The notes beneath the pieces were generated by a model, which searched no databases, was not told the origin of the DNA, and worked only from the letters and a program-made list of their open reading frames with translations. Shown here one piece after another: positions 1 through 64,000 of a DNA stretch of 64,000 nt (position 1 is the first letter of the stretch; each line of letters starts with the position of its first letter). The position numbers and the translations under genes were made by a program. Source of the DNA: Bispira polyomma (taxonomy: Eukaryota); the NCBI GenBank assembly GCA_965649765.1, contig OZ287750.1:69378001-69442000 (forward strand), read 5' to 3'.

Positions 1-1525
1 AAGTGTTTTGGCTTTGATCAACAAAGTGTCTGTTTTATAAAATTTAGTGAATTTCCAAATTTTACTAAAAAAACCCCCAAACAAACCATATAGGGCTTAC
101 TTTAAATATAAAACGAGTTCTACACTTCTAAGTCAAATATCTGGTGATGATATAGTATAGTATTTATATAATGTTGCTTTTTTAGTTAATTGAAGACAAT
201 GTCAATTTGTTTACTTGAATAATGAGTGTGTTACTTGACTAAGTAAATCTACAAGAAACCCATCTGACGACTTTGGCTAGATATTTACAACTAAACAAGA
301 GCTGGAGTGTGATTTTTTAAAATTTACTTTCTCTCCTCTTTATTCCCGTGTGTGTGTGTCTTACTGTTCCAGGGAGTCATGGCAATCTGCTCTTATTGTG
401 CACTCCCTATGGTTTCTAGGAACAATTCTTACAAATATAAATGACCCTTCATCACTCACTGCGGCTTTATAAACAGCCTCCTTGTGCAATAGAAAACATC
501 CCGGGGGCTGGTGTATCTTTGGCCTGGCAGCCTCCGGGCGATAATATGTCTTACTAACCACGCCGACCTTGGTTGAACTAAGTCATGCTCCCCTTGCTGG
601 CTTGTCTGGGATGGGTACAATTAATGATCCCTGAAGTGGTCACTGATAGCCGTTAATAAATGGCCCGAATCCACCTTTTCACTAAAATCACAGACGTCAG
701 ACTGGTGTTTCTGTGGAACTGTGGACCATGATTGATCACTTGCTCAGTTCTCGGTGATTTGTTTGCCAATAAATTGCTTTTCTCTCTAAATTCTATCCCA
801 TGTTCCCCCGATGCCTCAGTCTCAAAGTGTTTTAGTTGGGAACACATTTTACTCTACAGAAAAGATGTGTTCTATTGGAATAATGGTACTAAAATTTTGT
901 CAATAATTTAGAATTTTGGTTTGTATAGATATACAAAAACACTCATCCAGTACAAACAATTCTGAACCATAATTCTTTTTTTCACCAGCTACTTAAAAAA
1001 AGCTTCCTTATGCTTAAAACGTTATACATACATGTGTGTGTGTATATATGTTTAAACAAAGGGATTTCATAGCAATAACCACTTCACAATGAAAATAGAA
1101 GCCCAAACAACAGCAGACAGAGACAGGATCTGGATCCAGAGATCCTAAATCTGGTGGCGCCACTGTCTGTTTGATCTGGAAATAGAAATAACAAATACTT
1201 ATATATACATATTGTTGCTGTTGGTGCTTGTGGTCTGTGCACTACAACCCTATACAAGTTACTTTTATCTTAGAAATAATATGCAAGACCTCCATGGATT
1301 GGTCGGCAGTATTCGACTGTGAAAAGTGAGAATTGTCAGATTAAGATTATCAGGCAATTATCATGTACAGCTGCCATGTTGAAAATAATATGGAAGGTCT
1401 TTATGAAATGGTTAGAGGTAGTCGACTCGGACAAACTGAGAGGTATTAGTCACACTGTGCGCCGAGTGTGTCTTTTTAAAAAAGAATGTTCATGTTACTT
1501 AATACTAACCAACTAACTAATTATG

Positions 1526-1715
1526 TGCCTCCGTGGTGTAATGGTTATTCATGCGCTTTCCACCTGTGGAGGTGTAGGTTCGAATCTTTCGGCTTTGGAA
1601 AATTTGGCAGTAGATTTGCTGATGCAGAGCAATGTGGTCTGATTCATTGCACCTGTGAACTTCCCATTGTCATATGACACAAGACGTGTTAAAAGCAGTG
1701 TTAAACCCAAACTAA
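1526..1715 (+). mobile_element. tRNA-derived SINE (decayed)
   Basis: A-box-like GTGGTGTAATGG, B-box GGTTCGAATC, 3' tail ATATGAC...GTTAAACCCAAACTAAA resembling other SINE tails in the window. Confidence 0.6.
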
Positions 1716-3097
1716 AGCTTAAATCCATATGGAACCGTTAAACATAACTGGCATGTCATTCTGGAATGGCTAAGTATTCTAGTATTACTCGCTCGCAACA
1801 TATTTGGGCAGATTTTGTAAAATTTCTGATATATACCTAATATAATAAAAAGAAGAGATGTTTATTCCATAAATAAGAGTGTTGTCGTTTTATATGAATA
1901 TTACTATTCTTACTTCTTATCTTTCCCAGTGCTTATTTGATTGATTTGATTTGATTTGTGTCAAAAAGTATACTAGGAGTACATATACCACATAATCAAA
2001 CCATGTGAGTGTCGGGGATGACCACTTAAAACTGTAATTTTTTTGCTATTCGGTCGTATCTCCAGCAGAAGACTAAAACAGGGAACATTGACACATTACA
2101 AACCTATAGCATAATCATTGTCAATCGGTAAAATGACTATTATAGGTGTATGATACATGTGTATCTGCTGTTAAGAAAAGGTTTGTTGTTGTTTTTAGAG
2201 AAGGGGATATACTGCATGGAGTATAGATTGCTTTGTTTTTTTTATGTCGCTTTCACCATATTTTGTGTCACATCACAATCGCCAGTTCTCTGGTGGAAGA
2301 GCAGTGCTAGAAGTAATATTATATGTGTAAGATCTATTTTAAAGTATGTAATACCATAAGGTGAGCTTAACATAGCTTGAAATGTACTTGGATTAGAAAA
2401 AAACATAATGAAATTGTTAAAAGTGATTAAGATTTGCGTGAAGGTATCAGGACAATGCTGACCCGTTTTTAAAGCAAATGTGTTTTATTTCCTCCTCCCC
2501 TTATGATTGGGTTGTTGCTTTTAACTAATCGTGCAAAAAGTTTATGGTCTTATAATTACTACTTGTGAATAATAGAATATGATCGAATACATTCCAGTAA
2601 AACAATTCTCTATTGCTCATATTGAAATCTCCTTATTTGGGTTGACTCACAATAAAGTATCAATTGGAAATAGAACAACTACAGGGACCGGTAAATAACT
2701 CTCCTTTACCCTGAGGTATTCCCCGGGCTAAATCTATTTCATGGACCATGCTATAGCCTTACATAGGCTCAAGTGTGTCGGACAGCCTTATTTGATATTA
2801 CAATAATTTAGCACCTGGGCAATGAATGCGAGTAGATTTCTTAAGATGTTATTTTTTGAGAGGTTTTGCACAACATATTTATATTACTGTGGGCAATACA
2901 ACTATAACTGCTCAATAAGCATAATCGGGAGTTCAACTCATATTGAACATGAATACTTATAGTGACATTTTTCCTTTACAATAATAGTAGTGTTAGTGTA
3001 AATACTGTTAATATTCAGTAATACCATATACTGGCCATAAAATGGAACAAGAAAAATGCATGTACATCCACAAAGGAGTATAATAAGTGTTTTACCA

Positions 3098-3404
3098 CTA
3101 CACCACAGTATACCCCCCTGCTGAAGCTTTAGGCATGGCTAGCAAAAATATGAAAGCAATAGTCCTAAAATCCAACCAGTAAGAGACTACATCTTGTAGG
3201 CACTCACAGCTACTTAGTGTATCTCTCAATGATGGGTAGATCTCCCTCCAGAATCTACAATTCCTCTCCTTAGGCCCATATATCACCTCCAGTTGGCCTG
3301 TTTTCAACTGCAGGGCACTTTTCTCTTTAGTGGTGTAGTTGGGCCACACTGGCAGGGTCATCCCTGGCACTGTGCTGTCTGGATCCTCCCCATAGTTTGG
3401 GTCT
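3098..3404 (-). CDS. Cholinesterase, terminal coding exon (joined protein ~609 aa)
   Basis: ttttccttAG acceptor at 3405-3406. The phase-2 join gives ...FAKSG-DPNYG...WPNYT...CRFW, a typical ChE C-terminus with a hydrophobic tail and TAG at 3098-3100. Confidence 0.9.
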
Positions 3405-3699
3405 CTAAGGAAAAAGTAAAGCAATTTTGTATCTACTTTTACCTAAAAAGGTGTGTGGCTTTAGCATTTGATGTTATCAAGAATTATAAAATGATCTGTG
3501 CCTGTATTCCGAAAAATATCAGCAAAACACTTCAGCCAGCCCAGACTCAACTCAACTTCAGACTATTTGTACTTCCTGTATATAATTTTTAATTAGGTTG
3601 TGTTTTAGGTCGATTTCCACAGCTTGGATTGCCAGATTCAGTAGCTTCCTGTAATGACAGAATGTACTTATAATTTTGAAAAGGGCCTACAATTAAATA

Positions 3700-4250
3700 A
3701 GCAGATGTTTCCAAATACGTGTGAGCCTCCTTGATTATTAAATAAGGTTAAAAGAGTGTCTAAATACTTTTTTCAAAAATCACACTTCAGCGATGGACTG
3801 TGAGATACCAAAACTGCCAGTGTTAATGGTACAATTGAACAAAGTTAAAAATGGTATTCAACTCTTCAACAAGGAACTAAAAAGCGTACATAATCTGGAC
3901 AACATATTGAAGCACAACCAGGAGCTTATGCTATAGGTACCATTTACTACTAGCAAATGGCAAACTGTTTATGCGATATGTTTTAAAAGTATTCTTGACA
4001 AGGACAATTTTCCTAAAATGGGAAAGGTAGAAAATAATTTATGCAGGTTCTGTGACAGATATGATGAATCTATCGGCAATCTTTTTGTTGAATGTGAAAC
4101 AACTTTCACAAAATTTCAAGCGAGGTAAAGACTATTCTTTCCTAAAGTACAGATTTAGAGTAAAAAAATTATGTCCTTTTAGGCTATGCTTGTAATGAAA
4201 AGAATAATCACTTACCAAGAGTTTTTCTCTAAAACAAATCTAGTGTAAAT
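3700..4250 (+). pseudogene. L1/Tx1-type LINE C-terminal remnant in the ChE intron
   Basis: Translation around 4033-4100 gives NNLCRFCDRYDESIGNLFVECE, a decayed RT-associated Zn-finger (C-x-FC...ES..HLF..C). Confidence 0.55.
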
Positions 4251-4519
4251 TACTGGCTAAAAATGGAACTACTGGCTAAAATGAACTAGTTGCAGTTCCA
4301 CAGAACTTTTGGTAATATAAGTAATCTATATAATTTGTATATATACTTGTAATGGAAAATAACAATTTTTGTACTTTGCAACTCGGTTCCCATTCATTAT
4401 CAAATTTTGTTTAAAACCCATGTAACCACTTGCAAAGCTGTTGTATCTCAGCAGCATTCTGACCTTGCTACTCATCTTCCTTTTAGGAACCTCAAGAAGG
4501 GCCAGATACTCCGTAAAAC

Positions 4520-4780
4520 CCACCAAGGAGGCTAAATCTAGAGCTTTCCTAATTGCTGACCCGAGCTTAGACTACTAAAAAACATTGTGGGTTAAGGACA
4601 CAACTTAAAATCTGTCTCTTTAAACTCACATACCCCTATTAATTATTTTCTTGTACACCCCAACACCCTTCCTTACGAGCTTGCTGTGTCTTTTAAAATG
4701 TTCTCTTAGTTAATTGCTTCTGTTGTTGTGCTTTAGAAGATGTCTTGTATGATAGGGTACATTAAACATGCAAAATATAA
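4520..4780 (+). mobile_element. L2/CR1-group LINE 3' end fragment
   Basis: Similar to the 3' end of the 42005-43951 copy (cttagactac, tctctttaaactc, ccttacga, gctttagaagatg). Confidence 0.55.
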
Positions 4781-7707
4781 TTATTCGTGTAATCATACAC
4801 TTTGATATACTAGAGATACAATAAATATGCAAATCCAAGTAAAGGAAGTATAGCGACAGGCCTTTTTAATTATTTACTACATTTTAAAGTATGTAATCTA
4901 CTTTGAATGTTCTTCTCATGGTGAATTTTAAAGCATTAGAATTTTAAAGTAGTTTTAACTTTCAGGTGTATGCAGACTATTGTTTAGAGAAGCTTCTCTG
5001 ATATGCTATATACAATTCATCGCACACTTGGATTCGCTGCAGTAAAAGGGGTTAATACAATCAGCTGACAGAGCAAATGCAATCTGGCTCCAGATTTCAT
5101 GGGGCGCAGACATTGTAATGATTTGTCCCATGATATAAGGGTTTATTGACCCTAAAGCTAATCAGTAATGACCTCGGGTTACATACAAATCCATATTCCC
5201 ATGTAGTCCCTCTATAACAACTTATATGCTGCAATCAATAAAACTGCCAATTTTACCTAAGAATACTATACCCATATAGTATACAAGTATACAATGAGTT
5301 CTGTTTGTTGCCTTGATACAGGACAGGCAGCTGGAATAGACAACTAGGTTATTAACATACCCACACGTTTAGATCATGTTTTAATCATTAATGTGTTGAT
5401 TATTTTACCAGAGTTACAAAAGATTCTTGTCATGTGAAGTTTATACATTACTGATGGATGGTTACTTTTATCACCTGTAAAAACCTTAACAATTGCATGA
5501 CCCAAATGTTAAAAATCCACACAGTTATACTTACCTTGTTAATTGTTTGTTGTTGCTTGATACAAAGTAAGTTTACTTGGAAATATTGATACCGATACAT
5601 ATAACCACCTTTAAATTAAGTTAGTCACTTTAATGTTAAGTTAGTAACTGAACTAAAGGTGGTTGTTTGTATTTAAAGCTACTGCCAGCCTGTAGTGTCA
5701 CGTGTTATTTTGCTATTGTGACGTCATTATTGCCTGTAACTATTGATTTGTGAGCAGAGGTTCTTTGCTAAATTGGAAAACTGACGTTGTTCTGCATCAA
5801 TATTTAATAATAGAAACCTTGGGTTACACTTAAAATTGTCTGCCTACCAGTCTTATAAAAGTGTTTGCAGGATAAACAGAATAAATCAATTGATCTTACT
5901 TTTAGTAAAACTTCAGCCTATGTCTTCATACCTCATACAGACGAACAAGCGAGACAAAGACACTACAATGTTTTGTACCTATTAGTGAGTATACGTTTCA
6001 ACTTAGTTTCAGATTATAACATATACCATACACAAGTTTCAACACAAGTTTTGTAGAATCTCTGCGCGTCTAGTGCAGACAATTTACAGAGACTTTGCCT
6101 ATGAAAGTTGCGTCTCACCCACACAGGTGTATGTGGTCTGCAAATGTTTGCAAATACCCCAAGAGAGTGATTTGCAGCTTCTATAAACAAATCCGACTGT
6201 TGTTGCTACTAACCTCTGATATTATTGCTAAATGCTAGTAAGCTTTGTTCACATCTGCAAAGTTTGTTTTTGTTCCCCGAACGTCTGCGAAGTGAATAGA
6301 TCACTCAGTATAGTAACTCAAAGACATGTTTTGTATCTCTTCATTTATCTACTGGGAGATATTTGGATTGTCTTACAGAACTCACGGAATTTTTTTATTG
6401 CAACAAACTTCAGATTTTCCTCTCAAACATACATTGAGCAACAAGCACTTTCTCTGTCATTCTGCACATTGTAGTGATTATGTTTAATGTAGAAAACTAT
6501 TGAACAGAAACATTTACTTGAGCACAAGTACAAACTAGCAGAGTGATACAAAAATACAGTTTATGTTATGTGATTGTTTAGAAGCAACAAGGGTAAAGCA
6601 CAGTTTGGAAATCTGTAAAGTACACTCAATATTTAAAAGTGTTCCCTCTTGTCATAAAATCGAGGAATTTATTTCTGGTAAAAAATTCCAAAGGTATAAC
6701 TTTAGAACATTTTTTGTGTTGTGTGTGTTGTAAGTTTCTTTAAGGAAGTTATTTACTGTTTTTAAAAACAAAATTGCCTCTCAAGGAGCAATATATAGGT
6801 GAATAGTGTATATTTTAATGTGGCACATTTTCTTGCATTTTGTTATCTTGTGGGGCTTTAAAAAATGATTCGTGTTGATTCTATTATCAGTAGTTTTGTT
6901 ATTAATACTCTCAAATGCAAACATTGCAGATTAAGGATAGCAACTCTGAATGAATCTTTTGTTAGAAGTATCTGGTTGCACTGGTTATAGGGTGTGGCTC
7001 TCATTGCATGAAAGCAGTAATTGTTTTTCTGTAATGTCATTTTTATCCCGTTATACACACACACATTTGTGCACCTAAATAAATCAAGTGCATCCTAGTT
7101 ATGGCAAATGTAGTACAACTATGGAGGAGGTTGTGGCCATTTTTCTTGACACTATTTTTCTGCAATAATATGCAATAGACAAACTTGAAACTATGAATGA
7201 CTGATATCAAAATTGCCTTGCAGTATGAGGGGGAAGAAAAATACACATTATTGTCACCTAAAGGGTCACTTGCTATACATGTGAATACAAGTCACCAAAA
7301 CATAAGTAAAAGTACTACCTAGAAACATGTTTGTCATTTGTAGTCACTAAAAGTTCCTGCTCGACTTCCTTAAGGAAAAAATTTACCATATTAAGATGAA
7401 AAAATTTACATATTGCTTAGCTGTACCTTATAGTTCTTTAAGTAAGTCTGGTGGAAGATTGTTAAAATGGTGCCTATATTTATTTTTCAATAAATATGTA
7501 TAAAATGAAAATGTATTTAATTCACAAATAAATTAAGGATGCCAGAATAGAAAGAAAAAACCCAGTTAGATTAGAAGTAGCATTGTGGCACCAAGGAAAT
7601 AGATAGATTTAGGACATGATCCCCCGGAAGAAAAAAGAAGTATACACTGCAATATATGCAATGGTTTATACATACATATATCTATATATATTGTCAATGC
7701 TACTTAC

Positions 7708-9230
7708 CCAGACTTTGCAAAGTTAGACCAGTAGGAGATCATCTTTGTACTGAGCTGTTCTTCTGCCTTGCGATACCTGCGGAGAGAGGCATTTAATGGA
7801 GCCCCAAAAACGTGGTCAATCTCATAGCCATGCATGACCCCAGTCCAGTCAGGCCAGGGGTTTCCAGATGTACGGTGTGTGAAGTAATACATGAACACCT
7901 CATTGCCCATCTTTGCATACTTTTCTGCCATCTCCACGACTGAGCAAGAAAATAATACATCACCCAGTAAGTTGTCTAAGTAAGCCACATAATTTGGAAA
8001 AATCTCATAGCTACCGGATTCATAATGATAGGAAACAAGGTCACGGAGGTTTTCATTTTGTGGATGAACTATTTCATTTACTATATCCACATATTTCGAC
8101 TTGGATATAGGGACGTTGTTGTTCTTGGAAATATAGCCTTCATATATCAGAAAGTAAGTGCCTTCATTCTTGTTCATGCCAAGCAGGATGTTGGCATTTT
8201 TTGACTGCCCACTATCAATTAAGTTCCTGGGTGTGTCGTGCAAGAAATAGTTGTCAATGGTTGGAACAAATGGTGTTGTAACGCGGGACTTGTCCGGAAC
8301 CTGATATGCTTTTTCACTGATGGCGATAGGGTCTTTAGTTTTTAAACATGCTAACATTTCCTCCGTCTCCCCGTAGCACCCTAGGAGATTAGCCAGTGCC
8401 TTGCTTTTACTCAAAGCTACATCAGGTTCATCTACTGCCCATATACCGAGTGAGCTTGCACTTTGCAAGATAACACTGTTAACATACTGCTTACTGAGAG
8501 ATGACATAAGGTGTAGGCTACAACTGGCAGCTCCCGATGATTCTCCAAATAATGTGATCCTGGTCTTATCTCCACCAAAAGAATGAATATTATTGCTTAT
8601 CCATTCTAGGGCCAAAGACTGATCTAACAGACCCATATTACCAGGTGCTTCTGGGATGTCCAGATATAGAAAGCCTATAGCACCAATACGAAACTGCACC
8701 GATACAACTACAACATTTCCTGTTACCGCTAAGGTTCTACCGTTGTATACATCCAGAGTAGAACTGCCAGATGAGAAGCTGCCGCCATACAACCAAACCA
8801 AGACTGCCAATGGTTCATCTGGCTGCACATTCGGTGTCCAGATATTCAAGTATAGGCAGTCATCACTAATGTTAGTATTTGGGTTCCACATCTGTGCACC
8901 CTCAAAGTCCCCAAACATAGTATCTGCCATCTGTGGACAGCAGTTGGGAAAGTTAGTGGCGTCATGCGTGGTCTCCCAAGGATCGATGGGCTCGGGCCTA
9001 GCAAAGCGCCTGTCATCCACAGGAGGTTTGGCGTATGGTATACCAAGAAATTGACTCACTTGAGCAGGTCCTGGTTTCAGTGTTAACTGAGAAGTGGTGC
9101 CTTTAACTGTCCCTGTTTTGGTGTTTATTTCTACATGTGAGGTGCTTTGGTCACCTGAGATGAGGATACACAACATGTGCAAAAGAGACCAAATGAGTAT
9201 TGGAGTACACTGTTTTGTTTTGAGAGCCAT
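7708..9230 (-). CDS. Cholinesterase (acetylcholinesterase-like), large first coding exon
   Basis: ATG at 9230 just after a tttcAG acceptor (9239-9240). Signal peptide MALKTKQCTPILIWSLLHMLCILISG. Family motifs FLGIPYAKPP, MWNPNT (choline-site Trp), SDDCLYLNIW, GESSG (catalytic Ser), NKNEGTYF (Glu), GVMHGYEI (His). GT donor after NFAKSG, the same intron position as in vertebrate ACHE/BCHE. Confidence 0.95.
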
Positions 9231-9483
9231 GGTTGATTCTGAAATACAAAAATGATAACACCTGGTTCTAACACATAGGTATAGCTGTGTGTCCAATAAA
9301 ATGTCTTTATGTTTGTTGTTGTTTTTAATTTATGTTTGCCACATTTGCTAGTGCAGACGTATGCCTGTACACTGATAATACTACTAGAGCAGACAGTTTT
9401 ATAATTGAGAGGTCTTTAAAATATAAAGGTTAATTACTATTAATATTAGCAGCTGATGCTTTTATATTCTTAATATATAAATA

Positions 9484-9700
9484 AACAAGTAGAAAGCTAC
9501 CCAGTAGATGCTACCTGTCGCAAAAAGCAATACAAATTACTAGATCCGCCCTTCTATCCAGATCCGCTCCAAAGTTTTATAGATTCTTTTTTGACTAATG
9601 CCTCATTCGTTCACTAAGTTTGGGTAAGTCGTAGTTTTTGTGTAATCCCAGTGAGAAACAAACGGATAAAACCAAAAACATAGCTAATGTGCAGAGGTTG
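9484..9700 (+). mobile_element. Decayed non-autonomous repeat, possibly Helentron-associated (HINE-like)
   Basis: AACAAG start, GATCCGC/GATCC repeats, 'aagtttgg...gtagtttttgtgtaatc...aaacaaac...aaaacata...gcagagg' 3' layout. Recognised from memory only. Confidence 0.35.
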
Positions 9701-10799
9701 CCCTCTTGACAAAAAAACAACAAAGACATTTTGTTATAAATACCTTCTATGCTTATGAAATATCTAGGCAAACAGCTCGTTATTAAAAGCCATTAATAGA
9801 AAGATCTGTTTACGCTGTGTATAACAATAGCTAACAAAGAATTTGTATTACATGTAAAAAAATCAATGCAGTTGTACTGAGATTGAGGGAAATGTATTGT
9901 GAACTATGTGACGTCATGTATAGAAAGGGCTCGTTTAAAGGTACGAGGACTTACAGATGTTCGCACACGTGTTCTCCAACTATTTCTTCCATCTATTGTG
10001 TTTAAACCTCAGAGAAAAAAACAACAACAAATTTACCTATTGTTTTGTACTGAAACAACAGAATAGGAGAAAAAGCTTATTTACAAATAATTCAGTCTGT
10101 GTGAACATTATTACACATACCTTTAAAGATAAAAATATGATTTACAAGCTACAATCCCTTAGTGTACTCCCTGTTACCTTGTTCTATTTTAGTGCTGTAA
10201 ATATAAGCTAAAAATCCTTACTATACAAATCCACCTACCAGCTGAGATGTGACAAAAACAAAGGCAAAAGAAGTAATCCCTTTGAGTAAATCCTATCTCA
10301 CACACAGATATAGGCAGATTTGTGTTCCTTTTAATCCCTGGCCATTCCAGCAGCAACTGCAGCAACACTAACAGCCTCTTGAAGAAAAAAAATCGGCGTC
10401 CCTAGAGTACTGCTTGCTTTCAAACATTCTCTCATTCACACTGATTACTTCTTGCTACCCTCCACCACCTTTTCCCCCTCCCCCTTTTTACTGTATTTCC
10501 CTGTTTACTGATCTGTGTTGCTAATATTATTAACCAGCTATTTCTGTGTGGCGTTTACCCACAAAGGAACAAGAACACAATCATCAGGTTAAGCAGAAGA
10601 GAGAATGAGGCTCACACAAAATTGACATGGCACTGTATCTTTATCAAAGTGTATATATATATATATATATATGTATTTTTATGGTATCCCCTGTTTCATT
10701 TGCTACAGCAGTTGTATGTGTTGTATACATGTGTGTGAGTGTGTTTATTCCTGTATGTTTTCTCTTCTTTTTTGCCATATGCCAATATGACGAAAGAAT

Positions 10800-10860
10800 G
10801 AGCCAATCAAAGCTCATTGACTCACCAAAGAGCATCTCCCGCGTTAACTTGTGACGTCAA
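10800..10860. promoter_or_regulatory. Candidate ChE upstream elements (CCAAT box and CRE palindrome)
   Basis: AGCCAATC at 10801 and TGACGTCA at 10852, upstream of the ChE coding exon, which has a splice acceptor and so needs an upstream non-coding exon. TSS not determined. Confidence 0.25.
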
Positions 10861-12774
10861 TAAAGAGGTCATTATATGCCTATAACACACACAGATATGT
10901 CAGAAGTGAGGCCTCTCCTTATGTTATGGTTGGTGTGTAGCAGTAGTGGGATGCAAGACACTGTGATGGAACATGGATAAACTAGGTGTGTTTGTGGATA
11001 TTATGTATATTTACAGGCTACAAAATATAACCTCTCAGATGTCTGAAATATGTGTATATTAAGTGTGTAGTAAATTGGTCTTGATCAATGTCTATATCTT
11101 TGCTTTAGGTTGTTTATTGAGGAGTATGCAATATTTTGTAGAGTTTTAAGATGATGTAAGGTCACCACTATGGTGGATCTGCACAGGGAAAAGACTGTGG
11201 AATACCTATGCAAATGTTATCTATTTTATTAGGGAGGAAACAACAGATAAAAACCATGGCAAAGAAAAACAAAACCTTTACAGTTAAAAATTACCTCACA
11301 AAAACCTACAATAAATCTAAAGCCTGGTGTATTGATACAAAGTCTATAGAGACCCAGACTTCAACTATTGACTTCTTCCATGGAACTGACACAATAAATC
11401 TATCAGTAATATACCTTTCCAAAGCTTCCCTTTAATCATATTATTTTTTGGGTGTTCTGATTCTCTCTGTGTGTTTATTGGACAGCTTATGTATATTTTC
11501 TGGGGCCTGGTTTACCAAGAGCTCTTGTACTTAAAACCCACAACAATATAAAACAAATTATGCTGTGCTATAGGTATGTTTGTAATACACCAGTCACATC
11601 TAAAATATGTCCGAATATAGTTTCAAATCCCTTTCTTTAAAAGCTCTATCAAGATCAATAATCGGGCTTTTGTCTGGTAATAGTAATAAAACTAATCTAT
11701 CTGCTTTTGTTTTCGAGTTTGAGCGGACCGGTGAGTGTGATTTGACAAATGATGAACCTGGTGTTGTTCTCAGTATATGAGATAGAATAAAACACTGGTC
11801 TCGGTAGGATAATCTAATATTTAAAAAAGTGACATGTGTCTGCTGTGGCAAAGGTGCTGGAGGTTTCTTCGGTATTATCAGCGCTTTTGTAAGTATGGAG
11901 AAGTGAAAGCTGTGTTTATGAACTGGTGAAAAGACTAAAATACGTGATCAACTATGTAATTTTTGTTACTAATTTTAATATATATGTTGTGGCCACATTC
12001 TTCTTTAGACCCATTACAAATATGTTTATAACATTTTCATATTTTGGCCTGATTAGTATTCTTTAAAATGATTACAGCAACTGGCTGGCATTAATTTTGA
12101 CAATGATTATTACTGTCTTAATGACACAAATAAACAGATCAGTTCTTTTTATTTAATCTTCTCAGTGAAGACATGAAGCAAAGAAGATCTTTGCACGAGT
12201 CTTTGGGAACTGTTCTATTTTGAGATATCCGTACAAACAACATCTGTCAGTGTACAACTCAATACTTCTCACTGGATGATGTAACACTTGGGTTGTGTAT
12301 CAAGAGGAATCATGTCATTTGAGTGACATTCACGCCCTCGCACATTTTACAAGAGAAGTCAATTAACATTGTTGCGTGTATTGTGTTTGATGTATCTAGA
12401 CAAATTCACAATTCCGCCAACATGTGAGAAAATCTGGGTCAATATTGCCTTAGATCTGGCAAATCCATTTCGCAAGAACGTAAATGTCAAGCAAAAACTG
12501 CACTGCAGATGCAAAAGTCAAACAGTTTATTTTAAAAGCAATACATTTTCATCTTCATTCTTACAAGCGCCCTGCATCTTTAGCGTCACTATAGGTTTGG
12601 CTCCACAGTAGTGTTCTCTGTTCCAGTACACTCATCGAGATCCCATCCATTTTGTGGTTCTTTTAAGTGACATAAATCAGAGTACATTTTTTAAAAACAG
12701 GACAATTTTTTTAACGGCAAAGTTCCCCAGGTGTCATTTAACCTGTGGTAAAGAACACTCAACAGACAATTCTC

Positions 12775-12975
12775 AATAATTAAAAAAAAATTTTAAAATA
12801 TAAGAGGATTGCAAAAAATTCAATGCAGAAATTTTTAATCTGTAGGTCACCAAAGGTCAAAAGTGAAAAGTTCAATTCGCAATAATTAAAATTAATCAAA
12901 TATAAGAGGATTGAAAAGCAGATTAATGCAGAATATTTTTAACCTGTAGGTCACCAAAGGTCAAAAGTGGAAAGT
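12775..12975. repeat. Imperfect tandem duplication (~110 bp x2)
   Basis: aatataagaggattg...aatgcaga...ctgtaggtcaccaaaggtcaaaagtg occurs twice. Confidence 0.7.
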
Positions 12976-13049
12976 TAGATGTAACTGAGGTATACCAGTA
13001 ATCCGAGGTCAGATAATAGTATTTATGTTGATTCAAACTCACTACTTGA

Positions 13050-13263
13050 ATGAATTTGAATTTAGTTGGGGTTTTCGTCATTTTTAACAGCTCAGGTAAT
13101 ATTGCAACGGCCAGATTTAAAGGTGGAGGAAACCAATAGAACTGTAGAACTGTAAACCACCAAAAGTTTCCCACATGAAAGACCAAATGGGATTCAAACC
13201 CACATTAGTGAGAGGCCAGCAATTGTGAAGCTAACACTTCTAACCATTAGGCCGCTGCGGCCC
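13050..13263 (-). mobile_element. tRNA-derived SINE (Meta-domain-like body)
   Basis: Minus strand: GGGCCGCAGCGGCCTAATGGTTAG...GGTTTGAATCCC...CATGTGGGAAA...GGTTTCCTCCACC...GCTGTTAAAAATGACGAAAACCCC tail. Confidence 0.7.
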
Positions 13264-14261
13264 TACTGCTTGAACGAGATACATATTACTGACCTTTACA
13301 TAGAGACTGCAAAATAGCGCTAAAAAGAAGGTAGATGAATGATAACTATTATAAAACAAAACAGTAACTATGTATATACAGATGAAACACACATTTGACC
13401 TACTTTCTTGGTTAATTTCATTATTTGAAGAACACAGATTGATTTCAACATCGGAAAAAATGTTATGGAATGTGATGTGTGAGACGTTCTAATATTTTTT
13501 GATTCAGAAGAACCTCCACTGATTAATTGAAATTTTCAGACCGACTTTCGATATCATTTGTGTATACAAAGATAACTAAGCACTATATTTCGTGATGGTT
13601 GGCTCAAGTATATTGCCGTTGACATAATGTAGTTGTTTACATCTTGTTTCTCAAACTTGATTTCTATATTTTTGATTTTGTTTTTTGTTTTTAAAATTAT
13701 ACTTAACATAGTATTTGTCTACTTACTAGGATTTTAAGCACTAATTGAACTTTTTTACCTCCATTTCTGTAACTGAAAAGTCTGAAACTGGGGATAGAAT
13801 CCAGTGACAGTGGACCGTTATTTAAAGTATCCGAGTCATTAAGTATCTGCCATTGTTCTAGCTCCTATACCGAGAACCAGACAAGGTTTTGTACTTATCA
13901 GATCACACTCACAGTGAGGCATAAACTCAAAAACCAGAGATATATTGGATTAATGCTATTACTGTACAAAAGTGTGATATCGCTGCATATTTTGATATTA
14001 TGGTGGGTTTAAGTACAATATATTATTAATAAAAGGTCATTGTTAGTAAAACATAATAATTAAATTTGAGAAAGTTAAGCATCAGTCAGATAGTTCTGAT
14101 TCCTTATTGGTGGGTAGTGTAATTTTATTACTTCAAACTCTGACCAAGTGGGACCTTTCACATATATACTTGTTCCTTTGTCATAATTCTCTCCTTCAGA
14201 GTTGGGCAGTTGTGCACTGTGAGTAGATATAATGTACTCCTTCATTCAGTAATGGTGAACC

Positions 14262-14385
14262 TTGGTGGTGCAGTAGTAACACACTCACCTCACACATTTG
14301 CCGGTATTGGTTTGAATCTGCACCCTATTGTGTATGTGGGAAAGTTTACAGTAGACTTTCTTGAGGCCGGTGCACACATAAGATA
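14262..14385 (+). mobile_element. Partial tRNA-derived SINE, same family as 50565-50747
   Basis: GGTGGTGCAGTAGTAACACACTC...GGTTTGAATC...GTGTATGTGGGAAAGTT. Confidence 0.6.
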
Positions 14386-15769
14386 TTGAACTGTTATTTC
14401 CTCAGCTTTTATTTAAAAGATAACTCGGCCATCAGCTGAAGTGTACTACACCAGCCTTAAGGGGCTTGCATTTCATTCAACAAGTAATTTTTGGACTAAC
14501 GAGTATGCAGGAGCATCCAAGCCGAGTGAGGTGTGCAAATCTAGACAAACGTTGACACCAATAAACGTGTTGGAAGTTTAAAAAATAGTGTGGACTTTAG
14601 AACATTGGGTAATATTGGAACTTTATGTGTTTTACTGTTGAGCATTTGTTTAGATTATTACTTTTCGCTAGTTCAAAGGAGAAGGTGGAGAAAGAAGAAT
14701 CTAAGTTGTAATTTTCAATCTAATATGGTTTACGATATGAAGATTACAGTTAAACTCAAATCGTGATCATAATCACTATAATATTTTTTTATCAGAAAAT
14801 ACACTATACTACCTGGTGTTGCAAAGGTAATTCTATGTGTATAATATTATTGTCTCAAGTAGATAGTAAAAACGTTTTATGTAATTTGTGTGACTTGTAT
14901 TATTGTATAATCATCATATATATTGTATATAAATGAAAAAGAAATTGAGTATAGTCACTCAATTTCTACAATAGAGACCTTAGTTCTTTAAAATATGATA
15001 AAACTACTCTAGCAAATTGTTATTTTAACTTTATTTTAAATGTCCACGGCTTGGATCGTGATTGAGGAGATCTTACTCTAGTGAATTGCAGATCATTTTA
15101 CCCCTTTATAAACTGAGTAATTCGATGCACACCGACACCTACGCCCTTACAAAGACCAATAAATGACAAATACATTTGCAAGCTGGCTGGCACTGAGGTT
15201 GACAGAAAAGACGCAATAGGCACAGGGTGGCACCATATTGCCAGACACAGCTTCCGTTCGTGTGACTCTGATGTATAAAATCTTGGCACTTTGACACATT
15301 CAGCAATAGATTGGGGAGAGTAGAACACAAGGTGGCTGATTTCTCTCAGCAGAAAACAGCCAAAGACCCGTATACACAAAGTCCAACGGGGAAAGAATGA
15401 GGGAAATGACTCTGATGTGTACATTGTTGATAGAAGAGTTGATAGAAGAGGCCAGTTTGATGCTGATGAGCCCCTGTTTGGAGATCACTCTATGCAAGGC
15501 GGGGATGGGAATGACCGTCATGACCTGAACCAAGGAAACAGAAAAGGCAGTAACCCAAACGTAGGATACACCTCTGGCAACTTAGAGGAGAGGTGGACAA
15601 AATAAGCTAAGGCCAGTGGGGGAGGGGCGATCTGAGACTGAAACACCACCATGTCGTATTGATAAACAAGTCAACTCCCTTTGTTCAGCATTTGACACTA
15701 TTTTGGAGCCCCTAATGATGAAGGGAACTCCGATGTGGTGATACGGGTGGCGGATCGTGTAGAACAGCC

Positions 15770-16187
15770 GTGGATGTGTGTATCCTGTATGTGTCCCATG
15801 CATAGTTCACTCGGGGTGTGATCCTGTGTGTAGAAATTCCTCGCCTATTTTTTGAAAAAACAAAACAACAAAACACTTGCAGAAAATATCATAAGTCTAT
15901 ACGATGACTATGCTGATGACAGAGCAATCTCCAAGCTGTGTTACTGTTAGTTTAGTCAAGTAATGATTGTTGCATGTGGATGTGTGTATCCTGTATGTGT
16001 CCCATGCATAGTTCACTCGGGGTGTGATCCTGTGTGTAGAAATTCCTTGCCTATTTCTTGAAAAAACAAAAGAACAAAACACTTGCAGAAAATATCATAA
16101 GTCTATACGATGACAATACTGATGACAGAGCAATCTCCAAGCTGTGTGACTGTTAGTTTAGTCAAGTAATGATTGTTGCATGTGGAT
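15770..16187. repeat. Near-perfect tandem duplication (~206 bp x2)
   Basis: gtggatgtgtgtatcctgtatg...gattgttgcatg starts at 15770 and 15976, with few differences. Confidence 0.9.
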
Positions 16188-16539
16188 CAACAGTGAGTGT
16201 GCAGACAAGTGTTTCTCGAGCCGTTGTTTTTGATGGTAATATTCTGGCATATTACTGTTGGGGGGCTGGCGCTGTATAAGAGATAATAAATGCAAAATTA
16301 TAAATGGTAAATAGATTTGCCAAATTTTCGAAGGAACGTATAACGACAGGGAAGTTTGCTTCTGCTTGACTGTAACTTGACATAGTTCAAGTAGATTATG
16401 TTGTTTTAGTTGCCGATATAATTAGGACTGCTTTGTGTTGTGCTTAAATTTGTGGTGGACAGTGCTTAATATTATTTAATTTCGGAAACTTGTAGTTAAG
16501 AACCAACCTGATTATGTAATCAGGTTAGTTCTTAAGAAT

Positions 16540-17320
16540 TGGAATGTCAGTGAAATCAAGCATACCTTAAAATAACTCAAACATGGGAATGAAGATAGCC
16601 ATAATATGTTCTACAGTGACTATTTAATAAATGGTAGTCTTTTATTAAGCAAAATGCTCACACACGGCATTGTTCTTGATAGAATACTCGAATCAGTTTT
16701 AATACCTATACCCAAGGATAAAAATAAATCATTACGCAAATCCAAAAATTATCCTCCAATTGCATTGAGTGGTATATTTGGCAAGTTGCTGGACATATCC
16801 TTGTTGAGTAGACATGGATATGTGCCAAATACATTTTGGGTTCAAGAAGGGACATTCTGCATGTCAGTGTACTTTTGCAGTGGAAGAGGTAATAGAGTAT
16901 TATAAGTGATGTGCATGTTGTGCTCCTAGATGCAAGTCAAGTGTTTGACCGGGTCAACTATGCAGTTTTATTTAAAACTCTCCCTGAACGTGGCCTCTGT
17001 GCAGTTGTTTGTAGGATATTTTAAAATTTGTACACACATCAGAGCATGTGTATTAAATGTAGGAGTATGCAGTTCGATCATTTCTCTGTATTGAATGGAG
17101 TTAAACAGGGAGGTGTCCTTGTCACCTACTTTATTTGCAGTGTATATCAGCTTGTTTGAATGCTACATACATCAAAGACTGGGATGTCATATTGGACATT
17201 TATACACTGGTGCCTTTAGATATGCCGACGACATTATCTCAATGGCTCCTTTAAAAGGTGATCTTAATTCCATGCTGAATATTGCAAGTGATTATGCAGC
17301 CAGATCAACAATGAGAATAT
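16540..17320 (+). pseudogene. Decayed non-LTR reverse transcriptase fragment (RTE-X/CR1-like)
   Basis: Motifs across frameshifts: LIPIPK...NYPPIAL, FGFKKGHS, LLDASQVFDRV, GVKQGGVLSPTLF, YADDI. Confidence 0.85.
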
Positions 17321-17728
17321 CTCTGCTACTCGATAAGAGACTGTGCGGTATAGTATTCGGGTGCTATTAAGGTCAGTCTTTTCACCGTTCACAGTGGGCT
17401 AGTCCATTTGTAAAGAATCCAATTGGTCAGATATCCCTTTTCATGGATAATCATGGCTTTCTAAAACCTTCCCACCTGACCGGTTTCCTTGTGTATGATT
17501 GTTGATAAGTGAATAGACAATAAAAGATAAGGATTTGAGGTTTATTTTATGTACAGTTTTTAATATTTAAAATATATGTAAAATTTTTAATTAGCCCATA
17601 CGAGTAAAAGCCCAAAGTGGCGGACATAAAACATTAAGAACCAATATTGATATCCCCAACAGTCTGTGTTTAGTTACAGGTAAAACAATATAATTAATGT
17701 TCAACATACGTATAGGTCTAGCCAGTAA

Positions 17729-18347
17729 TGACCTCGTCACACCTACACATGTTAACGCCCCTCAACGTACCTAAGCAATATACACTGAAAAAGTGGGAGT
17801 ATTGTATCAAAGTGACATCATTTCCATAAAAGGGTGGTCGACTGTGCCGTTTTGTGACGATGTTGGTACTTGTACACACGAAAGGGGTAAAAATGTAACA
17901 CTTTACTGGTAAGATATCACTACCTTCTACTACATAGAGTTACTATACTGCTACTTGCTGGTGCGTTCTGTTGCCTTCTGCTACTGGTGAAACATTTTTG
18001 ACTGATGGAGACGAGTGAAGACGATCTCACTACTTACTGGGACTTCCTTGTTACGTACTACTACATATAGCTACTTACTGATACGTCTATGCTACTTTCG
18101 GAAACGTTCAGGGGCGAACAGAGAAATAGGGAGAAACGGGAGCTGTGACTGTAGTGTTTCAAACAGTTTGAAACACTACACACAGAAGACGAAACAGAGT
18201 CGTTTCCAGAATGATACCATCCGTTAATCAACATCAGGGAACAAACACACCAGGGATCCTCACTTCCTATTACATTTCAAAACGTTTCCCAAATTAACAC
18301 AACGTAACACAAACGTAGCTCTCGAACGTGTAGGTGTGACCAGGACA
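17729..18347. mobile_element. PIF/Harbinger-type MITE (619 bp)
   Basis: 20-bp TIRs TGACCTCGTCACACCTACAC / TGTCCTGGTCACACCTACAC (18/20), with a TAA TSD at 17726-17728 and 18348-18350. Confidence 0.85.
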
Positions 18348-18649
18348 TAACAATATGAGTACATTATAATTTAGTTACGTAATGAGAGTTAAAATAAGCA
18401 CACAAAGCATACACATAGGTCTGGCCCAGTAGCATATAATAGTACACTATGATGATATTTTTATTTTAGTTCAATTATTTATAGATAGAAGTCCTTAGGA
18501 CCATAAAAGAGTCTATCCGACACTCAATATGTGTTATTCTCGTAGTCTGATGAAGACATGTTTAAACAACATTATGATCTTTCTAATGTTAGTTCCTTAC
18601 ATATGTAATTTTGGTTGCCTACTAAACAAAGTAAAGAAGTTTTATCATC

Positions 18650-18832
18650 TCCAACGAAACCACAACTATAGTTGAAACCCAGGTCCTATGGCACTTAATT
18701 GCCTGGCAGTGACACTTTCCCACATGCAGAGCTCCTTACCTGGTAGACCACACCAGGGGTAGGTTACAGAAGGGAACCTGGCTCCACACGGACCCAGGTT
18801 CGAACTCGTTTGTAGTGGCACGCGAGTATCTA
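18650..18832 (-). mobile_element. Interspersed SINE-like repeat; second copy at 45752-45935
   Basis: Shared blocks ggtcctatggcac, gcagagct, ccacaccagggg, ccacacggac, cacgcgagt. B-box-like GAGTTCGAACC. Confidence 0.55.
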
Positions 18833-19039
18833 GGTATTTTTCCTTTATAATGGAGGAGACAGCATAAACTAAATCAGCAAGGGGTTGATTGTTGATGGGT
18901 TCCTATAGTCATGGATGAATGGGCAGAGAATAACCAGAACGGTTTTAAAAATAGTAAATTTGGTTAGATAATGAACTGAGACAGCAGTCCCCTGAAGTGG
19001 TCGTGATAGTCAAAACCCCATGATTGGACGACCCCAGAT

Positions 19040-19770
19040 ATCAAGGAAGCCAAATGGCAACTTGAGCGAGTATGGCATCACACCAAATCAACTTTTGACA
19101 GGAAATGTTATAGGATTGCCACAAACAACTTTAATATGCTGATGACAAAGGCCAAGAAAGAACATTTCGACTCCATTATCAAAGACAGCTTCCAAACTTC
19201 TTAAAAGCTATGAAACTCCATTAACAAAATACTCCACTATACATCTAAACAAGTTTTGCCTGAAAATCATTGCCTTACGTTTTTAGTTAATAAATTTAGC
19301 AATTTCTTCATTGACAAAATAACCAAAATTAGTTTTTCTACCATATTACAGTTCCACCCACCATCCCCGGGACCCACAAAGTTTCAAATTTACTACACTT
19401 TTATCCAGTTTCTGAGAATAATGATCTCAAATTGATAAAATCATCTTCCATCAAATTATGTGAAATGGATCCTATTTCTGTCATTATTCTCTCTGAATGC
19501 TTGGACATTCTCATAACCCTAACCACAAAAATTTTTAACTTTTCACATTGCGACGGTATTTTTTCTTGTGTGTTTCAAGACCGCTTATGTTACCCCCCTT
19601 ACTTAAAAAATCAGGCCTTGATAAAAATGCGCTTAAAATTTTTTAACCAGTCTCTAACCTTAGCTTTGTCTCAAAACTCTTTGAGAAAGCTGTTGCAAAA
19701 CAAATCCATGGCCACCTTAGCACACATAAACTTGCTAACTCCCACCATTCTGCTTACAGAAAATTCCACA
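19040..19770 (+). mobile_element. L2/CR1-group LINE, 5' part of host copy (continues at 21048-22190)
   Basis: Colinear with 42005-42630 (...CEMDPIS...ECLDILIT...PVSNLSFVSKL.EKAVA...SAYRKFH). Confidence 0.8.
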
Positions 19771-19774
19771 TATT

Positions 19775-21047
19775 ATAAAGTATTGTATTATATTGTACAT
19801 TTTTAACGTGCCTTATTGATGCTAGACATCTTCTAAGGCACAACATCAGAATCAATCAGCCAATAGAAAAATGAAAATACATAGCCAGGTCATAAGGATG
19901 GATGCATCAGCGCCCAGGAAGAGGACTACGGCGGATAGGCGAGTCTGAAGAAATAGGTTTTAAGCCTTTCCCTAAAACCAGAAAGTGTATCGAGCAGTCT
20001 AAGTTCAACTGGAAGACTGTTTCATAACATAGGTGTGGTGACCGAGAAGGCTCTAGATCCAACTCTCTTAGTGGTTTTTTTTTATGGGAAACAGTCTTTT
20101 TTTCTCTTTTAAGGCTGCTAAAGGAGAGCTTAGTAGCGAGGTAGTGAGGCTGTTGAGAGACAACAGCTTTAAAAATGATAACATGCATTTTAAACAGGAT
20201 TTGATAGTGAATAGGAAGACAATAAAGTTTCTTGAGGTATGGAGTGACATCAGTACAGATTCCCAAACGAAAGATGACTCCACACAGATAGTTTTAAATG
20301 AACTGCAACTTGTTAATGTGGGACTTATTGGATCCATACAGAAGAGAATTACAGTAGTCAAGGCGGTTACTTACAAGAGCGATGGCCACTGTGATAGCAG
20401 CATCTAGTGATAGATAATTTCTGTTTCTTTTGATGTCCCGAACGTGATAGTAACAGGAGAGGCAGATGCTGTTAATGTGAGGAAGAAATGAAAAAGCAGG
20501 GTAGATAGTGACACCTAGGTTTTTGACCTGGTCTGAAGGTTGAATCTCATTGCCCAGCAGTGTGATTGGGAAAAGTGATCTAAAATATTCACTGTGTTTC
20601 TTATTTCCAATTAGGATGAATTCAGTTTTGTCAGGGTTTAGTTTCAGTTTGGAGTAGTTCATCCATGGCTGAACTGAGGAGAGACAGTCGGCAAGTAGAT
20701 CAATGTTGTATCTGGCATTCTGAGTGTTAAGGGAGAGATAGATTTGAGTGTCATCAGCATACATGTGATGTTTAACATTTTGATTATTGATGACTGCACC
20801 AAGAAGATGGGTGTAGAGGGTAAACAGTAAAGGGCCGAGAACCGACCCCTGGGGTACTTCAAATGGTTAAAAGAGGATGAAAAGTGGTCGCCTAATTTGA
20901 TTTTTTGGATTCTAAGAGCAAGGTACGATTTGATCCAATCAAGGACAGTACCATTAACACCAAACCACTGTTTTAGCCTGTCAAAGAGTAAGCCACGGTC
21001 AATGGTATCAAAAGCTGCAGAGAGATCAAGAAGGGTGAGGGCTACAG
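19775..21047 (-). mobile_element. 5'-truncated L2/CR1-group LINE inserted inverted into the host copy
   Basis: [45 protein letters not shown]. 3' UTR and (TACAA)n tail closely match the 42005-43951 copy. Confidence 0.9.
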
Positions 21048-22192
21048 TCCCCTTCTTTTCATCAGTGATGGCACAAACCTTTCCTTGGATCGGGATGAAA
21101 CTGTAGCCCTCACTCTTCTTGAACCTGCGGCACCTTTTCATACCATTGACCATGGTCTACCGTTAGACAACCTAAAACAGTGGTTTGGCCTTGATGGCTC
21201 TGTCCTTGATTGGATTAGATCCTATTTCCCTCTCAGATCCCAAAGGAACAAACTGGATAATCACTTCTCATCCTCTTTCGATCTAACTTGTAGAGTACCC
21301 AAGGGGTCAGTCCTAGAGCCTTTACTTTTTACATTTTACACACACCCGCTTAGTACAGTCATCGATAGCCACAATGTTAAACGCCATTTGTATGCTGATG
21401 ATACTCAAATCTATCTCACTTAACCGTCGTAATGCCCACAATAATCTTAGTCTACTTGCTGATTGCCTCTCTGTTCAGTAAGGCTTGGATATACGACTCC
21501 AAATTAAAATTGCATCGAAATAAATTATTCCCCATTACACTACTGGGTAATGATATTCAGCACTCCAATACTGTCAAGAACCTTGGCGTCACCATTGACT
21601 CATTTATTATTTGATACACACATTTACAATTTTTGTCGCTCCTGTTACTATCACATTTATAACAAATTGGATCAGAAATCATTTGTCACTAAGTACTACC
21701 ATCACTGTGGCTAAGTCCCTTGTTAGCAGCCATTTATGCTACTGCAATTCCCCTTTCCTTTGAGCAAAAAAGTGTCACTATCTGTGTCGAGTTATATTTT
21801 GTCTGGGTTTCCGTACTGACGTCTCTCCATACCTCAAAAAATTACATTGGCTTCACATTCACTATCAGATAGGAAATTGACTTTCTGTTTCCTCTGTTAG
21901 ACCCACCAGGAGGGTTGGCTCAAGAGCTTTCTCCACTGCCGCCCCTATGTCTCCTAGTTGAGCTAAGATCACTTGAAACACTATCTGGTTTTAGAAAAAA
22001 AGCTTAAAACCCATCTGTTTAAACTCGCCTACCCCCATAGTATCAACTCCCTGTACACCGCTACATTCTTCCTTACGACCTTTTTTGTTTTGTTTTTTAG
22101 ACTTTTCTCTTAGGTTACTGATTCTGTTGTTGCCCTTTAGAAGATGCCCAACATCAATAAGGAGCGTTAAAAATCCAAAATCTAATACAATT
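21048..22192 (+). mobile_element. L2/CR1-group LINE, 3' part of host copy
   Basis: [31 protein letters not shown], decayed 3' UTR ending ...aatctaatacaa. Confidence 0.85.
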
Positions 22193-23218
22193 GTTAGAAA
22201 ATACATTTACACAGATTGTTGAGAGAACCAAACGTCTCACAGTGTTGCAACCCTAACCAATATTACCCACCCTTATAACTCATGTGGGGTGCACTATGTA
22301 GTTGTAGACAAGATGTATTATGTAGTCATAGACAAACAAGGGAATAAATTGACGACAGAATCTATGGTTGGTTTGACAGCTCACCGAAGATCCTTAAAAA
22401 GCATTCAGTTTGTGAGTTATCTGGATCCTCGGTTGCTCGGGTCGACCGCCTGAATTTGTTAATTCAGTATATTGCACTCCCTCTTGAGATGTTGTTGTAT
22501 TAGGCTTAATTGTTCAGCAAAGTCAGCGGGTAACTGTTAAGCTAGTTGAGGGGCGTCTTCTAAAAAAAACATTTACTGCATGGTGGGTGAGTTCCCCCAG
22601 CAGTTGTCTGATACTCCACAAAACATTGATCAGACAGCTAAAATTGATAGTAGGTATGGAACATACTGTTAACGTCACTTAACTGTTAAAATTAGCGGAA
22701 GTAAACGGTTATTTTAGTACTTTTGTCACTTTTTATAACTTTTATGTATCTTTCAGTAAATTCTCACTTGCTATAACTTGTATGTATCGTTATGGATGTA
22801 ACTTGTATTTTAGTTTCTTTGTTGGCTATGGAATACTATTATAAATATGTATAGCGGGTGGTTTCCCCGTAGAATAATAAATAACATTTTACCATTAATA
22901 ATAATATATTATTGTTGTACCTAACATAGAAACAAATTGTATTACGTTAAGTTAAGATTTTAGTGCAAAAACACCTTAGTGTTATACTGCACTATTAAAA
23001 TTAATAAATACATTAACATAAATATATACAAACGACATTAACATTAAACAAACGAAACAATGACTAGATCAGAGAATAAAATGCCAAAAATATAACAAAT
23101 AAATACAAAATATAAAGATAACAATACTACAAACAAGACTAGACTATAAAAAACAAAGAAATCACAGAAAACACAATAAATTAACTCTTATTAACAGAAT
23201 AAATTACTTAACTACAGC

Positions 23219-26200
23219 TTAAAACTTATAAAACAAACCTATTTCCTTTAAATAATTAAAAACACTATTTACATTTGTATGTAACAATTCTTTCAAATTA
23301 CTACTATTAAAATGTTTTATTTGAACGTCATGTAGGTCGATACAGTCTAATAATATATGCCTGACTGTATCGGGACAATGACATGGAATGCACCAGGGCT
23401 TATCCTCACCTTTCAACAGATAACTATGTGTAAAATAGGTGTGTCCTATACGGGCTCGAGTAATAACTATTTCTTCCCTACGAGATAAACCCGTCCAAAA
23501 ATTAAAATCTCCAACAGTAGGGTTTATTTGAAATAGTTTGTTATCAGGACACGCATTCCATTGGGCTTGCCACTTTTGTTTAAAAACACTATTTACATTA
23601 ACTTTGAAGTCTGTATAGGGGACTTTCAAGTCCAAAATGTTAAAATTCAATGCTTGTTTGGCAAGCTTGTCTGCCACTTCATTGCCCTTAATACCTACAT
23701 GACTAGGAACCCATGCTAAAACTACTTTTTTGTTCACTGACAAACACTGATTAAAAACCTTTAAAATATCCTGTAAATAGGGATGATTACAGTTATTGCC
23801 ATCAATGGCTTTCAGACTAGATAGAGAGTCAGTGAATACAATAAACTTTAACCCCTCACAATGTCTAATAATGTTAAATGCCATTTTCAGAGCCTGCAAT
23901 TCAGCTGTGAATATGCTAGCATTGCCAAGTAATCTAACTTGGGCACTGAGGCCATTTGATGTTGCTGCTGCAGCTACTTTGTTTTTATCTTTAGAACCAT
24001 CAGTATATATTGCCCTGTGATCAGAATAACAATTGATCAACTGGCTAAAGAGACTTTGAAATAAATAATCGTCTCCTATATGTTTTTTATTTTGTGCCAA
24101 GTAATAATCAATGTGTGGTTTTTGTATAGTCCAGGGTGGGTCTTCTGGCAATGACACAGTCTGAATTAAATCCAACCGAGGACAGACAGCAGCTAAGTCC
24201 GCCTTAATACGATGCCCAAATGATCTTATAGCTGATGGTTTATTTTCATACTTATCAATGTACTGAGGGTTATATACTACTTCATAGGTTGGATTTTGAG
24301 GGTTACTTCTCAACTTTATTGCATACTGAACACACAGTTTATGAAATCTCAGGTATAATGGTGGTTCATTAGCTTCTACATATAAGCTTTGCATTGGAGA
24401 AGTCCTGAAGGCTCCTAGGCATATTCTTAAGCCCTGGTTTTGAATGGGTTCCAATTTTCTCAAATAAGATTTACGGACAGAGCTAAAAACTGCACAACCA
24501 TATTCCATCCTTGATCTAACAAAAGATCGATACATCCTTAGTAGTACACTTTTGTCTGCACCCCAATCCATTTTTGAGACTACTTTTAATAAATTCATTG
24601 CTTTGTCACATTTCTTACGCACATAGTCAATATGTGCTTTAAAATTCAACTTGTTATCAAGTATAATGCCAAGAAACTTTGTGTTACTACAGGTATCTCA
24701 GTGCCATATAATGTCAATGTAGGATCTAGATGGAGTTTTCTTTTGTTACAGAAGTGCATGCATACTGTTTTAGTTTTAGAAAATTTAAAACCATTTTCAT
24801 CAGCCCATTTTTCAGTTTTATTCAGGCATAGCTGTAATTGTCTCTCTATAAAGGCCATATTATTTGAGCTATATGTTATTGAGAGGTCATCAACAAAGAG
24901 AGACTTTTCAAAGTTGGATGGAATAATATCACTTATGCTATTGATTTTTAAAATAAACAAAGTAACAGCAAGGATACTTCCTTGAGGAACACCCATTTCT
25001 TGATTGTGCATATCTGAATAAACTGATCCTAGACGAACTTTAAAAACTCTATTGGATAAAAAATTCTGAATAAAAACAGGCATTCTACCACGAAGCCCTG
25101 CCTTATACAAATCTCTGGCAACACCATATTTCTAAACAGTATCATATGCTTTTTCTAGATAAAAAAATACTGAAACTACATGGTTGCCTTTTAAAAATGA
25201 ATCTCTAATTAAAGATTCAAGTCGAACTAATTGGTCTGTTGTCGTTCGACCTTTTCTAAAACCACTTTGATGTACACTTAAAATGTTGTTTTTTTCAAGA
25301 AACCAAACCAATCTTGCATTTATCATTCTTTCCATGGTTTTGCACAAGCAGCTCGTCAAAGATATGGGATGGTAATTGGACAGGTTTTGTGGGTCTTTAC
25401 AAGGTTTAGGAATGGGTATAATAGTTGCTTCTTTCCAGCATTCAGGGATTTCACCAGTTATCCATATTTCATTAAATATGTCTAATACTACCACAAGTGA
25501 ATCCCTTGGCAAATGTTTAAGTAATTGATAATGTACTTCATCAGGCCCTGTGGCTGTATCATGAGACTTTTTTAATGCATCTATCAATTCTGATATATTG
25601 AACTCCATGTTATAATTTTCTTGGTTTCTTGATGCAAAATTAAGCTTTTCTTTTTCAGCCTTTTCCTGATATTTCTGAAACTTAGAGTAATTTTTCCTGC
25701 TGGAATTTTTGCTTATTTCTTCTGCCAAGATATTTACTATATCTCCTCTTTCTGTTATTTTACTTCCATCAGTATTTACTAGATGTCTTACTGTTGTATT
25801 ATTTTGCCTCCCATTTATTTTCCTAAGCATTTCCCATACCTTTTTGGCTGAAGTATTTGTATTTAGTTTTGATATATATTCCTTCCAGGAGTTTCTTTTA
25901 GCTGCTTTAATTACACTCCGAGCCTTAGCCCTGCAGTTTGTATATTCATTTATATTTGCCGATGTTGGATTTATTCGGCATTTATCTAGGGCTTTCTGAC
26001 GAGCTTTTTGGACCCTTTTACATTCATCATTAAACCATGGTTTAAAACTACCAGTGGACTGTCCTGAGGATTTAGGTATACTTTTTGTGGCTGTGTCATT
26101 CAATTTACTCATAAAAATAGGAAACTTGTCACTCAAATTTTGAAATGTATGTCTATTAATTTCAAGTGAGCAATGTAGCTGATATTTTACCCAATCAGCC

Positions 26201-26910
26201 TTTTTAATGTTCCAATGGGGTACATTGTCTCTTGGTATATTTTTAACTATATCGATTAGAATTGGGAAATGATCACTACCACATTGGTCACTGTGAACTT
26301 GCCAAGTAAAGTCAAGGAATATTGAACTGGAACATAATGATAAATCTATTGCAGTTAAAGATCCTGTAGCTGGATGTAGATATGTAGGAGAATAGTCATT
26401 GAGTAAACAAACACCAGACGAGTCTAATATATGCTCAATCTTTTCTCCTCTACTATCACAGTGATTTGAACCCCACAACTCATTATGGGCATTAAAGTCA
26501 CCTATTAATAAAAATGGTTGTGGCAGTTCATTGACTAGATTATCTAAGTTTTTCTGTGTAATTGTACAACTTGGTGGAATATATATACAACATATAGTTA
26601 TGGTTTTGTGTAGGGATACTTTAACTGCTACGGCTTGTAACTGTGTAGTTAAGGAGATTACTTCATGTGGCACACCTTTTTTAACAAATAATGAGCAACC
26701 TCCAAATACTCTTCCATTAACTTCTGAAACACTAGTTTTGTAATAGTGATCAAAGCCTCTCAATTTGTAATTATCGTTGTCTTTAAAATATGTTTCCTGC
26801 AAAGCTAAAATGTATGGACTAAAATCAGAAATTAAATGTTTAATTTCTTCAAAATTTGGCTTATAGCCACGACAGTTCCACTGGATAATGTGTTTTTGGT
26901 TTGGTTTCAT
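23219..26910 (-). pseudogene. LINE ORF2 (APE + RT + RNase H + CCHC), disrupted
   Basis: QWNCRG, LQET, GDFNAH, SDHFP (APE); QSGFR, LEKAYDTV, PQGSIL, FVDD (RT); YTDGSK, WVPSHVG.GNE.AD (RNase H). Premature TAG at 25132 and frameshifts near 25115 and 24680. Confidence 0.92.
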
Positions 26911-26919
26911 TATTTAATT

Positions 26920-28152
26920 TTATTTACAATTTTGACTCCGGGGTCTTCCTCTATTATTTTGTGGTGGTAGATCAACCATCATTTCATTATCATCCTCACA
27001 ATCTGAGTAAAGAGTATCTTGTTTATTATATTGTTTAATAAGATCATTTGACCCTTTTGAATTTCTATTTCTATTGAGAATTACTTTACTCTGGTTATTT
27101 GTCATTTTGACTGATTCATTTTGTGATTTGGTTGCTTCAGTTTGACATGAAGATGTAACTTTGGTTAAAACTACTTTTGAATCCTTTTCATTTGTTGCTT
27201 GTGGTAATTTTTTGGGACTTTTTAATGTTTCTGGCCAAGTCATATCTGTCTGAGTTTCTTTGGAGCAAAGTGTCACAGATTTTGTTACTTTGGCATATGA
27301 AGTTTTTACATTATTAAATATTGATATTTGTTTCTTGGCTTCTGTATAAGATATACCTCTTTCAGTTTTGATTTTTTTAATTTCTTTTTCTTCTTTCCAT
27401 TTTGGGCAAGTTTTGTCGGTAGCTGAATGATTTCCCTCACAATTAATACACTTGGCATCATTTTCGCATTCATGTATATCTGTATGATTCTCACTACCAC
27501 ATTTTGGGCACACTTCTTTTCTTCTGCATGTAAATTTTGTATGACCAAATTTTTGGCATCTGAAGCACCTCATTGGATTTGGAACAAACACTGACACAGG
27601 CACTCGCAAATAACCCACCCTGATGTATTTTGGTAGAACTTGGCATGCAAAAGTCAATATGAAAGTCCCAGTACGCCTTCTTCTGCCCTCTCGAAAAATC
27701 GTTATTCGGTCCAACTTTACAACACCCTCAGATTGTAAACCTTTTAATATTTCATCATCTGCACATTCTTTAATATCTGGACATCTTATCACTCCTTTCT
27801 TTGTATTCAAAGTATTGTGAGGGGTTACGCTGATTAGTATAGAGTAGTCCATTGTCAAGTCCAATTTTGTTGTTTTCAAAAGTTTGTCACTTTGCTTTTC
27901 TTTATCAACCTCAACTAAAATATTTCCTGATCTTAGTTTTTTTATGTTGATAGGTTCAGTGCCCAAAACAGATAAAATGGCCTTATTAACAGCAAAAGGT
28001 GAAAGTTTCAGTAGGGAATTTTCTGTATCAGAACCTTGCAAAAGTAAAAATCGAGGCCAAGAACAAGCAATACCAGTTTCCAAAGTCATAAATCCTGGGT
28101 CATTCGTGGGTCGAGTCCTTTTCCTTCCATCCGTTTGATTTTGTGATGCCAT
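26920..28152 (-). CDS. LINE ORF1, gag-like nucleic-acid-binding protein
   Basis: Likely ATG at 28152 (MASQNQ...). PRFLL...LSPF...KKLRSGNILVE region and three Zn knuckles (CFRCQKFGHTKFTC, CPKCGSENH...C, CINCEGNHSATDKTC). Open frame. Confidence 0.9.
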   Translation of the reverse strand: MASQNQTDGRKRTRPTNDPGFMTLETGIACSWPRFLLLQGSDTENSLLKLSPFAVNKAILSVLGTEPINIKKLRSGNILVEVDKEKQSDKLLKTTKLDLTMDYSILISVTPHNTLNTKKGVIRCPDIKECADDEILKGLQSEGVVKLDRITIFREGRRRRTGTFILTFACQVLPKYIRVGYLRVPVSVFVPNPMRCFRCQKFGHTKFTCRRKEVCPKCGSENHTDIHECENDAKCINCEGNHSATDKTCPKWKEEKEIKKIKTERGISYTEAKKQISIFNNVKTSYAKVTKSVTLCSKETQTDMTWPETLKSPKKLPQATNEKDSKVVLTKVTSSCQTEATKSQNESVKMTNNQSKVILNRNRNSKGSNDLIKQYNKQDTLYSDCEDDNEMMVDLPPQNNRGRPRSQNCK

Positions 28153-28720
28153 GGTTAAATAGTTAATATTCACTGCCAATGCTCTCCACCCACCCTTCGA
28201 GCCCAACAAGGGGATACTGAATTGTGTGGGGCTATGCCCAGCACACAGGTACCAGAGATACATTGGCAGTATACTCAAAGCCCACTAAAAGTGAACCTCA
28301 ATTGACCTGTTAAGCAGCCACCTTCTAGATACTCCAAACAAAAGCACAAACCAGATACCAGCAGAATAAAACTAACAAAACAACAATATAAACATTCACC
28401 AACAACAAACCATCACTTAATTTGGAGCACCAGGGCTTGGCACTACCAGCCGATTGGTTAAGCCAGGCCATCTTAACCATCCGTCTAAGTGAAATTGAGG
28501 CCAAAGCTGTGTATTGCCTCCTCAATGCCGCAGCAAGGTATCGGCTCAACAACCAGGACCCTCTCTTCCACTGACACGGACCGCAACCCACGGCAAACAG
28601 GTTGCCCCCAATTAGTCGCCTCTTACGACACGCTGGAGGGTACGTTGGGCCTATTCTACTTCCCCGGACCCACAGGGGGAGGATTTAGCCCATAACAAGT
28701 CTTTAGTATTTAACATGTAG

Positions 28721-28873
28721 TTGGTACTCAGTGGCTAAGTGGTTAGCAAGTTTGACATATAATCACAGGCTGTCACATTTGTGTGGGTTTGCCTCCCACC
28801 AGTGACAAATGCTGTGGGCCTATCCCAATATGACCCTGGCTGTTGAACGGGATGTAAAACCCTAAACTTTGAC
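28721..28873 (+). mobile_element. tRNA-derived SINE with I/Nimb-type tail
   Basis: GTGGCTAAGTGGTTAG head, ATATGACCCTGGCTGTTGAACGGGATGTAAAACCC tail, 12-bp TSD TTTAACATGTAG (28709-28720 / 28874-28885). Second copy at 54578-54735. Confidence 0.85.
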
Positions 28874-31589
28874 TTTAACATGTAGAGTAGTTGTCATATT
28901 TTGGCCACGGCTAAGGCGATGACACCTAGAAAAGCAGTAGAGAAAAAAAAACTACACAAGTAAAAACTAAACACGCACAAATAGAACTGGAAACTACACA
29001 CCATAATGATTCTCACTGGCGATAAAGGCTGGAGAGGCAGTACGTTCAGTAAATTCACTGGCCGACCAGTGTACTGTACAGTACTATATAAATATATTAC
29101 AATGGTGATAAAACAATATCTAACTTGCCCAAAAGAATCACATAAAGCACAGCAAATAGAAGCCATTTCCCAAGACAAATAATAAAGTACCTCCGGTAAA
29201 AAGAATGCAACACATTATGCCCATAAAAACATCATTAATAATATAAGATATATTTAGCAGAAAAGCTTGCTCCACAAAACATCGACAGGCGGTAACGTCC
29301 AACCAGAACAAATCATGCGATACCATGTAGCAATCACAACACCCATCCGGGATAATTAAATCTACTTTCACCAATAAACAATTTGACAACAGCTTGTCAA
29401 TCAACACCAAAAAAGCCCAACAGTTGGTTATTTGCAACATCAAAAACATTACTCCTTGTCAAATACTTACGTCCTTCTGTTCCCAAGACTAAACTAACAC
29501 TGACAATCTATATAAACATTCCCAACAGACAGTGAAGTGAGAAACCGCGAGCATGTTCAGTGAAGCCTGACCAAAGCCATATTATATTAAAGACATAATA
29601 ACCTCTTATAAAACACCTGGACTCATATTCTCGTATACGTATACTCAGCTCAAACTCATTTGTAACTCAAATCTGGATTTTCTATAACTCTGGATACAAT
29701 AAAAATATCCACAATCCTAGTTCTTATTTGAATGCAGTGTGAAAAGCACTGTTAAATGATTGGTGTGTAGGTTATTTCCAGGTTCAACGATTTCTTCATA
29801 GCCTGTATATTTGAGTTGAGTACGAGTTTAAGAATGAGTGTATTTCAGGTAAAATTCATGAAGGTCTCTTGTAGAATACTTTAGACATTTAATTACAAAG
29901 TCAGATTTATTTTAATACGTTCAAGATGAATAAAAAGTCTTGAACAATAACAAATCACTTAGATGAAGTCATTGCGTTTTTAGAATTTCTGTGTCAAAAT
30001 TCGTTGAGAGCCCCTACATTGAACAAATGTATTGCAGCATTTTGTATTACAGATATTATTCAAAACTTTAGGATCAAACTACAAGTACAAAGCATTTTGT
30101 TAAAATTTTTAATCTGAGACCTTCCAAGGTGAGCGTTGGCTGGAGCCCGGGGGCCATTATGTTGGATAACGGGTCTAAGGTGAACTCTTTAGGGGGTGTT
30201 GATTTATTGATATTATTCATGAAGATATATTGCTTGTTTTATCGTGATTAATGGTTAACATTATTTTATACACAACTAGAATGCACACAACTATAGAACT
30301 CTATACAATTTCACAAACTCTGTGACTGCTGTAATGACATCAAACCTTCCTTTCTCCCCCTTATATGGGCAGCATCATATTGTGAGGTTATTGAATTTCA
30401 CGATGTGTCCCTGTCAGACATGGCCACACCTCCTCTTGGTCCACAAACCCACAGGACGAGGAGGGACAGTAGTGTGTATATGACAATGTTCAGATTATTG
30501 ACTGGACGTTATGTTGTAGTTATTGTTATCTCGGAGGGCGGAGCCATAATGTACCAATTACGTATTAAGAAGATGTTTTTGGTCTGTAGACAGCACTTTC
30601 TGCCAGTTTCGTCCATTAATTTAAGTCTGTTTTTTGGCAGTTATATGTGGTTGGTACTGAAGACGAGTCAGAAGCCTTATTATATCTATTTATTTTTTTA
30701 TTTTGTTTGTAAAATAAGATTTAACCTTTGACCTCCCAATTACTGCATATTTTGTTATGTCAATTTTTCGTGGGGCCAGTCAGATTCGTAGATTTCAATA
30801 GGTATATATATATATGTGACAAAGACTAGGGTTTGCGATATATACGATATATATACACCCATACTGACAGGAAAATCTATTTCTTCTAATTTTGATTCTA
30901 ACTTGCGAGAATGCACGCCTTTTAACTTTGGTTTCGACTGCTAGACGGCGCCACACTACAGTCTTTTTTATTTTTAAGTATTAAGATACTCGGTACTAGC
31001 ATTTCTCGCCATTTTTTGTGTTGACGTCATCACTTTTCGTATATTTTGTTTGACACGAGTGGCTTGCAAATCGCTTATGTTCTCATCACTTTTGGGGCAT
31101 TTCGGTTGGGTACTCGGCTTTCAAAACTTCCTATCTTCCCAGAATATATTTTATTAACACACGAGTTGACGCAAAGTCTGCGAACTCCTATTTTCGCCTA
31201 CATTCTCATCATATTTGGGGCGTTTTATGGGGGTACTCGGCTTTCAGAACTTCCTTCCTCACTATAATATCTTTTATTTAACACACGAGGCGAGGTTTTG
31301 TCTAAAACGCCATCCGGTAGTGAGCGACATTAAAAGATTTATAGTGAAAATAATGTAACGATACGTACTTGCTTTTAAATTTCGTATCGCAATTTATTGC
31401 TTTTAGAAACTATATTGGGATATCTGAAGAAGTCTAGTATTTCCCCCTCCTGTCTGTTATAAATCGGCCACCATACAATAAATGTCTTATTACTTCAAAT
31501 TAATTTAATGTATTGGCCTAACAACATTGTACTTCCTTAAATATTATTATTGTAATTGTTTTACTTGAATCCTGGCATTGGAGGGTATC

Positions 31590-32110
31590 AGAACAGCTTC
31601 CTTTTGTGCCAACGTCAACCTACAGGAACGTGTAGTTGGCATCCACTGATCCCATCAGCACAATCGAGTGAAATTCCCCTTGTAATTATAGTACAATGAT
31701 CCACCATTCTTGGGGCACTGTTATATGTTGGCCATCAATTAACCAAAGGGTATGGGGATAATTCAACCAAGAGGCAAACTCTACTGACACAACTTTTCAT
31801 TCGGCCGAGGTCTGCAGGCATTTTCAGAATTTGTCACATTACTCTTCATATATAGCATTGCATACATCCTTCATACTCTTGGAGATGGTATTTAATGGTC
31901 AGTGTGCAGGCAGGGTCAATTGACCGGCATTTGAATTTGGATTCTTATACAATGCTGTAACTGAGTTACAAGCTCCTGGAACATTGCCAGCTTAAGCTGC
32001 ACAAACCATTTGAAGGCGGTCTGGTCCTCTCACTCCAACTCAAAGCTCATATTGACATATTGGGGTCTTCACAACAGCCAGCCTCGAACCCAAACAGTCC
32101 TGGCCATCTT
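31590..32110 (-). pseudogene. PIF/Harbinger transposase remnant (element A)
   Basis: Across stops and frameshifts: RTVWVRGWLL.RPQY, IDGQHI, GSLYYNYKG.HSIVLM..VDANY.F..VDVG..GS.SD (HARBI1-type DDE). Confidence 0.85.
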
Positions 32111-33071
32111 ATGCAGTATGTTGCATACCACAGCCTTATGGCATAGTTTAAGTTTAGAGTTATGGCGACCCATAGATCCATTAAGCCCCATTTGTTCAGC
32201 TATTACTTATTTATTGTGTCTCTATCATTGGATAAGAATAAACTATATCTGAGGAGTTTTTGTGGTCCTTTTATGGTGATCTATGTAGATTTATTGTCCT
32301 TAATTATCCTTAATTCCATCTGTGTCAGGATCCCCCAGTAATGGCCGCCTCCTGCAGGTCACAAAAACATCCCGGAATGAAAGCGGTAAAAAATTTAATC
32401 CGAAATCCTGAGTAAACCTAGATCTCCATAGCCATTGCGGAAATTTAGAAAAAACTTAAATTTCTGCAATACTTGTGGCACAGCAGAGGGTCATATGCAG
32501 TCACAAGCAATATACATTCTCCAAATGCACAAGCAAGGTGTATATCGCTTACTTACATTTACAAAAGGCGAGCATTGTAATCCTTATGCAAACATTGGTG
32601 GTAAAATATTTGTTTTGTGTCACAGGTCTTCCCAATTTACTAATGTTGTTGTTCAATCTTTATCATTACAGATGGGGAAGCCATCACAGACCTCACAGGA
32701 GATCAATATCTCTGATCTAGGGCCAGTCTTCTCGTCCATCTGGCTTGGGGAAGGGGACGACACTCTGCAGTCATCACAGGCGGGCAGTGTGGCAGAGCCC
32801 GATCCCAAGTCTTCATACTGGGCCCCAGCAGCAAGTCGGGTGACCAATTCATTGGGAAGGATGGGCTGTTTCAGACCATAAAGGAGGGCGGCCAAAGCTG
32901 CCAGGAGAACCGAGAGCTCCAGCTAAAGGTTCATAGGGGCCCAGTTATAGCAACAGAAGAAGAAGCAGGAAAAGGTGGAGGATGCCATCTCACACTGGGG
33001 GCAGTGGCTCACGAGAAGCAGTCACAAGAACATACCCTGGACCTCTGGATTTCCTTTGAAGAGTCCATCAT

Positions 33072-33958
33072 TGTTGGTGAGAGTTTTGATTGTTTGTGGA
33101 AGCGTGCTGGTTTTTATTTTAACTGCAGAGGTAGTCCACAACAAAAAGACTATAATAAAACAAAACACTGGATTTAACGAATTTCACTATATTAAATCAT
33201 TTAAAAATCAATATATGAATTGATATACAATAATGTCTGATCCACACCATTTTACTTATCAATTCAGAAGTATTCACTTTATGATATCTGTTGTACTATT
33301 CAATTCTATATCTCAACTTGTTCTTTCAAGCTCTATCTTTACTATTTCTGTCTATCTATACTATTTCTATAAGTCAATTCTGTTAAACTATAAGACTGTT
33401 GACTTCTATTTGTCAACTTCTCTGTCCAACTCTATCAGGTCATTATCTGTCAAACTATACTTTGCAACTGTCAAACTATAAGACTGTTGACTTCTATTTG
33501 CCAACTTCTCTGTCCAACTCTATCAGGTCACTATCTCTGTCAAACTATACTTTGCAACTCTTTTAAACTATAAGACTGTTGACTTCTATTTGCCAACTTC
33601 TCTGTCCAACTCTATCAGGTCACTATCTCTGTCAAACTATACTTTGCAACTCTTTTAAACTATAAGACTGTTGACTTCTATTTGTCAACATCTCTGTCCA
33701 ACTCTATCAGGTCACTATCTCTGTCAAACTATACTTTGCAACTCTTTTAAACTATAAGACTGTTGACTTCTATTTGTCAACATCTCTGTCCAACTCTATC
33801 AGGTCACTATGTTTGTCAAACTATACTTTGCAACTGTTAAACTATAAGACTGTTGACTTCTATTTGTCAACATCTCTGTCCAACTCTATCAGGTCACTTC
33901 TGATAATTTTTAACTTATGATTTATTGTTTAATTTTAATAACTGATATATTAATTATC
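33072..33958 (-). repeat. 3' LTR (internal ~300-bp deletion; PPT not seen)
   Basis: Matches 39148 onward. About 5.7 units of the ~90-bp array, then jumps to the segment matching 40209-40267. Confidence 0.9.
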
Positions 33959-34104
33959 CATTTTTAACAATGTTTACACTTTAGTTCAAATCTGTACTTA
34001 AAATCTCTGTTACTTTTCATAGTGATATACAAATAAAAAAACAACAAAAAAACATTCACAATTATACATATAAAATTAAAAGTTGTACATGTAAAATTAA
34101 AAGT

Positions 34105-37100
34105 CTTCAGATAGTTCCATAGGGCACAATCTTGTCACTGGTCTTTTAATTGTCTTTTGTCCCACCAATGCTTGTACTAGTCGTACATGTCCATCTCTTC
34201 CTTTAAAAACTTCTGTAACCCTGCCAGTGCCCCTTGGGTGTGTCTGGATCTAATATCATAACAATATCATCCACTTGTATGTCACGTTTTTCTTTAAACC
34301 ACTTTTTCCTGGCATTAAGCATTGGTAACCATTCTGTATCCAGCGTTTTCAGAAGTGGCTAACCAATTCTTGCACCCACCTCTAACGTTGGACTGTTCTA
34401 TATTCCTCAGAATCTGTAGTGGATGGCAGATACTGCCCACCAGATTGGCCGAATAAAAAGTGGTTTGGGGTGAGAGGCACATCATTATTTGGATCAGCTG
34501 ATTGGTACGTCAGTGGTCTTGAATTGACCAGTGCTTCTGCACCTGTGAAAGCTGTCACAAGCTCTTCGTCTGTGATGTCTCCATTACTCAGTATAGCTGT
34601 GGCTGTTCTTTTGGCTGCTTTGATCAAAACTTCATGGACACCACCAAAGTGAGGGGCTAGTGGTGGGTTGAAGTGCCACTTCACACCTCTGTTGGCAGCT
34701 GAATGTATTACAGCATCAGTGTCTAGAACTTTGACCAGTTCACTAAGCTCTTTATTGGCACGTACAAAATTTGAGCCATTATCTGAATAGAACTCCTCTG
34801 GCAACCCTCTTCTGTTGACCATCCTATAAAATGCATTAAGAAAGGCATTTGTATCCAGAGAATATGCCATCTCGAGGTGTACTGCTCTGGTCAGTAAACA
34901 GGTAAACAAACACAAGTAGCGTTTTTGACGTCTCTTCCCTCTGCCCTGTACAGTGATGAAAGGACCAGCATAATCTACAGCTACTCTTATGAATGCACAC
35001 AGAGGTTCTGGATAAGCTTCCCTCTGTGTGAAGGCCAGAATGTTATGTTCAGCGTCCTCTATTTCTATCACTGTCGATGGACCACATTGTCTTTTCTCTT
35101 TGTTTGTTTGGCAATTGCTGATAAATCTCATAACATATGAAAAGACTCTTTGATACCGTCTCTAGCTAGAGAAGTTTGAAGCTTGTAATCTATCTGTTAG
35201 TTTGGACACAGCATTTACTGCAGTGTAGGTGTAGGACAGTCTTTCTCCCTTAACGTTTGACTTCTTTTCACAATTTTGTACAGTCATAGGCACCGTTGTT
35301 TCAGGCCAGGCAAACTCAAACTGTTTTAGAAAGGCTGGTCCTTCCCACCATTTTTGACAACTTGATAATTCAGTGAGTTTCAATCCTCGTGTCACATGAT
35401 CTGCTTGATTTTCTTAAGTGGGTACATAGCGCCACTGGGAGGGATTTGTCGATGTTTGTATTTCTGCCACTCGATTAGCTACAAATAGTTTAAACTGCCG
35501 GCTATGACCACGAATCCACCAGAGTAAATTTGAGCTGTCTGTCCAGAATGTCACCTTTTCCATATCTATTTCCAGAGCATCTAGTATTGACTGTGTCAAC
35601 TTCAATCCCAGAATTGCTCCCATGAGCTCTAATCGTGGTATGCTGTGGCCAATGGGGCTACTTTGCTCTTTGAAGATACAAGACGACTGGTTATGACACT
35701 ATCAGGATATACACAACGCATATACACAGCTGCTCCATATGCTTTCTGTGATGCATCAACAAATGTATGAATAGATACTGCAACTGCTCTCCCAAGACGT
35801 AAGCTCCTGGGCACTGAGACTTTGTCAATATCACCTAACTCAAAACACCATTGCTGTACTCTGTCATGAATTGTTGACTGCATTTGCTCATCCCAACCAA
35901 TACCTGCTAGCCAGAGATCTTGCATGAGCATTTTTCCCTTGACTGTGAATGCAGTTAAAAAGCCAAGTGGATCGAAAACTGAAGCTAGTTTACTGAGGAA
36001 TCCACGTTTTGTGAACTTGATTAATCTTGTCTCTTCTGGCTTTTGGAATGTGAGAATGTCATCTTTTGCTTGCCATTTGACTCTGAGTGCTGTGACTGTT
36101 GGGGGACCCTCGGTAATCTCAAATTCTTTTGCTCGATCTACTTGTGGAATGTCTTCTAGGATTTCCATTGAATTGGACAGCCATTTTCGGGCCTTCATAC
36201 CACAAAGATTCCACAATCGCTTTAATTCTTCGTAGGCCTGTCTGGCTTCTTTTACAGTCTCAAAGGAGGTCAAACTGTCATCTATGTAGGTACTCTTAAG
36301 TACAGTTTCTGCTGCTTTGGGTAACTCTGTTTGCAGGCTGCGAGCATGCTGTTGAATGACAAACTGTGCCAGAAATGGTGATGCATTTACACCGAAGACA
36401 AGACTTGAGAATTTGTAGATGTCGGGAGTTCGGGACTGGTTTAAGTCTCGCCATAAAAAACGATGATATGCCTATCCTGTTGATATATTTTTATCTGCAA
36501 GTACATCTCGAGAGATGTCACTGGCCAATGCAATCGGTTTATTTCTGAAACGTAGAAGCACTTTGAACAAATCATTTTGTAATTTTGGACCTTGGTGAAT
36601 TGTTTCATTGAGACACATGTTGTTCCTGTCCTTTGCTGATGCATCAAACACAATTCGTGTTTTGGTGGTGTCCTTGTCCATCCTAACTGCAGGAAAGTGA
36701 GGTAAATAATAACTGGCATCTTGGCTTTGGGGATTGGTAACCTTTCTCACATAACCGTTCTCTTGATATTTTGTGATGGTATCTTGATAAGCCGCTGCAA
36801 TCACAGGGTTCTTTTTCAACTTGGAATCTGTGTTGGCAAGCCTTTGAAGGGCCATGCCGTGGTTGGCCATCAGAAGTTCTCTTGCTTCTGCCTTCCATGG
36901 AATGGCCACGGTATATGGACCATTTTTCTTCATGATTAACTTCCCAGTGGTTTCTACAACAGTTATGTCATCTGAGACTTTGTCAATATCACCTAACTCA
37001 AAACACCATTGCTGTACTCTGTCATGAATTGTTGACTGCATTTGCTCATCCCAACCAATACCTGCTAGCCAGAAATCTTGCATGAGCCTTTTTCCCTTGA

Positions 37101-39035
37101 CTGTCAAGGGAAAGTGATGTCATCTGGGTTCATGATTCTACTATTATTTGGGGTGACCTCTTCAATTTGCCAAAATCTCTCTGTAATTTTGTCCAGTCTG
37201 TCAGTAAAATAGGTTCTGGCAAAGTGTGTGTTCAATTTTACACTACTGCCTCCTATGCATGTCCACTATAAGGGGGTCAGCCTGGCCAATGGTTGCCCTG
37301 GTTGACCTCGAATATCCTTCAGTGAGTAATGCAGGTTTGCATAATCAATGCCAATAAGAATATCAACTGTTTGCTTTGGTGTATTATGAAACATGATCCC
37401 CTGTAGATGTGGCCACTTGTCAGCATGCTTGGCCCAGTCCACTACTTGCATGTCACCGGTAACCTTATTTACTGTGTAGGCGCTCATCGGTTGGCAATGT
37501 TTTCCATCATGACTCTCGATTATAAAGTCAACGGGCATTGTTTCAAAGACCTCTGTCCCGCCATTTAACAGGTCCACTGTCACCTTCTGCTGTCTTCCCC
37601 TAAGGCCTAGCTCTTCAGCTACGTGTGCATTTAGATAAGTCTGGATGCTTCCATCATCTAGCAAAGCATTGACACTGACCTTTTTGTTCCCATTTCTTAA
37701 AACAATGGGCACGGTGCGTAATGCCACACTATCAATTCGGGTGTGATTTGTGGCAAACGAGGTGCGATGATCCCCCTCCATGGGTCGTTGTACCGTATTA
37801 CATGCAAACTTCACAGTAGGCTGTGACCTGTGCAGGAGACGGTTATGGTTTTTCTGACAACCATCGATTCCACAAATCCGAGTTCTATCACAAGATTTGC
37901 CGGAATGGCCATCCCCTAGACATCTGAAACACAAGCCGTATTGTTTTGCCATGTCCCATCTTCTATCAACATTTGCCTGTTTAAATTTTCCACAGGCCCA
38001 GGCTCCGTGGGTTTCCTTGCAAATTTTACACAGGCGATTTTTCTGTTTTGTTTCTGTGAAGAAAGATTTCTGTCCTGTTCGGTGATTGACTGGGATTACT
38101 CCATTAGGGGTCTCTGAAGCAATTGTTTGGGACTCTGATTCTTGTACAACAAACTCTCTGAGAGTGAGCACCGACTCTGTTTTCCACAACCCACCTTTGA
38201 TACTGTGTCATGAGTTGTGTGTTAAGCTTTTTTAACAGCTCACTGTACATAAAACCGTCCTTAAGTTCATCATTTTTGTCTCAAGTTGACCACTGTCAGG
38301 TCCAATATATCCGCAAAGATCTCCATATCTCTGGAGTTGTTTGGTCTTATCGGGGGTATGCTTGCCAGCTCTTCTAATCTCAATGCAACTTTTCGTCTTT
38401 GTCCTCCAAACTTCCTCTCTAGCCTTTCCTTAGCAACCACATATGCTTCAGCTGAGTGACCTAGAGATTCAACAGCCTTCAAAGCTTCACCGGTTAGGCT
38501 CTGCCTCAGTTGCAAAAGTTTGTATTCTGGTGTAGCTGGCGCCTGTACATCAATAGAAGCTGCTCTTGTCCCCACCAAACACTGGGATGGAAACATGAGA
38601 AAGCTGTTTCCACATGTCCTGACCAAGTTTTGGACTGACCACTTCTGTTGGACTGCTTTTGCTGGTCTTAGGAGCTACTTCGAGAGTGGAGGTAAATAAC
38701 TGTGCTTTGGAATACTCCTCTTCAAAAACAGACAATTCATCAAGCAGTACATTAGCTTGTGTCTTGTCTTTACTATCATACTCTTTAATTAAATCACACA
38801 TTACCTCAATTACATTTTGTGCCAGTTCATCAAGTCTTTGCTTGGAAGTGCAGATGTCATCTTGTGAAGCTTTACTGTTAATCAGCTGAATTGTCTTGTT
38901 CTTTTGCCATGTGAAGCCAGCCTTTGCCCTCGATTTTGACATTTTAAGTGCTCTAATGGTATCCTCAAAGACTTCATCCCTGTCTTGATTCTGCTTTTCT
39001 GCTACTACACTGCTATCTGTATTTTCTGTCGTCAT
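34105..39035 (-). pseudogene. Pao gag-pol polyprotein, many stops, frameshifts and deletions
   Basis: Gag knuckles CKICKETHGAWAC / CFRCLGDGHSGKSC / CGIDGCQKNH; protease LLDDGS; RT YIDD; RNase H FVDASQKAYGA; integrase [21 protein letters not shown]; terminal KRPVTRLCPME. Confidence 0.92.
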
Positions 39036-39121
39036 TTTCCAAATTTATCCAATGCTGTATTTACTCCTGTGACAATATTTGTTTTAACTCAAAACAATTC
39101 ACACTGTTAGTCTCTTTGTTT

Positions 39122-39139
39122 AACCACGCTCTGCTACCA
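39122..39139 (-). promoter_or_regulatory. Primer binding site complementary to the tRNA-iMet 3' end
   Basis: Minus strand TGGTAGCAGAGCGTGGTT, 8 nt from the LTR edge. Confidence 0.9.
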
Positions 39140-39147
39140 GAAAGTAA

Positions 39148-40276
39148 TGTTGGTGAGAGTTTTGATTGTTTGTGGAAGCATGCTGGTTTTTATTTTAACT
39201 GTAGAGGTAGTCCACAACAAAAAAAACTATAATAAAACAAAACACTGGGTTTAACGAATTTCACTATATTAAATCATTTAAAAATCAATATATGAATTGA
39301 TATACAATAATGTCTGATCCACACCATTTTACTTATCAATTCAGAAGTATTCACTTTATGATATCTGTTGTACTATTCAATTCTATATCTCAAACTTTCA
39401 AGCTCTATCTTTACTATTTCTGTCTATCTATACTATTTCTATAAGTCAATTCTGTTAAACTATAAGACTGTTGACTTCTATTTGTCAACTTCTCTGTCCA
39501 ACTCTATCAGGTCACTATCTGTCAAACTATACTTTGCAACTGTCAAACTATAAGTCTGTTGACTTTTATTTGCCAACTTCTCTGTCCAACTCTATCAGGT
39601 CACTATCTCTCAAACTATACTTTCCAACTCTTTTAAACTATAAGACTGTTGACTTCTATTTGTCAACATCTCTGTCCAACTCTATCAGGTCACTATCTCT
39701 GTCAAACTATACTTTGCAACTCTTTTAAACTATAAGACTGTTGATTTCTATTTGCCAACATCTCTGTCCAACTCTATCAGGTCACTATGTCTGTCAAACT
39801 ATACTTTGCAACTCTTTTAAACTATAAGACTGTTGACTTCTATTTGTCAACATCTCTGTCCAACTCTATCAGGTCACTATGTCTGTCAAACTATACTTTG
39901 CAACTCTTCCACCCAAAATAAATCTGACCATTTATATACTTAAAAAGGGAAATGACTCATCCTACTAGAGAAAGGCTAGTCCTCCTACATAAATACTTTT
40001 CTGGGAAATGATCATCCAGACCTTGACTCTAATTTGAAATATGTCATTATCAGAGCAGGATGTGGGCATGTGGGTACCTTAAAGATAACATTTTTAATCA
40101 CTAAATGGAATTGAGATTGATGTGATTGAACTCAACACAAAGGGTCATTCTATTGCTATAATACTGTGACACATGTTTTATTTTTTATTTATGAACTCCA
40201 AACAAATATGATAATTTTTAACTTATGATTTATTGTTTAATTTTAATAACTGATATATTAATTATCCTCCTGAACA
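39148..40276 (-). repeat. 5' LTR with internal ~90-bp tandem array
   Basis: Highly similar to 33072-33958. About 5 units of aaactataagactgttgacttc... Confidence 0.9.
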
Positions 40277-41614
40277 ATCATAATGTTCTTCTGCAAGTTG
40301 GTAGCAATACAACAACACTCCAAGCCCCCTTTACACTATCCCAGATGAGAAAAACTGCCTTCTCCCAGCAGCTGCTTCCACACATCCAGCAGATAATGCA
40401 GCTATCACATATGTTGCAACAGCAACAGCTACCACACACATCGCAACAGCAGCAGCTACCACATACATCGCAGCAGTAGTTATCATATACGTCGCAGCAG
40501 CAGGTATCACATGCATCGCATCAGCAGATATCAAATAAGTTGCAGCAGTATCTACCACATATGTTTCAGCAGCAGCAGCTACCATATACATTACAGCAGC
40601 AGTTAACATATATGTCGCAGCAGCAGTTATCACATATGTAGAAGCAGCCGTTATCACATACGTTGCAGTAGAAGCTATCTCAGATGTCACAGCAGCAGCT
40701 ACACCACCGAAATGCCCCTCCACAGTACTAGACATTAGGAAACTGGATTAGAGGCACCAGCACTTCTGCAACTGCTGGTTCTGCTGCTACAGCTGTGTGA
40801 CAGGTTGCTACAGGGAGCAGCATCTTTGTGTAGCGTGCCTCTGTGGGGAGAGGTCTCCAGTTGTTGTTGTGTGAAAGCCAAATGGATGTGTTTATATTGG
40901 ACATGGCCACACCCCCACGTCACAGCAAGGGGAGTAATAGCTGGGGGAGGCACCTTTACAGTGAACAGTGACATTAAGTTTTTATTTTAATTTTTTTTAT
41001 AATAAAGATGGGACAGTGAACCGTGACATTAATGTGGTTGTTTACTTCGATTTATCTGCCAAAAGCTGTAATTTGACACAATAAAGAAATGATTTCTAGA
41101 TAAAATTGTGTTGTCTACTTTCAAATTACCTAGAAATAAATTAACCACCCTGACCTCATAAACTTAAGGCTTAAAACTTGGCTTTCAAAAATACAAAGGT
41201 CAAGCTCAGTTATCTTGGATTGGTTCTGCCAGTTAATATCTTGGAATCTACCACCTCTTGGAATCTCACTCTTTACTACAAACTGAAAATGAAAGAAAAG
41301 AATAAAAATTTGTTATTATTTAAATAAAAATTGTTGGAAGAGTGAGGTACCAAAAATAAATAATTCATGAACTTAAAACTTATTTATTGATATGAAACTT
41401 TAAAACTAAATTATAATTGATGAACTTAAAACTTATTTATTGGTATGAAACTTTTTGAATTGTCACCTCATTATTGCTGAGGCTAAATTATGACACCATA
41501 AAAAATATTTGGTTAACACACAAACAAAATATTTGACACCAATAAATATCTTGACCAAAAGTACTTTAAAACGGACATAGCAATCAAAGTAAGAACAATT
41601 GTTTCAGGATGATG

Positions 41615-41635
41615 TGGGTGGCCCTGAAAAGGGCC
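41615..41635 (-). promoter_or_regulatory. Canonical histone mRNA 3' stem-loop sequence
   Basis: Minus strand AATC-GGCCCT-TTTC-AGGGCC-ACCCA, an exact fit to the metazoan consensus. No histone CDS nearby. Confidence 0.85.
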
Positions 41636-41683
41636 GATTAATTTATATGGCCCACAAAAGGGCTGATGAGATGGCAGCATACA

Positions 41684-44330
41684 TCAGACCATATGATTCT
41701 GCCAAGGCACTGAACCCACGGCTGAGTTGACATAGGTCGTCAAGTAATCTCCCTGTAATTTGGCTGCCTCTGTAGCTCGGACATGATCTTGTTGGCTCAT
41801 GTCAGACAATTCCATCCCTTTTTGAGGCCGCCTTAACTACAAAATGGTTTCCATTGTCTTCCTCATATAGTTGCCCTCCTGCATGGATGCCTGGGTAACA
41901 GGTCATTATGAGGTTGTGCACGGTACAGCAGACCAGGACTATTGGTTACTGTCTCTTGGTCCTGCCTCATCACTGTCAGGAGACAGCCAAATCTATTGTT
42001 TATCACAAACCACTTCAATGCACTAATGACCAGAGCCAAAAAATGAGCACTATGATTCAATCATCAATGAGAATTCAAACTCACCAAAAAGTTTATGGAG
42101 CTTTATAAATAAGATACTCCACCCCACAGCTGAAAATCATTGCTTCACATTTCTAAAATTTTTCATTGAAAAAATAACTAAAATTCGAGAAGGGTTTTCA
42201 ACAATGGTACGGTTCTCTTCACCATCCCCTGGCTATAAAGTTTCAAATCTGCTACATTTTAACCCACTTTCCGAGAATGATGTTCTCAAACTCATAAAAT
42301 CCAACACCATCAATTCCTGTGAATTGGATCCTATTCCTGCCACTGTTTTCACAGAATGTCTAGACATTCTCATTACTCCTATCACCAACATCTTAAATTT
42401 TTCGCTTAGGGATGGTATTTTTCCCTCTTGTTTCAAAACTGCATATGTCGCCCCCTTGCTGAAAAAATAAGGCCTTGACAAAAATGCATTAAAAAACTAT
42501 AGACTAGTCTCTAACCTCAGCTTTGTATCTAAACTTATTGAGAAAGCTGTTGCTAAAGAAATTCATGACCACATTAATAAACAAAATCTAGCTAACTGCC
42601 ACCAATCTTCCTACAGAAAATTTCACTTCACGAAGAGTGCCCTCCTTTTAATCAGTGATGACATTAACCTTGTCTTGGATCGTGATGAAACTGTAGCCCT
42701 CAACCTTCTTGATCTCTCCACAGCTTTTGATACCATCGACCATGGCTTACTCTTTGACACCCTAAAACAGTGGTTTGGTCTTAATGGTATTGTCCTTGAT
42801 TGGATCAAATCGTGCCTTGCTCTTAGACTCAAAAAATTAAATTGGGCGACCACTTTTTATCCTCTTTTAACCTACCATTTGGAGTACCCCAGGGGTCGGT
42901 TCTTGGCCCTTTACTGTTTACACTCTACACACACCCTTTCAGTGCAGTCACCAATAATCACAATCTTGAACATCACATATGTATGCTGATGACACTCAAA
43001 TCTCTCTCTCTCTCTTAACACTCAGAATGCCGGATACAACCTAGATTTACTTGCCGACTGTCTCTCCTCAGTTCAGGCATGGATGAAATACTCCAAACTA
43101 AAACTAAACCCGACAAAACTGAATTCATCCTAATTGAAAATAAGAAACACAGTGAATACTTAAGATCACTCTTCCCAATCACACTGCTGGGCAATGAGAT
43201 TTAACCTTCAGACCAGGTCAAAAACCTAGGTATCACTATCGACCCTGTTTTTTTATTTCTTCCTCACATCAACAGCATCTGCCGCTCCTGTTACTATCAC
43301 ATTCGGGACCTCAAAAGAATCAGAAATTATTTGTCACTAGATACTGCTATCACTGTGGCCAACGCTCTTGTAAGTAGCTGCCTTGACTACTGTAATTATC
43401 TTCTGTATGGAGCCAATAAGTCCCACATAAACAAGTTGCAGTCCATACAAAACTGTCTATTTAGAGTCAACTATTGTTGGGAATCTGGACTGATGTCACT
43501 CCATACCTCAAGAAACTTCACCGGCTTCCTATTCACTATGGAATCCTGTTTAAAATGCACGTAACCATTTTAAAAGCTGTCTCTCAACAGCCTCACTACC
43601 TTGCTACTAAACTCTCCCTCAGCAGCCTTAAAATGGAAAAAAGACTCTGTTTTCTCAAAAAAACCCACCAAGAGGGTTGGATGTAAAACCTTCTCGGTCG
43701 CCGCACCTATGTTATGGAACAGTCTTCCAGTTGAACTTAGATTGCTTGAACCACTTTCTGGTTTTAGGAAAAAGCCTAAAATCTATCTCTTCAGGCTCGC
43801 CTATCCATCATAGTCCTCCTCCTGGACGCTGAATCATCCATCCTTACGACCTGGTTATGTTTTTTCATTTTTCTATTATCTGATTGATTCTGATGTTGCG
43901 CCTTAGAAGATGCCTAGCATCAATAAGGTGTATTAAAAATGTACAATACAATACTGTCTCTGGGTCCTGCCCCATCAGTGTCAGGAGACAGCCAAATCTA
44001 TTGTTTATCTGAATGATTCTGCCGTGAGTGTGGTTTCATACATCACTTTCTGAGCGCAAATGCATCAACATGCAGCAACGGCAAGATATCGTAAAGTGAT
44101 GGCCTACAGACAGGTTCAATTGAACGTCACAAGAAAGTGTGTGACCTCTCAATTTGATTCTCCAAGCACTGCAATAGCTCGTACAACATTGCCGGATCAA
44201 GCTGCACAAACTCTTTAAAGGTTTTCTGGTCCTCTGTTTCCAGTTCAGCCATCAAGTGCTCATATTGACCATAATGAGGCCTTCTTAGCAGCCAGCTTTG
44301 TATCAAAACACTCCCCTATAGCTAACTTCA
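41684..44330 (-). pseudogene. Harbinger B transposase remnant (internal deletions, L2 inserted)
   Basis: N-terminus WLLRRPHYGQYEHLMAELETEDQKTFKEF; DAFAL..MKP; RFGCLL...CTVHNL; C-terminus DYLTTYVNSAVGSVPWQNHMV-TGA (41684-41686). Confidence 0.85.
42005..43951 (+). mobile_element. 5'-truncated L2/CR1-group LINE
   Basis: RT motifs ([38 protein letters not shown]), (TACAA)n tail, 58-bp flanking duplication. Confidence 0.92.
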
Positions 44331-45341
44331 AATCAGCTCTGGTAACCTGTACATCTTTCAGTATGACCATATTAGGAAAGCTGACCGTGAGTAAATACTG
44401 GATTTAATTGGTGATGATTAGACAATTTCAGCATGTCAGATACATGCTGGGTAAGCAGCGAAAATTTCAAGGCTGACCTGAAAGTGGGAGCTGGCCATAA
44501 GCCCAAAAACCCCCATTGATAAAAGGTTGCACAAGTAACCAAAATATCTACAAGGGACGCAACAATAATGCGTAAATCAAACTGGTTCGTAGAGCCTAAC
44601 CACACCCATACCCTTAATTGTGAATTTTCTTTGACTTGAAGTTTCATTATGTTTTTTTTTTATTTTTAACATTTTACTTGCTTCTCTTCAATGTTTTACA
44701 TGGTTTTTAAAACAATAATTTAATATTTATAACACAACACTGTTCCATAATTTATTTTTATACCTTGTACAAATCACTATTATAGACATTATTTGCATTC
44801 TTAATTAAAATTATTGTTGAAGAATTAGTTTTAGTTCTATTTCAGTGATTTATTTATCCTAAATGAAAGTACAGATACATGCATACTCAAAATGCGGATT
44901 TGGCTTATGTATAATTATTAACTTGTTCAATATTAGTAGCTGAATTGGGTTTAAATTATATCTAGGAATTATCCTGTGGAAAAGGTGTCTTGTTCATGGG
45001 TTATTCAACGATTCATCTCATTAAAAGGAATACTAAAATGCACCTCTATCACTGTCCTCGATTTTAAATGAGAGAACACTGGCCACATGTTTTATTAGTT
45101 TATCTTCTCTCTATACAATGAACTAAAAGTTGATAAAAGCTACATAACAAGGTGCTCGACCCACAGTTGATCATTTAAAATACACACATATAATTTAAAG
45201 TCGAGCACCAATAGACAGTCGACTGTCAATAGACAGCTAGTTATTACATTTACTAGGTCAACTGCCGTAATATTTTACATTAAAATACCACATAACATGA
45301 TGCCCACTGGCATGTGTCTTCAAAATTACAATTACACACCT

Positions 45342-46311
45342 CAGTAGCCAAAATTGGGTGGTAGAGAATTGAGGTTTGTCAATACTTTTAAGTTAAAGGT
45401 ATTGACTTAAAGGAAGTCATGGTAGGTTAAGAGGTGAGTAAAGCAGGTGCTGTTTGGGATATCTTTATTTTCTGTCTACTGCCTCTATGTACAACTATAC
45501 AAGAATAAGTAAAAAGGGGGCAATAAAAAGCCCCTACAAAGACAACATAAAGTTGAAGTATAAATACCCAGGATGACTGAGTAGGTTAAAAAACTAAGAT
45601 TTTTTTGAGAAAGTTAAGTTGAAGTGCTAGTAGTACCCAGGAAAACTAAGTTAATTGAACACTTAGGTGTTATATAACTGCTGAAGGTAAGTATCTTTAA
45701 ACCTTCATGGGCTTGTGAAATATAAATGTGGTATCCTAGCTGCTCATTGTCTCTAACCAAACCGCTCCATGGGATGGAATCCTGGTCCTATGGCACCTAG
45801 TCGCCTAGCAGTGAAGGTTCACGGCTGCAGAGCTGAATTCCCTCGTAACCCACACCAGGGGGAAGTTGCAAGCCTAGAACCAGCACCACACGGACTGAGG
45901 TTTAAACCCATAAGGAGTGACACGCGAGTTATCTAAATGGGAAGCCAGCGAAAATATAATGTTTAGGGTGGAGGGTTGGGAAAAAATATATGTATTGCTT
46001 ACTTGACTTGTAACTTAATCATGGTGAATTGTGAGAAAGGCGGGAAGAGCAAAGCCATGAAGGAAGGTGATTGGTTGCTTAGCCTAAGTGTCCTAATGTC
46101 TAATTGGGGTAGCTGGGCAAACGATTTTAAGAGAGGTTCTACAATAAAGTGTCGAATTTTTGCCACTGACTTGTCATGCTATACTAGCAGTGACATCAAC
46201 AGTAGCCAAAGTTGGGTGGTAGAGAATTGAGGTGTGACAATACTTTAAGGTTAAAGGTATTGACATAAAGGAAGTCATGGTAGGTTTAAGAGGTGCGGAA
46301 ACCAGGTGCTG
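45342..46311. repeat. Two ~110-bp direct repeats (45342-45451, 46200-46311)
   Basis: cagtagccaaa.ttgggtggtagagaattgagg...aaggaagtcatggtagg...caggtgctg occurs twice. Confidence 0.8.
45752..45935 (-). mobile_element. SINE-like repeat, homologous to 18650-18832
   Basis: Shares the same colinear sequence blocks. Confidence 0.55.
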
Positions 46312-46317
46312 GGATTA

Positions 46318-46960
46318 CACGGGTGGTACGAATTCTGGACAGAATTTAATGTTTTTACTTAAATTAAGTATGTCCCTTAAGATATAATAAAAAGTCAAAT
46401 GGACTGAAATAGGTATACATGAAACACTGGTCATACACCAATATCAATGAAAAATCTTTTGACAGATTCTTTAAAATAAGGTTTTAAATTTGTTTATATG
46501 TCAAGTCAAGTGGTATGAATTCTAGACAGTTTGGTGGCTAGGATTAAGTGCAAGGCTGAGTGCCACCTGGAGATTCAATTGTGAAGTAATAGCTTTTCTG
46601 TATGCTTCTTCATCTTATTTCCTGTTATTATTATTTTTTTTCCATAATTTTCTTATTAAATCTGAAATAAACAATATTTTATCAGGTCACTGCTTTGCCA
46701 CCACAAGAAATAAGTAGATGTACTCAAAACACCTGTATACAAATGCTATATATAAGACCAACTTGTATCTGTATCTATACATTTAAATTATGATTTATTA
46801 TATATTTTGTCACTTTTTTTAGTTAAAAGATATTCAGTAGTGTAAAATAAATTACAAAATATTTAGTTTGACATGGTAGTTTCTGTGTATTTTCTGGTAT
46901 TTCCATATAATTTTATTTATTGTCCAGAATTCGTACCAGCCAGAATTATTACCACCCCTG
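46318..46960. mobile_element. Tc1/mariner-type MITE (643 bp)
   Basis: TA flanks. TIR CA(C/G)GGGTGGTA with repeated TGGTACGAATTCTGGACA subterminal motifs at both ends. Confidence 0.75.
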
Positions 46961-48273
46961 TACAGACCTTAGTGAAAGACTGAAAACTTTGACTAAAACA
47001 CTAAAAAGGGCATTAATTTCCCAGGTTACCAGACCGATGGTATGCAATAGTGCATACTTTGGCCAGTGTATCAAAAGTACATTACATGAGCTCATTGTTA
47101 GCCCACAAGATAACACTAATTACATGAGCTTAGTTGACAAAAGCCTGTATCTAGCCATTAATATACCCAAGTGGGCCTCCCCCGCTGTACTGGTCCCCAC
47201 CCCCCTCCGTGTGTTGTTTATAGATGGATGTTTAGGCACACTGGGTACTAGTCATCGTTTACGAATATACCCGCTATACTGTTTCAAATGTACTGGGAAC
47301 TGCATCGATACTAGTTTTATGTTTATTTCCTTGATCAATAACGGATACTTGTCTGACAGCATCACTAAGGTAAGGTTGTATTAGTATTATTGTACATATA
47401 CTGAAGGACAGATGACTCTAGATTTGTTTGCAATAAGATACTAATGGCATTTACCTTGCAAAACGACACATTCCTTAATACTCATAATTAAAAATAAAAA
47501 TTTTTACACTCGCTACATGATTTGTTTACATAAATGCAGTATCTTGCTCGTTTTAGATTGAAATTTTGGTTTACACGTGCAGTATGAATTACAGTGTTTT
47601 CTGTGCTGTAAATGTGTCTGTGTGGATAGTACTTCTGATATAATGTTTTTTTAAAAGAAAACAAGTGCCCAATAATTTTCAATGTCAATTTACCTCAGGG
47701 GCGTAGCTACCATTAACGCCATTACGCCCAGGCATACCAATTTAATGACAAGAAAGGAAAAAAAAAAAAAAATTGAAAAAAACAAAAATAAATAAATTTA
47801 AATTTCTTTTTAGTAGATTGCTGTTGTTAATTATTTTTTTTTATGTTGATGCAATGATAAATGTTATCAGTAGAAAGGTTAAGTTATTGGTATGTTTTAT
47901 CTGTACTGCTTGGTGTGAACCATTCAACATGGTGTGACACATTTGTGTTGTATTGTTTAGAATACACAGTATATATGTCTAGTATATCACGGATTGGCAG
48001 AACAGCAAATAATACTTATTAGACAAGTTCATTATTCTGGTATGTTTGGTGACACCTTATTTAGGGTCATGTGCAATTGATTATATATTAAACTTTGTCA
48101 ACTGTTTGCTAGTATTCAACTTGTCAGCATAATAACAAGAAAATTACTTATTCTTTTTTTTCATTGATCTGCCTGCTATGCTACTTGTTACTGTAAAGTG
48201 ATTGCTATTTGTTTCTACATCATTGAAAATATAGACTGGCTAGTGTCATTTCTGTTGTAGCATATTCATAATA

Positions 48274-51200
48274 ATGAAGAAAATCGAGCCATTTGGAGAC
48301 ACGTCTAGATGCTTCCCAGAAATATATAATAAAATACCTGAGAAACCACAACACAGTAAGTCTGGCCAGTTAACAGAAGAACAACTGAAACATTTTTTTG
48401 AACATGTAAGTGTGTTTTATAGTTTTTTTAAGTTATTTAACAAGGGTTTTAGTGTATTGTATTCAGTACGCGCCTTATTAATGCTAGGCATCTTTTAAAG
48501 CGTGACAAAAAATCAATTAACCAAAAGTCAAAAAAACCTTAGCAAGGTCGTAAGGAAGGATGTGGCACATAAAGGGAGGAAAATAAAAAGGTAACTCAGT
48601 TTGAAGACATAGGTTTGAAGTTTGCCCCTAAACGCAGGCAGTGTTTCTCATGATCTAACCTCAACTGTGAAACTATTTAGTAACATAGAGGCAGCGATCG
48701 TGAAAGATGTACATCCAGCCCTTTGGGTGAGTTTACCAGAGAAAACATAAAATATTTTTCCTTTCTTGAGGTTACTGAAGAAAAGTCGAGTAACAAAGTA
48801 GGAGGGCTGCTAAGAGACAGTATATTTTTGTGGTATGGAGAGTCATCAGTATGGATACACAGCTGCAAAATGGCTCTACACATAGAAGTAATGTAACAGG
48901 ATAAATAGAGATAGCATTATTTACTTTTGAGATGTTTTCTAAATAAAGATAGCATTATTTACTTTTGAGATGTTTTCTAAACTATTGTGGGAACATGGAC
49001 GATATCAATATTTTAAATTCCTTCTTTGGTTTGAAATAACATTTACTTCATTATTGCCATTAAAATTGCAAATTAGTGTCTGTGCACATGTTCTGCAACT
49101 GGATTGATGAGCTTGAGAAGAAGGGATTTACTTTGAATACTATTTGAAACTGGTCAGGAATGATACAAATGCTTAAAATGCATTGCATCAAATATAATCC
49201 CCAATTCTGTGGTATTTTAATGTATTGTGAAAACTTAATGTTGAATATTTAAGGGCTATGTCATCATTGAAGATTATTTTGATCATGGATTACTGGAAAG
49301 TGCAAAGAAATCCATTGAAGAAATGGTAGATGGATTGGCCCAGTTGTTATTTAAAACTGGCAAGATAAAAGGTAAGCATATACTTCATATGGTACATCCT
49401 TATTTATGAATTGGTCAGTGAGACTTTCCTTGTGTTTCTTTTTACCCAAGTTTTCTGCTCCTAAAATGTCATTGCTTTGAGGGGTCTGACGTCAATTATG
49501 TCGTTGCGATAAGTAACTGACAAAGATGGTGATATTTGTCAAAATAGAAATTTCCCTTGAATTGTGTATCAATCCCTACCTTTCTATCTGTACCACCAAA
49601 ATAGTCATCTACGAGTCCGGCAACCACTTGTGTATTTATATTATATATACTACTAACTTCAGAAACATATGCAGAGTATGGCCTGTATAAAAGACTGACC
49701 AAACTTGAACAGAAGGTGCCAGCTGTCAGCAGTGTTCTCCATGGAATGGGATATTTGAGTGATCCTTTCAAGAAGATCTGGTCCAATGAGAGGATACTTA
49801 ATGCTATGGAGCAACTATTGGGTACTGAGGATATCCAGGGTAACCCAGTCTGGAATCTGAGGACCAAGACACCAGTGAATGAAGCCTTTACTGTCCCATG
49901 GCATCAAGGTAAGACGGTCACTAATGCTGCTAGGTTCATTGGCGGGATAACATTTTTGGAAAAGATGTGAACATGCAATTGCATACAATGATGCCCAAGC
50001 TATTATGTAAGTTTTAATAATGATTACTACATACTAAGTTATACTTTTTTCTAATGGTCTTTATTATTTTAAATGAATAAAATACTTTTATTAGCTAGAA
50101 TGGTTTGACATTTTAAAGATGTCACACTTATGATTTACATTTATCTTGTTTTAAGTATTGATACATTCATACCTAAATAAATGTTTTCCATTGCTTGAAA
50201 GGTATTGTCACTTTACAGAACTACTTAGGAATGGTCTAAATCATAAAATAAGGCTTGTATCTGTAAATTTTCAAATATTATAATATTGTGGGTACATTTA
50301 GGTCTCTTTATATTCCAGACAATGGTTACATGGACAATGATTCCCACAATGTTCTTCAAGCGACAGCATGGATACCACTGATTGATGCCACAGCACACAA
50401 TGGCTGTATGCAGGTGAAACATGGCTTTAGTAGCATATAGTATTTCGCATATTTGCATCTACAATGACAATAAATGTTTTGTTGTGGACACCATGTTTTC
50501 TAAAGAGTACAACCCTTACCTAAATACTTTATTTAATTATGATTAAACTTATGTGATGGGTTAAGTTTAAGTTATGTTAAATGCCGCTTTACAGTGTTCA
50601 TTCAGTTCAAAGGTGGAGGATATCTTCTGTGCACACAAATAGCAGAGTATACAGTGAACTTTCCCACATACACACCAGGGCTGAAATTCGGACCGACGCC
50701 TGCAGAGGTCTGAGACGAGTGGGTTACCTCTACACCACCGATGTCCCTCTAACTGGCAAAGACTGTTTCTCATGGCATTGTAGCAGTTAATAGTACAGAC
50801 AGAACTGCATGTATGTTTTAGGTATTGCGAGATGGACACAAGAAAGGGCAAATGCTTCCTCATTATGGTTGCTGGCGTTCTACACATTATGTTGAACTTC
50901 TGGAAGAGGAAATGGAGGCATTACTTGGTTTGTTTTCTATATTTTTTATTATTTGATTCAGTGTTGGTTAGTATAACTGAACAAAACAAGAACTAAAATA
51001 GCTAAAATTAGTGATCCAGTAGATTGACGATTATATGAGAGAAAAATGAGCAAGATCAATTTATCAATCTGGCTTAATTAGGTATTTGATAAAATATCAT
51101 AAAAAAAACTATAGATTCAGTGCCTGAGGTATATTTTGTATTGCTTGTCAATAAAGTCACTATGAATGATATGAACATATTTGGTATAGTATAGACTTTG

Positions 51201-52275
51201 TGTGGTAGAGCACATGCATTTGTTACTGCAAGGGTACGCACAAGTGTCCAAGGCATTGACAATATATAGTTAGCGATCATGTGGAGTACATGTTTGGCCA
51301 AATTCGACTGAGGGTGCATGACTGGATGATTTTTTAGTAAAATATAGACCTCTTTTGTTTATGGAATTTTAGGCTGTATTATAGTAATATTAAGTAGTAA
51401 CTTCGTATTTATTATCAGGTATAAGCGATTATGCTTCTGGCAATGATTTTAAGGTGGACGTTGACCAAAATGGCACCACTTATGTGGAATGTGGTCTAAG
51501 TGGAACCTTAGTAACTGCAAATAGCAGTTGTAGCAAATATATTTGACACAGTTTATAGATTTGCAGATGTGGGATGACAGGGTATGTTTGGGCAGACATG
51601 ATAAAATGTGATTTGGCTACTGAAAAACCATTACCAAAATATATGTATATGTATTGTAGCAGAAGAACATAAAACCCATGAAATTATGACAAACATCAAA
51701 CAGATAGGCTGAAAAATAAATAAATAAGCTGTGGCTCAGTGTTGTAATTGGATAGAACAAGTCAATTGTGAATCTCCATTGACCATTTGGAGGTATTTAC
51801 CATTTTAGCAACCATGTATGTAGGATAAGATACTTTGTTTGTTTTAGGAATTGATGTAAAAGAAAACACAGTTACCTGTGAGGTACCCTTTGGAGGGATG
51901 CTGCTATTTAGCAATGTATTGCCACACCGAAGGTAGGCTAGAGTATAATGCATTTACATATTTGTGCTGGATGCTTTTAAAAGTTAAAGTAAAATTTCTA
52001 TAATATAAACTATCAACAAAGATCATGTGCAGCTAGACATACACACAAACAAGTTTTGTCAATGAATCTATCCGTTTTGAAGCCTTCCAAATATGTCCAG
52101 TGACATCCGATGGAGCCTTGACCTTCGCTGGCAGAGGGCTGACAAACCTGTTGGATTTTATGGTGTTAAGGAAGGCGTTCTATTGAGGTCCTCAACTAAC
52201 CCCAACATGGAAATCGATTGGAAAAAGTTCGATGGAAACCCAACACTAGACCAATCATTGAAGATGTCTACCAAG
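48274..52275 (+). CDS. Phytanoyl-CoA dioxygenase (PhyH)-family Fe(II)/2OG dioxygenase, 3'-partial; exons 48274-48405, 49254-49371, 49663-49908, 50319-50413, 50822-50927, 51848-51932, 52083-52275
   Basis: All GT-AG introns with consistent phases. GQLTEEQLKHFFEHGYVII, PWHQD (HxD), AWIPLIDAT..NGCMQV, LLFSN.LPHRS (distal His), IRWSLDLRW (2OG Arg). Confidence 0.92.
48450..49200 (-). mobile_element. Decayed L2/CR1-group 3' fragment in a PhyH-gene intron
   Basis: gcgccttattaatgctaggcatctt...ggtcgtaagga matches the reverse complement of the L2 3' UTR. Confidence 0.6.
50565..50747 (-). mobile_element. tRNA-derived SINE
   Basis: GGGACATCGGTGGTGTAGAGGTAAC head, GTGTATGTGGGAAAGTT, TCCTCCACC, tail GCGGCATTTAACATAACT. 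Confidence 0.7.
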
Positions 52276-52844
52276 GTTTGTACTCTGCCCCTTTTCTCAG
52301 GTTTTTCTGAATCTGTTCATTGGTTACACCAATGAATAAGCACTGTTTGAGACTTCTATACATATCATCCGTGTCAAAAATGTGGGTAAAAGCAGAATAT
52401 ATAAAATTCTAACTCCATTTAAACATAGGCAATCTTGTTCCTTTGTTTTAAGTTTATGTGTGTATGTATTTATGGATACCAACACATTTAACCTGAATTA
52501 ACCAATGACATTTCAATTACAAGTGGTGTTTATAAGGAATGCTACACTTTACTGCCCAGTTAAAGGAATCCTCCACTCCAGCCATATCTCAGTGAAATTA
52601 AGCACATGCTGACCGTGTGACACTTGCTCAACCACAACATACACAGAATAATCTCTAGGTTTATTTATACTGCACATACCTGGCTGACATGAAGTAGAGT
52701 GTTGAAGGGGAACTATTTGTACACTATTTGGTATCTGAACAGAATGATATGAGAAAAATATATTGTTTACAAAGATTTAGAAGACTGAATTCCCCCCAAA
52801 AATCTTTATTGTACTTTTTCACTTGAAGTAATTAAACGTATCTT

Positions 52845-54130
52845 TAGTAGGGTGAATAGAGTACATACCTTCACTATACACATTCATCAACTAGAATTGT
52901 ATTCAGTAGAGTGCATACCTCTACTTTACACATAAATCAACTAAATGGTAAATTTTTTTCCAGTAAACATTCTTAGGACACCGTTATCCCCAATTGATAA
53001 AGTAAGGAACCTGGAATTTTTGTTTGACAGTGATTTTTCATTTTTTCATGCTTAATGGGTCTTAGACACCTTAGGAGAATCAGGAGGTACCTTCCTAAAT
53101 CGGTTGCAATTACTGCAGCAAATGCTCTGGTTGGTAACAGACTGGACTACTGCAATTCACTGTCTCGCAGTTTGACCAAAAAGGACCTAAACAAATTGCA
53201 ATGCATCCAGAATTCATTGGCACATCTGGTCAGTTGTTCTGCTCGGCTTTCAAGTGCTTCACTGATTCTGAAGTCACTCAACTGGCTCCCTGTTAGGTAA
53301 CGGTGTGTTTTTAAAACTGCTACAATAGTATATAAGTTTCTTGATTCAGGTTTGCCTAAATACTTTGAACCACACTTGAGTTACTACAAGTGTAATGTCA
53401 ATACCAGGAGAGCTGCTTCCAAAAATAGATTCCTTCTTGTTCCAAAATATAGGTCCAAAGTACTAGGTCAAAGGTTCCCTTTGATAAAAGTTTTGCAAAC
53501 GATACTGCTACCCTATGGAATAGTTTGGTTAACAAATAAGGACGGCTCCGTCCCTGTATTCCTTCCGGCGTAGTTTAAAAGACCTATCTGTTCAATGATG
53601 CATTTCCTCCATAGTCTCTTCCCTGTTCTCGGTGGATGCATTGATGACGACTTCCTTCTCTCTATCACCAATGATTTTTGGCTCTGGCTGTGATTTTTTG
53701 CGCCTTAGAATTCGTTACAGCGAAAATAAGAGCTAAAAAGTCTGATATATTATTACATTATATTACTATTATTATACTACCTCCACTATAAACATAAATC
53801 ATCTAAAAGTATACTCAGTAGAGTGCATAAATCCACTCTACACATAAATAAACTGGAATGGTACTCAGTAGACTGCACACATCCACTTTACACGGCTCGC
53901 GCTATGTTGCTGACCCTTTTTCTGTCTCTAGATTTTGGAAATTGGATAACTGTCTTTGTGCTGGTGCGCCTTAGAGTCCCCCTTGTTAAGGGGAGATTAA
54001 GCGCAATAAAAGTCTAATTACAATTACACATAAATCAACTAAATGGTACTCAGTAGAGTACATACCTCTACTATACACATAAATAAACTAGAATAGTATT
54101 CAGTAGAGTGCACACCTCCACTTTACACAT
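52845..54130. repeat. ~50-bp minisatellite interrupted by L2 fragments (about 52960-53770 and 53895-54025)
   Basis: Recurring ctcagtagagtgcatacctctactttacacataaatcaactaaatggt. The L2 piece encodes [15 protein letters not shown]...LNWLPV. Confidence 0.75.
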
Positions 54131-54577
54131 TGAATCATCATCATGTGAATTAATTATTATACAATACAAATATGTACAATCTCATCTCAAGTTTTAAATT
54201 TTAATCCAATCTCAAGTTTGGCTAGTTTTTGTGGCCAATCTTAAGTCGTGGTCACACTGAGCTTACGTTCCGCTTACGCACAAAAAATGTCAAACTTAAC
54301 CGCTGCGTAAGCGTTTGTGGGGTTTTGTTTGAACGTATGCTTGCGTAAGACCAAAATTGGAAATTTTTGGGAAATTATGAAAAGCGTCTTTGTTTTGGAC
54401 TGCTCAAAATTCCTTACGTTTTCTGAAATCTGGCCCTTTGCCTAATGAACAGCTATTTTGCATAATTGGACGGGATTAAAGCGGCCCTAAACGTATTGGG
54501 ATTGACAAGACGTTCCATTTAGGGCTGGGTTGTTTATTACACATTACACCCGTTTTTACAGTCGTTTTTGGGTTAAA

Positions 54578-54735
54578 GTCAAAGTCAAAATTTAGGGTTT
54601 TACATCCCGTTTAACAGCCAGGGTCATATTGGGACAGGCCCACAGCATTTGTCACTTGTGGGAGGCGAACCCACACAGAGGTGACAGCCTGTGATTAGAT
54701 GCCAAACTTACTAACCATTTGGCTACTGAGGACCT
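54578..54735 (-). mobile_element. tRNA-derived SINE (same family as 28721-28873) inside Harbinger C
   Basis: Reverse complement of the 28721 copy, with a ~14-bp TSD gtttt(t/g)gggttaaa. Confidence 0.85.
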
Positions 54736-54988
54736 GTTTTGGGGTTAAAATCAATGTTTACGTTTGACCTGTTTTGATTAGGTACAGTACGCATACCTCG
54801 TTTGATATTTCGTTTAATCTGCATGCTTTTTCGTTCAACTCGTTCACCAAGCCGTTTACTTTGTTTCACTTCGTTCAATATGCTTCCATTTCGTTCACCA
54901 CGCTCTAGCTTCATTTGATTCGCTTGTGACGTCACAATTTTGTTTATCTATTTTGTTGTGACATATGCGTTCCCCATTTGTTTAAATA

Positions 54989-57413
54989 ATGGGTAGAGTT
55001 ACTAGAAAGAGGAAAGCATCAGCACATTTACCTTCACTATAGCCAGAGCCCGAAATGGTGGAAGGAACCCAGATTGACACTTAGATTGACACTCAGTTGG
55101 AAGAGGCAGACGAGACACAAATTTTCAACACACAAGATGAAGGAGAACTTTTAGATTTTTCCCAGACACAGACCTAGAGCCAGACCAATAAAGTTGCAAA
55201 GAAGAGGAGCCAGCTAGTGAAATTGGGCCACACACAGGAGGAGGATTTGTTAGATTGGTTAAGCGAAACCCTGGAGTTGTGGTCACGAGCAGCTGAGTTT
55301 GTGCATATCCGGCATCCAGAAAAGATGGCAATGTGGTTGCAAAAGGCAGCTGAATATGACAAGACTAGAGAGTATTCATATTATTTTACCTTGATTTACC
55401 TGTTAGTTATAATGTATTTTATATCAGCCCAAATTCAGGAATATTTAAAAACTAAGATAGAAACAGAGGATGTGGATTGAAATGGCCAGTTTATTTAACT
55501 GACAAAAATGTATATATTGAACCAAGCATACAAGATCTTTAAAATTTGATTACATCACACAAGTGACTTATATATACATTATTTTTTTACATAAATGTGG
55601 TGAGGGACACAAAGTAACGTAAAATACTGCAGGTATCCCTCACCCCACACAGAAAAGGGAAGGGAAACAGAAGACCCATATTGACATTATTATGGTTGGA
55701 GTTCCTAATGTATTCTCCAATGCATCAGATTTTCAAATATTTTACAGCCTCGCTTAACCGTCTAAGTTGAGGGAGTAACTTTGTGTTTAGATAATTAGAT
55801 TTACGTATTAAAATATGTTGGAGAATATTTTGATATTATATGTCATTTTATATGTCATTGTTCGCCTATTTTAATTAATTAATGTAGGCCCTCTATTATC
55901 CGACCATAGTGAGGGAGTTGGGTCTTGTTTGGATAATTAGATTGATCTGGGAAAAAGTATTGGAGATGATCTTGCTATTATATGTAATTTTATATGTCAT
56001 TTTTCCCCCATTTTTATTAATAATAGTATCCCCTCTATTATCCGACCATATTGAGGGAGTGGGGTCTTGTTTGGATAATTAGATTGATCTGGGAAAAAGT
56101 ATTGGAGATTATCTTGCTATTCTATGTAATTTGACATGTCATTGTTCCCCCATTTTAATTAATTAATGTAGCCCCTCTATTATCAGACCATAGTGAGTGA
56201 GTGGGGTCATGTTTGGATAATAAGATTGATCTGTGGAGGAAAGAGTTGGAGATTATCTTGATATTATTGCATATTCCATTGCATCTTTTTCTCTACAGGG
56301 GAACAATTGCTACAGTGTTGGACCAATCTGTGCTCTGTGACTGCGAAACACACGACTAAGTTGTGGATCAGTCCATCATCCACTGAGCAATCCACTGAGC
56401 AAGCTACTAAGCAATCAAATGAGACATGCAGTCAATTAGGATCCTTGGATGATGTCAAGATCTTTTTCACAAACACCCAAAGAGGCAATCAGTGGTAAGA
56501 TTTTGCAACAGCAGAATGACACTACACACCTGCAGCTACAGATGAGTGACTACTTCAAGGAGGTCAGGAGCAAGCAAACCGGTCGTCATCCGCAATTTTT
56601 CAACATGTTATGTACAGATGCTGAAGCCATCGAGAATTGCTACTGGTTAGACTGCAGAAAGGACTTGTTAGCTGTGGTTGACCTGGCCAGTGCGACCTGG
56701 TTTAGCGTTTCCAAGGCCAGTGGAATTTTCAAAATGAACAAGTGTTTTTTAGAGCCAGCCTCACCGGTCTGGCTTTCGATAGACATGTCACCCGTGGACA
56801 TGTCCATGTTATGTCACAGTTCTACCCCAGCTTCAGGCATGTTAAAGGACAATTCCTTGTTGGACACTCCTGCTCGGCCTGATGTTTTGTGTCTACTTTC
56901 TGCACTGCTGATGTTGTGTCTACTTTCCCCAGTACTGGTTGTGTGCCTTGTGTGTCTGCTTTCTCCAATGCTGATGGTGTGCCCGTTGTGTCTACTTTCT
57001 GCACTACTGATGTTGTGTCTACTTTCTCCAATACTGGCGGTGTGCCTGGTGTGTCTACTTTATCCAATGCTGGTGGTGTACCTATTGTGTCTACTTTCAG
57101 CAATACTGGTGTTGTGCCTCATGTGTCTGCTTTTTCCAATGCTGGTGGTGTGCCTCGTGTGTCTGCTTTTTCCAATGCTGATGGTGTGCCCGTTGTGTCT
57201 ACTTTCTACAATGCTGTTGGTGTGCCCGTTGTGTCTACTTTCTCTAATGCTGGTGTTGGGCAAATTTTCCTAAATACTGAACATCAAGATTCTAACCTTG
57301 CTCAAGGTGAATCAACAGTCGGAGTAGCCAACCATTTGGGAGATGTACTAGCAGCAGCAAACAACCCTGGCATTATCTCTATTGAAAAGTTGCACCGCAG
57401 TGGCCAAATTTAG
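54989..57413 (+). pseudogene. Harbinger C Myb/SANT(MADF)-like ORF2, two exons, disrupted
   Basis: EEDLLDWLSETLELWS...KMAMWLQKAAEY / GEQLLQCWTNL (Trp-spaced trihelix pattern). Intron ~55370-56298 (ctacAG acceptor) contains ~140-bp repeats. 36/27-bp coding repeats at 56880-57260. Confidence 0.7.
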
Positions 57414-58459
57414 TGGTTTGTTATTATTTTCTAGTTTTAATTATATCGTTATATTATTTTTGTTTCATAATTATTGTTTTATATTTATAACAATAATTTT
57501 ATAGTCTTTAATGTTTTTAAGTATCTCACCAAGTAATGGTAAAATTGTTGGACTTGTTATTGCTTTTAAAAAATTTTGAAATCCAGTTCCAAGTTAAGTT
57601 GTCTGTAATATTGAAATACGTCATAATCATAATGATATCGTTAAATGGTTTTGGTTTCATAATTATTGGTTTATATTTATTACAATAATGTTATATTCTT
57701 TGTGTGACCCAATTCTAATCAAAGGGTGGTATCACCATTGGGTTTGAAATGTTTTTTGGCAGTTTCGAAGTTAGCCATGAGATTTAACCATCCTTGTGGT
57801 TCTTGTGTCTATGCATTCACATCCAAGTTGTTGTTTAAGTAATGACACACAATTGCCACACACTGTCTTTTCACCCCTTTCGTGGACTAAAGTATTAACA
57901 TATATTGAAATATGTCATAGATGTAATTATATCGGTATATGGTTTATTAGTTTTAATTATTATTTTTTAGTTGTATTAATATCTTTTGTGTCTTTAATAT
58001 TTTTAAATCTGTGGCCAAAGTTAGTGGCCTTTCATAAGTTAAACTTGTGAAGCAGTAACATAATTGGTGAATAACATAATTGAATGATATTATTGAATTA
58101 CATTACTGCATACACATTATAAAGATTTCTCCATGAAATTATTAATGGCAATTATCAATTAAAATTTAACATTATTAAAAAATATTTTAAATTAAACTTT
58201 TTTACATTCCATTCTTGAATAATATTTTGATTGAAATTACTGCATTGTCAATCATTGATCGAGTAAAATCTTGTTTGGATAATTTGATTGATTTGGCAAA
58301 TTTGTAAATTTTAGGGCTCCGCAAGAATCAGGTTTCTAATTTAAAATTATTTCTGAATTTTATTCTCAAAGAAAGTTATATATAAATTAAATCACTAAAT
58401 AATATTATACATAAAATTAAACATTATTAGATACATTTTTAAAATACATTCCTCCATCT

Positions 58460-58740
58460 CCTCTCTTGTACTGTGACCTTCACAGTCCTACATTTCCTCT
58501 CTTGTACTGTGATTTCACAGTCCCACATTTCCTCTCTTGTACTGTGACCTTCACAGTCCTACATTTCCTCTCTTGTACTGTGACCTTCACAATCCTACAT
58601 TTCTCTCCTCCTGCTCCTGGGGCGGTGACCTTTTGAGTACATTATCAAATAAAATTAAATATAACATTATCAAATAAAATTAAATATAACATTATCAAAT
58701 AAAATTAAATATAACATTATCAAATAAAATTAAATATTAT
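58460..58740. repeat. 36-bp x4 and 25-bp x4 minisatellites
   Basis: cctctcttgtactgtgaccttcacagtcctacattt and acattatcaaataaaattaaatata units. Confidence 0.9.
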
Positions 58741-60269
58741 TACATAAATTTTTAAAAATACATTACTCCAATTCACTGTGCGTGACCTTTACATTCCTCC
58801 ACTCCTTTTTGCATGTGACCTCTACAGTCCTCCATTCCTTTCTTTGAGGGTGACCTCCACTTGCATCCATTTCTTGTGTGTGACACCCACATGCAACCTT
58901 TGATCTTACTCAATATTAATCACACATCTCTTCTCCTGTCGCTCAGACGAAGGTGGAAGCTTGCAAAGGCCTTTTCTCAAGTTCAAAGTGTCGTCAAGAT
59001 ACTTCCTTGAATGGGATGCTTCTGTGCTTTTCCTGTGCCTTTCTTTTGCTGGCCTCATTTTTTTTTGCTAGCACGATAATAAAATAAAATTATGAATCAA
59101 ATAAAATGATAAATAAAGTAAATTATAAATAAAAAAAAATAAAATAAATTAAAATTACATATTACAATTACATTCTACTCTTCCAGTTACAGCTTCAATT
59201 GTGTACAGTTAAATGAAGGAACTCAACCCCAGAATTGTTCATTGGTAGCCTGTATCTCTTTATCAATTCTGAGTTCATTTGGTTGTATGTGCTTTTTTCT
59301 ATTGAGTTTGATTATGTCATTTAACGCCGTCTCCATTTTCCAATCTTATAAGTTGCATGTGAGTGTCGTATTGACTCACGTGTCGGTGACATTTGTCAAG
59401 TGTGACATCCCTTAAACTTTAAGAGGTTGTTCAAACTAATTAAATCTAAATAAAACAAATTTATAAAATAGAATCAAATTATAGATAAGATGAAAAATCT
59501 AAATAAAACAATAAGTTAAACATTACACATTGTCATTACATTCCAATCTTCCACACCTCAATAATCCAAACTAGACCGCCATATTATCCCACCTCTCGGT
59601 ACCATTTTCCATTTGTTAAATCAGACCTCTCTTCTGATTGTTATTCTCTACCAAATTTCTGTCTCTGCATTCCTCTTTCTATACCACCACATCATGCAGT
59701 TACATTTTATTCAATTGTTATTCAATTATGTTGTTCAGTAATTGTTTTAATAGATGCCAATTCTCAATTAGCAAAGTACATTGTTGACTCAAATTTGATT
59801 ATGGTCAGTGGTTCCATCTTTTCCTGACCTTTGATGGTCAATAGTATTAAGCAGACTTCTTCACTGCGTCATCTTCCATATGTGAGGTGTCTCTTCATTC
59901 CAGTTGGTATAAAGAGAAACCATATGGACATAGCGCATTAAGTTATGAAAAGAACAGAATATTTAAATTATTATTCTAATGACATGTTTCCCTTGGTAAG
60001 CTGTCACAAGTATTTATCAGTCTCTAAAGGTACACCTTGTCTGACCTTGTGGTCATGCTGGCTGACCTCAAGGTCAGGTAAGTATAAAGGTAATCTTGAC
60101 TTAGCTTATTTTGTATATGTAGTTACTTTATGTGAAAGAAATGTTGCATGCTGTTTGGGATATTTTATTTACATTTCTTAATTTTGTACAACTATACAAG
60201 AAAATTTCAAGATATTCTTAAAATTTTTAAATGGCACTATGGCTACCATACAACATAAAGGTTGGTAAA

Positions 60270-60843
60270 ATAATAAAAAAACACCATGCAAGTAAATGAC
60301 AATATTCCATAATAATGGTGGAAAAAAGAGGACGTAAACATTCCTCTGTAAGTAAATATAGATTAATACTTTTAACGACACTCATAAACAAGTATGTGAG
60401 TGACTTTGACAACCCTGACCTTGTTTGTGATATTAACATTTTAACAGTGATGCCAATCAGGGAGGTGGGTGTGGAAATATTTACTTCTACCCTCCTTGGG
60501 TTTTAATTTAAGAATGCCTTTTGCTAAAAAGAGCGGGAAAAGGCTTGACCTTATAAGTCCTTTATTGGTTCTCTTCAGTAAACAATTAACCCTAGTAACC
60601 ATTCCTGTAAAGGGGTGTATTTTCGCGACTGATAGGTCATGCTTTATTTCATCTGCAGTGACTCTCACTTTCCAATAATTTTTCAGTATTATTGGCACAT
60701 ACTGAATGGGTTTGATTTCCATAATCTCAATTGATGCCCATTTCACTTGGAAAGCCTCGTCTCTCCTACTTTGCTCAATGCTTAGTATGTACATGGACAC
60801 AGCAAAGAAGAGGTTGAATGATCTTTATCTCCATCACCATCTC
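60270..60843 (-). pseudogene. Harbinger C cargo ORF remnant, possible N-terminal chromodomain-like region
   Basis: 119-codon open stretch after a tttttcAG acceptor: FAVSMYILSIEQSRRDEAFQVKWA...IKPIQYVPIILKNYWK. Confidence 0.35.
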
Positions 60844-60999
60844 TGAAAAATAGGAATATGAATCTCCATCTCTGAAAATATAAATATGTACAATTAAAAA
60901 TGAATAAATTAAAGTAATCAAGTAAATTAAAGTAAGTTAAGGTCATTATCAGTGCCATAGCGGTAGAATACTGCAATGGCATTACATGGCAGAATTTTT

Positions 61000-61990
61000 C
61001 TATAAAAGATAAAACATTGTAATATATTGGTGATGTACTTGTGATGTAGTTTCTTACCAACTCTTGCCAGAGTAGCACTTGTAATGTATTGGTGATGTAC
61101 TTGTGATGTACTTTGTTACAGTATCCAGAGCAGCACTTGTAATATATAGGTGATGTACTTCTGATGTACTTCCTTACAGTATTTAGAGTAGCACTTATAA
61201 TGTATTAGTGATGTACTTGTGATGTACAATTTGTCACAAATTAAAATAAAAGAATTTTGGATTTCAGTTACTTGTGTTATTTCATCTTATCTTTTTTTCT
61301 AAAATTTTACCTTTGAAAACCAAGTGCTAGTTATTTGGTCTTGGGTTTGAACCCAGTAGTAGCACTTGTTAGAGCTTTAAACAAATGTACACTTAGAAGT
61401 TTTGAAAATCAAATGAAAAATTCTTTGCTTCTGGGTTTGAGTCCAGTTGATGGTGGTTGAGATAAATGTCCATTTGAAAGACAAATGACTAGTTCATTGC
61501 TCCTGGGTTTGAACCCAGTTGATAGTGGTTGAGATAAATGTCCCTTTGAAAGTCAAATGACTAGTTCTATGCTTCTGGGTGTGAACCCAAATGATGGTGG
61601 TTAAGATAAATGTCCCTTTAAAAGTCAAATGACTGTTTTTTTTTGCTCCTGGGTTTGAACCGAGTTTATGGGGTTGAGACAATGGCCAATTGAAACTTTT
61701 GAAAGTCAAATGACTAGTTCTTTGCTTCTGGGTTTGAGTCCAGTTGATGGTGGTTGAGATAAATGTCCATTTGAAAGACAAATGACTAGTTCATTGCTCC
61801 TGGGTTTGAACCCAGTTGATAGTGGTTGAGATAAATGTCCCTTTGAAAGTCAAATGACTAGTTCTATGCTCCTGGGTTTAAACCCAGTTGATGATGGTTG
61901 AGCTAAATGTCACTTTAAAAGTCAAATGACTAGTTCTTTGCTCCTGGGTTTGAACCCAGTTGACGGTGGTTAACTGCCCTTTAAAAGTTA
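61000..61990. repeat. ~58-bp x3-4 array and ~72-bp x8 array
   Basis: agtagcacttgtaatgtattggtgatgtacttgtgatgta and ctgggtttgaacccagttgatggtggttgagataaatgtc... units. Confidence 0.9.
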
Positions 61991-62072
61991 GTTATAAAAT
62001 AAAACAACAAGAAAAAGAAACCTTTTTTCACAAAATGACATATTAATTACAAAATTAGATACAAGGTATACA

Positions 62073-63232
62073 TTAAATCATTCTGTCCTGCCAGGAAACA
62101 GCACCTATTGGGTTGTTGTAGTATCCTTTTAGTAAGGCGCATTGAGCCTTGGCCTCTCTGTTTGCCGTGTTCCCCAGTAGTATCTCCTCCATGCAATGCT
62201 GCCCCATTTCTCCGATCCACTGGTAGCAGATTGTGCTGTGCGTCTTCTTGGTCCAACAATTCTGGGTTTTGGCCATTTGGATACCTCACTCTGCAAATGT
62301 TGTGCAAGATGCAGCAGACTGTGGTGATCAGAGTGGCTACAAATTCCCACTAAAATAGGACATCGGCTAGTCCTCACCGGGCAAAGGAGTATTTGCTGGA
62401 AGTGGGCCATTTGCACCAACATCGAGGTAGATGAACTTGTAGTCAGCACCCACCACAGCCAAAATTATAATTGATCCACTGTGAAGGTGTTTTAACAAGA
62501 GGCTTTCCATCTATGGCACCAATACAATAGGAAAAGTTCCATCTTTTCTCGAAAAGTTCTGCATTATCAGTCCAGCACTAATGTGTGTCCGAGCAGATAT
62601 AACTTCATTGAGGTTTTCCTACCAAAAAACAAGCTGGTTCAAAATCATTCTTAGTTGCAGTACCTGCTGAGTTGAATAGCCTCCCTACCAGTCTTCGGAC
62701 TGAGACAAGCATCATGGTTTTTAGAAAAAGGCTCAAAAACACATTTGTATCAGCTCGCTTTTCCACCCTGGCATGTATCTGATGGTCACGACTGAATCTC
62801 TGATCACAAACCTTCTTTCCAGATAATCACAGAGACCGTGTTGTGTGCTACACGAAAACCATAGGCCAGAGATCTATAGTCCGAACCAGTATCCAGGTAT
62901 CTCAGGGTGATGGCCACCATTAAACCTGGTTCTAGGGGAGCCCTAAAATTGACTGTTTTCCTTCACAGTCTTGGTTGTAGGCGTTGGACTAGTTCTCGGA
63001 AGATGACAGGATCAATCCTGGTAAAATTGTTATAACTGGCAGGGTCCTCAGCCTCAAACTCCTGCAATAGGTGCTCATAGAATCCAAACAGTGGTTTCCT
63101 AAGTATCCAGGGCCTGGTCCACACCTGCCTCGGCCTTCTTCTGACCATACAAGGTTCTTCCATACGTACCTGTTGAACCATCATAGCTTATTGCAGGACC
63201 TGGAATTGCTCCAATACAAAGTTAAAAGCCAT
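62073..63232 (-). pseudogene. Harbinger C transposase remnant (deletions, small L2 insert ~62620-62800)
   Basis: VWTRPWILRKPLFGFYEHLLQE, VAITLRYLDTG, WNFSYCIGAIDGK, ILHNI, YYNNPIGAVSWQDRMI*. Confidence 0.88.
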
Positions 63233-64000
63233 TGTTGAAGTTGTTAAAAAATCCAGTGAACAGTAGAATGAAATTCGAATAATGAGGAAAATATATACGA
63301 TCCCTCCTATATATAGTCCCAGAAACGGCTGCAAAAATGTACCTTGAATAAGTGAAATGTCCCAGATGTATTCAATGCGTGAGAAACGCTTGCATTAGGA
63401 AGGCGGCTGAAGCATAATAAACGCATCCTAAACGTTGTAAGCGGAATCAAAACATAAGGGAAACGTGTGTAATACTTGACCGAAACATATGAAACGTTTC
63501 CAAACATAAATACCGGGAGTCGCAAGCATGATTCAAACAGCAGCTAAAAAGCACATTCCATGCGTGGCAATATACGGAAGAAACAGGAAGAAAACAGATT
63601 AAGCGTACCCAAAGCGTAATAGAAGCGGATTGGACGCAATTTTTGGCTTACGCTCGTTTATGCTCAAAATATTCACTTTGTTTACTTGTGTTTCCTCACG
63701 TTTACGTAATTTAAACGTAAGTGAAGCAAACTCAGTGTGACTACAGCATAAAGTTGGGATGACCCATCTTAAGATAGGCTACCAAACTTAAGATCTTAAG
63801 TTTGGCTATAGCGCATCTTAAGATTGGCCAAATCGAAAGTTGGGCTCTAACATTAACATTTCATTTAAATCAACTTCCTTTTACACACAAGAACAATATT
63901 TTTTCTTCGATTCTGGTAACACAATTTACCAGTTTTTTTAAAGACATTTCTTGTTTACCATATTGACCTTTTGTCCAAATTTCTGAAAAATTGTCAATTT

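Follow-up and report, generated by a model that had tools for sequence, protein, structure and literature searches.

The locus examined here raises the question of why the remains of a DNA transposon's transposase gene should be followed by what looks like the 3' end of a histone gene. In the 64-kb window (the whole stretch of Bispira polyomma DNA that was analysed), the stem-loop motif GGCCCTTTTCAGGGCC-ACCCA lies at 41635-41615 on the minus strand, 48 nt past the TGA that closes the frame of a decayed Harbinger transposase gene. A preliminary description had put a histone mRNA stem-loop at these coordinates and on this strand; both are confirmed by the location of the exact motif and by a match to the full Rfam Histone3 model (RF00032) at 41640-41595 on the minus strand (37.7 bits against a gathering threshold of 34, E 2e-7), which is the sole match at gathering level between the 64-kb window and Rfam. 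The features of the locus, in the direction of the transposase gene, are as follows.

44127..44306, minus strand: N-terminal remnant of the Harbinger B transposase (ORF piece; tblastn match at 44145-44303)
42005..43951, plus strand: insertion bearing a reverse transcriptase, which breaks the dead transposase gene and lies outside the signal (plus-strand ORFs)
41687..42004, minus strand: C-terminal transposase remnant; this copy has lost most of the DDE domain (tblastn and an ORF piece)
41684..41686, minus strand: TGA stop codon of the transposase frame, which ends ...VPWQNHMV (sequence and ORF list)
41649..41664, minus strand: upstream stem-loop, decayed; family majority GGCCCTTTTAA(TA)AGGGCC (alignment of 26-30 copies)
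41620..41635, minus strand: histone-type stem-loop GGCCCT/TTTC/AGGGCC, 16 nt, with a 6-bp stem and the loop UUUC (RF00032, 37.7 bits; exact motif)
41615..41619, minus strand: ACCCA, with cleavage predicted after the last A (sequence and RF00032; cleavage by extension from established histone pre-mRNA processing)
41576..41614, minus strand: block resembling a histone downstream element, decayed; family majority ...CAGAACATTTGTTCAAAGCTTTGTTTGTTATG, compared with ...CAATTCAAAGCTGTTTGTTAC of the H1 gene
41007..41575, minus strand: rest of the 3' part of the repeat family, with homology stopping near 41007-41030 (coverage and alignment, 10-15 copies)

The transposase gene upstream of the signal is dead and internally deleted. 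Its N-terminal piece (44145-44303) is 47% identical by tblastn to residues 3-55 of an intact Harbinger protein from the same genome (L081), the stretch at 41820-41960 matches residues 271-320 of the intact Harbinger protein L082, and the final ORF piece (41684-41815) ends ...GSVPWQNHMV; copies of the same repeat family match DDE_Tnp_4 (PF13359) with E-values of 4e-10 and 9e-16. Transposase coding sequence borders the insertion on both sides as 58-bp direct repeats (43952-44009 and 41947-42004, 95% alike), and within the insertion 42675-42989 weakly matches RVT_1. Since the upstream ORF is the remnant of a DDE_Tnp_4 transposase, the locus is not a replication-dependent histone gene, a candidate that we rejected, and the initial statement that no histone CDS accompanies the motif holds, none being found near the stem-loop. 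The histone-like strand and spacing noted at the outset likewise recur in other copies.

The motif has the expected parts of a histone 3' end: a 6-bp stem of the form GGYYYU/ARRRCC, a U-rich 4-nt loop, an ACCCA-like 3' flank and an A-rich 5' flank, the last being weaker in the window's family (AAUAAUC) and AAAA in the other lineages with a stem-loop. The shortness of such a motif (16-21 nt) speaks for a chance match or a false positive of the model; this explanation is effectively refuted, its probability being negligible, by the E-value in the window, by the 2,663 occurrences of the pattern GGYYCTTTTMAGRRCCACC in the genome compared with 0 for a reversed-pattern control, and by the standing of the stem-loop as the majority state of a whole family. 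Two transposon-type stem-loops occur as 779 exact dispersed copies (435 + 344; reversed-pattern controls, 0), each variant being the high-copy form of its own lineage. On C1 and C2, an exact stem-loop on the same strand lies 271-277 nt downstream in 4 of the 22 best DDE_Tnp_4 loci, where chance would give about 1.5e-4 per locus.

The caveat that only a single decayed copy exists falls, as the window's family numbers 41 copies or more, spread over 13 contigs and 73-84% identical. The majority sequence of 26 copies (125 nt, non-coding only) has a canonical stem-loop, ACCCA and, further downstream, a block like that behind the host H1 gene, the opposite of the earlier concern that the stem-loop might be missing from other copies or from their consensus. 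The majority also has the second, upstream stem-loop, and two copies (L016 and L021) have three units. The downstream element had been called weak, and in the window copy it is, departing from the family majority at several positions; the majority shows the block clearly, and the weakness is due to decay. Perfect 21-mers survive in only 2 of 26 copies, and 5 of 20 reach E<=0.01, as in dead copies decaying neutrally. The family's 3' terminus is provisional because no inverted partner of its 3' limit motif was found in the window or in eight 7-kb copies, and tblastn with MADF C-termini (which have low-complexity tails) found no second, MADF gene in the window copy or the examined family flanks. 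Another element of the window, Harbinger C (62076-63124, minus strand), does lack the motif, as first described, and belongs to a different, stem-loop-less lineage.

A younger Harbinger family of this genome carries the signal behind uninterrupted ORFs of 398-446 aa, 72-79 nt past the stop, with the compensatory stem variant GGTCC/GGACC and then a block nearly identical to the H1 and H2A downstream elements. RF00032 matches 11/11 of these genes, 8/11 at or above gathering (34.1-40.5 bits), and 0/9 of the stem-loop-less lineages; further Harbinger-linked stem-loop sites score 42-45.6 bits. In the elements the downstream block CAAAAACAAT..CTGAGCTGTTTGTTAC lies about 8-20 nt beyond ACCCA and matches the 3' flanks of host H1 and H2A genes at equal spacing, over about 30 nt common to the host histone genes; its letters CAAAAACAAT/..AGCTGTTTGTTAC are a candidate U7-pairing stretch. 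The stem-loop and the ordinary polyadenylation signal exclude each other: AATAAA or ATTAAA occurs within 225 nt of the stop in none of the 11 stem-loop genes, and at 26-122 nt from it in 6 of the 9 stem-loop-less Harbinger lineages of the same genome. Between lineages, three of the six stem pairs differ, solely through double changes that preserve pairing; the rows compared were selected for perfect stems, so that "100% paired" holds by construction. The stem-loop is tandemly doubled in three lineages. A MADF gene lies, by coordinates, beside many loci of the young family, and no exact stem-loop was seen after it in this genome.

These observations bear directly on whether the stem-loop is a passenger, the 3' fragment of a histone gene that Harbinger masters picked up on one or a few occasions and that has merely been inherited, with no role in expression of the element's genes. 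Capture would yield a downstream block very near that of the H1 gene, as is seen; the signal is patchy, several Harbinger lineages of this genome being without it; and the motif is unprotected in old copies. Against this, no histone coding remnant accompanies the signal, its position is fixed just past the stop, and the changes in its stem preserve pairing. The genes that carry it are also without poly(A) hexamers, and would thus have no other 3' signal if the stem-loop were a mere passenger. We regard simple capture and inheritance as unlikely, and the comparison with a second organism, described next, points the same way.

In an ENA assembly from this second organism, a sister family has three loci in which a stem-loop and the same block follow the transposase and a convergent MADF gene; each of the two genes has a stem-loop on its own sense strand. 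Where genes converge in this way, paired stem-loops lie 0.4-1.1 kb apart. In some lineages, then, the convergent MADF gene ends in a histone-type signal too. The family is absent from the Bispira polyomma genome at >68% DNA identity. A quick tree places the young and ENA families in a single clade (SH-aLRT 99), so that the signal has outlived about 50% protein divergence, while the remaining 3' UTR can no longer be aligned; the window's family stands apart from this main stem-loop clade, with a long branch and moderate support. Retention of the signal across two lineages in two organisms, when the adjoining UTR is not kept, and the possession by two convergent genes of a sense-strand copy each both argue against a passenger. 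In its favour, none of nine homologues (from Mercenaria, Pinctada, two Mytilus, Littorina, Patella, two sea urchins and Portunus), taken as single arbitrary gene copies, gave a Histone3 match at E<=1. Beyond this genome, the signal was found in the ENA sister family and not in these single copies from molluscs, sea urchins and a crab.

The paired arrangement also bears on a role at the level of DNA, in which the palindrome would either bind the element's MADF or Myb-like protein or serve transposition as a hairpin, its likeness to the histone stem-loop being a coincidence. Harbinger DNA-binding proteins do recognise subterminal repeats, and several lineages have the motif in tandem copies. Such a site is nevertheless very improbable, as the match spans the loop letters, ACCCA, the A-rich flank and the 30-nt block common to host histone genes; the motif lies past stop codons and at least some 600 bp short of the family's end; it is strand-specific to each gene; and the pair-preserving changes in the stem indicate an RNA or hairpin structure and not a sequence-specific duplex site.

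From the conservation of the stem-loop across whole Harbinger lineages, including intact genes, it appears that a DNA transposon has taken over the signal with which replication-dependent histone genes end. The majority state in the window's family, the recurrence in intact lineages, the H1/H2A-like block, the lack of poly(A) signals and the presence of the signal on both genes of the ENA family together indicate that the element, and not just the locus in the window, carries a complete signal. Our main reading, which we hold with a probability of roughly 0.65, is that the stem-loop in the window is probably what is left of a genuine 3'-end signal encoded by the element, in a copy now dead and internally deleted, and that a histone-type processing signal replaces the poly(A) signal in several PIF/Harbinger lineages of this genome and in a sister lineage of another organism. 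The original proposal of a transposon-borne histone-type signal is to this extent supported at the level of sequence; the coupling to S phase or the germline that it added may follow from the way in which histone mRNAs are handled.

The proposed signal consists of the A-rich flank, the 6-bp stem with its UUUC loop, ACCCA and the downstream block like that of host H1 and H2A genes. A stem-loop and a downstream element suffice for the histone-type processing of heterologous transcripts, and the host genome encodes SLBP. In active copies, host SLBP would bind the stem-loop of Pol II transcripts, and the U7 snRNP/CPSF73 machinery would cut after ACCCA to give non-polyadenylated mRNAs; these may then be processed, translated and degraded as histone mRNAs are, in S phase and possibly in maternal or cleavage-stage stores, and the supply of transposase would thereby be timed to replication, to the presumed benefit of the element. 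Candidates for the U7 snRNA itself (Rfam RF00066) scored 29-31 bits, below gathering, and none was accepted; four of them are flanked by a common repeat sequence, and no pairing links their 5' ends to the downstream block. Three sequencing runs of unrecorded type from one study, compared over the locus L085, gave thousands of contigs of 110-150 nt, spread evenly across the ORF and its flanks and showing no ends, which look like genomic DNA.

A true 3'-end signal could be put to another use, as a compact poly(A)-independent terminator that blocks read-through between convergent genes, keeps transcript levels low or evades poly(A)-linked surveillance, with no S-phase role. The sequence evidence for it is the same as for our main reading, the short distance between the paired stem-loops of the convergent genes suits it, and tandem doubling in three lineages fits a fail-safe terminator. 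No result here separates it from the main reading, and mRNAs that depend on SLBP are cell-cycle regulated, so that some coupling would follow from a terminator of this kind anyway; we consider a termination signal free of any S-phase role distinctly unlikely. Returning to histone-type expression, we put at even odds the wider proposal that a PIF/Harbinger clade in at least two invertebrate genomes makes its transposase, and in some lineages its MADF protein, as a non-polyadenylated, SLBP-bound and U7-cleaved mRNA. These elements would be the first non-histone, selfish clients of the pathway, with a supply tied to S phase, to maternal or cleavage-stage handling, or to both.

If this is true, SLBP and U7 have a natural substrate outside the histones in a transposon family, and a cut-and-paste element has found a new way to time its transposase to DNA replication or to early embryos; cut-and-paste transposition during replication can raise copy number. 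For annotation, hundreds of Rfam Histone3 matches in such genomes mark transposons and not histone genes, and the elements offer an independently evolving set of stem-loops and downstream elements in which the requirements of SLBP and U7 can be studied. In the literature that our search covered, most subscription journals lying outside it, no account of transposons with histone-type 3' ends came to light, and to our knowledge the histone stem-loop 3'-end signal is otherwise confined to replication-dependent histone genes.

The signal resembles the 3' end of a replication-dependent histone mRNA in its consensus 6-bp stem and 4-nt loop, in ACCCA, in its place near the stop on the sense strand, and in the downstream block that it has in common with host H1 and H2A genes. 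It differs from histone genes in following an ORF for a DDE_Tnp_4 transposase (or for a MADF protein), in that hundreds of its units are scattered through the genome outside histone arrays, and in the stems preferred, which are GGCCC, GGTCC and AGTCC in the transposon lineages and GGCTC in host histones; unlike in histone mRNAs, the stem-loop, known here from sequence, is often tandemly doubled.

PIF/Harbinger elements reportedly combine a DDE_Tnp_4 transposase with a Myb/SANT/MADF-like DNA-binding protein (Kapitonov and Jurka 2004; Sinzelle et al. 2008), and their hallmarks are terminal inverted repeats and a 3-bp (TAA/TTA) target-site duplication. The present lineages resemble them in the transposase, in their dispersed multi-copy state and in the convergent second, MADF gene of relatives; they differ in carrying histone-type signals, described Harbingers using ordinary polyadenylation as far as we know, and the stem-loop-less lineages of this genome apparently doing likewise. 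Polyadenylated histone variants and engineered stem-loop mRNAs likewise place a histone stem-loop outside its canonical replication-dependent context; the former are histone genes and the latter man-made, whereas here a natural selfish element, with no poly(A) hexamer nearby, carries the stem-loop together with its downstream element.

The Harbinger B transposase frame ends, on the minus strand, in ...GSVPWQNHMV-TGA (TGA at 41686-41684), and just past it stand the following features:

41635-41620, minus strand: stem-loop GGCCCTTTTCAGGGCC, 48 nt past the transposase stop
41619-41615, minus strand: ACCCA, directly after the stem-loop

The Rfam Histone3 model (RF00032, the histone mRNA 3' stem-loop) is matched over its full length at 41640-41595 with 37.7 bits (E 2e-7; gathering score 34), the sole gathering-level Rfam match in the window; exact matches to GGYYCTTTTMAGRRCCACC number 2,663 across the genome versus 0 for a reversed control. 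The preliminary description, which had reported a stem-loop with ACCCA after the transposase TGA, is borne out on this point, and its remark that the window holds no histone coding sequence agrees with our finding no histone ORF near the stem-loop. The signal is a property of Harbinger elements, not of the window locus alone.

Harbinger B itself is a dead Harbinger, whose remnants are 37-47% identical to intact Harbinger proteins encoded in this genome:

44145-44303: N-terminal transposase remnant
41820-41960: C-terminal transposase remnant
41684-41815: last ORF piece

Pfam DDE_Tnp_4 is found in copies of the window family (E 4e-10 and 9e-16); in the window copy the DDE domain is mostly deleted, and a reverse-transcriptase-bearing insertion of ~1.95 kb is flanked by two 58-bp stretches of transposase coding sequence in direct repeat. 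These repeats (41947-42004 and 43952-44009) are 95% alike and unusually long for a target-site duplication. The signal had been described with the caveat of a single decayed copy; instead, 13 contigs carry at least 41 copies of the family's 3' end (41500-41900), with 73-84% identity. The per-column majority of an alignment of 26 copies spanning the region gives, in order, the stop codon, a stem-loop GGCCCTTTTAA(TA)AGGGCC, a second stem-loop GGCCCTTTTCAGGGCC-ACCCAAA and, ~20 nt further, TTCAAAGCTTTGTTTGTTA; the stem-loop is thus the majority state rather than missing from the consensus, and the weak downstream U7-type element, formerly a caveat, is explained as decay, since the block is present in the family majority. 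In this alignment the perfect 21-mer is kept in 2 copies and has one mismatch in 6, the remainder being more decayed, and among 20 other copies Histone3 reaches E<=0.01 in five and gathering level in none; with so few intact or scoring motifs, the copies are old and decaying neutrally from an ancestral element with the full motif. Shared homology of the family extends ~600 bp beyond the stem-loop, as far as ~41007-41030, which places the stem-loop inside the element; a search for an inverted-repeat partner of the 3' end found none. At 41257-41289 (minus strand) and homologous places in loci L040-L051 there is a conserved block like a splice acceptor plus a short open stretch (TTTTCAG/GTTGTGGTGAAGAGTGAGATTCCAAG...).

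Harbinger C (62076-63124) has no stem-loop past its stop, as previously noted, and belongs to a stem-loop-less lineage like that of the intact protein L081; about three tandem ~60-nt repeats (..CAACTGGGTTCAAACCCAGGAGCA..) lie directly past its stop at 61780-61990 (minus strand). Harbinger A (31584-32095, minus strand), a third remnant, consists of the N-terminal part alone (aa 1-179, 39-42% to L081 and L082, a second intact Harbinger protein), and is uninformative on the signal because its 3' end is missing.

The host has an SLBP gene, and its H1 linker-histone genes form a tandem array, separate from a core-histone cluster of ~4.8-kb units at C1:30.81-30.95 Mb:

C4:54707086-54812449: H1 array, with a single H1 gene and its canonical stem-loop end in each of ~62 units of 1,727 bp (locus L061 covers one unit and extends into the next)

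This H1 gene and the second host histone gene read, an H2A gene on C3, both end in GGCTCTTTTCAGAGCC-ACC(T/C)A, with downstream flanks ..CCAAAAACAATTCAAAGCTGTTTGTTAC after H1 and ..TTTATCTGAGCTATTGTTG after H2A. No convincing U7 snRNA gene was found among the Rfam candidates of the genome; four U7-like ones (24-31 bits, below gathering) have an Sm-like site and a 3' hairpin, and, lying within shared flanking repeat sequence, may be a U7-derived repeat family rather than a functional U7 gene:

C1:73052658: L053
C9:22468440: L054
C2:92328237: L055
C3:11751946: L056

Outside arrays, the best Histone3 matches of the genome (42-45.6 bits) do not belong to histone genes; immediately upstream of five of the eight, in the same orientation, are Harbinger coding remnants 36-55% identical to the young family, and these Harbinger-linked sites carry AAAA-GGCCCTTTTCAGGGCC-ACCYAAAA..CAAAAACAAT-ATCTGAGCT-TTGTTG. 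Exact dispersed sites number 435 for GGTCC..GGACC-ACC and 344 for GGCCC..GGGCC-ACC, with 0 for both controls; on C1 and C2, four of the 22 best DDE_Tnp_4 loci are followed, 271-277 nt on, by an exact same-strand site (chance ~1.5e-4 per locus).

Twenty loci were picked solely for long open DDE_Tnp_4 frames. Eleven are one young family (85-94% amino acid identity, ORFs of 398-446 aa), and all eleven carry AAAA-GGTCCTTTTCAGGACC-ACCCAAA 72-79 nt past the stop, eight reaching the Rfam gathering score; the nine other lineages give no Histone3 match. The block that follows, CAAAAACAATATCTGAGCTGTTTGTTAC, reads nearly as a composite of the flanks of H1 and H2A, and its likeness to H1 fits the main rival reading, in which the signal is a captured, functionless fragment passed on by inheritance. 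That reading is at odds with the missing poly(A) signals: AATAAA/ATTAAA is found within 225 nt of the stop in none of the eleven, and 26-122 nt from the stop in six of the nine stem-loop-less lineages, so that the histone-type signal stands in place of poly(A) hexamers. Upstream of the young-family ORF (L072-L091, first ~250 nt) are 4-6 tandem ~20-nt repeats (ATAGGATCGAACGTATTGRC) and a GACCAATAGGATC box, which could be promoter or protein-binding repeats. Three lineages have independently acquired tandem copies of the stem-loop (periods ~40, 31 and 25 nt):

L016, L021: window family
L078, L085, L086, L088, L091: young family (5 of 11 loci, 31-nt period)
L099, L103: ENA family, a sister Harbinger family

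The upstream unit is usually without the downstream block; doubling may be selected, or slippage at the hairpin.

Compensatory stem changes also weigh against a captured fragment. In a comparison of 14 Harbinger-linked sites and the H1 and H2A genes, three of the six stem pairs vary, each time in both partners (pair 1, G-C or A-U; pairs 3 and 4, C-G or U-A), with no one-sided change in the 16 rows. The covariation score is 0.283 versus 0.140 shuffled (reached in 0 of 500 shuffles; slid structures <=0.10), the rows having been selected for perfect stems and hence fully paired by construction; independent of row choice, each stem variant is the form found at high copy number in its lineage. Deep divergence has left the signal in place, with stem changes that preserve pairing.

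Homologues of the young transposase (45-57% identity) are widespread. The preliminary description had proposed checking Harbinger 3' ends in other animals: single loci from Mercenaria, Pinctada, two Mytilus, Littorina, Patella, two sea urchins and Portunus give no Histone3 match at E<=1, and three loci of one ENA assembly carry the signal after the transposase stop. Since the B. polyomma genome has no ENA-family copy at >68% DNA identity, that assembly is another organism. This patchy distribution is what a captured fragment might leave. A quick tree unites the ENA and young families in a single clade (SH-aLRT 99), whose sisters are mollusc homologues lacking the stem-loop, and places the window family with stem-loop-less B. 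polyomma lineages (moderate support, 84; long branch); the stem-loop label needs two changes, and its origin in Harbingers may be single.

The two-gene arrangement is a further argument against inherited debris. On the transposase side, the ENA family has a tandem pair of AGTCCTTTTCAGGACT stem-loops followed by ACCAA..CCAAAAACAAT..AGCT; on the opposite strand, past the stop of a convergent MADF gene, it has GGCCCTTTTCAGGGCC-ACCAA with the same block (35.2 bits), and the signal ends both genes in at least this lineage. Many young-family loci have MADF-domain matches 2-2.6 kb past the transposase stem-loop on the opposite strand, and the GGCCC sites include five plus-then-minus pairs at distances of 0.4-1.1 kb, against none in the minus-then-plus order. 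By coordinates alone, young-family GGTCC stem-loops face convergent GGCCC stem-loops at three loci:

C2:31641393 (+) / C2:31648569 (-)
C2:101899502 (+) / C2:101906714 (-)
C1:50844540 (-) / C1:50838058 (+)

Spacing this regular (6.5-7.2 kb) hints at a nested partner or at one larger, composite element.

The Harbinger signal is complete, on the sense strand and just past stop codons. Sequencing runs inspected for RNA 3' ends look like DNA. A stem-loop with a downstream element is enough to direct heterologous transcripts into U7/SLBP processing; judging from sequence, Harbinger mRNAs therefore most likely form histone-type 3' ends independently of poly(A). We infer that such ends would couple these mRNAs to S phase, or to maternal and cleavage-stage stores, with a possible benefit to the element. 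Histone-type 3' ends in transposons were not found described in the searched literature; these elements would be Harbingers with histone-type gene ends.
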